A DNA stretch of 64,000 nt, from NCBI GenBank assembly GCA_963813815.1, contig CAWFAD010000012.1, forward strand, positions 160,001 through 224,000, written 5' to 3'. The notes under the pieces are model-generated. The model saw nothing but the letters and a program-made list of their open reading frames with translations, ran no database searches and was not told where the DNA came from. Each line of letters starts with the position of its first letter. Positions within the stretch are counted from its first letter, which is position 1. Both the position numbers and the translations under genes were made by a program. Shown here piece after piece: positions 1 to 64,000 of this stretch. This DNA comes from an uncultured bacterium (GTDB taxonomy: Bacteria > Krumholzibacteriota > Krumholzibacteriia > Krumholzibacteriales > Krumholzibacteriaceae).

Positions 1-3000
1 CCTGCCGAGCGAGAGAGCGACGTCGACGAGCGCGGCGTCGAAGAGCAGCGTTTGCTGGCTCGCGCTCGGCAGCACGTTGGGGGACACGTCCGAAAGCGAC
101 GTGCGGACGGTGTCGCCGTCGGCGTCGCCGAAGCTGAGCGTCGTCGCCGAGCGATCGAGCGTGAGGGTCGAGCGCAGACCGGCATCCGCGGCGATAGCCG
201 CCTCGAACGAGACGCTCGTGCCGCTGCTCGCGGCGAGTGGAGCGAGGCTTCCCGTCACGTACGACGGATCGGGAGGCAGCTCGAACGTGACGGTATCCTC
301 CGGCGCCGCCCGCGACGCGAAGACGTGCCGGTCGCTCGTCGTTTCCACGGCGAGAACGGAGCCCGCGAGCGCCAGCGTTCCCGGAGAGATCATTCCCGTC
401 GTCGACACGGTGAACACGAGCCGCCCCGCGGCGCCGCCGCGCAGAACGGTTCCGCCCTCGACGAGCGCGAGCGGATTGTCGATGACGAACCCCGATCCCC
501 CCGGAATCACGACCCGGGTCGAATCGATCCGCCCCAGCTCGAGCGCCGCGTCCGACTGCCCGGTGTTGCGCACTTCCATTTCGACGCTCCACGCGCGATC
601 CTGCGATACGGTCACGGGATTCTGGAGCGGCGTGATGCGGGAGATCGCGAGCGCGGCGGGCGTCTGCACGAGCACGTCCCCGCTGATTCCCTGATCGCCG
701 CTCGCGAGAGAAATAATCCTGCCGCTCGTGAGCTCCGTGCCCCGGACGGTCGACTCGACGACGCAGGGTCCGGCGACCGAGCCGCTCCGGTCGATCCGCC
801 AGCGGAGCGTATCCGTCGATCCTCCCTCGAGCACGACGCCGCCTCCGGCGAGCTCGACCGGCGGAACGACGATGAAATCGCCCGAGGTCGAGAAGGCGAT
901 AAAGCTGGCCGCCGGATCGAGATCGAGCCCGAGGTCGGATTGACCGGCGTTCCGCACCGCCACGTCGCAGAACCAATCCTTCGTCTGAAGCGCCGTGACC
1001 GTGTCCGTCGAGGCCGTGACGGCCGCGAAGACGAGGCTCGCCGGCGTCTGCACGAGATAGCTCCCCTTGCCTCCGTACTCGGTCGTGGCGAGCAACGAAG
1101 CGCCGCTATTGAGATCCCGCCCCGCGAGAGCGGATTCGATGACGATCGTGCCCGTCGTCATGGCCCCGGAGGGATTGTCATCGAGCCTCACGAGAATCGC
1201 GCGCGTTTCGCCGCCGAGGAGAGAGTCGACATTGGGCGTGAAATCGAGCGGCGCGAGGATGCATTCCCCCGTCACATCGACCGGCCCGGCGAGGAGGCGC
1301 ATGGAAAAGCTCTCGAGGCGCACGGTGGCTCCGCCGTTGTTCCTGACCTGCACGCTCGCGAACCAGGGGGTCGCCTGATCCGCCGTGACCATGGGGGCGG
1401 GCAGCACCGTCGTGCTCGTGATGGCGAGCTGCGAGGGCTCTTGTACCCCGACGCTATCGGCGAGCGCGAAGATCGACGCGAAACGGAGGCCGTTCTCGGA
1501 TCCTCCGATCGCGAGTGAAGGCGGGTAGCTCCCGACGGCCATGTCTGAGGGCACGACGGCCGCTCTGAAATAGAGCGTCGCGACGCCGGGATCGATCGTT
1601 CGCCCGCGCGTCGCGTCGAGGGAGGCGGCATACGTCAGGGAGCCGTCCGTGAAGGTGAACCACGTCGAGTCGGGATCGCAGAGGACGCTCGCGCCCCCCG
1701 AGTTGGCCACGCCGACACCGAACGAGACGTCGCTCTGCTTGCTCACAACCGCCGGGGCGAGAGTGCCTATCACGTACGAGACCGCCGCGGGATCCACGAC
1801 CCTCATCTCGTCGGAGAGAACGAGCGTCGTATCGAAAAACCCGCCGTTTTCGGTTCCGCGGAGCCGCACCGCGACAGGCCAGCTTCCCGCGTCCATGGCC
1901 GTAGGCACAGAGACCGGCGGAAACACGAGCGCCGTGGCCGTGTTGCCCGGGATCGCCCCCGCGTAACCGAGCGGGACGGAAACGGCGTCGGCTCCGTCCG
2001 TGAAGGAGAGCCTCGTCTCCGACGGATCGAGTATGAGCGCCGCGTCGCCGGCGTTGCGCACGGAGAGGGAGAACGAATGCGTCTGCCCTCGCGATACGGT
2101 GTCCGGATCGAGCGTGGAGGCGACGTAGGACAGCGACGCCGCCGCCTGCACGAAGATGACCGACACGTTCGGATAGGCCGTTTGATCCTGCACCTGCGAG
2201 CCGTTGGCCTGCGCGGTGATCGACGCGTCGATCGTGTCGAAACCGAGCGGAGAGTAGCCGAGAGCGAATATATCATGACGGTAGAGCCGCTCCGCCCCCG
2301 GAGCGAGATCGTCCGGAAGCGGCGGATTCCAATCGCCGGCCATACCGTAGAAACCATTCGCGAACTTCAACGTTATGTCGATCACCGACACCGTCGAGCC
2401 GCCGCCGTTGCGCACGCGCACGTCCACGGTGAACGTGTCCCCCCGGCTCACGATCGCTTTCTCGGAAACGACCTGCAGGATGTCGACGTCCGAGACCGAT
2501 ACCGAATTCGATCCGGCGCTGAACTCGCCGCGGTACGAGAAACCGTAGATATCGTTCCCCGCGAGCGCCACGCGCGGCGTGTACGTGCCGCCGAGCAGGC
2601 CGGCGGGAACGACGACCGTTTGGAAGTCGAGCGTATCGGTCGCGGAGCCCCGCAGAAACGCGGGTGCCGCGAGATGAGCCTCGTAGACGTGTCCGAGACT
2701 GTCCGCGAACGATATGGTCGTCGCGGTCGAAAGGTACGTTCCCGTCGGACTCGTGTTGGAGGTCGAGCAGCGGAACTGAGCCGGCTCCGTGGGAAGGAGA
2801 TGCCGCGGCGCGAGGTAGCCCGCATAGAGGCAAACGGGCGCCGGAGCGAACACCACGGCCACCGATCCGACCGCGCTTCCAGTGACGCTCTGGAACTCGA
2901 CCGTCGAAACGGCCGGCGAGGTCGCGGAACGAACGAAGACGGACACCGCGCCGCTCGCCTCCGTCTGGCGCTCGACGGTGAGCGGCGTCGAGGGATCCTT

Positions 3001-6000
3001 GTCTTCGCTGATGACCGTTCCGGCGGAGGCCGTGACGCGCACGAGGGTGCCCGGCGCGACGACGTTGCCGTAGACATCGCGTATCGCCCCCGTGCTGATG
3101 GCGCTCGTGCTCGTGCCGTTCGCCGTGATGGTGTCGGGGATCACCGTCGCGATGCCGATCGCCCCGCTCGGCGCCTCGGGCGACACCGTGATCGTGCCGC
3201 TGTAGCTCGTGGCGCCCCCGGCGAGCGTCCGGGCCCGGAGAACGAGGAGCTCCGCGACGGTATCCCGGGCGCTCGCGGTCGCGCGGCCGGCCGACAGCGT
3301 GACCGGGTTTACGGCGAACGTCGCGGAGCCGTCGCTCGCGAGCAGCACCCGGGTCGTGTCGTCGTCGAACGCTTCGTTCCCGTACCCGTCGTACGCGATT
3401 ATCTCGACGGCGAAGCTCTCCCCCGCCTTTTTGGCGAAACCGTCCGGAATGACGTCGAACCGGGCGATGGTGCCCGCGATCGTCCCGACGTCGAACACGA
3501 CCTGCTCGAGCAGGGGCGGCGAGGCGTCGAGAATGGAGGCCGAAACCGAATTGACGCCGGCATTCGCGTCGGTCGTGAGCGCGCAGAGCGCCGCGCCGCC
3601 GGCGTCCGTGAGAACGAGCCCGTCGTTCGCGGCGCCGGTGCCGTCCCAGAGGACCGGGGATCCGCCGAGATCGCTCGTGACCTGAAAGCGAACGATCTCG
3701 TCCGGCGCGGCGTTGCCGTACCGGTCCGTCACGCGGGCCCTGAGATCGACGGAAGCCCCCGCGATGACCCCGGAGGTGTCTCCGTTGACCTCGACGACGC
3801 GGTAGGCGGCCGCCGGTTCGATCGCGATCTCCGCGCTCCAGGGAGCGAGCGTATCTCCGGCGAGCGAGAGGACGGCGATGCGGTTCGCCCCCGCCGTCGA
3901 ATCGAAAGCCGTGAACGAGGAGACGCCCGCGAGAAGCGTCATGACATCCGGGGTGAAATCGATCGACGCGCGCTCGGCCACCGCCCTGAGCCCGGTGCTC
4001 GAATCGGTATCGATCAGGTTACCGTAAACGTCGTACGCCGCGACCTCGCAGGTGAACATTTCTCCGGCCGTGAAGGACGTTCCGGGCAGCGACAGCGCGA
4101 CACGGTCGATGGCGCTCCGCGGAACGGTCGTCACGGTGAATCCCTGCGTCTCGAGACCCTCGGGACTCGCGTCGAGAATGGCGGCGCGCGCCCGATTCGT
4201 CCCGCAGAGCGTATCCGTGCGGAACCAAGCCCGAGCGACGCCCGCAGCGTCGCTCACCGCGAGCGGCGACGAGATCGCCCCGCCGCCTTCCTGCACGGTA
4301 AAGAACACGCTGTGGCCGTCGACCGTGTTGCCGTACGCGTCGAGCACACGCGCGGCGAGACGCACCGAATCCCCCACGGCGACTCCCGAGCTGTCCCCGC
4401 CGATCTTCACGAGCTGGTAGGCCGCTGCGTTGCCCACGGAGACGGCGCCGCTATACCCCTTGACGGCATTGCTCACGCTCGAGACCTCGACGCGGATGGG
4501 CTCCGCCACGGTGTACCGGAAATTGGCGCCGGCAAAGAGCCCGTTCACGAGCGTTCCGCTCGCGGGCGAAAGGGCGCTCGAGGCCGTCTGTGTGCTGTCG
4601 GAAGCCTCGACGGCCCTGAAATCGACCGTATAGCCGGCGGAGGCGACCCGGTTGCCGTAGAGATCGCGCGCCTCGGCCGTGACGGCGAACTCCGCCCCCG
4701 CGACCGCAGCGGCGGGAGCGGTGACGACGTAGGAGCTCACGACATCGTTCGCCACGATGAGAATCGGAATCTGCGCCGGCGCGAGGACCGCCGCTTCGTC
4801 CAGAGCGTCGATCTGCCATGAGCCGGCCCGCGTGCCTCGACCGTAGATGATAACGGCTCCCGAGGCGAGGTCCGCTTCGGTGATCGTCGCGCCGAAATCG
4901 CTCAAGCTGAACGAGAAGCCGCCGTCGACCGACGCTTGGAGAAGTATGCGGCTCGAGTTCGCGAGGTCCCGGTTGCCGTTCCCGTCGACCGCCTCGACGA
5001 CGAAGGAGAAGGTGATGCCCGCCTGCGACGTCGCCCCGGCGAGAACGGTCGCCCGCAGATCGGTCGCCCCGCTCGAAACGGACGAATAGACGGCGTCGAC
5101 GACGCTGGCGGAAGATACGGTGTTCGTGTAAGCGTCGATGGCGTCTTGCGCCCCGGCCGAGGCGGGGGCATGATACGTGACCGAAACGGTGCCGGTGCTA
5201 TCGCTCGTGCCGCGGCGCATCGACAGAGTGAGCTCTTCCGTCGTGCTGCCGGCCGCTGCGCTCAGATAGCCGTCGGCGGGAGTGTCCTTGATGTAGATCG
5301 TGACGTTTTCGTTGAAAACGAGGTTGTTGAAACCGTCCCGGAGCGTGGCCGTTACGGTCGTTTCCGTGTTCACCGTCACCGGCTTGCTCGCGGGGGCGAG
5401 CGCGACGGAGGCGACAGGTCCGTGATCGGTCGTCGCCGTGAAGACCGCTTCGCGAACGGTCCCGGTGGAAATCGCCGCCGTCGCTTCGTTCGTGTTGAGA
5501 CCGGCGACCGTTCCGAGCCGCCAGTATTCGCAGGATGCCGTTCCCGCGCCGCCCGTGACCGCCGTGGTCTGCACGCCCGCGAGCGCGACGCTCGCGTCGA
5601 TCGCGCCGCCCCCCGCCGTGGCGGCGAAGGCCACCGTGACGCCGGGCACCCGGTTTCCGAATGCATCCTCGACCGCGACGACGAGCTGCAGCGGCACCGG
5701 CGTATTGACGACCGCCCGCTGTCCGTCTCCGCTCACGGCGTAGACTCTATCCGCGCCCGCCGGAGAAACGGCGAGCGCCGTGGCGGACGCCGACGACACG
5801 CCGCCACTCGCCGCGGCGATCGTGATCGACTCCGCCAGGCGGTCCGTGATGAGGAGCTCCGCGTCCCCGCCGTCGATCGAGACGAACTGATAGGTCACGG
5901 TATCGCCGGCTTCGGACACGATGAAGCCCGCGGCGTTTCCGAGCCCCCACGTCGCCTCGTCGGCGGCCGCGGCCCTCACCGGATATACTTTGACCGTTCC

Positions 6001-9000
6001 GGCGAACGAGGTGAGCTTGTTGTTGTTGGCGTCCCGGGCGTCGATCGACACCGCCGCGGGAACCCCGGCCGTAGCCGTCCCGCCGTGCGTGACGATAAAG
6101 TGGTGGAGCGCTCCCGCCGTAAACGCCACGGGTACGACGTCATCGAGGAGAGCGCCTCCCGCGCGCGCCCGGATGCTCTTTATCTCCGCCACGGTCGACC
6201 GGACGCTCCCGGCCGCCCGGCCGTCCGCGCCCGTCACGACCGAGGGCTGAGCAATAGTGTTGCCGCTTCCCGTGCATTCGAGGGTCACGAGAACGCCGGG
6301 GATCGGATTCGAATCGGCGTCGCGCACGTACACGGTCACGATCACGGCATCCGCGCCGTCGGCGATGATCGCCGTTTTGTCGACCTGGATCTCGGAAACT
6401 ACCGGGTCGAAGGGGCCCGGCACAAAGCTCACGGCGGCTCCCGCCGTGACGAGCGCACCGTCCACGCGAGCCCGAATCGTTTTCGTCTCGGCGACGGTCG
6501 ATTTCACGCCGCCCCTCGCAAGGCCGTCCGGGCCCGTGAGCCCGACCGGCTGCCGTATGTCGTTCCCGCTCCCCGTGCACTCGAGCGCCACGACGCTCCC
6601 CGAGATCGGGTTCCCTTCCCCATCCCGAACAGTCACCGTCACGAGCACGGAATCGGCGCCGTCGGCCGTGATCGTCGTCTTGCTCACATCGAGGTCGGAT
6701 ACGTCAGGAGAGAAAGGCCCCGCCGCGAACGTGACAGGAATGCTCTCCGCCAAATAAACCGCGTCAACGAGCGCGCGTATCGTCTTACCCTCGGCCGCGG
6801 TCGATTTCACGCTTCCAACGGCCCGGCCCAGTACGTCGGTGAGGCTCCCCGGCTGCCGGATCGAGTTCTCCGTTCCCGTGCACACGATCGTCACGGCCTT
6901 GCCCGAGATCGGGTTCCCCTGCCCGTCCCGGACAGTCACCGTCACAACGATCGAGTCCACCCCGTCCGCCGTCGCCGTCGTCTTGCTCACCGCAATGTCC
7001 GACACCGACGGATCAAACGGTCCCGTCACGAACGAGACGGGAATGCTCTCCACCAGGTAAACCGCGTCAACGAGCGCGCTGATCGTCTTCCCCTCGGCCG
7101 CGGTCGATTTCACGCTTCCAACGGCCCGGCCCAGTGCGTCGGTGAGGCTCCCCGGCTGCCGGATCGAGTTCTCCGTTCCCGTGCACTCGAGCGCCACAAC
7201 GCTCCCCGAGATCGGGTTCCCCTGCCCGTCACGAACAGTCACCGTCACAACGATCGAGTCCACCCCGTCCGCCGTCGCCGTCGTCTTGCTCACCGCAATG
7301 TCCGACACCGACGGATCAAACGGACCCGTCACAAAGCTCACCGCCACGAGCTCCGTCAGATATATCCCGTTCGCTCGAGCGCGTATCGTCTTGCCCTCCG
7401 CCACCGTCGACGCCACGCTCCCCACCGCCACCCCACTCGCGTTCGTCACCGCACCCGGCTGCCGTACGTCGTTCCCGCTCCCCGTGCACTCGAGCGCCAC
7501 AACGCTCCCCGAGATCGGGTTCCCCTGCCCGTCACGAACAGTCACCGTCACAACGATCGAGTCCACCCCGTCCGCCGTCGCCGTCGTCTTGCTCACCGCA
7601 ATGTCCGACACCGACGGATCAAACGGACCCGTCACAAAGCTCACCACCACCTGCTCCGTCAGATATATCCCGTTCGCTCGAGCACGTATCGTCTTGCCCT
7701 CCGCCACCGTCGACGCCACGCTCCCCACCGCCACCCCACTCGCGTTCGTCACCGCACCCGGCTGCCGTACGTCGTTCCCGCTCCCCGTGCACTCGAGCGC
7801 CACGACGCTCCCCGAGATCGGGTTCCCCTCCCCGTCTCGAACAGTCACCGTCACAACGATCGAGTCCACCCCGTCAGCCGTCGCCGTCGTCTTGCTCACC
7901 GCAATGTCCGACACCGACGGATCAAACGGACCCGTCACAAAGCTCACCGCCACGAGCTCCGTCAGATATATCCCGTTCGCTCGAGCGCGTATCGTCTTGC
8001 CCTCCGCCACCGTCGACGCCACGCTCCCCACCGCCACCCCACTCGCGTTCGTCACCGCACCCGGCTGCCGTACGTCGTTCCCGCTCCCCGTGCACTCGAG
8101 CGCCACGACGCTCCCCGAGATCGGGTTCCCCTGCCCGTCTCGAACAGTCACCGTCACAACGATCGAGTCCACCCCGTCAGCCGTCGCCGTCGTCTTGCTC
8201 ACCGCAATGTCCGACACCGACGGATCAAACGGACCCGTCACAAAGCTCACCGCCACCTGCTCCGTCAGATATATCCCGTTCGCTCGAGCGCGTATCGTCT
8301 TGCCCTCCGCCACCGTCGACGCCACGCTCCCCACCGCCACCCCACTCGCGTTCGTCACCGCACCCGGCTGCCGTACGTCGTTCCCGCTCCCCGTGCACTC
8401 GAGCGCCACGACGCTCCCCGAGATCGGGTTCCCCTGCCCGTCCCGAACAGTCACCGTCACAACGATCGAGTCCACCCCGTCCGCCGTCGCCGTCGTCTTG
8501 CTCACCGCAATGTCCGACACCGACGGATCAAACGGACCCGTCACAAAGCTCACCGCCACGAGCTCCGTCAGATATATCCCGTTCGCTCGAGCGCGTATCG
8601 TCTTGCCCTCCGCCACCGTCGACGCCACGCTCCCCACCGCCACCCCACTCGCGTTCGTCACCGCACCCGGCTGCCGTATGTCGTTCCCGCTCCCCGTGCA
8701 CTCGAGCGCCACGACGCTCCCCGAGATCGGGTTCCCCTGCCCGTCTCGAACAGTCACCGTCACAACGATCGAGTCCACCCCGTCAGCCGTCGCCGTCGTC
8801 TTGCTCACCGCAATGTCCGACACCGACGGATCAAACGGACCCGTCATAAAGCTCACCGCCACCTGCTCCGTCAGATATATCCCGTTCGCTCGAGCGCGTA
8901 TCGTCTTGCCCTCCGCCACCGTCGACGCCACGCTCCCCACCGCCACCCCACTCGCGTTCGTCACCGCACCCGGCTGCCGTATGTCGTTCCCGCTCCCCGT

Positions 9001-10950
9001 GCACTCGAGCGCCACGACGCTCCCCGAGATCGGGTTCCCCTCCCCGTCCCGAACAGTCACCGTCACAACGATCGAGTCCACCCCGTCCGCCGTCGCCGTC
9101 GTCTTGCTCACCGCGATGTCCGACACCGACGGATCAAACGGACCCGTCACAAAGCTCACCGCCACGAGCTCCGTCAGATATATCCCGTTCGCTCGAGCGC
9201 GTATCGTCTTGCCCTCCGCCACCGTCGACGCCACGCTCCCCACCGCCACCCCACTCGCGTTCGTCACCGCACCCGGCTGCCGTATGTCGTTCCCGCTCCC
9301 CGTGCACTCGAGCGCCACGACGCTCCCCGAGATCGGGTTCCCCTCCCCATCCCGAACAGTCACCGTCACAACGATCGAGTCCACCCCGTCCGCCGTCGCC
9401 GTCGTCTTGCTCACCGCGATGTCCGACACCGACGGATCAAACGGACCCGCCACGAAGACCGCCTCGAGGTCATGGGCGACGTATATACCTCCGCTCGAGG
9501 CAGTGACCGTCTTGCTCTCGGCCACGAGCGAGCGAATCGAGCCGCTCGCGAGACCGTTCACGTCCGTCGCTGCGGCGGGCTGGATGATCGTGTTGCCGCT
9601 TCCCGTCGCCTCGAATGCGACGGTCGCCCCCTCGATGCCGTTCGAAAACTCGTCGAGGATATGCGCGGCGAGCGGAACGGAATCGACCCCGTCCGCGACG
9701 GCGCTCGGGTCGCTCGAGACGATATCCGAAACTACCGGATCGTATGGGGCGTGATCGATGTAGATCGCGGCGGAGGCGGCCTCGAGCGTCGGAAAGACCC
9801 CGTCCTGATCGAGCAGGCCGAGGATGTAGGGAATGACGAGCTCCTTCAGGGTGTTGCGATAGTCGAGAGAGATGGAATACGAGCCGCTCGGAATAACGAT
9901 CTGCGCGATCGGAGTCGAGTGATCGCCCGTCGTGTAAAAGCTCCCCGGCTGGCCGAAAAGCGAGATGGTCTGGCTGCTCGAAACAGGGCTCGGGTTGCCG
10001 AAGGCGTCCTCCACGAGCAGCCGGTACCTCACGTAGTCGCCCGCGACGGCGAGCGTATCCGCCGGCGCAACGAGGAGACGGAATGGCGTGCCGGGCAGGA
10101 CGGTGATGCTCTGCTGCGGGTCGGCCCAATCCTGCCCCACTGCCGATGCCGTGATGGTCTTGACGCCCGCGACCGTATCGCGATAGTAGAAAGAGACGGT
10201 ATCGGTTCCAACCGCAATCGTCACCGTATCGGTATCCGAAAAGCCCGCGCCCCCGAGATGCGAGAATCGTCCGGTAGGGGCGCTCGACGAAAGATACACG
10301 TCCAGATCCGCGGAAACGGGCGTTGAGTTCCCAAAGGCATCCACGGAGGAGAGACGAATCACGCTGCTTTCCGAGTCAGCCGGAAAGACGCGCGGCGGAG
10401 TGACGAACGCGATCCCCGCGGTCGGGCCGCCCACGACGACATCGAGGGTCGGCGACGATGCGATGGGCACCCGAGGGCCCGGAGTGTTGGGATCTGAGCG
10501 CACCAGGAAAGGGACGTTGCTCTCGGGATAGGTCTGCGCCCTCGCCGCGCCGCCCGGATTCACTGAAACGTCGCCGTATATGACCGCCACCGTCTGCCCC
10601 AAGCCGAGGGTCGTAATGTTGACGATAATGCTTTGCCCCGAGATCGTGATAGCCGGCGTTCCGAGAGTCCCGGCCGTCGAAGCCCTCACGTAGCCAGCCA
10701 CCAATGAGCTCAATATTTGCGGCGGACTCCATCCATCGGGAATAACGACCTCGATCGAGCCGACGGAGAATGTCTCCGCGCTCGTGTAAGTAATGGTCCA
10801 CGTGCCATACGTGCCGACTATGACATCCGCCGACGGGCTGATGACGGCCGTGCCCGATCCCTCGGCGGCCCGAGCGCCAGGCCCGGCGAGCGCCGAGAGG
10901 ACGAGCAACGCAATGAGCAGCGGAATGATTCTGGGGAATTGTTTTTTCAT
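1..10950 (-). CDS. Giant secreted Ig-like (Big_1/invasin-type) repeat protein, putative adhesin; >=3650 aa, 3' end outside window
   Basis: ATG at 10950 gives MKKQFPRIIPLLIALLVLSALAGPGARA (signal peptide). The same frame reads sensibly at position 1 (..SQQTLLFDAALVDVALSLGR) and is absent from the ORF track, consistent with no stop in the window. Recurrent D.xGN / ADG.D Big_1-type motifs; T/V/S/A-rich. Confidence 0.88.
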   Translation of the reverse strand, partial: MKKQFPRIIPLLIALLVLSALAGPGARAAEGSGTAVISPSADVIVGTYGTWTITYTSAETFSVGSIEVVIPDGWSPPQILSSLVAGYVRASTAGTLGTPAITISGQSIIVNITTLGLGQTVAVIYGDVSVNPGGAARAQTYPESNVPFLVRSDPNTPGPRVPIASSPTLDVVVGGPTAGIAFVTPPRVFPADSESSVIRLSSVDAFGNSTPVSADLDVYLSSSAPTGRFSHLGGAGFSDTDTVTIAVGTDTVSFYYRDTVAGVKTITASAVGQDWADPQQSITVLPGTPFRLLVAPADTLAVAGDYVRYRLLVEDAFGNPSPVSSSQTISLFGQPGSFYTTGDHSTPIAQIVIPSGSYSISLDYRNTLKELVIPYILGLLDQDGVFPTLEAASAAIYIDHAPYDPVVSDIVSSDPSAVADGVDSVPLAAHILDEFSNGIEGATVAFEATGSGNTIIQPAAATDVNGLASGSIRSLVAESKTVTASSGGIYVAHDLEAVFVAGPFDPSVSDIAVSKTTATADGVDSIVVTVTVRDGEGNPISGSVVALECTGSGNDIRQPGAVTNASGVAVGSVASTVAEGKTIRARANGIYLTELVAVSFVTGPFDPSVSDIAVSKTTATADGVDSIVVTVTVRDGEGNPISGSVVALECTGSGNDIRQPGAVTNASGVAVGSVASTVAEGKTIRARANGIYLTEQVAVSFMTGPFDPSVSDIAVSKTTATADGVDSIVVTVTVRDGQGNPISGSVVALECTGSGNDIRQPGAVTNASGVAVGSVASTVAEGKTIRARANGIYLTELVAVSFVTGPFDPSVSDIAVSKTTATADGVDSIVVTVTVRDGQGNPISGSVVALECTGSGNDVRQPGAVTNASGVAVGSVASTVAEGKTIRARANGIYLTEQVAVSFVTGPFDPSVSDIAVSKTTATADGVDSIVVTVTVRDGQGNPISGSVVALECTGSGNDVRQPGAVTNASGVAVGSVASTVAEGKTIRARANGIYLTELVAVSFVTGPFDPSVSDIAVSKTTATADGVDSIVVTVTVRDGEGNPISGSVVALECTGSGNDVRQPGAVTNASGVAVGSVASTVAEGKTIRARANGIYLTEQVVVSFVTGPFDPSVSDIAVSKTTATADGVDSIVVTVTVRDGQGNPISGSVVALECTGSGNDVRQPGAVTNASGVAVGSVASTVAEGKTIRARANGIYLTELVAVSFVTGPFDPSVSDIAVSKTTATADGVDSIVVTVTVRDGQGNPISGSVVALECTGTENSIRQPGSLTDALGRAVGSVKSTAAEGKTISALVDAVYLVESIPVSFVTGPFDPSVSDIAVSKTTATADGVDSIVVTVTVRDGQGNPISGKAVTIVCTGTENSIRQPGSLTDVLGRAVGSVKSTAAEGKTIRALVDAVYLAESIPVTFAAGPFSPDVSDLDVSKTTITADGADSVLVTVTVRDGEGNPISGSVVALECTGSGNDIRQPVGLTGPDGLARGGVKSTVAETKTIRARVDGALVTAGAAVSFVPGPFDPVVSEIQVDKTAIIADGADAVIVTVYVRDADSNPIPGVLVTLECTGSGNTIAQPSVVTGADGRAAGSVRSTVAEIKSIRARAGGALLDDVVPVAFTAGALHHFIVTHGGTATAGVPAAVSIDARDANNNKLTSFAGTVKVYPVRAAAADEATWGLGNAAGFIVSEAGDTVTYQFVSIDGGDAELLITDRLAESITIAAASGGVSSASATALAVSPAGADRVYAVSGDGQRAVVNTPVPLQLVVAVEDAFGNRVPGVTVAFAATAGGGAIDASVALAGVQTTAVTGGAGTASCEYWRLGTVAGLNTNEATAAISTGTVREAVFTATTDHGPVASVALAPASKPVTVNTETTVTATLRDGFNNLVFNENVTIYIKDTPADGYLSAAAGSTTEELTLSMRRGTSDSTGTVSVTYHAPASAGAQDAIDAYTNTVSSASVVDAVYSSVSSGATDLRATVLAGATSQAGITFSFVVEAVDGNGNRDLANSSRILLQASVDGGFSFSLSDFGATITEADLASGAVIIYGRGTRAGSWQIDALDEAAVLAPAQIPILIVANDVVSSYVVTAPAAAVAGAEFAVTAEARDLYGNRVASAGYTVDFRAVEASDSTQTASSALSPASGTLVNGLFAGANFRYTVAEPIRVEVSSVSNAVKGYSGAVSVGNAAAYQLVKIGGDSSGVAVGDSVRLAARVLDAYGNTVDGHSVFFTVQEGGGAISSPLAVSDAAGVARAWFRTDTLCGTNRARAAILDASPEGLETQGFTVTTVPRSAIDRVALSLPGTSFTAGEMFTCEVAAYDVYGNLIDTDSSTGLRAVAERASIDFTPDVMTLLAGVSSFTAFDSTAGANRIAVLSLAGDTLAPWSAEIAIEPAAAYRVVEVNGDTSGVIAGASVDLRARVTDRYGNAAPDEIVRFQVTSDLGGSPVLWDGTGAANDGLVLTDAGGAALCALTTDANAGVNSVSASILDASPPLLEQVVFDVGTIAGTIARFDVIPDGFAKKAGESFAVEIIAYDGYGNEAFDDDTTRVLLASDGSATFAVNPVTLSAGRATASARDTVAELLVLRARTLAGGATSYSGTITVSPEAPSGAIGIATVIPDTITANGTSTSAISTGAIRDVYGNVVAPGTLVRVTASAGTVISEDKDPSTPLTVERQTEASGAVSVFVRSATSPAVSTVEFQSVTGSAVGSVAVVFAPAPVCLYAGYLAPRHLLPTEPAQFRCSTSNTSPTGTYLSTATTISFADSLGHVYEAHLAAPAFLRGSATDTLDFQTVVVPAGLLGGTYTPRVALAGNDIYGFSYRGEFSAGSNSVSVSDVDILQVVSEKAIVSRGDTFTVDVRVRNGGGSTVSVIDITLKFANGFYGMAGDWNPPLPDDLAPGAERLYRHDIFALGYSPLGFDTIDASITAQANGSQVQDQTAYPNVSVIFVQAAASLSYVASTLDPDTVSRGQTHSFSLSVRNAGDAALILDPSETRLSFTDGADAVSVPLGYAGAIPGNTATALVFPPVSVPTAMDAGSWPVAVRLRGTENGGFFDTTLVLSDEMRVVDPAAVSYVIGTLAPAVVSKQSDVSFGVGVANSGGASVLCDPDSTWFTFTDGSLTYAASLDATRGRTIDPGVATLYFRAAVVPSDMAVGSYPPSLAIGGSENGLRFASIFALADSVGVQEPSQLAITSTTVLPAPMVTADQATPWFASVQVRNNGGATVRLESFSMRLLAGPVDVTGECILAPLDFTPNVDSLLGGETRAILVRLDDNPSGAMTTGTIVIESALAGRDLNSGASLLATTEYGGKGSYLVQTPASLVFAAVTASTDTVTALQTKDWFCDVAVRNAGQSDLGLDLDPAASFIAFSTSGDFIVVPPVELAGGGVVLEGGSTDTLRWRIDRSGSVAGPCVVESTVRGTELTSGRIISLASGDQGISGDVLVQTPAALAISRITPLQNPVTVSQDRAWSVEMEVRNTGQSDAALELGRIDSTRVVIPGGSGFVIDNPLALVEGGTVLRGGAAGRLVFTVSTTGMISPGTLALAGSVLAVETTSDRHVFASRAAPEDTVTFELPPDPSYVTGSLAPLAASSGTSVSFEAAIAADAGLRSTLTLDRSATTLSFGDADGDTVRTSLSDVSPNVLPSASQQTLLFDAALVDVALSLGR
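6240..9750 (-). repeat. Intragenic tandem array of 303-bp (101-aa) Ig-like units; about 12 copies, ~7172-9450 near-identical
   Basis: gttcccgctccccgtgcactcgagcgccac recurs with 303-bp period (7471, 7774, 8077, 8380, 8683, 8986, 9289). Unit GPFDPSVSDIAVSKTTATADGVDSIVVTVTVRDG(E/Q)GNPISGSVVALECTGSGND..; diverged copies at both ends. Confidence 0.95.
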
Positions 10951-11000
10951 CTTTCGAATCCGGCTCCCGGCCCTGTTTTCGCAGCTGATTCGGAAAATTC

Positions 11001-11015
11001 GCAAGGTGTGTGCCA
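11001..11015 (-). promoter_or_regulatory. Sigma54 (-24/-12) promoter of the giant adhesin gene
   Basis: Minus strand TGGCAC-acacc-TTGC, an exact match to TGGCAC-N5-TTGC, 50 bp upstream of the ATG. Confidence 0.8.
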
Positions 11016-11416
11016 ACACCCCGTTAACTGCTGAAACGCCGGGAAAAGGGCCCGGGCTTTCAGGGAAGACGGCTCGCCGCGAGAATCTCCGAATGCCACT
11101 GAGCATCGTAACTGATTCCGGGACAAGCAGTTAACACCATTCCTTGGAGCTGGTTCGAAGCGGCGTAATCCCTCTTCGCCGCGGACTTCACCGGATGAAC
11201 GATCCGCGGCGTCCGCTATCACGGCCCGGCATCGCCACACGCTGAAAATAGCAAACTCCCGGGCAAATCGCAACACCGCCGCCATTCTTAACTTTTTGAA
11301 ATATCGATTATTATGCGGCTCCGCGCAGCCGCCGGAGCGCTCCGGCGGAGGCCGCCGGCCGTGCAGCCGACCGAATGAATTCCGCCGCGGAGAGCGGAGC
11401 TCGAAGGCCCGCTCGA

Positions 11417-11809
11417 TCACGGTCCGACCACGACCACGGAATTGTACCCCCCGAAGCCGTCCTTTTCGCGCTCGGGGTTGCCCGGGTCAGGAAGCCATCT
11501 CTCTCCGTCGACAACGTACTTGTATTCGTACCGGCCGGGCCCGAGCGGAAGCACGACCGTCCACAGCCCGGTCCCTTCTCGATCGAAGAGCGGATCCGCG
11601 CCGGGCGACCATCCGTTGAAATCGCCCGCGATCGCCACCCTCTGAACCTTGGGCAAATAGAGGCTGAAGCGCGTCCCCCCCTCGACGGGCTCCGGTCCGG
11701 CGGCGCCGCCGCCTTGGCCGATGCCGGGATATCCCGTGCCGCACGCGGGCAGAAGCGCCGCGGCGATCACGACGAGAGCAAGAGCCAGTTTCTTCGGCGT
11801 TCGTTTCAT
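11417..11809 (-). CDS. Lipoprotein with CBM48/AMPK-beta-type glycogen-binding domain
   Basis: Lipobox LLPAC; VAIAGDFNGWS..GLWTVVLPLGPGRYEYKYVVDGERWLPDPGNP..DGFGGYNS. Confidence 0.85.
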   Translation of the reverse strand: MKRTPKKLALALVVIAAALLPACGTGYPGIGQGGGAAGPEPVEGGTRFSLYLPKVQRVAIAGDFNGWSPGADPLFDREGTGLWTVVLPLGPGRYEYKYVVDGERWLPDPGNPEREKDGFGGYNSVVVVGP

Positions 11810-11812
11810 GAT

Positions 11813-12220
11813 TCACGGCACGATGAGCAGGTTCGCCTTTCCTCCTCTCCCGTCATCCACGATCCGCGGGTTATCCGGATCGAAAAGCCATTCCGACTCG
11901 TTCAGGAGAAATCGATAGCGATAGCGGCCCGGCTCGAGGCGCACCGTGATCTCCCAGACCCCGTCCTCCTCCGCGTTCTTCATGAGACCGACGAGAACCT
12001 CTCCCCCTTCCGCGTCGCCGCGCGCCCAGTTGTTGCCCGCCCAGTCTCCCGCGATCTGGACGGTTCGGGCCGAGGGGCTCTTCACGCGGAAGGTGATCTC
12101 GTCCCCCGATATCACGGGCGAGGCGACGCGGCGTTCGAGCAGGCCTCCGCATGAGCCCGCCGCGCCGATCAAGGCCAGGAGGGCGCCGATCGCCAACCCA
12201 ATCGACGTTCCGATGCGCAT
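11813..12220 (-). CDS. Probable lipoprotein with CBM48-like domain
   Basis: Hydrophobic N-terminus ending AGSC; VQIAGDW..NNW..GVWEITVRLEPGRYRYRFLLNESEWLFDPDNP. Confidence 0.8.
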   Translation of the reverse strand: MRIGTSIGLAIGALLALIGAAGSCGGLLERRVASPVISGDEITFRVKSPSARTVQIAGDWAGNNWARGDAEGGEVLVGLMKNAEEDGVWEITVRLEPGRYRYRFLLNESEWLFDPDNPRIVDDGRGGKANLLIVP

Positions 12221-12243
12221 GAGCCGATTATACTCCGGCGTCG

Positions 12244-14184
12244 TCAGAATGTAAAACCCGCTTGCAGGGTCACGAGCCAGTCGTCCGCGAGCGCCTCCTC
12301 GGCGTCGAGCAACCTTCTCACGGCCGCCTGCTCCCCCAGCGCGGCGAGGACGCCGAACGGGTTACGCTCCTCGAGGTAACGCTCGCGCCCCCATGCGGCA
12401 TAATCCCACAGCCATCGATCGAACGCATAGGGGGCGACGCCGCACCCGACGAGGCACCAGCAGGAGGAGGCGATCTTCGCGTGCAGCCCGAGAAACGCAG
12501 CGACAAAATCGCCCCGAGTCTCGCCGTAGCCATAGGATACCCCGCGCATGTCCAGAATGAGCGCGGCGCGCGGGTGAACGAACGTTCCATTCGACAAACG
12601 GACCTCGACCGTGCGCGGGGAATACACCCCCGCGCCCGAGCGGTGTCTGACATCCACGGCCGTGCCGGATCCCCAGGAAAGACCGTCGAACGGCTCCCGT
12701 CTCCAGGCGAGCGACATATGGATCTCGCGCAGCTCGCGCGAGGAGAGGAACGGCAGCCGGTCGAGCGTGACGCCGTCGCCGTCGAGCCAGAAATTCTCCG
12801 CCGACAGCCACCAGCGGTTCCCGGCGCCCGAGGCGCCGTAGATCTCGATCTCGCCCGCGAGCGTCGCCTCGAACGCTCCCCCTTCGTACGAGATCTCGCC
12901 GCCGACATTCTCCCTGGTATGCTCCGGGGCGACGGCGGCGAGCTCCTCTATCACGTCGCGCGCGAACGTCGCGCGCGCGTCCACGCGAGCGCCGTCGCGA
13001 GAGACTCCGACGATGAATCGATATCCTCTCTCCCACTCGCGCTCGATGGACGACGGCGCGAACGTATCGGCGACGGAGGTCAAAGCTGCGGCGGCGATCC
13101 GATCGCTCCCTCCGAGCATGAACGCCCCCTCCAATCGCCAACCCTCCTCTCCTGGAATCTCGATGCGCCCACCCCACATTTCCACCCTTTCGTACCCTCG
13201 GCACATCGTTCCGGCGCTCTCCGGGTCCGGCCACGCCCCCGCCATCGTCCTTCGGTCGAGACGGTACAGGGCCTGGAGCCGGGCCGAACCGGCCTTCGCC
13301 TCCACCCGCGCGCCGAACGCGTCGGCGTCGAGCATTTCTCTTTTCGCCGACGAATCCCCCGCCGACGCCATTCCCTCGAGCCCGCAGCCGCATCCACCGA
13401 GGCGGTTCGCATAGACGATCCGGGCATCGAGACCCCCGACGAGCCTGCCCGTGAATCCGGCGCCGCGGCTCATGAGCCCGGCAGGGTAATCGTACGGTCC
13501 GATCCGGCCGAAGAGCGGAAGAGCCTCTCCGTCCTCGGCGAGCGCGGAGGCGGACCTATTGAAAAGGTGAATCGTGCGGCCGCCGAAATCGTACGCAGCG
13601 GATCCTCTCGCGAGGAACGAAGCGCCATCGAGGGCTTGCTCATCCCCCGCGCGAGCGTCGAACCCGACGGTGCAATCCATGCTCGCCCGCTCGTCGAACG
13701 AGCCGGCGACGCGGACGGAACCGCCGAGCGTCGCCTCTTCCGGCCGGGCGGCGAGGCGGATCTCCCCGCCGATCCCGATACGCTCGCGCTCACGGGTTCG
13801 CTCGGAGCGGGAGTCGGCGCTGAGCAGGAGCTCGAGACCTCCCGGCGACTCGAGAATCGTAAAGCACGAGTTGCCGTCGGCATCCGCGCAGGGATTATCC
13901 GGATCCGCCGTCGAGACGCCGTCCGCGACGAAGCGGTATCGGTAGGAACCCGGAACGAGATAGAGCCGGATTTCGAAAACGCTGTCGAGGACCGCCATGA
14001 GATCGACCGTCGGGTTCCATCCGTTGAAATCGCCGACGAGGTAGACCCTCGCGGCGCCCTCCGCCCGCAGACGGAACACGACCTCCTCCTCGTCGACCGA
14101 TACGGAAGCGCCGGCCGGCCCCGCCGAGAGGAGGACGATGAGGACGGCCGCGGCTATCGTGCGAAGGGGGTTCACGGCGTTCAC
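12244..14184 (-). CDS. Secreted protein: N-terminal CBM48 fused to probable outer-membrane beta-barrel
   Basis: Signal peptide; VYLVGDFNGWNP..LVPGSYRYRFVADG..DPDNP; amphipathic strands; C-terminal LQAGFTF (BAM-type terminal Phe). Confidence 0.7.
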   Translation of the reverse strand: MNAVNPLRTIAAAVLIVLLSAGPAGASVSVDEEEVVFRLRAEGAARVYLVGDFNGWNPTVDLMAVLDSVFEIRLYLVPGSYRYRFVADGVSTADPDNPCADADGNSCFTILESPGGLELLLSADSRSERTRERERIGIGGEIRLAARPEEATLGGSVRVAGSFDERASMDCTVGFDARAGDEQALDGASFLARGSAAYDFGGRTIHLFNRSASALAEDGEALPLFGRIGPYDYPAGLMSRGAGFTGRLVGGLDARIVYANRLGGCGCGLEGMASAGDSSAKREMLDADAFGARVEAKAGSARLQALYRLDRRTMAGAWPDPESAGTMCRGYERVEMWGGRIEIPGEEGWRLEGAFMLGGSDRIAAAALTSVADTFAPSSIEREWERGYRFIVGVSRDGARVDARATFARDVIEELAAVAPEHTRENVGGEISYEGGAFEATLAGEIEIYGASGAGNRWWLSAENFWLDGDGVTLDRLPFLSSRELREIHMSLAWRREPFDGLSWGSGTAVDVRHRSGAGVYSPRTVEVRLSNGTFVHPRAALILDMRGVSYGYGETRGDFVAAFLGLHAKIASSCWCLVGCGVAPYAFDRWLWDYAAWGRERYLEERNPFGVLAALGEQAAVRRLLDAEEALADDWLVTLQAGFTF

Positions 14185-15704
14185 ATGCCTCCGAGGGAAT
14201 AGCGTCCCGAGATGACGAGCGATCTCTCTTCCGGCGGGGCGAGCGGCTCATCCCCGAACCGGATAGCGGCCTCCTCGAAGCCCGGCGCGAACGATCCCGC
14301 GGCGACGGTCAGAAGAAATCGTTCGTGCGGCCTCAGATCCAAGCCGACGCTGTACCGGGTCGTGCCGCCTCCGAAGAGGTAGAGCGCGCCTCCCGCGGTG
14401 AGGGTTCCCGTGAGCCTCATCGAGCTTCGGGCGAGGAACGCAACCTCGTTCCCGTCTCCCGCGTCGTCGATCCGCGTCACGAGACTCGTTCGCGCCAGTC
14501 TCGCGTCGCTCGCGATCGAAACGACGAACGACGATCGCTTCCCGTCGGCGGCGAGGATCCTGCCCGAGAGCTCGAGACCGCCCCGGCAGCGCGCCCGCGC
14601 CTCGGCGGCGAGGCGCCGGCCTTCGCCCGTGTCCCGGCGGCCGTTCGACGCGTCTATCGAGAGAAGGGCGTCCCTCTTCAGCGGCCGCCACCACGCGAGC
14701 ACGCTCGCCTCGTCGGTCCCCGGCGCGAGCTCTCCCTGGGGATTCGCGAAGGAGGCGCCGACGAAGCGATAGGCGGGGACGAATCCGGCCGAGCCGAAGC
14801 GCCCCGCTCGAAACGAAAACCCCTCGATCCCGGCGGAGAACGCGTCGTTCTCCGAAAAAACGGCCGACGGGGCGCCGGGCTCGAAGCGCTCGAAATCGAG
14901 ATCGAAAAACGAATCGTCCCGGAGATCGTCCCATCTGCCGCGCCGCGAGCGCGCGAGCTCGGCGACGAGAGCGATTCCGCGCGCCGCGGCTCCGATATCG
15001 ACGCCAACCGTCACGGCGTCCCCGGCGGCGATCGACCGGACCTCGGAGAGAAGGGCCCCAGCCCGGATGCGCCCTCCCCCCGCCGCTTCGATTCGCAGCA
15101 GGCGGAACACGTCGACGCCGCCATGAAAGAGCGGAAGCCCCCCCACCGTCTCCGCCGCCTCCCGATCTCTCGCGGCGCTCTCGATATATTCGATACGCAC
15201 CCGCGGGATCACGCGCGCGACGATCCTCGCGCCCTCCGCCCTCCCCTCGAGCAGCGCCGACTCATCCGAAACGATCTCCATGAGCCGGTGGTTCGTGCGG
15301 AATTGCCGCTCCCGCAGAAACAATCGTCCCTCGATCGCACCCCCGGGCAGAGCGAACGCGGCGTGCCCCTGATCGAGCATGAAGCGATTCTCGAAACCCC
15401 ATCCCGCGAGACGGCGGCCCGAGGCGCCCTTGAGAAACACCGACACGCCTCCCCGGGGGCGCAGCTCGCCCATTGCCGCGAGCCGGTCGGCGAGATGCGA
15501 GGCGGATTCCTCTTCGTTCCACGGGAAGGCGGCTGATGACCGGACGACGTCGAGCCGCGCCGAGTAGACGGCGCCCCAGACGAAGCGCGGCAGAGAATCC
15601 GCGGCGGCCTCGGCGCATCGAGCCGCGGCCGGGAGGCCGCAGAGCGCGAGGCAGGCCGCGACGAGACCGGCCGTCCAGGCGATCCCTCGAGTCCGCATCC
15701 TCAT
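14181..15704 (-). CDS. Hypothetical secreted, probable outer-membrane beta-barrel protein (507 aa)
   Basis: Start MRMRTRGIAW overlaps the upstream stop (ATGA); signal peptide; alternating hydrophobic strands ending LVISGRYSL. Confidence 0.6.
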   Translation of the reverse strand: MRMRTRGIAWTAGLVAACLALCGLPAAARCAEAAADSLPRFVWGAVYSARLDVVRSSAAFPWNEEESASHLADRLAAMGELRPRGGVSVFLKGASGRRLAGWGFENRFMLDQGHAAFALPGGAIEGRLFLRERQFRTNHRLMEIVSDESALLEGRAEGARIVARVIPRVRIEYIESAARDREAAETVGGLPLFHGGVDVFRLLRIEAAGGGRIRAGALLSEVRSIAAGDAVTVGVDIGAAARGIALVAELARSRRGRWDDLRDDSFFDLDFERFEPGAPSAVFSENDAFSAGIEGFSFRAGRFGSAGFVPAYRFVGASFANPQGELAPGTDEASVLAWWRPLKRDALLSIDASNGRRDTGEGRRLAAEARARCRGGLELSGRILAADGKRSSFVVSIASDARLARTSLVTRIDDAGDGNEVAFLARSSMRLTGTLTAGGALYLFGGGTTRYSVGLDLRPHERFLLTVAAGSFAPGFEEAAIRFGDEPLAPPEERSLVISGRYSLGGM

Positions 15705-16630
15705 CGCCAATCTCTCTCCCGCGCCGCGAAGATCACTCCCTCGCAGAAAAGGCTCCACGTGACGCCGTCCGCCCCCTCGTTCGCGAACGAGACACCCGCC
15801 CGCAGCCGGGATCCGGTCCAGCGAAGCCCGCCCGTCGCGTCGCCGTCCGAGAGGCCGAAGATGAGCTCGACCGGCAGAGCCGCGCGGGCGCTCACTCCGA
15901 AATGCCCCTTCGTCTCGCCGCCCACAGCGCTCCGCGCGATCGAAAGCACGATCGTGTTTTCCCAGAAATAGGAGACGCCCCAACGAGCCGTCCTCCCCCA
16001 GCGGAGGGGACCGGCGTCGTCGGCGCCGCGATCGAACAGGTTGCCCGCGGCGTACCCGAACGAGATGGCGGGAAGCGGGCGGACGACGATTCCGAGATCG
16101 GCGCTCGCCGGCGACCACTCGCCGCCGTCCTCGAGCGGCGATGCGGCTCCGCCGGTCCTTCCGGCGACGGCGGCGGCCCCGATCGCGATGTACGATCCCT
16201 GCGTGCCGGCGAGGAGGGTGCGCGCGGCGCCCGCCGCTATGAAATCCTCGCTCGAGAGCGGCCCAGCGAGCCGGTACCAACCGAGGCCGCAGATCGCGGG
16301 CCCGGCGTTTCCGGCTATCGCGAGGCGCGTTTCGCGCGCGTGCGCCTTCGCGGAAGGCTCGGCGTAATCGGCATACGACTCGAGCCCCCCGATCGAAACG
16401 AGACCGGCGGGATTCACGAAGAGCGCGCCGGCGCCCCCCGCGCACGCGACGGTGGCCCCGCCGGCGGCCGTCGAGAGCGCCGCGAGGGCCGCCCGGTCGA
16501 AGCGGGCGAGCGCCGGAGCGGCGTTCGCGAGCGGAATCGACGCGATCGCGCAGAGGAAAATCGCGCCGGAGAGAGGGCGCGATCCGCCGATCCGGCGCCC
16601 GCCCCGGTTTCCGTCAATCATCCGCCTCAT
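15701..16630 (-). CDS. PorV/PorQ-like outer-membrane barrel protein (divergent)
   Basis: Signal peptide then GAGALFVNPAGL (FadL/PorV-type NPAG motif); beta-strand pattern. Confidence 0.55.
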   Translation of the reverse strand: MRRMIDGNRGGRRIGGSRPLSGAIFLCAIASIPLANAAPALARFDRAALAALSTAAGGATVACAGGAGALFVNPAGLVSIGGLESYADYAEPSAKAHARETRLAIAGNAGPAICGLGWYRLAGPLSSEDFIAAGAARTLLAGTQGSYIAIGAAAVAGRTGGAASPLEDGGEWSPASADLGIVVRPLPAISFGYAAGNLFDRGADDAGPLRWGRTARWGVSYFWENTIVLSIARSAVGGETKGHFGVSARAALPVELIFGLSDGDATGGLRWTGSRLRAGVSFANEGADGVTWSLFCEGVIFAARERDWR

Positions 16631-17101
16631 CGATTCGCTTGAGCCCCTCGAGAATGAGGTAATCGAGCTTGACGTCGAGGAGAATGTCCTCGTCCTGCGG
16701 AGCGCAATCCTTCATAAAGAGAAACGATCCCTGCTTCCACGCGAGCACCTCGTACACGACCTCTTTCATGAGCTCGTGAATGGCGGACACGAGCGTGTCG
16801 TGATCGATGAGCTTGCGCGCTATGAGGGTGTTTCCGATGCGTCCGGAATGCTTGGCGTCGGCGTGCTCGCGGAGCACGGCGTTGAGATCCTTGCGTTCGA
16901 TCCAGCCCTTCTCGATCAGGAATTCGCCGAGCTTTTCTTCCGCGAATCGATCGTCGCGCAGATGAGCTCCCCCTTCTTGAAGTAGAAGCTCGCGACGTTC
17001 TCGGGAGTCACGAACTTGAGCTCGCCCGTGATCCGCGCCATATTGGCGATCTGGATGACGAACGCCGGATCCAGTAGCGCTAGGTCCCCGCCGAAATCCA
17101 T
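16614..17101 (-). CDS. DUF4388 (PatA-N-like) domain protein, split by one frameshift at ~16935
   Basis: MDFGGDL..IQIANMARITGEL..FYFKKGELICA joins KLGEFLIEKG..RIGNTL..VLAWKQGSFLF..LILEGLKRIDE if one A is added in AAGAAAAG; likely homopolymer error. Confidence 0.75.
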
Positions 17102-17200
17102 GGCTCCCCCTTCCTGTCCGGAGCGGAGCGCGGCCGTCGAGCCGGGAAACTCGGGCGAGGCCGCGCTCCGCCGCGGTTTCGCACGTTTCGCTTCACCGCG

Positions 17201-19898
17201 TCAAGCCTTCAGCGCGGCCTGGGCGGCCGCGAGAATCGCGACGGGCACGCGGTACGGCGAGCAGCTCACGTAGTCGAGGCCGACGCGGTGGCAGAACGCT
17301 ACCGACGAGGCTCGCCTCCGTGCTCGCCGCAGATCCCCATCTTGAGGCGGGGATTGACGGAACGGCCCTTTTCGACGCCGATCGTGACGAGGTCGCCGAC
17401 GCCGTCCTCGTCGAGCACCTCGAACGGATCGGCCGGCCAGATCCCGTGCTCGAGGTAGCCGTGAGAAAGCTGCCCGTGTCGTCGCGGCAGATGCCGAGCG
17501 CCGTCTGCGTGAGATCGTTCGTGCCGAACGAGCAGAAGTCGGCGACCTCGGCGATCTCATCGGCGCGAATGCAGGCCGCGCGGGGGAGCTCGATCATCGT
17601 GCCGCACAGGTACGCGACGGAGGGCTCCTCGGCGGCGACGCGCTCGGTCAGCTCGCGCAGCCGCGCGAGCTCCTCGCGGAAGCCGACGAGCGGATGCATG
17701 ATCTCGACGAGCGGCGCCTCCCCCGCCCGAGCCTCCACGGCTGCCGCTGCGCGCACGATCGCCCGCACCTGCATCTCGTAGATCTCGGGGAACTGGAGGC
17801 CGAGCCGGCAACCCCGGGTGCCCGAGCATCGGATTCGCCTCGTGGAGCTCGAAGATGCGGTGCCGCATCGCGTCGCTCGTTGCTTCTTCCGGCGAGGGCA
17901 AGAACTCGTGCAACGGCGGGTCGAGGAGGCGAATCGTGACGGGGAAGCCCGCCATCGCCTCGAAGATGCCCTCGAAGTCGGTCTGCTGCACCGGGAGGAG
18001 CTCGGTCGAGCGCCGCGCGCCGCTCGCTCTCGGTCGACGCCAGGATCATCTCCTGCACGATCGGGAGCCGATCGGGCGCCATGAACATGTGCTCGGTGCG
18101 GCAGAGGCCGATCCCCTCGCGCCGAACTCGACCGCCTTGGCGGCATCCTCGGGCGTGTCGGCGTTCGCGCGCACTCGGAGGCGGCTGAACTCGTCGGCCC
18201 AGCCCATGAGCTCGTCGAAATCCCGGTACAGCGCCGAGGCGTCCCCTCGAGGGTCTTGTCGATGATCACCTGGAGCACCTCGGACGGCTTCGTGTCGATC
18301 TTTCCGGCGATCACCTCGCCCGTCATGCCGTCGATCGAGATATGCTCCCCCTCGCCGATGACGCGGCCGCCGACCGTGATCGTGCGTTTCTTGTAATCGA
18401 TGGAAAGATCCTTCGCCCCGACGACGCACACCTTCCCCATCTGACGGGCGACGAGCGCCGCATGAGAGGTGGCGCCCCCCGTGGCGGTGAGAATGCCGGC
18501 CGCGGCGCTCATTCCCCGGATGTCCTCCGGGCTCGTTTCGACGCGCACGAGGATGACTCGCTCACCGCGCCCCGCCCACTCCTCGGCGTCCGCGGCGTTG
18601 AATACGACCTTGCCCGTCGCGGCTCCCGGGCCGGCGTTGATGCCCTTCGCGACGAGCCGTCCTTCCCGGCAGGCCCGATCCTTCCCCGCGGGGTCGAAGA
18701 CGGGCCGCAGAAACTGGTTGAGTTGCTCGGGCTGAATCCGGCGGATCGCCTCCTCCTTCGTGATGAGCCCCTCGCGCACCATGTCGATCGCGATCTTGAT
18801 GGCGGCGAATCCGGTGCGCTTCCCCGATCGCGTCTGGAGAATCCAGAGGCGGCCCTTCTGTATCGTGAACTCGAGGTCCTGCATGTCGGCGTAATGGAGC
18901 TCGAGGGCCCGGCGGACTTCCTCGAGGGCCTCGTAGATCGCGGGCATCTCATCCTCGAGAGAGACGAGGTCGCACTCCCCCTTCTGCCGGCGGTTGATCG
19001 GCTGCGGCGTTCGGATGCCGGCGACGACGTCCTCCCCCTGCGCCTTGATGAGGTACTCGCCGTAGAAAACGTTCTCGCCCGTCGCCGGGTTCCTCGTAAA
19101 GGCGACGCCGGTGCCCGAATCGTCTCCGAGATTGCCGAAGACCATCGCCTGCACGTTCACCGCCGTACCCCACGAGTCGGGTATGCCGTTGAGCCGCCGG
19201 TAGGTCTTGGCGCGATCGTTGTTCCACGAGTTGAACACGGCGCCGATCGCCTTCCAGAGCTGCTCCATGGGATCGGACGGAAACTCCATCCCGAGGGCCG
19301 AGCGAATCATGTCGCGGTAGCGCCGTATGAGATCGACGAGATCGGCGACGCTGAGCTCGACGTCTTTCTCGACGCCGGCCTCGCGCTTCTTCGCGGCGAG
19401 TATCTCCTCGAAGGGATCGTGGTCGTCCTTGTTCGCGGGCTTCAGCCCGAGCACGACGTCGCCGTACATCTGGATGAAGCGCCGGTAGCAGTCGTAGGCG
19501 AACCGCTCGTCCCCCGTGCTGGCGGCCAGCGCCTTGACCGTCTCGTCGTTGAGACCGAGGTTCAGCACCGTGTCCATCATGCCGGGCATGCTGGCGCGCG
19601 CGCCCGAGCGGATCGAGAGAAGCAGCGGATTGCTCTTCGCGCCGAATCGCGCATCCATCTCCTTCTCGACCTTCTTCAGGTTCTCCGCGATCTCGGTCTC
19701 GATCCCCGAAGGGTACGCGCCCCCGTTCAGGTAGAAATGCGTACAGACCTCGGTCGAGATCGTGAAGCCGGCCGGCACCGGGATGCCGAGGTTCGTCATC
19801 TCCGCGAGCCCCGCTCCCTTGCCCCCCAGAAGCTCCTTCATGGAGCGGTTCCCCTCGGCCTTGCCTCCGCCGAAGAAATACACGTGCTTGGCCTTCAC
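17201..19898 (-). CDS. ppdK: Pyruvate, phosphate dikinase; 3' third carries about six indels
   Basis: [89 protein letters not shown] start behind AGGAGG. Confidence 0.95.
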
Positions 19899-20066
19899 GG
19901 AAGACCTCCTATTCGATTTTTTATCAATGGGTTGCACCGATATCGAACGGGCGTTTTTCATGCTGTCAATGTATAGCGCAGCGGGAGAAAAACGGCAAGA
20001 TAATTATGCGCCGCCGACCCTCAGGGCCCCGCCGGCTCCTCGAGCGCTTCCCGCCCCGCGCGTGGG

Positions 20067-21821
20067 TCATTTTACGTGGATCACCTTGAGGCGGGAGCTG
20101 ATCTCGGCCGAAGAGGCGACCAGAAAATAGACGCCGCTCGCCACGCGTCGCCCCGCCTCGTTCGTCCCGTCCCACGAAACGCTCCACGCCTCGCAGGAGG
20201 GCCGCCCGCTCGCCAGCGTCCGCACGAGAGCGCCCCGGCAATCGTACACCCTGACCGTGACCGGCGCGAGCGCCGGCGATACGTACTGCGCGCGCGTCGA
20301 TCCGCTGAAGGGGTTGGGGAACGGGGCGCCCGTCGCGAGCGTGGCCGGCCAGCCGGCGGCGAGCGTCGCGCTCGGCAGGCCGTAGCCGTACGTGTTGTCC
20401 GGAAAACCGCTCCGGGAGGCGGTCGCGCGGAGGACCGATCGCATCTCCACCGGATCCCAGTCCGGATGCAATTCGAGAAGCTGCGCGCAGATCCCCGCGA
20501 CGAGCGGGGCCGCGAAGGACGTTCCGTTGTAGTAACCGAACCCGGTCGTATCGGGATAGGCGACGCTCCGGGCAGGGTATCCCATGGCGACGAAATCGGG
20601 CTTGATGCGCCCGTCCGCCGTCGGCCCGCGGGAGCTGAAGTACGCTATCTCTCCTCCGCAGTCGACGGCGCCCACGGCGATCACGCTGTCCCCGTCGGCC
20701 GGGGCGACGATCCCCCCGGTCCCGAGATTTCCGACCGAGTTCACGACGACGATTCCGTGGGAGACGGCGATATCCGCCGCCCGCGTGCAGAGAGGCGTCT
20801 CGCCGTCGAGATCGGACTGCGCGTACCAGTCCGAGTACCCGAGCGAGCTCGTGACGATATCCGCGCCCGCGCTGTCGGCCCACTCGATGCCGGCGATCCA
20901 GTTATCCTCCTCCCGCACGATCTCTTCATCGATGATCTCGGTTTTGGCGAGAAGGTAGCGCGCTCCCCAGGCGGGGCCGTAGAGATTGCCGTCGCTCCGC
21001 CCCGCGATGACGCCCAGAACGAGCGTGCCATGCCGGTCCTGGTAGAAGGGGTCGCCGGCCTCGTCCGACACATTGGAGTCGCCTTGAACGAAATCCCATC
21101 GCGCCTCGACGCCCACGCCTCCGAGCGCCTCGTGATCGAGACGAAATCCGGAATCGAGAATCGCGACGAGGACGGGACCTCCCCCTCCCGCGGCGCCGGA
21201 CGCGTTGACGCCGTCATCGAGGAGCTCAATGGCCCCGATCTGCTCGAGCTGGCATCGGCTGAGGCCGTAGGGGTCCTCGAGCGCCGGCGCGAGCTCGCCG
21301 GGTAGAACCGGCATGAGAGGCGGCTCGATGCCGGGGTCGCGCGGAACGCTTTCCGAAGCCACGCAATCGATGCGGACGACGAACGGTTCCGCCGCGAGGG
21401 CGGGAAGAGACGAGATCCGCACGTCCGCGCTCACGGCATTGAAGTACCGCGACGCGTGGCGGACACGCTCGACGTGCCCGCGGAGACGATCGACGCAGAG
21501 CGGATCGACGGGAAGGTCGCTTTCATCGCTCGGGGACGCGCCCCGAAGCGCGCGCCGGCCGGCGGCCCTCGACGACATCCGCGGCGCGGCCGAACCCGCC
21601 GGGGCGCCGGATCGATCGCCGAGAAATATCCAGAGGGCCAGTATCTCGTCGGGGGCCGCGGTTTCGAGCCGCGAAAACACGCGAGGCGTCGCGACCCGCG
21701 AGAGCGCCCCGCTGCGCTCCTGCGGCGCGCTCTCCGCGCGCGGGAAAGCGAACGGGAGGATCATTCCCGCGCCCGCGAGGAGGCGGATGAGCCCGTGGAA
21801 TCCCGTCGTGCGATTCTTCAT
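20067..21821 (-). CDS. Secreted S8 subtilisin-family serine protease with C-terminal FlgD-Ig/T9SS-like sorting domain
   Basis: Catalytic motifs ILDSGF, DRHGT, NGTSFAAP; C-terminal PFPNPF..VYDCRGALVRTL..WDGTNEAGRRVASGVYF; ATG overlaps upstream stop. Confidence 0.9.
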   Translation of the reverse strand: MKNRTTGFHGLIRLLAGAGMILPFAFPRAESAPQERSGALSRVATPRVFSRLETAAPDEILALWIFLGDRSGAPAGSAAPRMSSRAAGRRALRGASPSDESDLPVDPLCVDRLRGHVERVRHASRYFNAVSADVRISSLPALAAEPFVVRIDCVASESVPRDPGIEPPLMPVLPGELAPALEDPYGLSRCQLEQIGAIELLDDGVNASGAAGGGGPVLVAILDSGFRLDHEALGGVGVEARWDFVQGDSNVSDEAGDPFYQDRHGTLVLGVIAGRSDGNLYGPAWGARYLLAKTEIIDEEIVREEDNWIAGIEWADSAGADIVTSSLGYSDWYAQSDLDGETPLCTRAADIAVSHGIVVVNSVGNLGTGGIVAPADGDSVIAVGAVDCGGEIAYFSSRGPTADGRIKPDFVAMGYPARSVAYPDTTGFGYYNGTSFAAPLVAGICAQLLELHPDWDPVEMRSVLRATASRSGFPDNTYGYGLPSATLAAGWPATLATGAPFPNPFSGSTRAQYVSPALAPVTVRVYDCRGALVRTLASGRPSCEAWSVSWDGTNEAGRRVASGVYFLVASSAEISSRLKVIHVK

Positions 21822-22732
21822 GCTCGCTTGCGCCGGGTCGATGCGTTCCGGAAACGGCCGATTCGAAGGTACCGGGCGACGTTCGCCCCCGGATCGATCT
21901 TCGGCACGATGAACTTCCGCTCCGTCGTCATGATGACCGTGACCCCCGGGCCGTGGCCGCCGACGACGCACGAAGCGTGCGCGATGACGCCGATCGAAAG
22001 GGCGCCGCCGCGGATCGAGCGGCCGAACCTGCAGTCGGCGTCGCGGATCGCGACGACGTCCCCGAGCCGGAGGCTCTGGAGACCGTAGCGCTGAACGATG
22101 CCGGCGCCCGAAATCTGAACGTCGAAGTCGCCGCTGAAGCTGTGGCGCGATCCCATGCCCGATCCCATGATCGAGGCCGGGATCACGTGCGTGACCGGAA
22201 CGACGAGGTTCCCGTCCCGGGTCACGATCCCCATCGCGCCGAGGAGCCCCGGATCGACGCTCATGACGTGAACGCCCGGATGGCTTTGCAGCCGAAGCCC
22301 CTGCCCGACGGTTCGAATCTGGATGCGATCCCCGATCACGAGCTTGTCGAGCACGGCCGGCGGAAAATCGATGATGACGTGCTCCACCCCGCCGTGCTTT
22401 CCCGTGACCGTTCCCCGTCCGTGGATCGCCTCTCCGCTTACGACGCGCGCCTCGTTGCCGATGCACGTGAGGATGCTGAGCGCCCCGAGGCTCGTGCCGT
22501 CCCGTTCCTTGTCGTCGAGCGTGACGCTCACGCCGGGTTCGATGTGGTCCCCCGCCGCGCAGATCGCCGAATCGCCGACCTTGACGTTATACGTGATGCC
22601 GCCGGTGCCCGGAAGCACGCTGATCGAGCCGCCCGGGTCGACGAGATAGGGGTTCTTGAGCGCGATGCGGGGATGCGATATCGCCCCGAGCACCGCTTTC
22701 ACGACGCAGTCCTTCGCGTTCGTTCTGAGCAT
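21818..22732 (-). CDS. DUF4438 family protein
   Basis: MLRTN..LPGTGGITYNVKVGD..DHIEPGVS..CIGNEA..VTGKHGGVEHV..GHGPGVT, recognised family pattern. Confidence 0.75.
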   Translation of the reverse strand: MLRTNAKDCVVKAVLGAISHPRIALKNPYLVDPGGSISVLPGTGGITYNVKVGDSAICAAGDHIEPGVSVTLDDKERDGTSLGALSILTCIGNEARVVSGEAIHGRGTVTGKHGGVEHVIIDFPPAVLDKLVIGDRIQIRTVGQGLRLQSHPGVHVMSVDPGLLGAMGIVTRDGNLVVPVTHVIPASIMGSGMGSRHSFSGDFDVQISGAGIVQRYGLQSLRLGDVVAIRDADCRFGRSIRGGALSIGVIAHASCVVGGHGPGVTVIMTTERKFIVPKIDPGANVARYLRIGRFRNASTRRKRA

Positions 22733-22860
22733 CGGTATCCCTTCGCTTCCGGCGTCGCCGCGCGGGGTCTTTCATCGGGGAATTCGAGACGCAATCGTCG
22801 CAGAAACCGGCCCTTCTGTCAAGGCGCAAGGCGCCGGCGGGCCATGGCCCGCCGGGCGAA

Positions 22861-22903
22861 AAAAAGGAAAAAAAAGCCGCTTCCGTTTCCGGAAGCGGCT
22901 TTT
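22861..22903 (-). terminator. Rho-independent terminator
   Basis: aaaagccgcttccg-tttc-cggaagcggctttt hairpin with long U tract on minus strand, just after the stop at 22923. Confidence 0.85.
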
Positions 22904-22922
22904 GATCGCGCTTCGCCGGCGG

Positions 22923-24185
22923 TCACCGGATGACGACGAGGCGCCCGTACATGTCATCGCCCCCGGCCCCCTCCACCCGGTAGATGTACACGCCCGAGCA
23001 CACATCCCCGCCTTCCTTGTTCTTGACGTCCCACGAGACGACGCCGTCGTCGCCGTCCGCGCTCACGTGGCGGTACTCCCAGACCAGATCTCCCGACACC
23101 GTGAAGATCTTGACCTCGGCATCCCCCGGCACGTTGAAGAACTTGATCGTCCCATCCGGGAAATTGTGATAGGAGGGCGACGTTGCGGCGGAGGTGCCCG
23201 TCCGGTACGGATTCGGCACGGCGTATATCCTGTCGACGCTCTCGGGGGCGTCCACCGTCATGACGACCTCGTGGGCGACATCCTCGCACTCGACCGGCTC
23301 GCCGGGGATCTCGGGGGCCTCCGGATCCTCGTCGCAGATGAAATTGTCGGTCTTGTTGAAGAGGAACTTTCCCTTGAAATACCCCTTGTCGAAGCAGCTC
23401 ACGTGGTAATAGTAGGTGAATCCGACGAAAACGTCGTCGTCGACGATCTCGTAATATGGCCGCCCCCCGCCGTCGACCTTCGGCCACTCGAGAAAGTAGA
23501 GCGAGTCGGCTCTCTCGCCGAGGAGGTACGCGTCGTCGCGGGAGAGCTCCGAGATGATCACCATGTGGCTCGGCACCGGCGAGAGGCCGCGCCAGACGTG
23601 GAAGCCTTCGTACGTCTGAAGATCGATCTCGAAGTAAGCGGGGGCTTCATCCCAGGTCGTATCGACGACGCCGTCGCTGAAGCTCAAGCTGATGCCGAGA
23701 TCGAGATCGACTCCGCTCTCGAGTCCCTCGAGCACGAGCGGTATGGGGCTTCCCACCGTATAGTAGAGGGATCCGAGATTGAACTCCTTCGCGTAGGAAT
23801 CGAAGCGATCGACGACCTCGGCGCGCATGCGGATGGACGGCGTGTACGCGACGGTGTCCCGAGTCGCCGCGCCGACGCGCGATATCTTGACGGTGCGATC
23901 GATTACGCCTCCGTAAACGCCGGCGACGCCCACGCGCGACACGGCCGGATCGTTCACGTACCAGTTGCTGAAATCGCGGGAGCCGGATACCGACGCGACG
24001 TCCTCGGCGGGCGGATACCATCTGACGAGGATCGCCGAACCTTCGCGACGAACGTAGACCGAGTCGGGCGGAACGATGGCGAGCCGCATCGTGTCGATCG
24101 CGCTTTGCGCCCAAGCATCGGAGCCGGCGATGGCTATCCCGAGCAGCACGAACGCGAGCACCGTTCCCCGTCGAATACGATTCAC
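22923..24185 (-). CDS. Secreted protein with C-terminal T9SS-like sorting domain (420 aa)
   Basis: GTG start behind AAGGAGG; signal peptide; YEGFHVWR..GFTYYYHVSCFD; C-terminal IYAVPNPY..IFTVSGDLV..WDVKNKEG..SGVYIY. Confidence 0.8.
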   Translation of the reverse strand: MNRIRRGTVLAFVLLGIAIAGSDAWAQSAIDTMRLAIVPPDSVYVRREGSAILVRWYPPAEDVASVSGSRDFSNWYVNDPAVSRVGVAGVYGGVIDRTVKISRVGAATRDTVAYTPSIRMRAEVVDRFDSYAKEFNLGSLYYTVGSPIPLVLEGLESGVDLDLGISLSFSDGVVDTTWDEAPAYFEIDLQTYEGFHVWRGLSPVPSHMVIISELSRDDAYLLGERADSLYFLEWPKVDGGGRPYYEIVDDDVFVGFTYYYHVSCFDKGYFKGKFLFNKTDNFICDEDPEAPEIPGEPVECEDVAHEVVMTVDAPESVDRIYAVPNPYRTGTSAATSPSYHNFPDGTIKFFNVPGDAEVKIFTVSGDLVWEYRHVSADGDDGVVSWDVKNKEGGDVCSGVYIYRVEGAGGDDMYGRLVVIR

Positions 24186-24220
24186 CGTGCCTCCTTTTTC
24201 AGCGCCCCCGCCGTGAAACG

Positions 24221-26494
24221 TCACGGGGCGAGAATCTGCCATTCTCTGAATATCGTGTTCATGATCGAATCGACCTGCGCGCGGTTGAAATACCAGAGCT
24301 CGAACCCCAAATGGAAGCTCGGCGCAGCGACCTCGATACCGGTTTCGGCGTCGGGCACGACGTCCGCGTACTTCGTCACGAACACCGAGATCGCCGTCTT
24401 GTCGAGGACCGAAAGGGTGCTCTTCGAGCGCATCCGGAAGATCGGATGGAAGCAGGGCTGGTTCCTCGTGTAGTTCTGGTCCATCCAGTACTTCGGATCG
24501 TAGATTTCGGCGAGCGTGAAGCCGCCCGGACGGCTGTCCGTGAGCGGGGGGTTCAGGTAGAAGTACGATGTCGGCAACGTAACATTTGACCACAGGTAGA
24601 GCCGCTCCGGAAAACCGGGAATGCTGTCGTGCCATGCATCCGTCGTACGATAGCCGTTGGCCATGCAATCGAAGTTCTTGACCTTTCTCGGCGGCATGCC
24701 CTCATCGGTGCGGATCGTGCCGAGGATCTTGTCCAGCATCGAGATGCAATAGTCCTTGAACGGGAACGAGTTCACGCCGCTCGTATCCCCCTCGCATCCG
24801 GTTCTGTTCCCGGTGATCTCGCATTTGAGGCTCATGGGATAGCTCTGGGCGAGCGTCGGGAGACACGCGGCGAGCCCGCCGGTGCGCTCCGAGTTGCCCT
24901 CGGTGAGGAGATGCCCTCCCTTTGCGAGAAAGAGCGAGAGATAGTTCACCGTCAGCTTGGCTCCCGCGGTCACCTGGCTTTCGGGCGTGAAGAGAATCAC
25001 GTTGTCCCAGCATCCGTTGTCGAGCGCCGACGAGTAGGTCCAAATGATGTTCTTGTAGCGTCCGATGTACGAGATGAGCGGAGGCCGAGCGTTGTTGACG
25101 TAGTAAACGTCGTATACGTCCCGTGCTTGGTCGAATCCGGCCGTTCTCTTGCAGTACGTGAGCCAGAAATCGTCGTGTTCCTTCTCGTTCGGCAGCATGT
25201 AGTTGACCTGCACGAAATCAGAAGACGGGAAGTCGTCGACCCAGAGCAGATTGCGATCCATGGTGAAGGGCACGATGTTGATCTCGATCTGTCCGAGCGT
25301 CTCGGTCCCCGCGTTGTCGATGACCCGCACGAAGAGCGTGTGCACTCCCGAGTACCAGGTAGCCGTGCAGGCACGGATAAACGGGGAGCATTCGGAATCC
25401 CAGTCGCTCGGATTGTTCACGTCGGAGACGTCCCACCCGTACTGGTAGCAGACGATTTCGCCGCCGTAGCTTTCGGCGGTGGCCTCCCAGCGGAAGTTGA
25501 GCGTGACGCCCGGAGGTATGTCGCGCTTCTCGGCATTCAGGTTCGTGCCGAGGAACTGAAAGGTTCCGAGAAACGGCTCGGAGATGTTGAGCGTCGGGCC
25601 GGCCTGCTCCGACACGATGAACTGCCGCACGTTGGATTCGCGGTCGAAAATGCTCGTGACCGCTCCCGCCTCGTCCTTCGCCTGAACGGCGAAGATATGC
25701 GAGCGGTTCAACTCGAGAACCTCGTCGTCGCCGAGAATCGTGAGGCGCCCCGAATCCCCCTCCGCTCGATACCAAATCCACGATTGCCATTTGTCTTCGT
25801 AGCGTTCGGGGTGGTCGTTGAGGTCGGCGACGATGTCGAAGGTCGCGTCGTATACGCCGAGGGGATTGATGAGGAGACTGTACAGGTACCGGATGGAATC
25901 GGGATCCTGCGTGTTGTCGGGCGAATCGATCGGGTCGCGGCCCGTCCATCCGAAAGTGATGATGCGGCTAAGAACCTGGACGGAGGTGGTCGATGGAGGC
26001 CGGGGACGATCGATCGTAACGAACGGAGCGAGCGTCCACGCGGTGAACGAGCGGTACACGGGCACCGAGCGCTTTCCCTGCAAGTCGACGGCGCGCAGGA
26101 AGAAGGTGTGCGTCTTGTCGTACCGCGTATAGAGCGTGGTGCCGATGATCACGTTCCGGGAGGTGTCGTCGGCCGAAACCCTGAAGACGCTGTCGTGAGC
26201 GACGGTTTGCATCCACTTGTCGAGACCCGTCGTATCCTCTTGATTGAACCCGATCGGATCGCCCGCGGCCACGACGAACTCGTACGCCGTCACCTCGCCG
26301 TCGGGATCCCAACCGCCCCAGTAGAAATGCACCTGATATCCCGTCGTGTCCCCTTCCACGGGGCCGCTCGAAAGCCAGACTTCGGGCGGCAGGTTCTGGC
26401 CCCGTTCCCCGATGAGGGTGTTCTCGCACCCGAGCCCCACGGCGAGCGCGGCGAGCGCCGCGAGGACGCCGATACGCAGCAACGACGGTTTCAT
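24221..26494 (-). CDS. Large surface lipoprotein with tandem FN3/Ig-like modules (757 aa)
   Basis: ATG behind GAGGAGG; lipobox LGC; repeated W.G.DPDG and F.V.A.D..G modules; C-terminal LLWVDDF domain. Confidence 0.8.
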   Translation of the reverse strand: MKPSLLRIGVLAALAALAVGLGCENTLIGERGQNLPPEVWLSSGPVEGDTTGYQVHFYWGGWDPDGEVTAYEFVVAAGDPIGFNQEDTTGLDKWMQTVAHDSVFRVSADDTSRNVIIGTTLYTRYDKTHTFFLRAVDLQGKRSVPVYRSFTAWTLAPFVTIDRPRPPSTTSVQVLSRIITFGWTGRDPIDSPDNTQDPDSIRYLYSLLINPLGVYDATFDIVADLNDHPERYEDKWQSWIWYRAEGDSGRLTILGDDEVLELNRSHIFAVQAKDEAGAVTSIFDRESNVRQFIVSEQAGPTLNISEPFLGTFQFLGTNLNAEKRDIPPGVTLNFRWEATAESYGGEIVCYQYGWDVSDVNNPSDWDSECSPFIRACTATWYSGVHTLFVRVIDNAGTETLGQIEINIVPFTMDRNLLWVDDFPSSDFVQVNYMLPNEKEHDDFWLTYCKRTAGFDQARDVYDVYYVNNARPPLISYIGRYKNIIWTYSSALDNGCWDNVILFTPESQVTAGAKLTVNYLSLFLAKGGHLLTEGNSERTGGLAACLPTLAQSYPMSLKCEITGNRTGCEGDTSGVNSFPFKDYCISMLDKILGTIRTDEGMPPRKVKNFDCMANGYRTTDAWHDSIPGFPERLYLWSNVTLPTSYFYLNPPLTDSRPGGFTLAEIYDPKYWMDQNYTRNQPCFHPIFRMRSKSTLSVLDKTAISVFVTKYADVVPDAETGIEVAAPSFHLGFELWYFNRAQVDSIMNTIFREWQILAP

Positions 26495-26552
26495 GTTTCC
26501 CCGGACCTCCTCATCCCATCTTGCGGCTGGGATATCGAAACGCTTCAACAAG

Positions 26553-28511
26553 CTACCTCACGAGCTTCAGATACACGGTGCCGTTGCGGCCGACACGCCT
26601 CGCGTAGTTCGCGAAAAAGTAATCCGTCGTGATCCAGTTATCCGCCGGAATTACGACGCCGAGGCTATCGAACGTCGGGCTTTTTCCCCGAATGCCCTCG
26701 CTGAACATCTCCGTATCCTTGACGTCGGATCCGGTCACGTTGATGTACTGAGTCCCGAAAAAGGCGGGCGGATTCGCCACCACCGAATCGGTCTGCGCAA
26801 AAAGCTCCTCCGGCGTATCCACGTAGGGGACCGTTATGCTGAACGACACCTCCTGCGTGCACGTATTGAGCGGCTTGTCGAACTGCCATTCCCCCTCGCG
26901 GTAAAACGCGAGATCCTGATCCGGATCGGTCACGTAGTAACGCCACGCCTTGATGCCGGAGCCGATCCGATCCCGTTTGTCGTCATGCCCGCCGACCACG
27001 ATGTGCCACTTGTAGTATTTCGTGATCGAAACGCCAAGGACGGTCTTGAGGTCGTACGGGCATACGAGATCGCCCAGCGAGCCGCGGAGCGGCGCGAGCC
27101 AGCTGAACCGGATCGTATCGTTATCCGAGTAGTGGAAGAGGGTCGTCGTCCTTTGGTCGAAAAAGCCCGTTATCATGCTGTCGATCGATGGAACGAAGTT
27201 CCCGCTGAACGTCACCACGGCCGGCGTTCCGTCGGGCCGGCTCTGCTCGTCGTACGATCGCGCCAGGAACCGGTATTCGAACGAGCCCACCCGCATCGTC
27301 GTCGAATCGACGTCGCGGTTGATGTCCTCGACGTCCGCGTTGGGGTTGGTGTCCTCGGGGGTCTTGAGCGGATACCACGGCGACAGCTTGTCCGCGGTCG
27401 GCAGTCCGCTCTCGGAGATCGACCAGCGGTTGTACTGAAACTGGAACCGGATGGGCAGCGGGGGATTCTCGTACTGCAGGTCGTCCTTGGGATCGTCCCA
27501 TCCGCGGTACCGCATGCGAAGGCGCGCGTTGTACGGAAGGGTGTCCGGAATGCCGTCGCTGAAATCGACCGACAGGCTCTCCGGAAGACCGGTCGAGGCC
27601 GGCCAGTAAAAGCAATCGCCGCGCAGAATCTCGGTGTCCGGATCGTGGTTGACGACGACGCGGCAGACCCCCTCGCCGGTGATGATGTCGGATCTGGAAA
27701 GCGCGCCGGCCTCGTCACGGGCAATGACCTTGAAGTTGAACGCTCCGCTCGGCAGAACCTCGGCGCCGGTGTTGGGGAGCACGACCGATACGACCTCGTC
27801 CTGCCTCTCCGGTATGAGCCAATCGACGGTGCCGTCGCCGTCGTAGTCCGGATACACGACGCCGCCGTAGCTCCAGCGATACCCCGTGATGACGTTGTTC
27901 ACGGTCGTCCCGAGGAACTTGACCGTAAAGGGAGCGAACATGCTGATGGTATCGAGCGCGCTCGGATCGTAGGGCACGTCTCCGGCGCCGAAATTCAGCC
28001 AGAACTGAACCTTCGGAATCCCCCGGACGCGGGCGAAGAACTGAATCCGGGCCGGGCTGGGGTCGATGCGTCCGCCGTCGTCGATCGACGCCACATGAAA
28101 GGCCTGCCGGTTGATCATGGCGAGCTTGACGTCGTCGAATCCCTTGAAAATGATCACGGTGTCGGTCTTCGTGGTGAACCGTCCGCGCAGGTAGTCGGCG
28201 ATGCGCTGCTCCGGATTCCAGTCGCGCAGCTCCGTGTCGGGATTGCCTTCGGGATCGAGGGTGAGCAGGGTGTCGGATATGTACCAGATGTAGCGCTTGA
28301 CCGTTCCGTCATTGTCCGTCCCGTGCCAGAACATGTGGACGCGATAGTCCGTCGCGGTCGTCTCGGTCGGCGAGTTCGTGAGATACGTCCCTGGCGCCTG
28401 ATTGCGGTCGAGCGGTTCCGGCTCGCGCCGGCACGCGGGAAGGAGCATGAGGAGAACGAGCGCGGCCGCGAGCGCGGCCTCAACTGCGAACAATGCCTTC
28501 ATCCGTCCCAT
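26553..28511 (-). CDS. Large surface lipoprotein, paralogous modules to the downstream gene (652 aa)
   Basis: Lipobox LLPAC; NQAPGTYL..YRVHMFWHGTDNDGTVKRY; FKVIARDEAG. Confidence 0.8.
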   Translation of the reverse strand: MGRMKALFAVEAALAAALVLLMLLPACRREPEPLDRNQAPGTYLTNSPTETTATDYRVHMFWHGTDNDGTVKRYIWYISDTLLTLDPEGNPDTELRDWNPEQRIADYLRGRFTTKTDTVIIFKGFDDVKLAMINRQAFHVASIDDGGRIDPSPARIQFFARVRGIPKVQFWLNFGAGDVPYDPSALDTISMFAPFTVKFLGTTVNNVITGYRWSYGGVVYPDYDGDGTVDWLIPERQDEVVSVVLPNTGAEVLPSGAFNFKVIARDEAGALSRSDIITGEGVCRVVVNHDPDTEILRGDCFYWPASTGLPESLSVDFSDGIPDTLPYNARLRMRYRGWDDPKDDLQYENPPLPIRFQFQYNRWSISESGLPTADKLSPWYPLKTPEDTNPNADVEDINRDVDSTTMRVGSFEYRFLARSYDEQSRPDGTPAVVTFSGNFVPSIDSMITGFFDQRTTTLFHYSDNDTIRFSWLAPLRGSLGDLVCPYDLKTVLGVSITKYYKWHIVVGGHDDKRDRIGSGIKAWRYYVTDPDQDLAFYREGEWQFDKPLNTCTQEVSFSITVPYVDTPEELFAQTDSVVANPPAFFGTQYINVTGSDVKDTEMFSEGIRGKSPTFDSLGVVIPADNWITTDYFFANYARRVGRNGTVYLKLVR

Positions 28512-28568
28512 AGTTCCCTTCTTTATGTCTTGTAAATCGCGCGCAACCAACATCCCAACGCTATATGT

Positions 28569-28596
28569 AATATAGGATTTAATACCGCCCTGTCAA
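28569..28596 (-). promoter_or_regulatory. Putative sigma70 promoter
   Basis: TTGACA-16 nt-TATATT in AT-rich intergenic DNA upstream of the 28511 start. Confidence 0.45.
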
Positions 28597-28655
28597 ACTG
28601 ATTTTCACGGGGGGCGAGGGGGGCCGAAAGGCGTTCCGCGGCGGGGTTCGGAGGC

Positions 28656-28690
28656 AAAAAAAGGAGCCGGGAGCTGAGCTCCCGGCTCCT
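28656..28690 (-). terminator. Rho-independent terminator
   Basis: aggagccgggagc-tga-gctcccggctcct hairpin followed by a U run on minus strand. Confidence 0.85.
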
Positions 28691-28725
28691 GCCAGGTCAA
28701 TCAGTGAGACCCGGTCGACGCCATG

Positions 28726-31700
28726 CTACCGCAGCATGACCATCTTCTTGGTCTGGCTGAAGTCCTTGGTCTCCATCTTGTAGAAGTAGATGCCGCTCGC
28801 AACAGCGCCGCCACGGTCGTTCATGCCGTCCCAGGCGATGTTGTAGGAGCCCGCATCCTTCACGCCGTCAACGAGCGTGCGCACGAGCTGCCCGGCGACG
28901 TTGTAGATCTTCAACGTCACAAAGCCCTTCTCCCGCATGTCGATCCGGATGGTCGTCGACGGGTTGAAGGGGTTCGGGAAGTTCTGCGCGAGCGCGTAGG
29001 CCGACGGAGTCTCGTTGCCCGAAATCACGAGGTTCGTCTCGTTCTGCATCCAGACGAGCACGTCGTTCGCGATTTCGAACTTGTCCATCGGCACCGTGTT
29101 GACGTCGTCACGAACGTACGAGAAGCTGAACCCGAACCACATGGTGCGGACCGGGAACCCGCTCGTGTTCGTGGTCGCCTTCGAGATGGCGGCGTAGAAG
29201 TTCGTTCCGAGGTACGACGGATACGTCAGGGCGTACTTTCCGCCGGCCGTCTTCTCGAGGCAGTCGAACTGGTTGATGACGAAGCAACCGCCGAAGGCGT
29301 ACAGCTTGTCGGGCACGCCGCTGTGAACGAAGATGCCCGAGTCCGGTGTTGCCCGTGAGAAGCGGCGTCACGACGCCGCCGCTCAACCGGCCGCCCGTCT
29401 CTTCGAAGTAGCTCGTCGCGACGTAGTCGACGCCGCACCAGGAGCTCATGAGGAGAAGCGCGGAGCCGCCGGCCGCGCCGTCGAGGTCAAAGGCGATGTC
29501 GTCGCCGCAGACCCAGAGGCCGCACTGGTGCTCCGAGAGGCTCATCCAGTCGACGAGCATCTGGCAGTCGTTCGCCTTGTCGCTGTGGGCCGTGCCCTCG
29601 CTGATCGTCACGGACTCGAGATCGCCGCAATCCCACACGATCGTCTCGTACGTGCTTCTCAGCTGATAGTTCTTCGCACGGCTTCCCGGACCGTTCGAAA
29701 CGCCCGAGCTCGGGGCGTTCACGTCGTAGATGTCGATCTTGGCGTCCGGCAGAGCGAGCACGGCGTCGAACACCGGCAGCCAGTACTGCTCGACCGAGCC
29801 GAGGAACGATCCACGACCGGTGAAGTCGTCCACGAAGAGCACGTCGGTGTTGAGCGTCGGGAAACAGGTCCACTCGAAGTACGGCGGGCCCGAGCGCGAG
29901 TAGCGCGGGTAGCGCCGACGTGACGTTCTTCGCATCCACGGCCGTGAAGTAGAAATCAATCTTGTAGCCGCGGGTGAAGAGCTCGTCGTTGAGGTCGACC
30001 ATGAACTTGCCTTCGACGAGGCCAGCGCCCGTCCGGGCCGAGTCGCACTGGATCTTCGTCCAGACGCCGCTCGTGCTCACGTAGTTGAAGTTCACGAACG
30101 TCTCCGGATCGTCGTCGATGAGAACCGATCCGGCGAGCGACGCACCGGTGAGATTCGGCTTCGTCGGCGCGGGGCCGATGTAGGTCGCCTTCACGTTGAT
30201 GTACACGGCTGCGCCGCCGAAGGTGTTGTCCTCTTTGAGCCCGTTCGCGAGAAGCGACGTGCAATCGACCACGAGCGAGTCGCCCGGATGAATGACCGGG
30301 TTGTCGCCCGCGAAGATGTCGTTCGCCGCGTCGCAGCGGACGTAGCTCTCGATGTTGTACTCAGCCTCGGGGAAGTTGTCCTGGAAGAAATCCAGGTCGC
30401 GGTATCCCCACTGCGGACCGGCGGTCCGGTACCGGTACAGACGCACGTTGTCGATCCAGGGCGACGGAGTGTGCGCCGCGCAGTTGCCGTACGTGTTGTA
30501 CCAGGCGTCGCACATGTCCGAGCAACCGATTCTGAGCTGCACCGGATCGTTGCTGCCGATGAACTTGCTCACGTCGGCGCCCGTATAGATGTAATCCATG
30601 TCGGGGCCGTAGTAAACGAAGTTATCGTCCGCCCACTGGCCGGGGCACCCGTCGATGATCGACCGGACGGACCACGTGTAGAACACGAGGTTCGAGAGCG
30701 GCAGATCGCGGTACGAGGTGAACCGGAGAATGGCTCCGCCGAGCGCGTTCAGATCGGTCGAAGTGATAGTGCCATCCTGAACGTTGTTGCACGCCGTCGA
30801 GTACATCGTCATGTTGATGACCGGCGATACGATGCCCTCATCCTGGCACGGAGCGCTGGTGCCGCCGGGGCCCGTGCAGAACGGGGTATCGAAGAGACCC
30901 GGATAGCTCGTGCTGATCTCGCCGGAGCCGACGAAGAACACAACCTGCGTGGCGAAGTTGTCGCCGCACGGATCCTTGTCGGACAGGTTGTTGTAGAGGC
31001 CGGCGAAGCTGCCGTACGGAGTCTCCGGACGCGCGTGCCAGATCCCCGCGTCGGTCGCGTTGACGGCCGCGGCCTCGAAGTTTTCGTACAGGTTGAGGGA
31101 CGCGGCGTCCTGAATGCGCAGCGCGTCGACGATGGACGCGCCGTTCGTGTTCCACAGGCCGTCCTGATCGCTCCAGGCGCCGTCGGCCGTAAAGTGGAAG
31201 CGAAGCTTCGTCCGAGCCTGCGTCGTGTACACGAACACGGTCCCCGTCGTGTCACCGAGGTCGTCGAACTCCGCGAGCTCCACCCAGTTGCCGCCGCCGC
31301 CGTCGTATTCGATCCGCGTGTAATCGTATCCAGGCTCCGAATCCCATCTCAGCATGTACGAGAAGGTGATCGTGCCCTGGAATGCGAACGGATCGCTCGT
31401 CAGCATCTGGTTCCAGTAGTTGCCGTAGCCAGGCGCGTACTCCCACGAACAGAGGTACGGATCAACGAGATTCTCGCGGCAACCGCACCACATCGACTTC
31501 AAGCCCTCGAGCGGAAGCCAGTCGGTGCCGAGGCCGGCGAAATCGTCCACGTGGAAGAACGTATCAACCTGAGCCGTGTTATCGAGCTTGGTCCAGCCCT
31601 GCCAGCTATTCGTCTCGAACGTGTACCAGACCATGCAGTACGTATCCACGGCGGCGGACTCGTAGAGACCGCGCAGACCAGGATCGACCGACTCGAGCGA

Positions 31701-31823
31701 CTCTTCGCTCGACCAGTCTCTCATGGGACGCTTGCCAGGATTCGTTACTTCGCGGGCTGCGACCGAGCCGATGAGCAGGGCAACAAAGCAGACGCCTAGT
31801 AAGAGTACTAGTGCCTTTCTCAT
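28726..31823 (-). CDS. Large Cys-rich secreted protein (~1030 aa) with C-terminal FlgD-Ig/T9SS-like domain; two single-base frameshifts (~29905, ~29345)
   Basis: MRKALVLLLGVCFVALLIGSVAA signal; three consecutive ORFs join in register (..VTSAL|PRYSRSGPPYFEW..; ..LLTGN|DSGIFVHSGVPDKLY..); C-terminal LAQNFPNPFNPST..WDGMNDRG..SGIYFY. Confidence 0.8.
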
Positions 31824-31864
31824 TATTGTTTTCCCCCCATCGTTAAGAAAACAACGATGTGTAT

Positions 31865-31939
31865 CTACCGCACAACGAATTGAAGGATCTCCAAGCAAAG
31901 TGCCAAACCCCCTTTATATCGAATCATGTTGTATTTCAT
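31865..31939 (-). CDS. Possible 24-aa leader peptide (MKYNMIRYKGGLALCLEILQFVVR)
   Basis: Preceded by AAGGAGGTG, but SD spacing is suboptimal for both ATGs. Confidence 0.3.
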   Translation of the reverse strand: MKYNMIRYKGGLALCLEILQFVVR

Positions 31940-32100
31940 CACCTCCTTCCACGATCCGATGGCAAGCAGGGCTTCTTCCGTCAGAGTTCCGAAACTTAGT
32001 GTCGAGTAAGCCTGGTTCTCCAAACGGCGGTGGGGGTTGTAACCCCGCTACATAAAGGAGGCAGACCCTCTCGGGTATTCCTCCACTCTGCTTGCGAGAC
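31940..32100 (-). ncRNA. Structured 5' leader, candidate cis-regulatory RNA
   Basis: Closing helix GCAAGCAG/CUGCUUGC; hairpin GGAGG..ACCC-GAGA-GGGU..CCUCC; further stems; anti-SD able to pair with the downstream AAGGAGGUG. Confidence 0.5.
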
Positions 32101-32106
32101 AGGGAG

Positions 32107-32136
32107 AGTGTAGCACGGATTTTGGACCGGTGTCAA
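32107..32136 (-). promoter_or_regulatory. Sigma70 promoter with extended -10
   Basis: TTGACA-18 nt-TACACT with TGn immediately before the -10. Confidence 0.65.
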
Positions 32137-32192
32137 GAGCAACTTCGGAGCGAACCGAGAGTGAAATAAAGATTTTTGACGCCGAGGGGAGG

Positions 32193-34352
32193 CTATTCCC
32201 CGGCAATCGACGAGAAGTCGACGAAGAGCATGAACACCATATAACAGCTTAGCAGAAAAGCGATTCTGTTATTCCTCAATTTTTCGTCCTCGCAATTAAC
32301 GAGAACGTCGTTGAAGTAATTATTAATGAAAGGCGCAAGCGATTTCAGAATATCCAAAGAGAGCTCCACCGCTCCAGAACGCCGGGCCTCCCGCAGCAGG
32401 GCGCAGGCAAGGCAGATTTCTTCGTAGAGCTTTCTCTCCGCTTCGGCCGCGAAGAGAGAGGAAGAAAAGGCGAGATCCTGCTCGCGCCGCTCGGCGAGCC
32501 CGTCGAGCGCCTTGAGGCCGAGCTCCCGCGTGTAGCCCGAGCGCTTCTGTTTCGGAATGATATTGGCGACGCGCTTCATGGCGAGAACGAAGGAAGAGAG
32601 GTTCCCCTCCGCCCGCATCCGCTGCAGGTCCCTCGCCATCGCCGCGACCGCTCCGGGAAACTCCCACGGAGCGGCGAGAACGGCCGCGACGAGATCGTGG
32701 TCGTTCCCCTCTCCGCGGAGCGTGGTGTGGAGCCGCTGCGAGTAGAGCTCCCGGATCGCCGAGGCGAGATCATTCCGGCTCCGCTTCGAAAGCGAAGCGG
32801 ACTCCCCGAAGAGATCGAGGCTCGTGTTCACGGCATCCGCGATCGAGAACCTCGCCCCCGTCTCGAGAGCGATCCGCATGACGCCGAGGGCCTGCCGCCG
32901 AAGCCCGTAGGGGTCCTGCGAACCGGTGGGCTCGAACCCGGCGATGAAGCAACCCGTGATCGTGTCGATCTTGTCGGCGAGCGCGACGAGCGTGGCCACG
33001 GGGCCGCGGGGAAGGCGGTCTCCCGCGAAACGCGGGAGGTAGTGCTCGAAAACCGCGTCGGCCACGTCCTCGCTTTCACCCGAGGCTCGGGCGTATTCGC
33101 GCCCGATATATCCCTGGAGCGCGGTGAATTCCTTTCCGTCCTTCACCATCTCGCTCGCGAGATCGGCCTTCGCGAGCGAGGCCGCGCGGGCGACGTGCGC
33201 CTCGATCCGCTCCCCTTCCACCCCCCACATCTCCCGGATGGACAGCGCGAGCGCTCCGACGCGCCGCGACTTGTCGGCGAGGCTTCCGAGACCCTCGAGC
33301 CACACGATCCCCGCGAGCTTCCCGGCCATGCTCTCGAACGGCTTCGCCGTGTCTTCCTCGTAGTAGAACACGGCGTCATCGAGGCGGGCCCGCAAAACGC
33401 GCTCGTACCCCCGCACGATTCCCGCGGCGTTCCTGCGCACGCCGTCGGCGAAAGCGACGAAGGACGGCAGCAGGGCTCCGTCGTCTCCGGCGATCGAGAA
33501 GTAGCGTTGGTGGCTCTTGAGCGCGGTGACGATCACCTCGCGGGGGAGTTTGAGAAACGAGGGATCGTACGATCCGGCGAGCGCGACGGGGCGCTCGAGC
33601 AGATTCGCGACGATCGACACGAGCTCGTCGTCCTCGACGAGGCGCCCCCCGGCCCGGGCGGCGAGGCGCTCGGCCCCGGTCCGGACGATCGCTCTCCGTT
33701 CGGCGGGGTCGAGGATGACGCCGTTGCGCTTCATGAGCGAGAAGTACCGCGCCGGCGACTCCACCGGCGTCGACGCCCTGAAGAGCGGCGAGAGCCTCGT
33801 GCGGCGGCCCGCCGCGAGGCCCGCGGCCCGCACCCGCAGGATGTCCGGTCCGTAGAGGCAGAGAATCCAGCGAATCGGCCTCGCGAAGACGGTTCCGACC
33901 GCCCCCCAGCGCATGATCTTGGGGCTCCGCAGCGAGGCGATCCACGCCGGCGCGATCTCCCGCAGGACCGCCGCGGACGGCCGTCCCTCGACGCGCTTCA
34001 CGGCGGCGAGGTATTCGCCGCGCTCCGTCTCGACGCGCGAGAGGCTCTCGGGCGCCATTCCCTGCGACTTCGCGAATCCCTTCGCCGCCGCGGTGTAGCT
34101 TCCGTCGGGGGCGATCGCGGCCTTCACCGGAGGGCCGACGACCTTGCTTTCGAGAGTCGCCTGCCGCTCGGCGACGCCCCGCAGATGCACGACGAGACGC
34201 TTCGGCGTGCCGAGCACGGCGACGCCGTCGCGCTCGATACGACTCGCGTCGAGCGAGGAGCCGACCGCCGCGCCGAGCTGCGAGAGGAGGTCGTCGAGAT
34301 ACCCGCTCGGGAGGTTCTCGCATCCGATCTCGAGGAGAAAATCCCGTTTCAC
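32193..34352 (-). CDS. glyS: Glycine--tRNA ligase beta subunit
   Basis: [56 protein letters not shown] overlaps glyQ stop. Confidence 0.95.
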
Positions 34353-35245
34353 TTCCGCTCCTTTGCGGGGGAGTTCGCGCGCGCCATGAGTGGAAAACCG
34401 AGCAGCTCGCGCCCGGCGACGTACGCGCCGGCCGTCTGCCGCGCGAGATCGCGGATACGGGCGATGTAGCTCGTCCGCTCCGATACGCTCACCGCGCCCC
34501 GCGCGTCGAGGACGTTGAAGAGATGCGAGCACTTGACGACGCAATCGTACGCGGGGAGGATGAGTCCCTCCCCGAGAAGCCTGATCGTTTCGCGCTGGAA
34601 CCGGTCGAACATGTCGAAGTAGAACGACGTGTCCGCCGCCTCGAAGTTGAACCGGCTCCATTGACGCTCCGCCTCGCGGCCGAGGTCTCCCCACGTCACG
34701 CCGCCCCCCCACTCGACCTCCATGATGTCGTCGACCCCTTGCAGGTACATGCAGATCCGCTCGAGACCGTACGTGATCTCCGCCGAGATCGGATCGAGCT
34801 CCATGCCTCCCGCCTGCTGGAAATAGGTGAACTGCGTGATCTCCATCCCGTCGAGCCAGACCTCCCAACCGAGCCCCGCGGCCCCGAGCGTCGGGGACTC
34901 CCAGTCGTCCTCGACGAGACGGATGTCGTGCGAGCGCGGATCGATGCCGAGCGCGGAGAGCGAGCCGGCATAGAGGGGAAGGATATCGGCGGGGGAGGGT
35001 TTCATGATCACCTGAAACTGGGTGAACTGCTGGACGCGGTTCGGGTTCTCGCCGTAACGGCCGTCCTTCGGACGCTTGGAAGGCTCGATGTACGCCGCCT
35101 TCCAGGGTTCGGGGCCGAGAACGCGGAGAAAGGTCGACGGATTCATCGTTCCGGCTCCGACCTCCGAGTTGTACGGCGTGAGAATGAGGCATCCCCGCGC
35201 GGCCCAGAACCGCTCGAGCGAGGCCACCACCTGCTGAAAGGTCAC
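34349..35245 (-). CDS. glyQ: Glycine--tRNA ligase alpha subunit
   Basis: [60 protein letters not shown]. Confidence 0.97.
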
Positions 35246-36000
35246 TGGCCGCTCACCCCCTTGCACAGACGCAACGCGTTCGGCAACCGGTATCCCTCGA
35301 CGTGGTTCGCGAACAGACGGTGCAGGAGCTCCCCGACCTCCCGGCGCTCGTCTCTGCCGAGCGCTCCGCGCCGCGCCGCGGCGAATCCTTCTCTCGCTAT
35401 CAGCGAGAGACCGGCCGCCGCGCCGGACGACAGGACGCCCCCAGCGGCTCCGAGGCACGCCGCGCAGCTCACGTGCCCGCTCGCCGGATCGACGGCGAAC
35501 CTCTCGCCGGCGAGCTCCCTGCCGCAGATTCCGCATTCGCCGAGCGAGGGAAGCGAGCCGGCGAGCGCCAGCACGCCGATCTCGAGGGCGTAGAAGAGCG
35601 CCCACGGATCCTCCGCGGACGGCGCGAGCCGCATGAACTCCTCGATGAGGTCGAAGAGCCTCTCATCCGCGTCCCTCCCGACGACGGAGCGATCGATGAT
35701 CTCGAGCCCCGCTTGGAAGATGCAGAGCCGCTCGAGATCGTCCGCCGGTCCCCCGCAGCTCTCCGCGGCGTCGCACTCCTTGAGAATCTGGAGCCCTCCG
35801 TCCGGCCGGAAATAAAACACCGTTTCGCAGACGCCCCCCGGGAAGAGGGCCCCGCGAAGCGGGCTCCGCTGGCGCCGCGCCCCCTTCGCCAGCAAGCGGA
35901 GCTTTCCGTGCGATCGCGTGAGGGCCACCACGATGACGCTCGACTCCCCGTACTCGTAGGTTCTCAGCACCACGGCGCGATCCTTCACGATATCCTTCAT
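35242..36000 (-). CDS. recO: DNA repair protein RecO
   Basis: [26 protein letters not shown]4 zinc finger CGIC..CAAC. Confidence 0.92.
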
Positions 36001-36647
36001 CGAGGAAGCGCTCCGTTCTCCGCCGTCCGGTGGGCGTCCGGCACGACGGCCCCGCCCGAGATGATCACCTTGAAGGCCTCCTGCACCGAGAGATCGGTCG
36101 GGAGCGCGTCCTCCGGCGGCACGATGACGAGAAATCCGCTCGTTGGGTTCGGCGAGGTCGGGATAAAGACGGCGAGCATGCTCTCGCCGGTTTCCTTCCG
36201 CGTCTTCAAACGCCAGTTCGCCGTGACGAAGCCGAGCATGTACATGTTGGGCCTCGGGTACTCGACGATCACGACGCGATCGAAAACGCTCCGCTCCTCC
36301 TTGAGAAACACCTCGCTGATCTGCTTGATGGCCAGATAAACGCCGCGCACCATCGGGATCCTCTCGAGCCCACCCTCGAGCCACCGGACGAGGGTGCGCC
36401 CGAATATGCCGCCGCCCAACACCCCGGCCGCGAGCACGATGACGACCACCCCGAGGAACCCCAGCCCCGGAATGTCGAGATACGGATGACGTGCGCTCAG
36501 GGGCTTCAGGATGCCGTCCACCCACACGAAAATGCGGTAGAGCACGTACACCGTCAGAACGGTCGGCAGTGTGATGAGCAGCCCCGTGAAAATTTTCCGC
36601 CTGAACCATTTCAGGAATCTTTGCCCGGCGCGGCGTCGTCCAGCCAT
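35997..36647 (-). CDS. DUF502 membrane protein
   Basis: FTGLLITLP, RIPMVRGVY, VIVEYPR, VFIPTSPNPTSGF, IISGG. Confidence 0.88.
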   Translation of the reverse strand: MAGRRRAGQRFLKWFRRKIFTGLLITLPTVLTVYVLYRIFVWVDGILKPLSARHPYLDIPGLGFLGVVVIVLAAGVLGGGIFGRTLVRWLEGGLERIPMVRGVYLAIKQISEVFLKEERSVFDRVVIVEYPRPNMYMLGFVTANWRLKTRKETGESMLAVFIPTSPNPTSGFLVIVPPEDALPTDLSVQEAFKVIISGGAVVPDAHRTAENGALPR

Positions 36648-37846
36648 ATGATCACCTCGGCGATGCGTTGTCCCTCGAGCCGTCCCACCCGGAACCGCAT
36701 CCCCTCGTACGCCACCTCTTCCCCCTCGTCCGGAACGCGGCCGATCAAGTTATAGATAAATCCGCCGAGCGTGTCAACGTCATCGGCCGGAAGCGAGATC
36801 CCGAGCAGCCCGTTGAGCCTTTCGATCGCGGCGCGCCCGGCCACCGCGTACTGCCGCGGGCCGATCTGGCGCGCCAGCGGCGGCTCGTGATCGTACTCGT
36901 CGAGGATCTCCCCGACGATCTCCTCGAGAATGTCCTCGAGGGTCACGATGCCGGAGGTTCCCCCGTATTCGTCGACGACGATCGCGATGTGATTCTTTTC
37001 GCGCTGAAACTCGCGCAGCAGCGCATCGATCTTCTTTCCCTCGGGGACGAAGTGAGCCTCGCGGACGATCCGGAGCCGTCCCAAGTGCACGTCCTCGTCC
37101 CCCGGCGGTATCTTGAGGAGATCCTTCACGTAGAGCATCCCGACGACCCGGTCGATCGCGCCGTCCGTGACCGGCACGCGCGAATGCCCGGCGCTCGAAA
37201 CGCGGCGACGGGCCTCGGCGAGCGTCGTATGGACGTCGATGGCGAAGATGTCGATGCGCGGCACCATGACCTCGCGCACCTTCTTGACGCCGAACTCCTG
37301 TATGCTCCTGATGAGCGAGCTCCCCTTGTGCTCGATGAAACCCTCCGCGTGGGTGTCCCGCGGGGGGGAAAACAGGAAAAAGGGAGAGGCGATCTCCCGG
37401 GGAAGGTTGGGAAACGCGAGCCCGATGAGCCGCAGAAACAGCCCCGCCACGGGCCGGAACACGAGGTACACCGGCATGAGGGGCCAGGAGACGGCGGCGG
37501 CGACGCGCGCGGGGGACATCGTCGCGAAGCCGAATCCAGCGACGATCACGGCGATCACGGACACCACTATCGCCGCGACGGCGACGGCCGCGTGGAGCAT
37601 GTTTCCCTCCGCGGCGATCCAGCCGTGCAGACTGACGGCCATGCAGGAGATGAGAAGTGCCTCGAGGCCGAGCAGCGTGAGGATGAGATGCAGCCGCCCG
37701 CGATGCATGATGAGCGCGAACGAAGCCCCGCGCATCCCCGCGGGAAAGGCTTCCTTTTCGTGAACGCGCGACAGCATCGCGAAGGCGGCGAACCCCGCGG
37801 AGACGATGAACTGGCACGCGTAGAGAACTCCGAGACTCACGATCAT
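36611..37846 (-). CDS. HlyC/CorC-family membrane protein with CBS pair
   Basis: N-terminal TM helices; [47 protein letters not shown]. Confidence 0.9.
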
Positions 37847-37885
37847 CCGATCGCCACTCCCCCCGCGCCGCCCCTCCGGCGGCGC

Positions 37886-38347
37886 TCAGGCAAAGAGCCT
37901 CTCGATCACGCGGGCGGAAAGACGGCCGCCGAGCAGCCGCCGCTCCGCCGATTCCATGCTCCGCTCCTCGGCGGCGGTGCCGTGCCGGCGCCCCCCGAGA
38001 TGCAGGAGCCCGTGGACGACGAGCCGCACCGCGTACGCCCGGGGCGGGACGCCTCGCCTCCCCGCCCCCCGCTCGAGGGACGCCCAGCAGAGGCATATTT
38101 CGCCGAGCGGCGTCTCGCCGCGCGGACCCGGAGCGCCCGGATACGGAAAGGTGAGTATCTCGGCGGCTCCCCTTCGCCCCTTGTAGCGGCGATTGAGAGA
38201 GGCCATGCGGCGCTCGCCGACGAGCGCGACCGCCACCGCGCGTCCGCGAGGACGAAGCGGCGCCGCGAGCGCGCGCAGGGTTTCCCCGATCCGATCGATC
38301 TCGCTCCGCCCGCGGACTCGCCGGGAACCGTCGATCACGATCCTCAT
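37886..38347 (-). CDS. ybeY: rRNA maturation endoribonuclease YbeY
   Basis: LNRRYKG, LGEI, VHGLLHLGG..H; phoH-HD-ybeY-corC synteny. Confidence 0.85.
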   Translation of the reverse strand: MRIVIDGSRRVRGRSEIDRIGETLRALAAPLRPRGRAVAVALVGERRMASLNRRYKGRRGAAEILTFPYPGAPGPRGETPLGEICLCWASLERGAGRRGVPPRAYAVRLVVHGLLHLGGRRHGTAAEERSMESAERRLLGGRLSARVIERLFA

Positions 38348-40590
38348 GAGGGCTCCCCTCCCTCGGACGCCGAGCCCTCCCCGCGCTGCCCCGGATAGGC
38401 GATGCGGGGATGGAACACGCTCGTGAGGAGCTGGATGAACTTCTCGCGGATCACGGCGATGTCGTTCAACGTCAGCCCGCTCTCGTCGAGCTCGCCGTCG
38501 GCGGTGCGCATCTCGATGATCTTCTGAACGATCGCCCGAATCTTCGGAACCGTCGGATCGCGGAGCGACCTCACCGCCGCCTCGCAGGAATCGGCGAGCA
38601 TGATGAGGGCGGTTTCCTTGGAGCGAGGTCTCGGCCCGGGATAACGGAAATCGTCGGCGTTGACGCTGTCGTTCGAATCGTACTCGAGCGCCTTCTGGTA
38701 GAAATAGGCCATCACCGTGCGCCCGTGATGCTCGCGGATCGCCTCCACGATGATCCGGGGAAGCTTTTCGCTCCGCGCGAGCTCGACCCCTTCCTTCACG
38801 TGAGCGACGAGTATAATGGCGCTCATCCGCGGCGCGAGCTTTTCGTGCTTGTTCTCCCGCTCCCCCGTGTTCTCGAAGAAGTACTCCGGCTTCGAGAGCT
38901 TGCCGATGTCGTGGTAGTAGGCGCCGACCCGCGCCTCGAGCCCGTTCGCCCGGACTTCGCGGGCCACCGTCTCGACGAGATTGCCGACCATGAGCGAATG
39001 GTGGTACGTGCCCGGAGCCTCCATGATGAGCCGGCGCAGCAGCGGCCGGTTGAGGTCGCTCAGCTCCATGAGCGTGAAATTCGTCGTGAGATCGAACAGC
39101 GATTCGAAGACGGGCAGGAGAAACATGACCATGATGGTGCAGACGAGCGCGTTGGCGATTCCGAACGCCACATCCCGGGCGAACGCGGCGGGCGAGATCC
39201 CCTCGGCGACTCCGAATCCCGCGATGCCGATGACGTACGCGGCCGACACGGAGAAGAACACCGTGTAGAAGCTCCGCCGGTCGCGCAGGTGGGCTATGCT
39301 GATGATGCCCGCCGCGCCCGCCATGAGCGCCGTAAAAGCGTACCCCGCCGGAAGCGCCGTGTTGACCACGATGAGAAACGACGCGAAGAGGGTGAGCAGC
39401 ACCGCGGCGTGCACGCCGAAGAGCGAGGTCGACAGAAGCGCCACGAAAGCCGTGGGAATGAGCCGCGCGTCGAGAGAGGGAAGCCGCATGACGATCGCCG
39501 TCAGGACGAGGTACAGGGCGATGATGATGAACGCGAGCGTCGCGCGGTCCCGCTCGGCGGCGAGCCGCGGTTCGAAGCGACGCAGGGCCAGCGCGAGCAG
39601 GGCGAGGAGCGAGGCTATCCGGAGCCCCTTGCCGAACACGAGCCAGAGCCGTCCCCCGATCGACGTGGCGAGCTCGCGCGCCATCCGCTTCTGCTCCATC
39701 GCCTGCAGGATGGCGACCTGGCGCGCCGCCACCCGGTCGTGCCTCGCCACGATCCGCGTGCCCCGCGAGACGGTGAACGAGCGGTCGACCGACCGCATCG
39801 CCTCGTCGCGGCGCTTCTTCGTCTCGGCCACGTCGAACACGAGGTTGGCCGTGAGGTTGGCGCGAAGGACGGAGTGAAAGAGGCGCGCCGCCTTCTCGTT
39901 CTGGGGAAAAATCTTGCGCCCCTCGGCCATGATGACGGTCTCGAGATCGTTCTGATCGACGAGCGAGGCCGCGGAAACGAGCGACTCGTCCTCCTCGGAG
40001 ATCACGGTGATGCGATCGTAGGCGCGACGCCGGAGCGGGGCGCCGTCGTTTACGATCCCCCGCTGCAGGAGCGATTTCTGGAGCCGGGCGCTCTCCGTTT
40101 GCATCCGGGCGCGGATCGAGCCGTCGACGAGGAGCTCCACCGCCTCCCTCCGCATCTCGGGCGCGGCGGCCTTGATGCGCGATACCTTCTCGCGAACCGA
40201 TTGATCGGACTCCGCGATCTCCCTGATCCGCTCGAAGAGCCCCTTGAGATCGTCGGGGAGATGTTTCGCGGCGCCTTCCTCGCGCACGAACACGGGCGGA
40301 ATCTCGATGGCGGCCTTCGCCCGCCCGAGATCCACCTCGTGATCGGGAAGCGGCACGTCGAAGCCGAACGGGGCGACGATGTCGACGTCCGCCACGTCGC
40401 CCTCCGAGAACCGCACGCTCTTCTGCTTGTGCCCCGGGGGAAAGAGGACGAGCGAAAGGACGAGTATCGCCGCCAGGTAGACGAGCGGCAGGCGCCCGCG
40501 GCGAAACAGAGCGGCGGGATTGAAACGGCTGGACGAGGCGCCCGGGGACGCTTCGCCCCGCTCCCCGGCGCGCGCGAGGCGGCTAGTCAT
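38344..40590 (-). CDS. 7TM-HD phosphohydrolase (PgpH-like cyclic dinucleotide phosphodiesterase)
   Basis: Extracytoplasmic domain, ~7 TM, EAPGTYHHSLMV, YYHDIGK, EHHG, FRYPGPRP, MLADSCEAA. Confidence 0.88.
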   Translation of the reverse strand: MTSRLARAGERGEASPGASSSRFNPAALFRRGRLPLVYLAAILVLSLVLFPPGHKQKSVRFSEGDVADVDIVAPFGFDVPLPDHEVDLGRAKAAIEIPPVFVREEGAAKHLPDDLKGLFERIREIAESDQSVREKVSRIKAAAPEMRREAVELLVDGSIRARMQTESARLQKSLLQRGIVNDGAPLRRRAYDRITVISEEDESLVSAASLVDQNDLETVIMAEGRKIFPQNEKAARLFHSVLRANLTANLVFDVAETKKRRDEAMRSVDRSFTVSRGTRIVARHDRVAARQVAILQAMEQKRMARELATSIGGRLWLVFGKGLRIASLLALLALALRRFEPRLAAERDRATLAFIIIALYLVLTAIVMRLPSLDARLIPTAFVALLSTSLFGVHAAVLLTLFASFLIVVNTALPAGYAFTALMAGAAGIISIAHLRDRRSFYTVFFSVSAAYVIGIAGFGVAEGISPAAFARDVAFGIANALVCTIMVMFLLPVFESLFDLTTNFTLMELSDLNRPLLRRLIMEAPGTYHHSLMVGNLVETVAREVRANGLEARVGAYYHDIGKLSKPEYFFENTGERENKHEKLAPRMSAIILVAHVKEGVELARSEKLPRIIVEAIREHHGRTVMAYFYQKALEYDSNDSVNADDFRYPGPRPRSKETALIMLADSCEAAVRSLRDPTVPKIRAIVQKIIEMRTADGELDESGLTLNDIAVIREKFIQLLTSVFHPRIAYPGQRGEGSASEGGEPS

Positions 40591-41626
40591 GGCTCCCGTC
40601 CGCCGGCGGCCCCCCACCCTCCACCGGGGCCGAAGCCGGAGAGCCGGCGGCGCCCGGGCGTTCGAAGCGCCCCGCGCGGGCGCTCCAGGCGCCGATGATG
40701 AGCTTCACGAGCCGGTGGCGAACGACGTCCTCTTCGCCGAAAGTCACGAACTCGATCCCCTCGACGCCGGCGAGGATTTCGCGCGCGGCCACGAGCCCCG
40801 AGCGCGACGGGTCGGCGAGATCGATCTGCGTGACGTCGCCGGTGACGATCGCCTTGGACCCTTCGCCGAGTCTCGTGAGAAACATCTTCATCTGGCCGAC
40901 GCTGCAGTTCTGCGCCTCGTCGAGAATCGCGAACGCGTTCTCGAGCGTGCGTCCGCGCATGTACGCGAGCGGCGCTATCTCGACGGCGCCCGTTCCGATC
41001 ATGCGCGCGATCCGGTCGGCTCCCAGCATGTCGCGGAGCGCGTCGAAGATCGGCCGCAGATAGGGCTCGATCTTCTCCTGCAAATCGCCCGGAAGGTACC
41101 CGAGGTTCTCTCCCGCTTCGACCACCGGCCGCGATATGAAGATGCGCTCGATGGCGCCGCTCTTGAGACCCGCGAGCGCCGAGGCGATGGCGAGGTAGGT
41201 CTTTCCCGTTCCGGCCGGTCCGATGGCGAAGACGATGTCGTGGGATGCTATGGCGTCGATGTAATCCTGCTGGTGGGCGCTTCTCGCGACGACTCCGCGC
41301 CGTCTCGCCGGGGAGTAGAAAACGCTCGCCGTCTCCTCCCGGGGCGCCGCCCTCCCGATCCTCCCGCCCCCGCCGATCGCGGTGAGGACGTCGCCCTCGG
41401 TCACCGGACGCCCACCGCCTGCGATCTCGATGAGCCTCTCGACGACGCGCGTGAGCTGCTCGACGCGGCGCGGGGAGCCCGTGATGACGATCTCGTCTCC
41501 GCGCAGAGCGATCCGCTCGTCGAAATGCTCCTCGATGAGGCGCAGGTTTCGGTCCCCCACCCCGAGGAGGCGCACCGGGTCGATCCCCGCGATCGATACG
41601 AGCCGCCGTTTGAAGTCGCGTTTCAC
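40583..41626 (-). CDS. phoH: PhoH-family ATPase
   Basis: GPAGTGKTYLA, LGYLPGD, APLAYMRGRTL, LDEAQN, GDVTQIDL, DVVRH. Confidence 0.93.
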   Translation of the reverse strand: MKRDFKRRLVSIAGIDPVRLLGVGDRNLRLIEEHFDERIALRGDEIVITGSPRRVEQLTRVVERLIEIAGGGRPVTEGDVLTAIGGGGRIGRAAPREETASVFYSPARRRGVVARSAHQQDYIDAIASHDIVFAIGPAGTGKTYLAIASALAGLKSGAIERIFISRPVVEAGENLGYLPGDLQEKIEPYLRPIFDALRDMLGADRIARMIGTGAVEIAPLAYMRGRTLENAFAILDEAQNCSVGQMKMFLTRLGEGSKAIVTGDVTQIDLADPSRSGLVAAREILAGVEGIEFVTFGEEDVVRHRLVKLIIGAWSARAGRFERPGAAGSPASAPVEGGGPPADGSHD

Positions 41627-41707
41627 GGCACCCCCGAAACACGAGAACTCCTGGCCCCTTCCGCGGAAGCCAAGAGTTCCCGTTCCGAGCCTCTCACGAG
41701 CTCCGTA

Positions 41708-42409
41708 TCACTGCAGCGTATCCGGCCGCGGTATCACGAGCTCCTGGGCGGGGAAGATGAGATCGGGATCCCGTATCAGGTCCCGGTTCGCCTCGTAGAT
41801 GAGGGGCCATTTGCTGTAATCGCCGTAAATCTCCCAATAGCCCGCGATCCTGCTGAGCCATTCGTCCTGCGCGACCGTGTATTGATACGGATGTTCGCGA
41901 GGAATGGTGAGCTCCCAGCCCGCGAGCACCCAGTCGGGATCCTCGATGAGCTGCTTGTTGCTGCGGTAGATGCGGGGCCACTTGAGGGGATCCTTGTAAA
42001 TCTCCTCCTTCGACGCGAGCGTCCAGAGGCATTCGCCGTACTGGAGCTTCCACGTCGCCGGAAGCTTCTCGAGCTCCTGAAGCTGCTTGGAGAGCTCGTC
42101 GATCTCCGTCGCATAGGCGGTGTATTCGCGCTCGGCGTCGCGCACCTCGCGCGTCAGACGCTTGATTTTTTCCTTGTTGCCCTCGAGCTCGGCCTCCGCA
42201 TTCTTCGACCGGTCTTGCAGCGCGTCGAACTCGGAGGAGAGCGCCTTGCAGTACGCCTCTCTATCGCTCTTCGAGAGCTTCCCGTACTCCGTATCCTCGT
42301 AATACTCGCCCTTCGTGATATCAACAGGTCTCGCCTTGTAGCCGCTGCAGCCCGTGATTGCGAGGAGCGCGGGAAGGACCCCGAACAACACGATGCTTCT
42401 CATACGCAT
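41708..42409 (-). CDS. Lipoprotein with coiled coil and two LysM domains
   Basis: Lipobox ITGC; heptad region; GECLWTLA..WPRIYRSN..DPD and YTVAQDEWLSRIA..WPLIYEAN..DPDLIFP. Confidence 0.85.
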   Translation of the reverse strand: MRMRSIVLFGVLPALLAITGCSGYKARPVDITKGEYYEDTEYGKLSKSDREAYCKALSSEFDALQDRSKNAEAELEGNKEKIKRLTREVRDAEREYTAYATEIDELSKQLQELEKLPATWKLQYGECLWTLASKEEIYKDPLKWPRIYRSNKQLIEDPDWVLAGWELTIPREHPYQYTVAQDEWLSRIAGYWEIYGDYSKWPLIYEANRDLIRDPDLIFPAQELVIPRPDTLQ

Positions 42410-42430
42410 ATTCGCGACACTCCTTGCAGG

Positions 42431-42730
42431 CTATTCCCTGCCGCTCCCCTTCTTGAGATCGTCCACCTTCTTGCGCAATTCGGCCGGCTTTTCCTTGATC
42501 TGTTCGATGTCGCCCTTCTTGCCGGCGAGCTTCTTCTCGAGCTCGGCCACGTTTTTCGCCGTCTCCGCCGCTTCCTGTTCGTATGTCTCCGCGTCGAGCC
42601 GCGTCTCGTCGAGCGTCACGAGACTGGTCTGGCACGGCGGAGCCTCCCCGCATCCTCCGGAAAAGAGGGCGACGGCGAGGAGGAGGAACATACTGCATGC
42701 CCCCAAACCGCGCAATTTCATAACTCCCAC
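42431..42730 (-). CDS. Small coiled-coil lipoprotein
   Basis: Lipobox SGGC; Lys/Glu-rich heptad C-terminus; AAGGAG upstream. Confidence 0.7.
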   Translation of the reverse strand: MGVMKLRGLGACSMFLLLAVALFSGGCGEAPPCQTSLVTLDETRLDAETYEQEAAETAKNVAELEKKLAGKKGDIEQIKEKPAELRKKVDDLKKGSGRE

Positions 42731-42830
42731 TCCTTCTTACGGTTATACTTGACGATGTATAGTAACTACGTTAATAACGCTTCGACGCAAAGTCAAGGAA
42801 AAAGCCCGCCCCCTCCGCCGCCGGACCCGG

Positions 42831-44627
42831 CTACCCGCGGCGCCCCTCGTCCTTCTTGATCGCGATGTGTAGATCGTCGAGCAGCTCCGGTTCGACTTCG
42901 GACGGAGCGCCCTCCATGAGGGAGGCGGCGCTCGCCGTTTTCGGGAAGGCGATATAATCCCGTATCGACGAGCCTCCCCCCATGAGCATGGCGATGCGAT
43001 CGACGCCGAGGGCGATTCCCCCGTGCGGCGGCGCGCCGTACTGGAACGCCTCGAGCAGAAACCCGAAGCGCTTGGCGGCCTCCTCGCGCGGAATGCCGAT
43101 GATCTCGAAGAGCCGCTCCTGCAGCTCGCGGCGATGGATGCGGATGCTTCCCGATCCGAGCTCGGTGCCGTTGCAGACGAGATCGTACAGGTGGCCGCGA
43201 ACGGAGCCGGGGTCGGCGTCGAGACGCGCGATATCCTCCTCGAGCGGCATCGAGAATACGTGGTGAGCGGGCTCCCATCCGCCCCCCTCCGCCCTCACAA
43301 AGAGGGGAAACCGGTTCACCCAGAGGAACCGCCGCTCCTCCGAACCGGAGACGAGGTGAGCCCTGCCGATATGGAGCCGCAGCTCCGCGAGCGACCTCGA
43401 AACGATCTCCGGGGTTCCCGAGACGAGCAGTATGAGCGCCGGGCCCCGGGCCGAGAAGACGCCGCGCAGGCTCGCGATCGAGCCTTCGTCGAGAAACTTC
43501 GCGATCGAGGAGCTCGTCCCCGACTCCTCGCATTTCACCCAGACGAGACCGCCGGCCCCCGCGCCCTTCGCGATCGTCTCGAGGTCGGCGATCTGGCGGC
43601 GCGAGAAAGACGCGCCCCGCTCGAAACTGATCCCCCTCACGACCCCTCCCCCCTCTATCGCCGACCGGAAAACGCCGAACGCGCTCCCGCGGAAGAGGTC
43701 GCTGCAGTCCCGTATCTCGAGGCCGAACCTGAGATCCGGCTTGTCGCTGCCGTAGAGGCTCATCGCCTCGCAGTAATCCATCCTCGGGAAGGGAAGGGTG
43801 AGCTTCACGCCGGCCGTCGCCTCCCAGATCACGGCCATGAGGCGCTCGACCACGTCGAACACGTCCTCCTCGGTGATGAAGCTCATCTCGATATCGATCT
43901 GCGTGTGCTCGGGCTGGCGATCGGCGCGGAGATCCTCGTCGCGCAGGCAGCGGGCGAGCTGAAAATATCGGTCGAATCCCGCGACCATGAGTATCTGTTT
44001 GTAGAGCTGCGGGCTCTGGGGAAGCGCGTAGAACTTGCCGGGCTGGAGCCTGCTCGGCACGAGGTAGTCGCGGGCTCCCTCGGGCGTGCGGCGCACGAGC
44101 ATCGGCGTCTCGATCTCGAGAAACCCCTCGCTCGAGAGAAACCGGCGCACGCCGAGCGTGAGATCGTGGCGCATGGCGAGGTTGCGCTGCAGCGGCTCGC
44201 GCCGGAGGTCGAGGTAGCGGTAGCGCAGGCGCAGGTCCTCGTTCGCCTGAACGTCCGTCGTAACGGTGAAGGGCGGCACTTCGCTGCGGTTGAACACGGC
44301 GGCCTCCGCGGCGACGACCTCGATCTCGCCCGTCTTCATCCCCGCGTTAACCATCTCGGCCGGCCGCCCCCGCACGACGCCCTCGCAGGCGATGACGTCC
44401 TCCGCGCGAAGCGAGTGGAAGAGCTCGTGAAGCCCGGCCGCGCCCGACTCGACGACGAGCTGGACGACGCCCGTCCGATCCCAGAGATCGAGAAAGGTGA
44501 GCCCGCCAAGCTCGCGGACCCTCTTTACCCATCCGGCCAGCACGACGCGCGACCCGTCGTCGCGGGCGCACACCTCGCCGCACCGGTGCGTGCGCTTCCA
44601 TCTGTCACTGTACCGTTCGAGACCCAT
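42831..44627 (-). CDS. aspS: Aspartate--tRNA ligase
   Basis: RTHRCGE, RLRYRYLDLRR, TPEGARDY, ALPQSPQLYKQ, DEDLRADRQPE, GAPPHGGIALG. Confidence 0.97.
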   Translation of the reverse strand: MGLERYSDRWKRTHRCGEVCARDDGSRVVLAGWVKRVRELGGLTFLDLWDRTGVVQLVVESGAAGLHELFHSLRAEDVIACEGVVRGRPAEMVNAGMKTGEIEVVAAEAAVFNRSEVPPFTVTTDVQANEDLRLRYRYLDLRREPLQRNLAMRHDLTLGVRRFLSSEGFLEIETPMLVRRTPEGARDYLVPSRLQPGKFYALPQSPQLYKQILMVAGFDRYFQLARCLRDEDLRADRQPEHTQIDIEMSFITEEDVFDVVERLMAVIWEATAGVKLTLPFPRMDYCEAMSLYGSDKPDLRFGLEIRDCSDLFRGSAFGVFRSAIEGGGVVRGISFERGASFSRRQIADLETIAKGAGAGGLVWVKCEESGTSSSIAKFLDEGSIASLRGVFSARGPALILLVSGTPEIVSRSLAELRLHIGRAHLVSGSEERRFLWVNRFPLFVRAEGGGWEPAHHVFSMPLEEDIARLDADPGSVRGHLYDLVCNGTELGSGSIRIHRRELQERLFEIIGIPREEAAKRFGFLLEAFQYGAPPHGGIALGVDRIAMLMGGGSSIRDYIAFPKTASAASLMEGAPSEVEPELLDDLHIAIKKDEGRRG

Positions 44628-44628
44628 G

Positions 44629-45897
44629 TCACATCCGTTCCCGGCGCACCGCCGCCTCGATGCGCCCGGCGCACTCGGCGGGGGTCAGCGTCTCCTGCAA
44701 TCCCGTCGCGAGGTCCTTGAGCGCGACCGTTCCGGGCGCGAGCTCCTCGAGGCCTGCGATCACCGCGAAGCGGGCGCCCAGCGCGGAGGCGGCCCCGAGC
44801 TGCTTCTTGAACCCGCGGCCGGAAAGATCGACCACGGCCGACGCTCCCCGTGCGCGCAGGTCGCGCGCGAGGGAAAGCATCCCGGCCGCGAGCCCCTCGT
44901 CGACGACGATGCAGTACGCGTCCGTCGTCGAAGAGGGCCTGAACCCGGGGGCCGATTGCGGCAGTATCTCCAGCAGCCGCTCGAGGCCGGCGGAAAATCC
45001 CACGGCCGGCACGCTCGGCCCGCCGCAATCCTCGGCGAGGCCGTCGTAACGCCCTCCGCCGCAGAGGGCGTTCTGGGCGCCGAGGGCCGGGTGCAGGATC
45101 TCGAAGGCCGTTTTCGTATAGTAATCGAGCCCGCGCACGAGCAGCGGATCGAGAACGAAGGGGATCCCCATCTCGCGGAGCATCCGCTGGAGGGATTCGA
45201 AATGGCTGCGGCAGGAGCCGCACAGATGCGCCGTGATGAGCGGCAGCTTTTCCTTGACGGGCCCGCATTCCTTGCAATCGAAGATGCGGAGCGGATTCAC
45301 GGCCGTGCGGCCCGCGCACGCCGCGCAGAGCTCCGAGACGCGGGATGCGAGAGCCTCGGAGAGAACCTTCCTGAACGCGGGGCGGCATTCCGGGCAGCCG
45401 ACGCTGTTGAGCCTCACCTCGAGCGGCGGAAAACCGATCTCGCGATAGAGCCCGAGCGCCACGTCGATGATCTCGGCATCGATGGCGGGGCCGGGAGAGC
45501 CGATCGCCTCGGCGCCGATTTGGTGGAACTGGCGGTACCTGCCCGCCTGCGGCCTGTCATAGCGGAACATCGGACCGATATAATAGAAACGGCTGACGCC
45601 CCCCGCGCGCTGAAGACCGTTCTCGAGGTACGCGCGCATCACGGGAGCGGTGTTCTCGGGGCGGAGGGTGAGGCTGCGTCCCTTCTTGTCGGTGAAGGTG
45701 TACATCTCCTTGGTGACGATGTCGGTCGCTTCCCCCACCGTGCGCACGAAGAGCTCCGTCGCCTCGAAGACGGGCGTGCGGATCTCGCCGTAGCCGCAGC
45801 GCCCGAGGTACGCCGCGAGCGCGAGCTCGACCTTGCGCCAGAGCTCCATGCTCTCGCCGAAGAAGTCGTTCGTTCCGCGCGGTCTCGTGAATTTCAT
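44629..45897 (-). CDS. hisS: Histidine--tRNA ligase
   Basis: PRGTNDF, LRPENTA, FRYDRPQAGRYRQFHQ, LVRGLDYY, GGGRYD. Confidence 0.97.
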   Translation of the reverse strand: MKFTRPRGTNDFFGESMELWRKVELALAAYLGRCGYGEIRTPVFEATELFVRTVGEATDIVTKEMYTFTDKKGRSLTLRPENTAPVMRAYLENGLQRAGGVSRFYYIGPMFRYDRPQAGRYRQFHQIGAEAIGSPGPAIDAEIIDVALGLYREIGFPPLEVRLNSVGCPECRPAFRKVLSEALASRVSELCAACAGRTAVNPLRIFDCKECGPVKEKLPLITAHLCGSCRSHFESLQRMLREMGIPFVLDPLLVRGLDYYTKTAFEILHPALGAQNALCGGGRYDGLAEDCGGPSVPAVGFSAGLERLLEILPQSAPGFRPSSTTDAYCIVVDEGLAAGMLSLARDLRARGASAVVDLSGRGFKKQLGAASALGARFAVIAGLEELAPGTVALKDLATGLQETLTPAECAGRIEAAVRRERM

Positions 45898-46325
45898 GAT
45901 GCTCCGGCGCTCCGGCCATCCGTCCGCTCGAGACGCATGCCGACGAGAATCCCGGCGAGGAGCCCCGTGGCGTCGGCCGCGAAATCCAGCACGCTCATGT
46001 GCCGCCCGGGGATGAGCCCCTGATAGAGTTCGTCGAGGCCGGCGATGAGGAGCCCCGTCGCCAGCACGAGGAGAACGACCGGGGCCTCGCGCCGCTCGGC
46101 TCCTCCGAGGAGCCCGTGCCGGAACAAAACCGCGAGAACGAGGTACTCGCCGAAATGCGCGACCTTGTCGAATCCCGGCGGCAGTCCGACGGCATCGCTC
46201 GTCAGCGTCGGAATCGAGGAGACCCCGAAGATGAGGACCACCCACATGATGAGCGGCAGCCACCGCCGTATTCGCGTCCAGCGAGCCGTATTCGCCTCCC
46301 TGCCGTCGCTCGATGCGGACGGCAA
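45894..46325 (-). CDS. VanZ-like membrane protein
   Basis: DKVAHFGEY, DELYQGLIPGR..DFAAD; start uncertain. Confidence 0.85.
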   Translation of the reverse strand: MPSASSDGREANTARWTRIRRWLPLIMWVVLIFGVSSIPTLTSDAVGLPPGFDKVAHFGEYLVLAVLFRHGLLGGAERREAPVVLLVLATGLLIAGLDELYQGLIPGRHMSVLDFAADATGLLAGILVGMRLERTDGRSAGAS

Positions 46326-46356
46326 TTCATTGATCTAGGGGTCCCGGAGAAGCCGG

Positions 46357-47331
46357 TCAACCGCTTCCGCGCTGTCCCTGTCCATCCGGCCGCTCCCCCG
46401 CCTCCGGGTCGCGCCCATCGAGAGGGGGAACCGGCGCCCTCAGCGACTCGATGCGCCGGAGATCGGCTTCGCGCGTCTCGTAGAGCCCCGCGAAGCCCGC
46501 CGCGGCGAGCTCCCGCCGCAGCGAGCGCGGAGCTTGATCGTACGCCCTGCGGAGGGCGCGCGCGAAGCTTTTCATCTCCGGCGTGTACCGGTCCGAATCG
46601 CAGGCGACGACGAGCTCGGGGACCGCTTCGCCCTCGAGCAGGATGTCGATCTCGGCCTCGTTGACGACGCCCGCCGCCTCGAGGTTCGCCAGGCGCTCGA
46701 GCGACACTCCTCCGGCGTCGTAAACGCCGTGAATGACGGCGAGCACGGTCCTCTCGTCGCGCGGACGCTCGCCCGAAAAGGCGATCGCCCCTCCCGAAAG
46801 GTTCACGCCCGCGGTCTCGAGCGCTTGGTACGGAGCGAGAAAACCCGCCGCCGATCCCGGAGCCGAAAAGATGACGCGCGGAGACTCGGGGAGGGCGCCC
46901 GCGCCGCGGCGCACGACCACGGCGCTCCGCGAGTACCGGTGCGCCTCCCGCTCCGCGACGAGGAGGGGGCACACGAGCTCCCCCGCGGCGAGCCGCCGTG
47001 AAACGGCCATGGTCGGCACGAGGTAGAGATCGCACCGCTCGAGCGTCGCATCCGGGGCGAGGTAGCGCCATCGAATGTCCCCGCGCCCTTTCTCACGGCA
47101 GTAGTCCGCGAGCGATTCGAGGGCCGCGTGCGAGCGGGTCGAATCGAAGGCGGAGACGCCGATCACGACCCGCAGGTGCGCGAGATCGGTCGAGCGGACG
47201 AAGAGGGCCCCCGCGGCGATCGCCACGATCGCCGCGAAAACGATTGCCGACGCCCACCGGTTGAGATAATCCGAAACGAGGCTGTACCGCTGTTCGCGCT
47301 TGCCGTTCGACGCCGCACGTTCGCCGATCAT
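46357..47331 (-). CDS. Membrane-anchored PhnD/phosphonate-binding-like periplasmic protein
   Basis: N-terminal TM; YSRSAVVVR, GSAAGFLAP, VLAVIHGVYDAG resemble PBP type 2 PhnD motifs. Confidence 0.55.
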   Translation of the reverse strand: MIGERAASNGKREQRYSLVSDYLNRWASAIVFAAIVAIAAGALFVRSTDLAHLRVVIGVSAFDSTRSHAALESLADYCREKGRGDIRWRYLAPDATLERCDLYLVPTMAVSRRLAAGELVCPLLVAEREAHRYSRSAVVVRRGAGALPESPRVIFSAPGSAAGFLAPYQALETAGVNLSGGAIAFSGERPRDERTVLAVIHGVYDAGGVSLERLANLEAAGVVNEAEIDILLEGEAVPELVVACDSDRYTPEMKSFARALRRAYDQAPRSLRRELAAAGFAGLYETREADLRRIESLRAPVPPLDGRDPEAGERPDGQGQRGSG

Positions 47332-47335
47332 GATC

Positions 47336-48277
47336 CTACCGTTTCGCCGATACCGTAACGTCGAAGGATTTCACCGACAGCCGGAAGCTGTCGATGCCGA
47401 CGGGCAGAATAACCTCGGGCTCGATGACGAGCGCCCCGCGGCTCCCGGCGGGTATGCTGAGGATAATCGACACCTCTTCCGCGGTGAGGCTCGCGATGAG
47501 GTCCTCGGGGCCCTCGACGGTGAGATCCGCGCTCGCCGGCGCGCAGACGGCCTCGTACCCCTCCTCGATCTGGAGGAGCGTCGGCGCGATCCCCTCGATG
47601 ACGCGCTCCGCGCGGCGGGCGATGGCGAGCTCGACGATCACCGAGCGGGGCTCGATCTCGATCCCCCGGGGGCGGACGATCGGCGTCTCGAGCGACACCT
47701 TCCCGCGACGATTCGTGACGTCGATCGTCTCCGTGAGAACCTCGGTCAGCGACCGCATGGCGTTCGCCGGTCCGCGCGCTATGACGCGGTCGGGGGTAAT
47801 GGACGGCTGGCCGACGAGGATGAGCCCGGGGGGAAGCGTTCCGCGGAAAACGGCGCGCACGGGAATCGGCCCGCTCACACGCCGTTCGAGCTCGATCGAG
47901 AGAATTCGGGGCGAGTTGATCGAAACTTCGTCGGACGCGATCCCTTCGGGGAGCGTGATCATCCCCTTCGAGAGCGGCACCGTGAGATGCGGCCCCTGCG
48001 TCCCCGCGAGATCGACCGTGAGACGCGCGTTGCCGAAGAGGCGGACCTTGAGGAGGTCGCTCCGCGCGCCCCGCATCGTGACCTCGATACTCCGGGGAAT
48101 ATCGTTGACGACGGTGAGGCTCTCGGGAATGTTGACGATCTCGAGGGGTATTTTCACCGTCTCCTTTCCCTCCATCTGAGCGGTCACGTAGAACCAGAGC
48201 AGCACGGCGAAGACGATCGAGACGATCTTGAGCCCGATGTTCGCCGTCACCGCGCGCGTTACGCTATCCCATCTCAT
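47336..48277 (-). CDS. YbbR/CdaR-family protein
   Basis: NIGLKIVSIVFAVLLWFYV followed by three YbbR-like repeats. Confidence 0.85.
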   Translation of the reverse strand: MRWDSVTRAVTANIGLKIVSIVFAVLLWFYVTAQMEGKETVKIPLEIVNIPESLTVVNDIPRSIEVTMRGARSDLLKVRLFGNARLTVDLAGTQGPHLTVPLSKGMITLPEGIASDEVSINSPRILSIELERRVSGPIPVRAVFRGTLPPGLILVGQPSITPDRVIARGPANAMRSLTEVLTETIDVTNRRGKVSLETPIVRPRGIEIEPRSVIVELAIARRAERVIEGIAPTLLQIEEGYEAVCAPASADLTVEGPEDLIASLTAEEVSIILSIPAGSRGALVIEPEVILPVGIDSFRLSVKSFDVTVSAKR

Positions 48278-48286
48278 GGGCCGACC

Positions 48287-49450
48287 TCACTCCGTCGCGG
48301 CGGAATCCGCCGCCGGCGGGTGTTTTTCGAGGAAAACCGCTATGCCGTCGGCGAGCGACCGCGCGAGCCAGCGCAGATAGCCGTCCTTGGAGACGGCCGC
48401 CGCTTCCCGGCGATTCGACAGATACCCTCCCTCGACCAGTATCGACGGCATCGAAATGCCCCGCAGGACGATGAAGTTCTTTTGCTTCACCGTGCGGAAC
48501 GGAATCGGCGGATCCTTCTGCAGCACGCGGGCGACCTCCTCCGCGAGGAGCGCGCTCTGCTGCATCGCGTTCGTGCGCGTCACGTCGAAGAGAATCGATT
48601 CGAGGTCGCCGTTCACGACGGCCCCCTGCTCCTGCACCTCCTGCATGAGGTGCTCCCGCTCGGCCACGGCCTCCGCGTTCTCGTCCACGATCCCCTCGGG
48701 GGAGATCATGTAGAGCTCGATGCCGCTGAGCTTGGCGTCGCGGGCGCCGTTGAAATGAAGACTCACGAAGACGTCCGCCCCGTGCTCGCGGGCCTTGAGG
48801 ATGCGCCGGTACCAGAGGATGTCGTAGTCGCCGTCGCGAACGAGCACCCCCGTGAATCCATGGCGCCGCTCGATCTCCTCCTTGAGCATCCGCGCGAGCT
48901 TCAGGTTGAGCGTCTTCTCCCGGACACCGTGGTGGACCGCTCCCGGCTGGTCCCCCCCGTGCCCCGCGTCGATGGCGATCACGAACCCGGGGCTTTCCGC
49001 GACCCGCTTCCTCTCGGCCGCCCGCCGCTCGATCTCGGCGTCGCTCACGACCCGCGCGAGATCGACGACGATCCGGTGCGGTTTGCCGTCGGCGGCCTTG
49101 AGGGGAAAATGCTCGAACGCGGTCGCGCGCGGCACGTCCAGCACGACCTGAACTCCCGTCTTGAGGCGATTGACCCGGATGCGCTCGATGACGCCGTCCC
49201 CCACCGCCGCCCCTCCGACTCCCTTCGCCGCCACGCAGGAGGGCAACTCTATCACGATTCTCTGCGGCCCGGCCACGGAGCGGATGGTATAGCGGGCGGT
49301 AGCGCTCATATCGAGCACCACCCTCGTATGGTCGGGCGAGGTGTAAAATCGAACGTCCCGCACCGTAATCGGAGCGGAGCGGGCCTCGGGAACCGCGACG
49401 GACACGAGCCATACGAACGCGGCGGCCGCCGCGACGCGACGATCGATCAT
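48287..49450 (-). CDS. N-acetylmuramoyl-L-alanine amidase with AMIN domains
   Basis: TRVVLD (AMIN), IAIDAGHGGDQPGA, EKTLNL, FVSLHFN, MPSILVEGGYLSN. Confidence 0.9.
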   Translation of the reverse strand: MIDRRVAAAAAFVWLVSVAVPEARSAPITVRDVRFYTSPDHTRVVLDMSATARYTIRSVAGPQRIVIELPSCVAAKGVGGAAVGDGVIERIRVNRLKTGVQVVLDVPRATAFEHFPLKAADGKPHRIVVDLARVVSDAEIERRAAERKRVAESPGFVIAIDAGHGGDQPGAVHHGVREKTLNLKLARMLKEEIERRHGFTGVLVRDGDYDILWYRRILKAREHGADVFVSLHFNGARDAKLSGIELYMISPEGIVDENAEAVAEREHLMQEVQEQGAVVNGDLESILFDVTRTNAMQQSALLAEEVARVLQKDPPIPFRTVKQKNFIVLRGISMPSILVEGGYLSNRREAAAVSKDGYLRWLARSLADGIAVFLEKHPPAADSAATE

Positions 49451-49578
49451 GCGACTCCTCTCGGGCGCCCGCCCGGATCCCGCGGCGGGGCCGCGACGGG
49501 GCGCCGGGCGGAGTCTAGCGGGGGAAGGCGGGCGCTGACAATACAATTTACCGGGTGTATCGGGGAAAGCGACGCGGA

Positions 49579-50505
49579 TCAATCGTAGCAGACGCCTTCG
49601 GGCATCACGTACTGAAGGGGATCGCGATGCACGCCACGGTGGAGCACCTCGTAATGGAGATGGCTCCCAGTCGAGTGGCCCGTGTTGCCCACGAGACCGA
49701 TGACCTCTCCTCGCTTCACCTTCTGGCCGCGTGCGACGAGGACCTTTGAGAGATGCGCGTAACGGGTCTTGAAGCCGTTTTCGTGACTGATTTCGATCAT
49801 GAGTCCGTAGCCGCCGTTGCGGCCGGCCTGTCTCACGGCGCCGTCCGCGGTCGCCGTGACCGGCGTGCCCGTGCGGGCGCGATAATCGATGCCGGGATGA
49901 TGGACGCTCTCGCCGCGGAACGGATCGATCCGGCGTCCGTAGCGGCTCGACAGGAACCCGCCCCTCATCGGACGGACGGAGGGCGTGCTCAGCCGCACGT
50001 CACGCTCGCTCTCGAGAATCGAGATGATCTCGCGGTAGCTCTCGAGCTGCAGCTCCGTCTGGCGGAGGAGCCGGTCGAGGCTGGAGTCGATGTCGCCGAA
50101 TAGGCTGTCGGGGTACGCCGTTTCGAGACGCGCGAGGTCCGGTTCGGGGCCGCCCACGCCGGCCTGCCATACCTCCCCGGGAACCGGATCGACGCTCGCG
50201 ATGAGGCTGGCGCGATTGTGCAGCTCGAAGCCGACGTCCATTCGTCCCTCGATCAGCGCAACCTCCTCGCGGAAACGAGCGAGCTCGGTCCTCAACCGCT
50301 CGTTTTCGCCGCGCAGATTATCCACAGTCGCTGTGCGGACGATCTCCCCGGAACGGACGGCGACGAGCACGATCGCCGCGACGACGATGCCGGCGAGCCC
50401 CGCAACGGCGGCGATCGCGTGCGACCGCCTCACGTGCACGGCCCGAACGCCGGTATTGTCTCCGCGCTCGTAGAAAAAGCGAATATAGCGATTCATCGGC
50501 TTCAT
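49579..50505 (-). CDS. M23 family metallopeptidase with TM anchor and coiled coil
   Basis: HPGIDY (HxxxD), TRYAHLS, GNTGHSTGSHLHYEV (HxH). Confidence 0.92.
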   Translation of the reverse strand: MKPMNRYIRFFYERGDNTGVRAVHVRRSHAIAAVAGLAGIVVAAIVLVAVRSGEIVRTATVDNLRGENERLRTELARFREEVALIEGRMDVGFELHNRASLIASVDPVPGEVWQAGVGGPEPDLARLETAYPDSLFGDIDSSLDRLLRQTELQLESYREIISILESERDVRLSTPSVRPMRGGFLSSRYGRRIDPFRGESVHHPGIDYRARTGTPVTATADGAVRQAGRNGGYGLMIEISHENGFKTRYAHLSKVLVARGQKVKRGEVIGLVGNTGHSTGSHLHYEVLHRGVHRDPLQYVMPEGVCYD

Positions 50506-50656
50506 GCCCCGAATCCGCTCCTTCAGGCCCCGATTGTCTTGAACGGCTTTGCTCTGCTACCTAAGGTAGTTTCGCCGTCGAGGCCGTGTCAAGCGAATAT
50601 TCCCCCCCGGGGGCATGAGATGCAAGGCACGTACCGGACGACCCCGGGAAGGGCCC

Positions 50657-50698
50657 AAAAACGCAAAAAGGGCGGTGAAATCGCCGTTTCACCGCCCT
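50657..50698 (-). terminator. Rho-independent terminator of the sigma factor gene
   Basis: agggcggtgaaa/tttcaccgccct stem followed by U run on minus strand. Confidence 0.8.
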
Positions 50699-50724
50699 CG
50701 CTACTGCTTTTTTGCCGTTTCGGG

Positions 50725-51621
50725 TCAGTCCTGCACGTACCCCTTCAGGTACTTGCTCCGCGAGTTGTGCCGAAGCCGCAGGATCGCCTTTTCCTTGATC
50801 TGGCGGATGCGCTCCCGCGTGAGGTTCATCCGCTTGCCGATCTCTTCGAGCGTGAGCGGCTCCTCCCCCTCGAGACCGAAGTAGAGGTTGAGAATCGCGC
50901 GCTCGCGATCGGTCAGGGTGTCGAGCGCCTTCTGCATATCGTCGCTCAGGGCGTTCACGTACGTTTGCTCGTCGGGAGCCTCGAGGTTGTCGTCCGCGAG
51001 GTAGTCGACGAGCGAGTTCTCCTCCTGGTCGTTTCCGAAGGAGGCGTCGAGCGACAGATGGCTGTTCGCGATCTGCATCGTATCCCGCACTTCGTCGTGC
51101 GGGAGCTTCAGCCGCTTGGCGATCTCGTCGACCTCGGGACTGCGCCCGAGCTCCTGATCGAGCTGCCGGGCTGCCTTCCCGATGCGGTACAGCGTGCCGG
51201 CTCGATTGAGCGGCAGCCTTACGATGCGCGACTGCTCGGCGAGCGCCTGCAACATCGCCTGACGGATCCACCACACGGCGTAGGAGATGAACTTGTATCC
51301 GCGCTTCTCGTCGAAGCGGTACGCCGCCTTGATGAGCCCCAGATTCCCCTCGTTGACGAGATCGGCCAACGAGAGCCCCTGATTCACGTACTGCTTCGCG
51401 ATCGATACCACGAAACGGAGATTGGCCTTCACGAGATCGTGAAGCGCATGCTCGTCCCCCTTGCGAATCCGCTTCGCAAGCTCCTTCTCCTGCTCGCGCT
51501 TGAGCAGGGGGGTGTTGTTGATCTCTTTGAGGTAGAGGTCGAGGCTTCTCTCCCCCGCGTATTCGCTTCTCCTGGGATCCGGGTTCATTTCTTCTTTTTC
51601 CCTCAGTTCATCCTCGTCCAT
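50725..51621 (-). CDS. RpoD/SigA-family sigma70 factor lacking region 1.1
   Basis: SLDLYLKEI, ANLRFVVSIAKQY, EGNLGLIKAA, FISYAVWWIRQ, LTRERIRQI; 298 aa. Confidence 0.93.
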   Translation of the reverse strand: MDEDELREKEEMNPDPRRSEYAGERSLDLYLKEINNTPLLKREQEKELAKRIRKGDEHALHDLVKANLRFVVSIAKQYVNQGLSLADLVNEGNLGLIKAAYRFDEKRGYKFISYAVWWIRQAMLQALAEQSRIVRLPLNRAGTLYRIGKAARQLDQELGRSPEVDEIAKRLKLPHDEVRDTMQIANSHLSLDASFGNDQEENSLVDYLADDNLEAPDEQTYVNALSDDMQKALDTLTDRERAILNLYFGLEGEEPLTLEEIGKRMNLTRERIRQIKEKAILRLRHNSRSKYLKGYVQD

Positions 51622-51915
51622 GATTTCCCGCCTTCGATTCCCACACGACTCCAGCGCCTTGTTAGAGCACTCGCCAGGTTATACACCTGACGCCCGAAAA
51701 AGTTGTTGTTTCGGTGGGGTTCTAAGTGCAGGTATCGTTGGCGAACGACTTAGCTTCCTGGCACCACTTTGGGTCCCTACACCAATCCGTTAAGAATTGT
51801 ATCCGAAAATCGCCATTTGTGTCAAGAATAATTACCAAAAAAATGGCGCTTCGTAATATATTGATACAGAGATGGTTAAGCGGCGCGGGGCAATCGACCT
51901 CGGGCGGGAGCTTTT

Positions 51916-52674
51916 ATGAAGGATGCGGCGTATTTTCTCTCGGATGCCCATTTCAAATTCGACGCGGCGGCGCCCCGCGAGCGCCTGAAGCGGGATCTCT
52001 TCATCCGGTTCCTCTCCGGAATCCGCGGCGCGGAGCGGCTCTACCTTCTCGGGGATATCTTCGATTTCTGGTTCGAATCGCGACGCTACGTGCCTCCCTT
52101 CTATGACGACGTTCTCGGCGCGCTCCGCTCGCTCGGCGCCGAAGGCACGGCGATCCATATCGCCGGAGGAAACCACGATTGGTGGCTCGGCCGCCATATC
52201 ACCGATACGCTCGGCTTCTCGGTGCTGCCCCCGCTCGCCACCCATGAGATTCAGGGACGCCGCGTCACCATGTCCCACGGCGACTCGCTGCTTCCGGGGG
52301 ACGTCGCGTACAAAGCTCTCAAGGCCGTGATCCGCAGCCGCGCCGTCGTCGCCGCCGCGCGCGAGATGCCCCCGGGCCTCCTCTATGGTTTCGCGCGGCG
52401 ATTCTCGAAGGCGAGCAAGGGAATCACCTCGCAGCGCACCGAGCGCTCGGCGCGCGCCCTCGTCGCGATGGCCCCCGGATCCTTCTTTGAATGGGGGAAC
52501 GACGTCTTCGTGATGGGCCACATACACTACCCGTGCCTCGAGCGCTTCGGCGGCCGCACGTTCGCCATCGTCGGCGACTGGGAACGCCATTTTTCGTATC
52601 TGGCGCTCGAGAGGGGAGAGCTCTCCCTGCGGTTTTACGGCGCCGGAGAGGCGACGCGGATCGAGAACCGGTGA
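51916..52674 (+). CDS. lpxH: UDP-2,3-diacylglucosamine hydrolase (calcineurin-like phosphoesterase)
   Basis: FLSDAH, LLGDIFDFW, GNHD, HGD, MGHIH, GDW. Confidence 0.82.
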   Translation: MKDAAYFLSDAHFKFDAAAPRERLKRDLFIRFLSGIRGAERLYLLGDIFDFWFESRRYVPPFYDDVLGALRSLGAEGTAIHIAGGNHDWWLGRHITDTLGFSVLPPLATHEIQGRRVTMSHGDSLLPGDVAYKALKAVIRSRAVVAAAREMPPGLLYGFARRFSKASKGITSQRTERSARALVAMAPGSFFEWGNDVFVMGHIHYPCLERFGGRTFAIVGDWERHFSYLALERGELSLRFYGAGEATRIENR

Positions 52675-53564
52675 CTGTCGCCGAGATCGAAATCGAGCGG
52701 CAGGTAGGCATAATCGAAGGCGAGGCTCCGGTACTTGACCCCCGCCCCCAGCGTGAACCCCTGCGAATAGTAGTTGGCCTTGTATCCCGTGCGGACGGAG
52801 AGATACGATCCGTAGTTGTATTCGACCCCGAGGTGGAGCTTCGCGTCTCCGTCGTTCGGAAAGAGGGCGTCCGCCGCGACGATCGCCTCTCCGCGAAGCC
52901 ATGGGGCCTCGTAACGGTACGCCGCTCCCCCCCGCAGCAGGAAGGGCGGATAAAACTTCTCCTCGACGAACTTCGCCTGCGGGCCGAGGTTCAGCATCGA
53001 CGCCGCGAGCGTCAGTCCCTCGATGGCGCTCTTGTGGACCACGCCGGCGTCGAAGGCCCAGCTCGTGGCCGATTCGAAATCGATCTTTTCGTAAATGACC
53101 TTGACGGAGACTCCCGCGGAGAGGTTCGGCAGAACGTCCATCGCGTACCCCCCCGCGACCGAGAGATCGTAGGGAGCGAACGTGCCGTCCGGAACGAGCG
53201 ACGGATAATCGCCGTAGCGATCCATCTCGCCGTAGTAGAGCCCCGTGAAGCTGAGACCCGCCGTGCCGCCGAACATCTCGTTCAGCACCGTGATCTGCTC
53301 GAAACGGATGTCCTGAGCCCACTCGGTGTGCGACACGTTGATCTCGACGCCCTCGACCGCGGCCATGCCCCCGGGGTTGTAGTAGATGCTCGTCGCGTCG
53401 TCGGCGACGGCCGTGAAGGCCTCCCCCATCCCGCCGGCGCGGGCGCCGTTGCCGAGGCGGAGAAAGAGAAAACCGCTCGTGCCGGCCTCCGCCGCGAAAA
53501 GACCCGAGAGCGGCATCGCGATAGCGATCGCCGCACCGATCATCCGAATGAATGTGCGCGCCAT
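52635..53564 (-). CDS. PorV/PorQ-family outer-membrane barrel
   Basis: Signal peptide; FLRLGNGARAGGMGEAFTAVADDATSIYYNPGGM; DYAY..LGDSHRFS. Confidence 0.85.
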   Translation of the reverse strand: MARTFIRMIGAAIAIAMPLSGLFAAEAGTSGFLFLRLGNGARAGGMGEAFTAVADDATSIYYNPGGMAAVEGVEINVSHTEWAQDIRFEQITVLNEMFGGTAGLSFTGLYYGEMDRYGDYPSLVPDGTFAPYDLSVAGGYAMDVLPNLSAGVSVKVIYEKIDFESATSWAFDAGVVHKSAIEGLTLAASMLNLGPQAKFVEEKFYPPFLLRGGAAYRYEAPWLRGEAIVAADALFPNDGDAKLHLGVEYNYGSYLSVRTGYKANYYSQGFTLGAGVKYRSLAFDYAYLPLDFDLGDSHRFSIRVASPAP

Positions 53565-53656
53565 GGCTCCTCCAGAAATGGTACGTTTCTTTCCCTATAT
53601 TAGCGCCGCGCGGGTCCGCGGTCAATGCCCCGCTCGTCCTGGGCGCCGCACGGCCG

Positions 53657-56600
53657 CTATCGCGTGACGGCGAACTTCCTCGCGCCCTTCCAGCTCCATC
53701 CGTCGTCGCCAACGACCTCGACGCGGCAGACATAGACTCCGCCCGCGAGCTCCCCGGCCGAAAAGCCCGCCTCGAACGGCACGGCGCTTCCCGACGGCCA
53801 GTCGTGACGTGCGTCGCGGGAGGCGACCTTCTCCCCCTCGAGATCGAATATCGTCACCGCGACGCGGGAGGGCTCGGATATGAGCAGCCGCACGGTGAAA
53901 GACGCGCCCCTCACGGGATTCGGATAGACGATGAAGGACGCGGGATCCACCGCGAGCCCGGACTCGTTTCCTCCCGCGGAGGCGGTCTGCCGGCCGCTCC
54001 CCCGTGAATCGTGACGGTAGCACGGCCAGAGCTGAAGATCCGACAGGGACGTTCCCAGCTCGTACCGCCGGATCGACGTGACGGCGCCCGACGAGATCTC
54101 CCCGGCCGGAGCGACGCAGGCGCAATCGACGATATAAACATCGCCGGCCTCGCTTTCGAGCAGCGCGAGCGAGCCCCCGGCCGCTCCCTCGCCGGGAAGA
54201 GGCCAGCCCGGCATTTCGCGGCCCGCGAACTCCAGAGCGTGGATATCGCCCCCGACGCGGAACAGAATCTCGACGCGGCCGTCGCCCGTTATGTCTCCGG
54301 CGACCGGGGGAACCACCGGCACCGGCCGGTACGCCTCGGCGACGCCCGCGTCGATCGCGCGCGGCCATCCGGAGACCGGAACGCCGAACCCGGAGAATAG
54401 GTACAGGCACGCTTCGTCGCGCAGCGCCGTCTCGAGCGTCCCGTCGCCGTCCACGTCGGTGAGGATCGGCGATGAGGGCGAGCCTCCTCGAAGGGCCGCC
54501 CGGTGCGTCGCGCCGGAATATTCGCAGTAGCAGAGGCCCCATCCGGGGATCGCAGCCGCCACTTCATCGGAGCCGTCGCCGTCGATATCTCCCGTCGCGA
54601 TCGAGAGAAGGCCCGGAGGCGCTGCGGCGGTGATCTGTGTCAGGGTACGCATATCGCCGGTCCCGGCCGGACCCGAGAACTGCAGGAAATGGAAGCGGAT
54701 GAATGCTCCCCCGGATGCGGCGAAGCACATCCCCTCGAGCGCGACGCCGGCGGAGGGTTCCTCCATGACGGCGAATGCCGGAACGGAGGCGAGTCTTCCC
54801 CCGGCGATCGGCAGCTCGATCCCGTCGATCCCCCGCTCGACCCACCCGGCTCCGGGCCACGTGCCCCCGCAGCCGAGCACGCAGAGATACGTGCTGTCGG
54901 CGCTCGAGCTGAGCGCGATGAGCAAGGGCCCCGGCATGCCGTCGACGCCGTCGGCGATCATGAGGGCGGCCCTCTCCTGCCCCCGGAGCTGGATCGTCAT
55001 GGGGGTCGCGTCGTCGTCGATCTCGACCGGAGCGCCCGACCAATCATAGGCCCGCAGCACGCCACCGCGCGAGACGACGAATATCGCCGGATCGAGGGAA
55101 GCTCCCCAGAGGCCGGCGACCGGCGAGGCGATCCATTCCGCGCCGGGCTCTCGAACGATCTCCTCCGCCCCCCCGCTCCAGCCCTCCGCGCCCGCCTCGG
55201 CGAGCCACAGCGTTCCCGAATCGGCGGCGATGAGCATCCGGTCGCCCGTCCCGCCGTCGACCGGCGCGGCGATCGGGGTCGCGGCGCCGAGCCCCGCGGC
55301 AAACTCGCCTCTCGTATAATCGATCTCGAGCGCGAACCGCACTGAGAGCGTCATGTAATGGCCGGCCCCGGATATCGCGGATATTTCGATCCCGCTCGGA
55401 GCGCCGCCGTTCGTATGGCTCGAGGGATCCGTATCGGCGGCGAAACGATCGTTGTTGCCGGCCCGGTACGAGTCGAGGAAGCTCCCGAACGAGAATTCCC
55501 CGCCGGGGCGGTCGAGATCCTGTATGCCGTCGGCCTCCTCGAGATCGACTCCCTTGAAACGCGGATCGTCGTTCGGGAAGCCGCCCGCTTCGAGGGCCGT
55601 CCGGATCGCCGTCTCGTCGACGTGCCAGATGAGGAGGCCGCTTCCCGTGACGACGCTGTCCGGCGCCGGGCGCGGGTTGGACGAGGCCGTTATGAAGAAA
55701 TCGAACTCGGCGCCGCGGAGCGTGTCTCCGCTCTCCGGTATGCCGTTGAAGTTGCTGTCGATGAAATCGAAATCGCCGCTGAAATCCGCGTCATGGACCC
55801 TGTTCTCGACGAGGTAGTACTCCGAGGAGTTGACGACGATCTTGACGAGCCCCGTATCGGCGGGGATCGCCGTGCTCACATCCGCGAGACGGAGCGCCGC
55901 GTCCCCCGAGACGACGAGCGGCGCGGCCCAGCCCATGAGGCACCGGTTGAACGCCGAGGGGAACGCCGGAACGAATCCGAGCGCGTTGTAGATTCCGTAA
56001 CCCATGAGATCGAAATTGCCGCACCCCTGCGAATCGGGATAGTCCCCGGGAGTCGTATCGAAGAGCGGCACCATCCCGAGGCGCAATCCGACCTGGTAGG
56101 CGTAGATGCCGAGCGAGCCGAAGGTATAGCCGTCTTGCGAGCTCTGCTCCGGCCAGACCATCAGATTGTCGAGGAAGAGCGTGTCGCCGGGAGCGCCGTC
56201 GTTCGTGGGAATTCCCGGAAGGCCGAGGGTGTCGGGGAGCGCTTGCGCCATCTCCTCCGGGTTGACGAACCCCGAATAGAGCTGGTACCGCGAGTCGCCG
56301 TTGAAATCGGTCTCCCGCCCGGCGCCGGCATGAATCACGGCGACGGCGTCGTAGCGGCCGAAATCGACGGAATCGTCGCGAACCCGGACGACCTCCTTGA
56401 GAATCTCCGCCATGCGCTCTTTCCAGAGATTTTCTTCGCCGTAGTACGCCTCCGGCTCGCCCAGCGCGACGATCCCGGGCATGAGCTCCCATCGAAGGTC
56501 GAAGATTCCGAGCGAGGCCCCTTCGAAATACTCGGCGAGGTGCCGCAGCTCGTTCGCGAAATAGATCGAGTCGAAAACCGACTCGAACTCCCGGTCGGCG

Positions 56601-56809
56601 AACGAGACGCGGAAGACGCAGACGCGGAGCGATTCGGCCCGCGCGCCGCCCCCCGCGAGAAGCGTGCTCACCGCCTCGAGCTGATACGGTCCGAGGGAGC
56701 CGCCGCGCGGCGCGGCAGGGATCGATGTTTCGGCCGTGACGCCGCGCGAGGCGCCCGCAACGAGAAGCGCGCAGAGAAGCGGCGCCGCGATACGATGGAT
56801 TGGTTTCAT
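53657..56809 (-). CDS. M6 (immune inhibitor A-like) metalloprotease homolog lacking HEXXH, with FG-GAP/VCBS repeats and T9SS-like C-terminal domain
   Basis: VIHAGAG, FDLMGYG, MGW, EYYLVENR, GLLIWHVDE, VDLEEADG; GDIDGDG repeats; YPNPV..GGVY; HEXXH position reads YQVGL. Confidence 0.8.
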   Translation of the reverse strand: MKPIHRIAAPLLCALLVAGASRGVTAETSIPAAPRGGSLGPYQLEAVSTLLAGGGARAESLRVCVFRVSFADREFESVFDSIYFANELRHLAEYFEGASLGIFDLRWELMPGIVALGEPEAYYGEENLWKERMAEILKEVVRVRDDSVDFGRYDAVAVIHAGAGRETDFNGDSRYQLYSGFVNPEEMAQALPDTLGLPGIPTNDGAPGDTLFLDNLMVWPEQSSQDGYTFGSLGIYAYQVGLRLGMVPLFDTTPGDYPDSQGCGNFDLMGYGIYNALGFVPAFPSAFNRCLMGWAAPLVVSGDAALRLADVSTAIPADTGLVKIVVNSSEYYLVENRVHDADFSGDFDFIDSNFNGIPESGDTLRGAEFDFFITASSNPRPAPDSVVTGSGLLIWHVDETAIRTALEAGGFPNDDPRFKGVDLEEADGIQDLDRPGGEFSFGSFLDSYRAGNNDRFAADTDPSSHTNGGAPSGIEISAISGAGHYMTLSVRFALEIDYTRGEFAAGLGAATPIAAPVDGGTGDRMLIAADSGTLWLAEAGAEGWSGGAEEIVREPGAEWIASPVAGLWGASLDPAIFVVSRGGVLRAYDWSGAPVEIDDDATPMTIQLRGQERAALMIADGVDGMPGPLLIALSSSADSTYLCVLGCGGTWPGAGWVERGIDGIELPIAGGRLASVPAFAVMEEPSAGVALEGMCFAASGGAFIRFHFLQFSGPAGTGDMRTLTQITAAAPPGLLSIATGDIDGDGSDEVAAAIPGWGLCYCEYSGATHRAALRGGSPSSPILTDVDGDGTLETALRDEACLYLFSGFGVPVSGWPRAIDAGVAEAYRPVPVVPPVAGDITGDGRVEILFRVGGDIHALEFAGREMPGWPLPGEGAAGGSLALLESEAGDVYIVDCACVAPAGEISSGAVTSIRRYELGTSLSDLQLWPCYRHDSRGSGRQTASAGGNESGLAVDPASFIVYPNPVRGASFTVRLLISEPSRVAVTIFDLEGEKVASRDARHDWPSGSAVPFEAGFSAGELAGGVYVCRVEVVGDDGWSWKGARKFAVTR

Positions 56810-56973
56810 AGGGCGATTATTCTACTCGGCCGGGGAGAGATGCGCAAGGGCCATAAATAATCCGGGGAGAACGAAGTTCTCGTGCCGCCCCTGTACGACA
56901 TTTGACTTCTTCGTTCTCCCCTTCGGCCGACCTTCGCGGGTAACACGAACCGTGTTCAGCGTTTGCCAGCGCT

Positions 56974-57936
56974 CTACTCGGTGGTTCGTTGTGCGGACTC
57001 ATCGTCCCGTGTCCATGCTACCCTCTCAACGATGGGGGGAATCGCTGACCTCTCGGCCAAGCTCGTTGTGCTCGCTGTCGGGCCGGGCATCGCGGTCCTC
57101 GACGATGACGAAACATCTATCTCCGTACCGCTGCCCGGCGCGGCCGGAGCGAGGTCGCGGTTTTCGGGGTCGATCTGATACGCCCACAGGAAGGTGACGT
57201 AGTCCCCGTTGACCGCCGTGACATACAGCTTCGCGTAATGGTAACCGTCCGTCTCGAGGAGCCGCACGATGTAGCAGTGATCGACGATCGCCTCGACCGT
57301 GCGGGAGGGGGACCAGCCATCGAGCGGAGCGTAGTTGATCACATCGAAGTCGGTGACGTATCCGTAATCCTGCAGCTCCACGTTGGCCCGCCACGCCTCG
57401 ATGATGGCGATCTCCGGCGTGCCGAAGAAGAAGATATCCGTCGTCGAAAGGTTGTACCGCTGCGGGGCGTTGCTGAGGCTCGAGAGATCGTATCCGGCGG
57501 TCTCCGGAAAAGTCTCATAATCATCGAGAGCGAGTATGCCCTCCGGGCGCGGCGTCGCGGTGACCTCTTCGTAGCTGAGCTCGCTCTCGAGCCCGCCGGT
57601 GTCGAACGCCGTCACCGCGTAGTAGTACTGCTCTCCATTCGGCCTGATATCCTCGAAGCAGAACTCGATCTCGGTCGATTCCTCGACCAGCACGGTGCCG
57701 ATATGGACGTATTCGCCGTAGAAATCCACGCCGCGGTAAACGTCGTAACCTTCGACATCGTCCTCGTAGTTCGCGAGCCAGCAGATGAGCGCCGATCCGT
57801 CGAGATTCACGGAGTAGACGTTGCGGGGCGCGGAAGGAGGGCAATCGGCCGGAACGGGCACGATCACGCGCTCCTTCTCACCGCAGGAGATGAGAAGAAG
57901 CGTCAGCACCGTTATGATCGCCGTCAATCTGTTCAT
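56974..57936 (-). CDS. Lipoprotein with FN3-like domain
   Basis: Lipobox LISC; PPSAPRNV..W..DVEGYDVYR..YYYAVTAFDTGGLESELS; GGAGG SD. Confidence 0.8.
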   Translation of the reverse strand: MNRLTAIITVLTLLLISCGEKERVIVPVPADCPPSAPRNVYSVNLDGSALICWLANYEDDVEGYDVYRGVDFYGEYVHIGTVLVEESTEIEFCFEDIRPNGEQYYYAVTAFDTGGLESELSYEEVTATPRPEGILALDDYETFPETAGYDLSSLSNAPQRYNLSTTDIFFFGTPEIAIIEAWRANVELQDYGYVTDFDVINYAPLDGWSPSRTVEAIVDHCYIVRLLETDGYHYAKLYVTAVNGDYVTFLWAYQIDPENRDLAPAAPGSGTEIDVSSSSRTAMPGPTASTTSLAERSAIPPIVERVAWTRDDESAQRTTE

Positions 57937-57963
57937 TTCATCGCTCCTCCGCGCTCGTATATC

Positions 57964-57978
57964 GCAATCGATGTGCCA
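57964..57978 (-). promoter_or_regulatory. Sigma54 promoter of the FN3 lipoprotein gene
   Basis: TGGCAC-atcga-TTGC exact consensus, 27 bp upstream of the ATG. Confidence 0.8.
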
Positions 57979-58198
57979 TGTGTCGAAGAAGAGGCGAAAA
58001 CGGCCGCCGAGGGCAGCTCCGCGGCAGCCAACGGGAGTGATTTGAACGAATTGCGGCGTGTGAAATTTATTCGCCGAGGCCGCGGAGACGGCGCCGTGCC
58101 TCCGGCGATGACCCGTATCCTGTCGTCGGAACTCTACAGAGATGTCCTCATCGATGGACAGAACCGATTATGGGGAACGACGAATCTCGCGGGGGGCG

Positions 58199-58300
58199 AA
58201 AAAGAATAGTCAGAGGCATAAGGTGTGAGCACCGGAGGGGATGTCCATACTCACGTTCCTTAGGATCTCGCCAATCCAAAAGTTACTTATGCCCCTGACG
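58199..58300 (-). ncRNA. Candidate ~100-nt three-way-junction sRNA (RNA B)
   Basis: 14-bp closing helix 58286-58299/58209-58222, two internal stems, G-U wobbles only on minus strand, upstream sigma70 promoter, trailing UAUUCUUUUU. Confidence 0.65.
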
Positions 58301-58306
58301 GAGACG

Positions 58307-58336
58307 ATGCTATGAGAGAAGGGATTTGAGAGTCAA
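58307..58336 (-). promoter_or_regulatory. Sigma70 promoter for RNA B
   Basis: TTGACT-18 nt-TAGCAT; predicted start coincides with the 5' end of the helix. Confidence 0.6.
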
Positions 58337-58383
58337 GCAAATTTTCGCGGCGCCCGAGAGGTACCGCCTGGCGCCGAGCGCCT

Positions 58384-58526
58384 AAAAATCAAGCGGAGAG
58401 AAACCTCCCGCTTCTTGTCCTAGAGACCCCACCTTTTCCCCTTCTAGCTCCAGGAGAACCTAGCTTGACAAGAAGCCTTTGATCTCTCTCCGCTTTGCCG
58501 ATCCCCTTCGCCAACCGATACCTGAA
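58384..58526 (-). ncRNA. Candidate ~140-nt long-hairpin sRNA (RNA A)
   Basis: AAGCGGAGAGAGAUC/GGUUUCUCUCCGCUU (15 bp), 4x4 purine loop, GCUUCUUGUC/GACAAGAAGC (10 bp), U tract after the helix. Confidence 0.6.
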
Positions 58527-58537
58527 CAGGTGAATAG

Positions 58538-58552
58538 GCATGGGGCGTACCA
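58538..58552 (-). promoter_or_regulatory. Putative sigma54 promoter for RNA A
   Basis: TGGTAC-gcccc-ATGC: GG and GC at correct spacing, two mismatches to consensus. Confidence 0.5.
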
Positions 58553-58668
58553 AATGCGTCCAGAAGGTCAAATTGCGCGTGAAATTTAACTTATTATATT
58601 ACAACAAGATGCGGCGCACCTCGCCGGGGCGCCCGCGACCCGGACCACGCCATTTCGCCGCGTGGAGC

Positions 58669-58740
58669 AAGAAGCTTGATATTTTTGGGATCGTCCCCGT
58701 ATCCCATTATTTATAATGCCGTTAACCTATCAAGCATCTT
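58669..58740. promoter_or_regulatory. 13-bp inverted repeat, candidate upstream activator sequence
   Basis: aagaagcttgata (58669-58681) and tatcaagcatctt (58728-58740), 12/13 complementary. Confidence 0.45.
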
Positions 58741-58804
58741 TATAGCGTTTGTATACCACTTGAATAAATCGTACTGGCGGACCACGGGGGGGATTTGAAC
58801 GCTA

Positions 58805-61800
58805 TCAGTAACCGTCCGCGATCCTGAGGTCGCGGATCTTCTTGAGGAGAGTCGGGTAGCTGATGCCGAGCTCGCCGGAGGCGACGCTGCGGTTCCAGCC
58901 GTTGCGGATGAGACACTCGGATATCACGCGCTTCTCGAGGTCCTTCACGCGGTCGGGCAGCGAAAGGCGATGCCGCTGCATCGTCGAATGCTCGCCCTCG
59001 TCGAAATCGATCGCCTCGGCCGTGATGATCCCCTCATCGTCGGTGATGATCACGGAGCGTTTCACGATTTTTTCGAGCTCGCGAACGTTCCCCGGCCACT
59101 CGTAAGCGGCCAGCAGGGCCAGCGCATCCTCCGCGAAACCGCGCACGTGCTTCTGCATCCGGTCGCCGAAGACCTTGAGGTAATACTCCGCGAGCAGGTG
59201 GATATCCTCGATCCGCTCCCGCAGCGGCGGAATCGTGATCGGAAAATCGTTGATCCGGTAATAGAGATCCTCGAGCATCGCGCCGTCCTTGACCATCGTC
59301 ATGAGATCGCACTTCGACGCGAAAACGAGCCGGACGTTCACGGGGAGCATATCGTTTCCCCCCACGGGACGCACCTTCATGGTATCGAGAAACTGCAGCA
59401 ACTTGCCCTGGAACACGACCGACGTCTTGGAGATCTCGTCGAGGAACACCGTGCCCCCGTCCGCTTCCGCGATCAGGCCCTTTTTGTCGCAGATGGCGCC
59501 GGTGAAGGAGCCCTTCACGTGGCCGAAAAGCTCGCTCTCGAGAATCGTCTCGGGGAGCGCCGCGCAGTTCACGTGGACGAATTTGCGCTCGCGCCGCGGG
59601 CTCATCGCATGGATGGCCTGGGCGACGAGCCCCTTCCCCGTTCCGGTCTCGCCCATGAGCAGCACCGTCACGTCGGATTGCGCGACCTTCCCCGCGAGGT
59701 TGAGCACGCGGAGCATCCTGTCGTTGCGCGTTATGACGTGGCGGAAATCGCCGATCCTCTTCCCCGGCTCATCCTTCGCCGCGGGAGACTGCACCGCGCT
59801 CCCCTGAACGAGGAAATCGATGAACGAGGCGTACGAGGCGACGACGTCCGGAACCTGACCGATGCGCGGAGGCAGGCTGCCGTCGGCGTCCGACTGGAAG
59901 AACAGAAGCCCGAACGGCTCGCGGTCGCGGCAGAGCGGGTGGACATAGATCGGCCCGCCGCTGCCCGGAAGCTCGTCGCGGATCGCGGCCGTGCGCCGGT
60001 CGCGGAGCACGTCCGTGAGGAGCGCGCTGGAGGCGCAATCGGCGTCATCCCTGTCGAGGAACCATTCGGTGATCCGGCGGGCGGACTGCTCCGGAACGTC
60101 CCGTCTGGCGAGCACCGTCACCTTGCGGCCGCCGGCGCCGCCCGCGAAGAGCGCGACGAAGCCGTACCGGAAGGTGATCTTTCCCATGAGATCGCCGAGG
60201 AGATAGTCGAGCACCGTGATGAGGTGCGGATGTTTGGCGAGCATGCCGGACGTCTCAGCGGAGATCCCGGCCCCCGCCGCGGGCGAAGAGAGGTCTCCGG
60301 CGACCTCTTCCTCGATGCTCCGGCGCATCCTCCGCGCGCGGCGCAGCAGGTTGCGGTCGCGCAGGTCCTCCGCGATGCGCTGCGCCTCGTAGAGGTGCAG
60401 GAGGCATTCGTCCCGGTTCTTCATCTCGCGCTCGACGCGCGCCATGAGGAGATGGCTCTCCACGAGATCGCGGAACTCGTCCGTCCTCTCGAAATAGTCG
60501 AGCGTTCCGAGAACGAGCTTGCGGGCGCGATGGAACGAGTCCGTTCCGGCCTTCGTGACGAGGTGCTCGGCGAAGAGCAGGGCCGTCCGGTGCTCCTCGT
60601 ACAGATTGTTCGAGTCGTGGAAGATCCTCATGCCGTCGGCGATGCGACGCTCCGATTCGTCGGAGTTGCCGAGCATCGCGTGGGCGAGAGCGACGGTCCT
60701 CTGGATATAGCCGATCTCGTGCGCTTCCCCGCACTTGCGGGCTACCTCGAGCGCGCGGGTGCCGACCGCGACCGCTTCCTCCGCCTTGCGCTGCCTGAGG
60801 AAGATCTCCGTCTCGCGCCGGAGCACCTCCGCGACGATGTCCCCCTCGGCGGATATCTTCTTTCCGCGCGCGAGCGCGGTCGAGTAGTTCTGAAGCGCTC
60901 CATCGAGGTCGCCTCTCGCCGCCATGAGATCGCCGAGATACTCGTCGGCGAGCGCTATCTCCCGCCCGAACCCGCGCCGCTCGGCGAGAACGCGCGCCTC
61001 GAGCAAATGCTTCTCGGACGCCGCGAACTCTCCGGTCCTCGCCTGGGTGACGCCGAGCTCGAGCGTGCTCCGCACGTAGAGAAGCTCGTTCCCCGCGAGA
61101 TGACTCATCTTTCGCGCGCTCGCGAAAGCGCTCTCCGCGCTCGCGAAGTCCCGCGACTTGAGGTGCGTGATGCCGAGGTTGAGCGTCACGCGCGCCCGGT
61201 GCTGGCCGAGACCCATCTTCTCGCACAGCTCGAGCGCGCGGCCGAAGAAATGGATCGATCTCTGGAAACGGCACGCATCCTTGTGGAAAATTCCGAGGTT
61301 GTTGAGCACGTGGGCCTCGCCCACGAGATCCTCGATCCGCCGGTATGAGGCGAGCGCGTCGAGAAAATATTGCTCGGCCTCGTCGCGCTTCCCGAGCCGG
61401 TGATGGCAAACCGCCAGCAACACCTGCACCCGGCCGACCTCGCGATGCTCGTCGGAGGTGCGGAGCAGGCGGTACGCCGTGAACGCCTCCTGAAGCGCCT
61501 TGTCGACCGCGCCCCGCTCGCGGAGAATGATGCCCCGCAGGTGCGCGAGCGTGCCCTTGCCGAACGAGTCGTTCTCGTCGCAGTTGGCCTCGGCGCTCTT
61601 GAGATACGTGGCGGCCTCGTGCAGCAGCCCCTTTTCGATGTAGGACGCGCTGATTTTGCGGTAGATCCGCAGCAGATCGGCCGGCTGCGGGGCGGCGTGT
61701 ATTTTCTGGAGGGCCTTCTCGTAATACTCGAGCGCCACGGAGAAGTTCTCCGTGGAAAAATGCATGTCTCCGAGCTCTTCCTCGGAGCCTATCGCATTGT

Positions 61801-61864
61801 ACTTCGGCCCGGACTTCTTCTTTTCGTATTCGAACTCGTCCTTGCCGCGGGAATCGTCAGGCAT
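58805..61864 (-). CDS. TPR-repeat sigma54-dependent enhancer-binding protein (TPR - linker - AAA+ - Fis HTH)
   Basis: ~500 aa of TPR-like helices; GETGTGK, ESELFGHVKGSFTGA, FLDEI, WPGNVREL; HTH NRSVASGELGISYPTL. Confidence 0.9.
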   Translation of the reverse strand: MPDDSRGKDEFEYEKKKSGPKYNAIGSEEELGDMHFSTENFSVALEYYEKALQKIHAAPQPADLLRIYRKISASYIEKGLLHEAATYLKSAEANCDENDSFGKGTLAHLRGIILRERGAVDKALQEAFTAYRLLRTSDEHREVGRVQVLLAVCHHRLGKRDEAEQYFLDALASYRRIEDLVGEAHVLNNLGIFHKDACRFQRSIHFFGRALELCEKMGLGQHRARVTLNLGITHLKSRDFASAESAFASARKMSHLAGNELLYVRSTLELGVTQARTGEFAASEKHLLEARVLAERRGFGREIALADEYLGDLMAARGDLDGALQNYSTALARGKKISAEGDIVAEVLRRETEIFLRQRKAEEAVAVGTRALEVARKCGEAHEIGYIQRTVALAHAMLGNSDESERRIADGMRIFHDSNNLYEEHRTALLFAEHLVTKAGTDSFHRARKLVLGTLDYFERTDEFRDLVESHLLMARVEREMKNRDECLLHLYEAQRIAEDLRDRNLLRRARRMRRSIEEEVAGDLSSPAAGAGISAETSGMLAKHPHLITVLDYLLGDLMGKITFRYGFVALFAGGAGGRKVTVLARRDVPEQSARRITEWFLDRDDADCASSALLTDVLRDRRTAAIRDELPGSGGPIYVHPLCRDREPFGLLFFQSDADGSLPPRIGQVPDVVASYASFIDFLVQGSAVQSPAAKDEPGKRIGDFRHVITRNDRMLRVLNLAGKVAQSDVTVLLMGETGTGKGLVAQAIHAMSPRRERKFVHVNCAALPETILESELFGHVKGSFTGAICDKKGLIAEADGGTVFLDEISKTSVVFQGKLLQFLDTMKVRPVGGNDMLPVNVRLVFASKCDLMTMVKDGAMLEDLYYRINDFPITIPPLRERIEDIHLLAEYYLKVFGDRMQKHVRGFAEDALALLAAYEWPGNVRELEKIVKRSVIITDDEGIITAEAIDFDEGEHSTMQRHRLSLPDRVKDLEKRVISECLIRNGWNRSVASGELGISYPTLLKKIRDLRIADGY

Positions 61865-61937
61865 CGGTTACTCCCAAAGGCAAAAGGTCGGCGATTCATC
61901 GTTTCCCGGACGAGAAAATCTCTCTGTGCTCTCGCAT

Positions 61938-62291
61938 TCAGTTCCTGTCGAGGCGCGGTTTCGAACCGATCCTTTCCAGGCTGCTATCCGCGCAATCGAT
62001 GATGGTCGTCAGCGTAGAACCCGGATTCGCGATTCCGTCCCCGGTTATTCTGCCGTTGCCGAAATCATCAGCATCGCCGCCGAGGATGCAATCCGATCCA
62101 TCGTCCGACACCGGAATCTCGCCCTCGGTCATGAAGAAAAACGATCCGCAGAAGGGGAACGCGGTCGTCCGGATGAGGGCGGCGATCGACTGGATACGGA
62201 GCTCGAACGATGAACGTGCGGCAGAGACATCCGAGGAGGCGAAGATGGTGAGAACCAGTAGCGCAGAGAGGAGTGCCATGAGCCGTCTCAT
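61938..62291 (-). CDS. Small secreted protein / candidate signalling pro-peptide (117 aa)
   Basis: GAAGGAG SD; signal MRRLMALLSALLVLTIFASSDVSA; acidic Gly-rich core GGDADDFGNG; 3 Cys. Confidence 0.7.
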   Translation of the reverse strand: MRRLMALLSALLVLTIFASSDVSAARSSFELRIQSIAALIRTTAFPFCGSFFFMTEGEIPVSDDGSDCILGGDADDFGNGRITGDGIANPGSTLTTIIDCADSSLERIGSKPRLDRN

Positions 62292-62361
62292 ACTACCATC
62301 TCCTTCTAACCTGGAGCCTTGCGGCCCCCCCCCACACACTCAACCCAAACCTTCACTATCA

Positions 62362-62390
62362 ATAATAATATCCCTCGCTCCCCCCGTCAA
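62362..62390 (-). promoter_or_regulatory. Sigma70 promoter for peptide-TPR activator unit
   Basis: TTGACG-17 nt-TATTAT with AT-rich upstream DNA. Confidence 0.65.
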
Positions 62391-62412
62391 ATAATTCTTT
62401 TGAAACTACAAT

Positions 62413-62436
62413 AGAAAATCGGCATTTAGCCGATTT
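62413..62436 (-). terminator. Probable terminator of the response regulator gene (or operator palindrome)
   Basis: aaatcggc-attta-gccgattt inverted repeat with short U run. Confidence 0.45.
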
Positions 62437-62483
62437 ATCGGAAATTTTATTCTATAGGTTCTTCCACCCATCGCGGGGCGGCG

Positions 62484-63875
62484 TTACGGGGAATCTATCG
62501 AATCGCCGCCTCCCGCTTCCTTGCGGAACTCGATCCCGTACTTTTCGAGCTTTTTGTAGAGGTTGCTCCGCTGCATGTCGAGCTGCCGGGCCGTTCGCGA
62601 GACGTTGCCGTTGTTCTCCCGGAGCTTCTTGAGGAGGTATTCCTTTTCCATGAAATCCTTGAACTCCTGATAGGTCTGGAGTCCGAAGGGATCCTTGCGC
62701 GCGTCCTCCTCGCGAGTGAGGGCGAGCGCGGGAAGATCGTCGCGCCGGATCGTCTCGCCGCTCGTGAGGATGCAGAGGCGCTCGATGAGGTTGCGCAGCT
62801 CGCGCACGTTACCCGGCCACGCGTAGGTCATGAGCGCGTCGAGGGCGTCCGGGGCGAGCTTTTTCGCCGAGCGGCCGAGCTCTCCCGCGACCTGCCGCAG
62901 AAAGTACTCGGCGAGCATTTTGATATCGGATTTGCGCTCGCGAAGCGGCGGAATGCGGATGGGGACGACGTTCAGCCGGTAGAACAAATCTTCCCGGAAC
63001 CTTCCCTTCCCCGCCTCCTCGAGCAGGCTCTTGTTCGACGCGGCGAGCACCCGCACGTCGACCCTTTTCGTCTCCGCCGCGCCCACCCGCTCGAAGGCCG
63101 ACTCCTGGAGAACGCGCAGCACCTTCGCCTGCGCCGAAAGGCTCATGTCCCCCACCTCGTCGAGAAAGAGCGTGCCCCCGTCGGCGAGCTCGAACTTGCC
63201 GATCCGCTGGGAAACGGCCCCCGTGAAAGACCCCTTCTCGTGGCCGAAAAGCTCGCTTTCTATGAGGTCTTCGGGGATCGCGGCGCAGTTCACCTCGATG
63301 AAGGGCTCGTCCACCCTCTTGGAGAGCTCGTGCAGCTTGCGGGCGACGAGCTCCTTGCCCGTGCCGTTCTCTCCCGTGATGAGCACGCGGGCGTTCGTCG
63401 GCGCCACCCGGCTCACCGTCTCCATGATGGCGAGCATTTCGCGATGCACTCCGATGATCTCGGTCTTGAGTCCGACGCGCTGCTCGAGCTGGACGTTCCG
63501 GCGGGCGAGATCCGCTTGCGCGAGTCCATTTCGTATGGTGAGGAGCAGGCGCTCCATGTCGATCGGCTTTTCGAGAAAATCGAACGCCCCGAGCTTCGTC
63601 GCCTCGACCGCCGTGCCGATCGTGCCGTGTCCCGAGATGATGATGACGGGGAGGGAAGGGTGCCGCTCCCTGAGGGATCCGAGCACCTCGAGGCCGTCCA
63701 TGCCCGGCATCTTTATATCGAGGAGAACGATATCGACCCGCTCGCTCGCCGCGAGATCGAGGGCGGCGCGGCCGTCGGCGGCGGAGAAGGTCTTGAATTT
63801 CTCGAACGAGAGAAGCCTCTCGAGCGAGCTTCTGATGCTTTCTTCGTCGTCGACGATGAGAACGCGTTTGCTCAT
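62484..63875 (-). CDS. NtrC/NtrX-family sigma54-dependent response regulator
   Basis: LIVDDE, LLDIKMP, ISGHG, FLEKP; GENGTGKE, GSFTGA, FREDLFYRLNV; C-terminal HTH. Confidence 0.93.
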   Translation of the reverse strand: MSKRVLIVDDEESIRSSLERLLSFEKFKTFSAADGRAALDLAASERVDIVLLDIKMPGMDGLEVLGSLRERHPSLPVIIISGHGTIGTAVEATKLGAFDFLEKPIDMERLLLTIRNGLAQADLARRNVQLEQRVGLKTEIIGVHREMLAIMETVSRVAPTNARVLITGENGTGKELVARKLHELSKRVDEPFIEVNCAAIPEDLIESELFGHEKGSFTGAVSQRIGKFELADGGTLFLDEVGDMSLSAQAKVLRVLQESAFERVGAAETKRVDVRVLAASNKSLLEEAGKGRFREDLFYRLNVVPIRIPPLRERKSDIKMLAEYFLRQVAGELGRSAKKLAPDALDALMTYAWPGNVRELRNLIERLCILTSGETIRRDDLPALALTREEDARKDPFGLQTYQEFKDFMEKEYLLKKLRENNGNVSRTARQLDMQRSNLYKKLEKYGIEFRKEAGGGDSIDSP

Positions 63876-64000
63876 CCGCCAGCGCCCCCTCCCGAGAGCA
63901 CCATGCCCCAGCGCAGATCCCGTTTGGTCACGCCGAACTCGCGCGCGCCGAGCGCGCGGAGCAACGATTCCGCGAGCATGACCCCCGCGGGGAGAAGCCG
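63872..64000 (-). CDS. 3' end of probable Ppx/GppA-family phosphatase (partial)
   Basis: RLLPAGVMLAESLLRALGAREFGVTKRDLRWGMVL resembles the end of the Ppx catalytic domain; stop overlaps the next ATG. Confidence 0.55.
   Translation of the reverse strand, partial: RLLPAGVMLAESLLRALGAREFGVTKRDLRWGMVLSGGGAGG

Follow-up and report, generated by a model that had tools for sequence, protein, structure and literature searches.

Krumholzibacteriota and Eisenbacteria likely share an ancient core circuit built on a sigma54 activator with TPR and GAF domains and a rewired ATPase site. This protein would recognise an acidic peptide of four residues from the exported precursor that belongs to it, and would drive a single RNA that is independent of Hfq and represents a new family. 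Two-membrane bacteria would then possess either peptide signalling through an intracellular receptor or a Sec-export sensor that catches unexported precursor. The cassette looks like the peptide signalling so far described in Gram-positive bacteria, with binding that we infer from conservation. A literature search of open-licence PMC papers and bioRxiv did not find the circuit in print. All parts of the locus listed in an initial annotation are present on the minus strand of the window (the whole 64,000-nt stretch of DNA analysed here; Table 1).

A small exported protein beside its TPR activator

The 117-aa ORF is followed, after a 73-bp gap, by the 1019-aa activator ORF. In Krumholzibacteriota this TPR(12)-GAF-AAA+-HTH sigma54 activator belongs to the core genome, with 147 of 151 genomes encoding it, and it is also carried by Eisenbacteria. 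Directly upstream of it lies a signal-peptide ORF of ~100 aa in 27 of the 28 near loci with upstream DNA; a small signal-peptide ORF adjoins it in 67/67 distant loci (one truncated), and the synteny recurs in 33/34 Eisenbacteria-labelled loci. The adjacency on which the initial annotation had staked its reading is thus strongly conserved across two phyla. By the same rule, a signal-peptide-like ORF was found at 7/69 generic bEBPs returned by the search with the full-length activator alignment, and one with the core at 0/69; the search with the TPR alignment returned Krumholzibacteriota-type loci only. A loose sigma70-like pattern precedes the operon in 83/92 Krumholzibacteriota loci. The system is mostly single-copy and tracks the host tree (one phylum change, seven family changes), an inheritance that fits housekeeping, and a paralogue (L132) comes with a precursor of its own. 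Of 180 small signal-peptide-like ORFs screened in the genome, none was an orphan precursor.

The 117-aa precursor matched no Pfam family, and no NCBIfam family came near its cut-off. Across the family, precursors are 80-125 aa long (<=100 aa in 24/134) and form a hypervariable Gly/Pro/Asp-rich chain except for the core G-[DE]-[PA]-D, with only 20-35% identity between mature precursors where activator identity is 34-71%. The core is present in 131/134 precursors, or in 108/111 once those chosen for having it are set aside; shuffled sequences give 11 on average. GDAD occurs in 27/27 near loci, where every synonymous codon is used for its G, D, A and D, and appears again in families f6 and f9; unlike in pherotype-forming quorum systems, close relatives show no diversification of the core. 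At two loci (L304, L362) it is repeated in tandem. Signal peptides were called by our own rule of a basic N-region plus a hydrophobic stretch, both of which all 134 precursors possess, the rule having been the basis of selection for most of them; an AxA-like site is present in 118/134 by a loose pattern, and a lipobox in 2/134. The precursor alignment contains no conserved cleavage residues on either side of the core. The hydrophobic helix is kept, preceding the core in 21/23 precursors of families f1-3 and following it in most other groups. An arrest-peptide reading was rejected because the core has no fixed spacing: its start varies from about residue 28 to 88, and its distance to the C terminus from 25 to 91 residues (rough first-match positions). 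The invariant core of the small protein had gone unnoticed in the initial annotation.

Domain matches of the activator comprise TPR, Sigma54_activat (E 6e-60), AAA lid and HTH_8; a GAF-like domain, overlooked previously, was recognised from the structure model and from PF01590 matches on relatives. Both phyla share a set of fixed TPR residues, among them R156, N188, N189, K195, N229, R301, E308, E346 and R350. The TPR model (pLDDT 92.6) matches peptide-binding TPRs, among them Rap-peptide (Z 25.5) and NprR-NprX (Z 23.1), with RRNPP folds spanning Z 19.6-25.5 (VIA-align). The best structural matches are generic (LGN Z 27.2, Pins 26.0, OGT 25.6), and no RRNPP proteins were among the Foldseek matches listed for this model. 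Several of these top neighbours, the LGN/Pins, OGT and MalT-type superhelices, have been solved with partner peptides, although none of them is a sigma54 activator or is paired with an exported precursor. Three TPR columns (184, 224, 232) tracking D versus E in the core were set aside as confounded by ancestry.

Table 1. Features of the locus within the window, in minus-strand order.
Feature	Position	Strand	Remarks
NtrC/NtrX-like response-regulator bEBP	62484..63875	-	syntenic neighbour
Sigma70-like promoter of small-protein/activator operon	62390-62362	-	10/12 matches
117-aa Sec precursor	61938..62291	-	signal peptide ~1-24, hydrophobic helix ~29-54, Gly/Asp linker, core 72-80, variable tail
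Core GDADDFGNG, putative ligand	62052..62078	-	consensus G-[DE]-[PA]-D over two phyla
Sigma54 enhancer-binding protein, 1019 aa	58805..61864	-	12 TPRs + capping helix 27-524, GAF-like 546-689, AAA+ 711-955, Fis-type HTH 973-1011
Enhancer copy 1, palindrome TATMAA-N5-TTKATA	58728..58744	.	~-191 from sigma54 site; 114/120 loci
Enhancer copy 2, weaker	58665..58681	.	~-128; 7.7 bits
Sigma54 -24/-12 promoter of RNA1	58552-58537	-	2 departures from consensus
RNA1, ~140 nt	58383..58526 (predicted ends)	-	long closing stem, U-tail, invariant GUGGGG loop 58432-58427
Sigma70-like promoter of RNA2	58336-58307	-	TTGAC...TAxxxT in register, 20 aligned near loci
RNA2, ~100 nt	58196..58301	-	three-way junction, GGCGAG loop, C-rich anti-SD-like loop
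Second, different palindromic enhancer TGTCC-N8-GGACA	58143..58160	.	~-183 from lipoprotein promoter; 17.6 bits
Sigma54 promoter of lipoprotein operon	57978-57963	-	exact match
320-aa lipoprotein	57936-56974	-	lipobox LISC, Fn3-like; syntenic

Possible readings of the acidic core

We tentatively favour a one-component, peptide-gated sigma54 switch with a re-imported pheromone. A sigma70 operon, evident from the layout, would supply the Sec-exported precursor and its receptor together; the acidic core, exported and trimmed, would return to the cytoplasm, probably via Opp/Dpp, and, judging from conservation, would settle in the Asn/Arg/Lys-lined groove of TPR4-9. Core binding would then switch AAA+ activity at the tandem TATMAA-N5-TTKATA enhancer, sigma54-RNA polymerase would transcribe a single target, RNA1, and this RNA may act via its invariant GUGGGG loop without Hfq. 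The genome, 90.8% complete, encodes rpoN, three family-5 binding proteins, two permeases and two Opp ATPases; SbmA was not detected in it. Within the window, none of the genes flanking the locus was recognisable as an importer or peptidase.

We regard as less likely a cell-autonomous monitor of Sec export, in which the TPR domain would bind the core only in unexported precursor. Slow Sec export, due to a jammed translocon or lost membrane potential, would let precursor build up and switch the activator, and RNA1 would adjust envelope-protein synthesis, a logic akin to that of FlgM or ExsE, but for Sec. Near-universal, mostly single-copy and vertical inheritance would suit such a monitor, as would a core invariant over whole families, a precursor devoid of a processing motif and a hydrophobic helix that is kept though shifted relative to the core; moreover, two membranes need not be crossed twice. 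However, the tandem core repeats at two loci suit released peptides, the AxA-like sites, loose as their pattern is, suggest normal cleavage, and Opp/Dpp components are encoded in the genome.

It is more doubtful still that the small protein works outside the cytoplasm, in the periplasm or membrane, its acidic core binding a metal or envelope partner while TPR and GAF respond to another input and co-transcription is all that links the two genes. The nearest ESM Atlas clusters are RTX calcium-binding repeats (at 0.86-0.87, a lead only), the GAF-like domain could be the true input, and the conserved groove could hold an intramolecular segment. Nonetheless, a linear TPR ligand is what the pattern suggests: an island of four residues in a hypervariable chain, fixed next to a TPR receptor across two phyla and duplicated together with that receptor.

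Re-imported pheromones invite comparison with cytoplasmic peptide receptors of the RRNPP kind, described for Bacillota in PMC10075063 and PMC9765709. An RRNPP-like input had been proposed for this locus; the adjacent Sec precursor and TPR receptor uphold the resemblance, whereas size, architecture and phylum speak against RRNPP membership. As in NprR-NprX and Rap-Phr, the gene of a small precursor with a Sec signal peptide directly neighbours that of a cytoplasmic TPR receptor. Like NprX, in which, as described in PMC3763537, one invariant Asp of an internal core is bound by Arg, the precursor has a short internal core with an invariant Asp (SKPDIVG in NprX; GDPD/GEPD/GDAD here). Grooves lined by Asn and Arg are shared, as are occasional core repeats, which RRNPP propeptides can carry (PMC9765709). 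In contrast to propeptides of 10-100 aa (PMC10075063), the precursor is marginally too long at 117 aa, usually exceeds 100 aa across the family, is encoded upstream and carries an additional hydrophobic helix. RRNPP receptors have 250-500 aa and 5-9 TPRs, and their effector is an HTH or three-helix bundle at the N terminus (PMC9765709); the receptor here, at 1019 aa (~1020 aa in general), has 12 N-terminal TPRs with a capping helix, GAF, AAA+ and a C-terminal Fis HTH. The output is of the sigma54 type, pherotype spread is absent and the hosts are diderm Krumholzibacteriota and Eisenbacteria rather than Bacillota. RRNPP detection rules (receptor 250-500 aa) would miss such a TPR-GAF-AAA+ receptor. 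If binding is true, TPR-peptide signalling extends to diderms, sigma54 activators gain a new input class, and two uncultured phyla turn out to have a regulatory circuit that is nearly universal in them and includes new RNA families. Since ligand core, enhancer, promoter and groove residues are defined, the circuit is directly testable in E. coli.

An altered ATPase site in a conserved sigma54 activator

The protein has the GAFTGA loop, Walker A lysine, Walker B, sensor II and HTH of sigma54 bEBPs, together with a linked enhancer, a -24/-12 promoter and rpoN in the genome. The loop reads GSFTGA here, and GAFTGA/GSFTGA is intact in 128/134 homologues; K744, D809, E810, R870 and R928 occur in 134/134, and D866 is also invariant. 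The RxDxxxR motif of sigma54 bEBPs, as described in PMC3419264, is broken, its first Arg being Leu in 134/134 homologues (85/85 of those not selected on it). Further bEBP-typical residues are replaced by G in Walker A GK-E (131/134), by K/R in DEIGE (134/134) and by Q/H in LLR. The initial annotation had correctly described MLEDLYYRIN, and its view of the protein as possibly atypical stands; the site is not degenerate, given that the loss is common to 134/134 homologues, accompanies coordinated changes and leaves GAFTGA/GSFTGA and the catalytic residues fixed. On sequence comparison, the missing Arg is a family-wide rewiring, not decay.

A weak or dead activator, sitting on the enhancer as a repressor or scaffold, seems very improbable. 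In its favour, four bEBP-typical residues are replaced (Walker A, DEIGE, LLR and the first Arg) and the Arg lost is the R-finger of PspF, whose R162A variant is nearly inactive (kcat 0.18; PMC3419264); against it, GAFTGA/GSFTGA and key ATPase residues are retained across homologues. In NtrC1, the R-finger is the second Arg, which this family keeps, and the equivalents of both residues of its E174-R253 salt bridge are missing here, a joint loss that points to rewiring. The sigma54 promoter of RNA1, moreover, is kept in 131/142 loci, against ~8-9% in shuffles, confirming the conserved downstream -24/-12 site that the initial annotation had anticipated. Such a promoter needs an activator to fire. 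With the PspF-type R-finger absent from all members, the family lends itself to asking which of the arginines is essential in a bEBP.

Enhancers, small RNAs and the lipoprotein operon

The reported 13-nt inverted repeat is present, at 58669-58681/58728-58740, but rather than a single repeat it represents two copies of a palindromic 17-bp enhancer, and two sites occur in 70/120 loci. Copy 1 is the best site genome-wide (21.0 bits versus 16.9 for the next; 17-bp matrix), and the combination of enhancer and promoter ranks first of 99 sigma54-like promoters in the genome, the locus's own site being 1 of the 114 training sites. From this linkage, we infer that TATMAA-N5-TTKATA belongs to the activator. 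Across loci, the RNA1 promoter lies ~190-350 nt past the activator stop codon.

RNA1 and RNA2 have folding z-scores of -3.8 and -4.8, with 0/200 shuffles equally stable, and both show covariation above 500/500 column shuffles, which ignore relatedness. Rfam, with Qrr, CrcZ and Pxr included, gave nothing at gathering score in the window (best E 3.7), and one chance hit (E 0.34) over 8 related loci. A LuxO/Qrr-like output had been suggested; however, Hfq was detected in 0/41 genomes of the phylum by a search whose control was positive in 5/14, and Qrr sRNAs act Hfq-dependently, so the RNA is not of the Qrr type. In Vibrio, the main output of the sigma54 activator LuxO is the small RNA Qrr, and the same is described for CbrB-CrcZ of Pseudomonadaceae; both systems differ from ours in being phosphorelay-fed and acting on or with Hfq. 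The layout instead corresponds to Nla19 (PxrR)-Pxr of Myxococcus xanthus, where a multi-stem sRNA with a sigma54 promoter lies ~260 nt past a sigma54 activator gene (PMC5568312), although Nla19 is a response regulator whereas the activator here has a TPR-GAF input and a partner precursor, and its RNA has no Rfam match.

CsrA is encoded in 21/41 genomes; searches of this genome and of families f3, f6 and f9, which keep RNA1, did not find it; the invariant RNA1 loop is GUGGGG, not the GGA of CsrB/RsmZ-type sponges. Pairing of RNA1 with RNA2 as a sponge was not supported, the cofold gain lying between 0 and a mere -10 kcal/mol across 20 loci and the C-rich loop not being seen among the family f4 and f8 RNAs listed. 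Duplexes of the RNA2 loop with the precursor ribosome site reached -10 to -23 kcal/mol in no consistent register (2/19 rows mislocated, uncontrolled). A search for CCCCAC, the complement expected of an RNA1-loop target, found it in 8/85 precursor leaders and 12/85 activator leaders, with 3 weak genome hits and no target.

In this taxonomic order, a separate sigma70 promoter serves RNA2. The lipoprotein promoter lacks the activator's enhancer (score -8.0) and is preceded by a different one; it is therefore probably another activator's target, and RNA1 alone is probably the direct output. Neither the RNA2 promoter nor TGTCC-N8-GGACA, a strict palindrome in 43/105 loci, had been spotted in the initial annotation. 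The NtrC/NtrX-like bEBP is a candidate activator of the lipoprotein promoter; it lies upstream in 85/92 Krumholzibacteriota loci and 1/50 Eisenbacteria-type loci.

Gene order and distribution of the cassette

All elements listed in the initial annotation were found in place on the minus strand, and together they form an ancient regulatory system that is real and apparently not yet described. None of the 25 best NCBIfam matches listed for the activator, a sigma54 activator (bEBP), reached an equivalog cut-off; in its predicted structure, 12 TPRs and a capping helix precede GAF-like alpha/beta, AAA+ and HTH domains. The TPR region was present in 147 of 151 Krumholzibacteriota genomes, including all 117 of high quality, and a family-specific AAA+ pattern recovered 119 stretches, 80 with flanks (the remaining 39 were too short), of which 43 were labelled Eisenbacteria. 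Cassette contigs L032, L344, L378 and L320 carry other labels (Patescibacteria, Bacteroidota, Fibrobacteraceae, Methylomirabilota), probably through binning or label errors. More distant TPR-bEBPs of ~1000 aa also occur (P0144, P0161, P0175, P0189, P0201, P0220, P0262), some retaining the first Arg and carrying a different HTH.

Coordinates of features in the window or, where named, on other contigs
Feature	Position	Strand	Description
Activator ORF	61864-58805	-	TPR, Sigma54_activat, AAA lid, Fis HTH domains
Lipoprotein gene	57936-56974	-	
NtrC/NtrX-like gene	62484-63875		
AT-rich segment	58580-58605		In the spacer from enhancer to sigma54 promoter; conserved in part among relatives
M6-like gene	53657-56809	-	1050 aa, lacking the zinc motif; FG-GAP repeats
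Second-ranked sigma54-like promoter	G000:C10 104788	-	Enhancer-like sites of 10.1 and 6.0 bits
Second RNA2 copy	L427 ~1520-1626		
Second RNA2 copy	L428		
Second RNA2 copy	L429 ~1490-1600		

The 117-aa ORF upstream of the activator matched no Pfam or NCBIfam family. Synteny of a small secreted ORF with the activator, proposed initially as a check, proved conserved: a core-bearing ORF precedes the activator in 27/28 near loci (two loci without upstream DNA are omitted; L009 lacks the core ORF and L026 has only a fragment), and a signal-peptide ORF does so in 67/67 loci from another six families (at one locus the ORF is cut short at 48 aa), 33/34 Eisenbacteria-labelled loci and 18/18 otherwise-labelled loci, counts that come from kin, hence are non-independent, and measure conservation rather than statistical replication. 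Under the same ORF rule, generic bEBP control loci were positive in 7 of 69 cases, with the core in none.

The precursor core and its candidate receptor

The core, G-[DE]-[PA]-D or close variants (GDADDFGNG in the window), occurs in 131 of 134 complete precursor-activator pairs (shuffled sequences give 11 on average and 22 at most); 23 near pairs had been chosen by the core, and among the remainder it is found in 108/111. Its positions are G (100%, as the search rule demands), D (85%) or E (15%), P (54%) or A (26%), and D (87%), followed by D in 54% and, four places further, G in 50%. The flanks show no conservation across the 134 pairs, and identity of the mature precursor is 20-35% where the activator retains 34-71%. 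In 27 near loci, every synonymous codon is in use at the first four core positions; therefore, selection acts on the protein. A hydrophobic helix precedes the core in 21/23 near precursors and follows it in most others, and two loci have a tandem core repeat. Many family f4 genomes have 2-4 TPR matches, and these paralogues could serve as a test of peptide specificity; one paralogous f4 activator (L132) comes with a precursor of its own, but neither promoter nor RNA follows the activator.

Polar TPR residues fixed across both phyla are R156, R175, R176, N188, N189, K195, N229, R301, E308, D342, E346, R350, E383, R514 and E518, and by TPR numbering we take R156, N188, N189, K195, N229, E308, E346 and R350 to line the groove of repeats 4-9. 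The TPR model aligned with LGN (Z 27.2, rmsd 6.0, 317 aligned), Pins (Z 26.0), OGT (Z 25.6), Rap with peptide (Z 25.5, rmsd 4.0, 340 aligned), RapI (Z 23.4), NprR-NprX (Z 23.1, rmsd 5.5, 341 aligned), MalT domain III (Z 23.0), AimR (Z 20.1) and PlcR (Z 19.6). As modelled, the fold is of the peptide-binding type; these matches do not indicate RRNPP descent. Arg126 of NprR binds the sole invariant Asp of the internal peptide and Asn residues bind its backbone (PMC3763537); the arrangement predicted here is alike, in that the invariant Asp core would face a groove that is basic and lined with Asn. The core probably binds the TPR domain.

How the core would reach the groove is answered more tentatively. 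The precursor may be exported, trimmed and re-imported by an Opp-type system before its core binds the TPR domain; Opp-type import components are present in the genome, and SbmA was not found in the genome searched. Somewhat less likely, the activator instead senses unexported precursor through the same contact, with a logic like that of FlgM or ExsE; this reading stays strong because pherotypes and cleavage motifs are lacking, the activator system is mostly single copy and inheritance is tree-like. Either export monitoring or peptide re-import in a diderm, if true, would make the cassette categorically new.

The RRNPP-like input claimed initially stood in three traits (Sec signal, TPRs, adjacency) and fell in the size of the receptor, the position of the effector, the host phylum and, by a small margin, the size of the precursor, as these systems are described in PMC10075063 and PMC9765709. 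Given the peptide binding that we infer, the cassette would work like RRNPP systems but is not a member. Its output layout is the same as that of Nla19-pxr (PMC5568312). Among the papers listed in searches of open-licence PMC and bioRxiv, none concerned this cassette.

ATPase site and promoters

Leu replaces the first Arg of RxDxxxR in 134/134 activators, among them all 85 that had not been selected on it; Gly replaces the Glu after the Walker A lysine in 131/134, Lys or Arg replaces the Glu of DEIGE in 134/134, and Gln or His mostly takes the place of the Arg in LLR. GAFTGA/GSFTGA is kept in 128/134, and K744, D809, E810, D866, R870 and R928 in all 134. PspF requires the first Arg (R162A, kcat 0.18; R162K remains active) and the second is the proposed finger in NtrC1 (PMC3419264), for which simulations gave salt bridges E174-R253 and R293-E239 (PMC9020082). 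With the equivalents of E174 and R253 both missing and residue 813 now basic, the sequences suggest a rewired ATPase site. The earlier caveat of a weak or atypical activator was fair, but decay is unlikely.

The anticipated downstream -24/-12 site was found 170-380 nt beyond the activator stop in 131/142 loci, against 240/2840 shuffles. The 13-bp inverted repeat reported upstream of it is present and is actually two copies of a palindromic enhancer, TATMAA-N5-TTKATA, detected in 114/120 loci (two copies in 70; mean best score 16.4 versus -2.2 shuffled, with a matrix trained on the same loci). Genome-wide, the window's enhancer is the top site (21.0 bits; next, 16.9) and the RNA1 promoter ranks first of 99 sigma54-like promoters scored with the enhancer, and therefore the regulon looks like one gene. 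The second-ranked promoter may be a second target or merely AT-rich DNA. The AT-rich segment in the window resembles an IHF site.

The activator's enhancer is absent within 270 nt of the exact sigma54 lipoprotein promoter (best, -8.0 bits), which has a different palindrome, TGTCC-N8-GGACA, at ~-183 (strict form in 43/105 loci; weak in Eisenbacteria). Another activator probably drives the lipoprotein gene; the NtrC/NtrX-like neighbour, found ahead of the cassette in 85/92 Krumholzibacteriota loci, may be the one, and the TPR activator might act on this promoter over a long range. The T9SS tail of the M6-like protein is weak (NF052323, 185 bits; cut-off, 600), and the gene is followed by a 309-aa ORF, PorV-like by eye.

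The two structured RNAs

RNA1 has a folding z of -3.8 and two-sided changes at 14/31 pairs (15 sequences); its GUGGGG, in many families a loop atop a freely varying stem, occurs in 81/87 Krumholzibacteriota loci versus 6/54 Eisenbacteria-type loci. Among the six misses, L430 / L017 has a 719-aa gene inserted between the activator and an intact sigma54 promoter-RNA1-RNA2 block. In another, L431 / L020 (a single-contig genome), the activator match stops at residue 930, without HTH, and neither RNA was found, a large secreted gene lying in their place; joint loss of the HTH end and the RNAs is possible.

In this order, RNA2 (folding z -4.8; two-sided changes at 13/30 pairs) lies behind a sigma70-like promoter of its own, and its model matched 30/121 genomes, 27 of them in the order, the window's own included. 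In families f4 and f8 the GGCGAG hairpin of RNA2 appears to belong to the sigma54 transcript; f6 and f7 yielded no such hairpin. Neither RNA matched Rfam. Hfq was found in 0/41 genomes searched; RNA1 is therefore not Qrr-type, and the proposed LuxO/Qrr-like output is set aside. CbrB-CrcZ, like LuxO-Qrr, pairs a sigma54 activator with a small RNA as its chief output. CsrA occurs in 21/41 genomes, and one paper predicts few functional CsrAs for Krumholzibacteriota and Eisenbacteria (PMC13443453).

Second RNA2 copies lie off the cassette in three genomes. By eye, two of them stand ahead of genes for a small, Cys-rich secreted protein and an Rrf2-like product; the third comes after a response-regulator pair. 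In family f7 (L077, L104, L106, L107), a cytochrome c / alternative complex III-like operon (by eye) replaces the lipoprotein 3' of the RNA.
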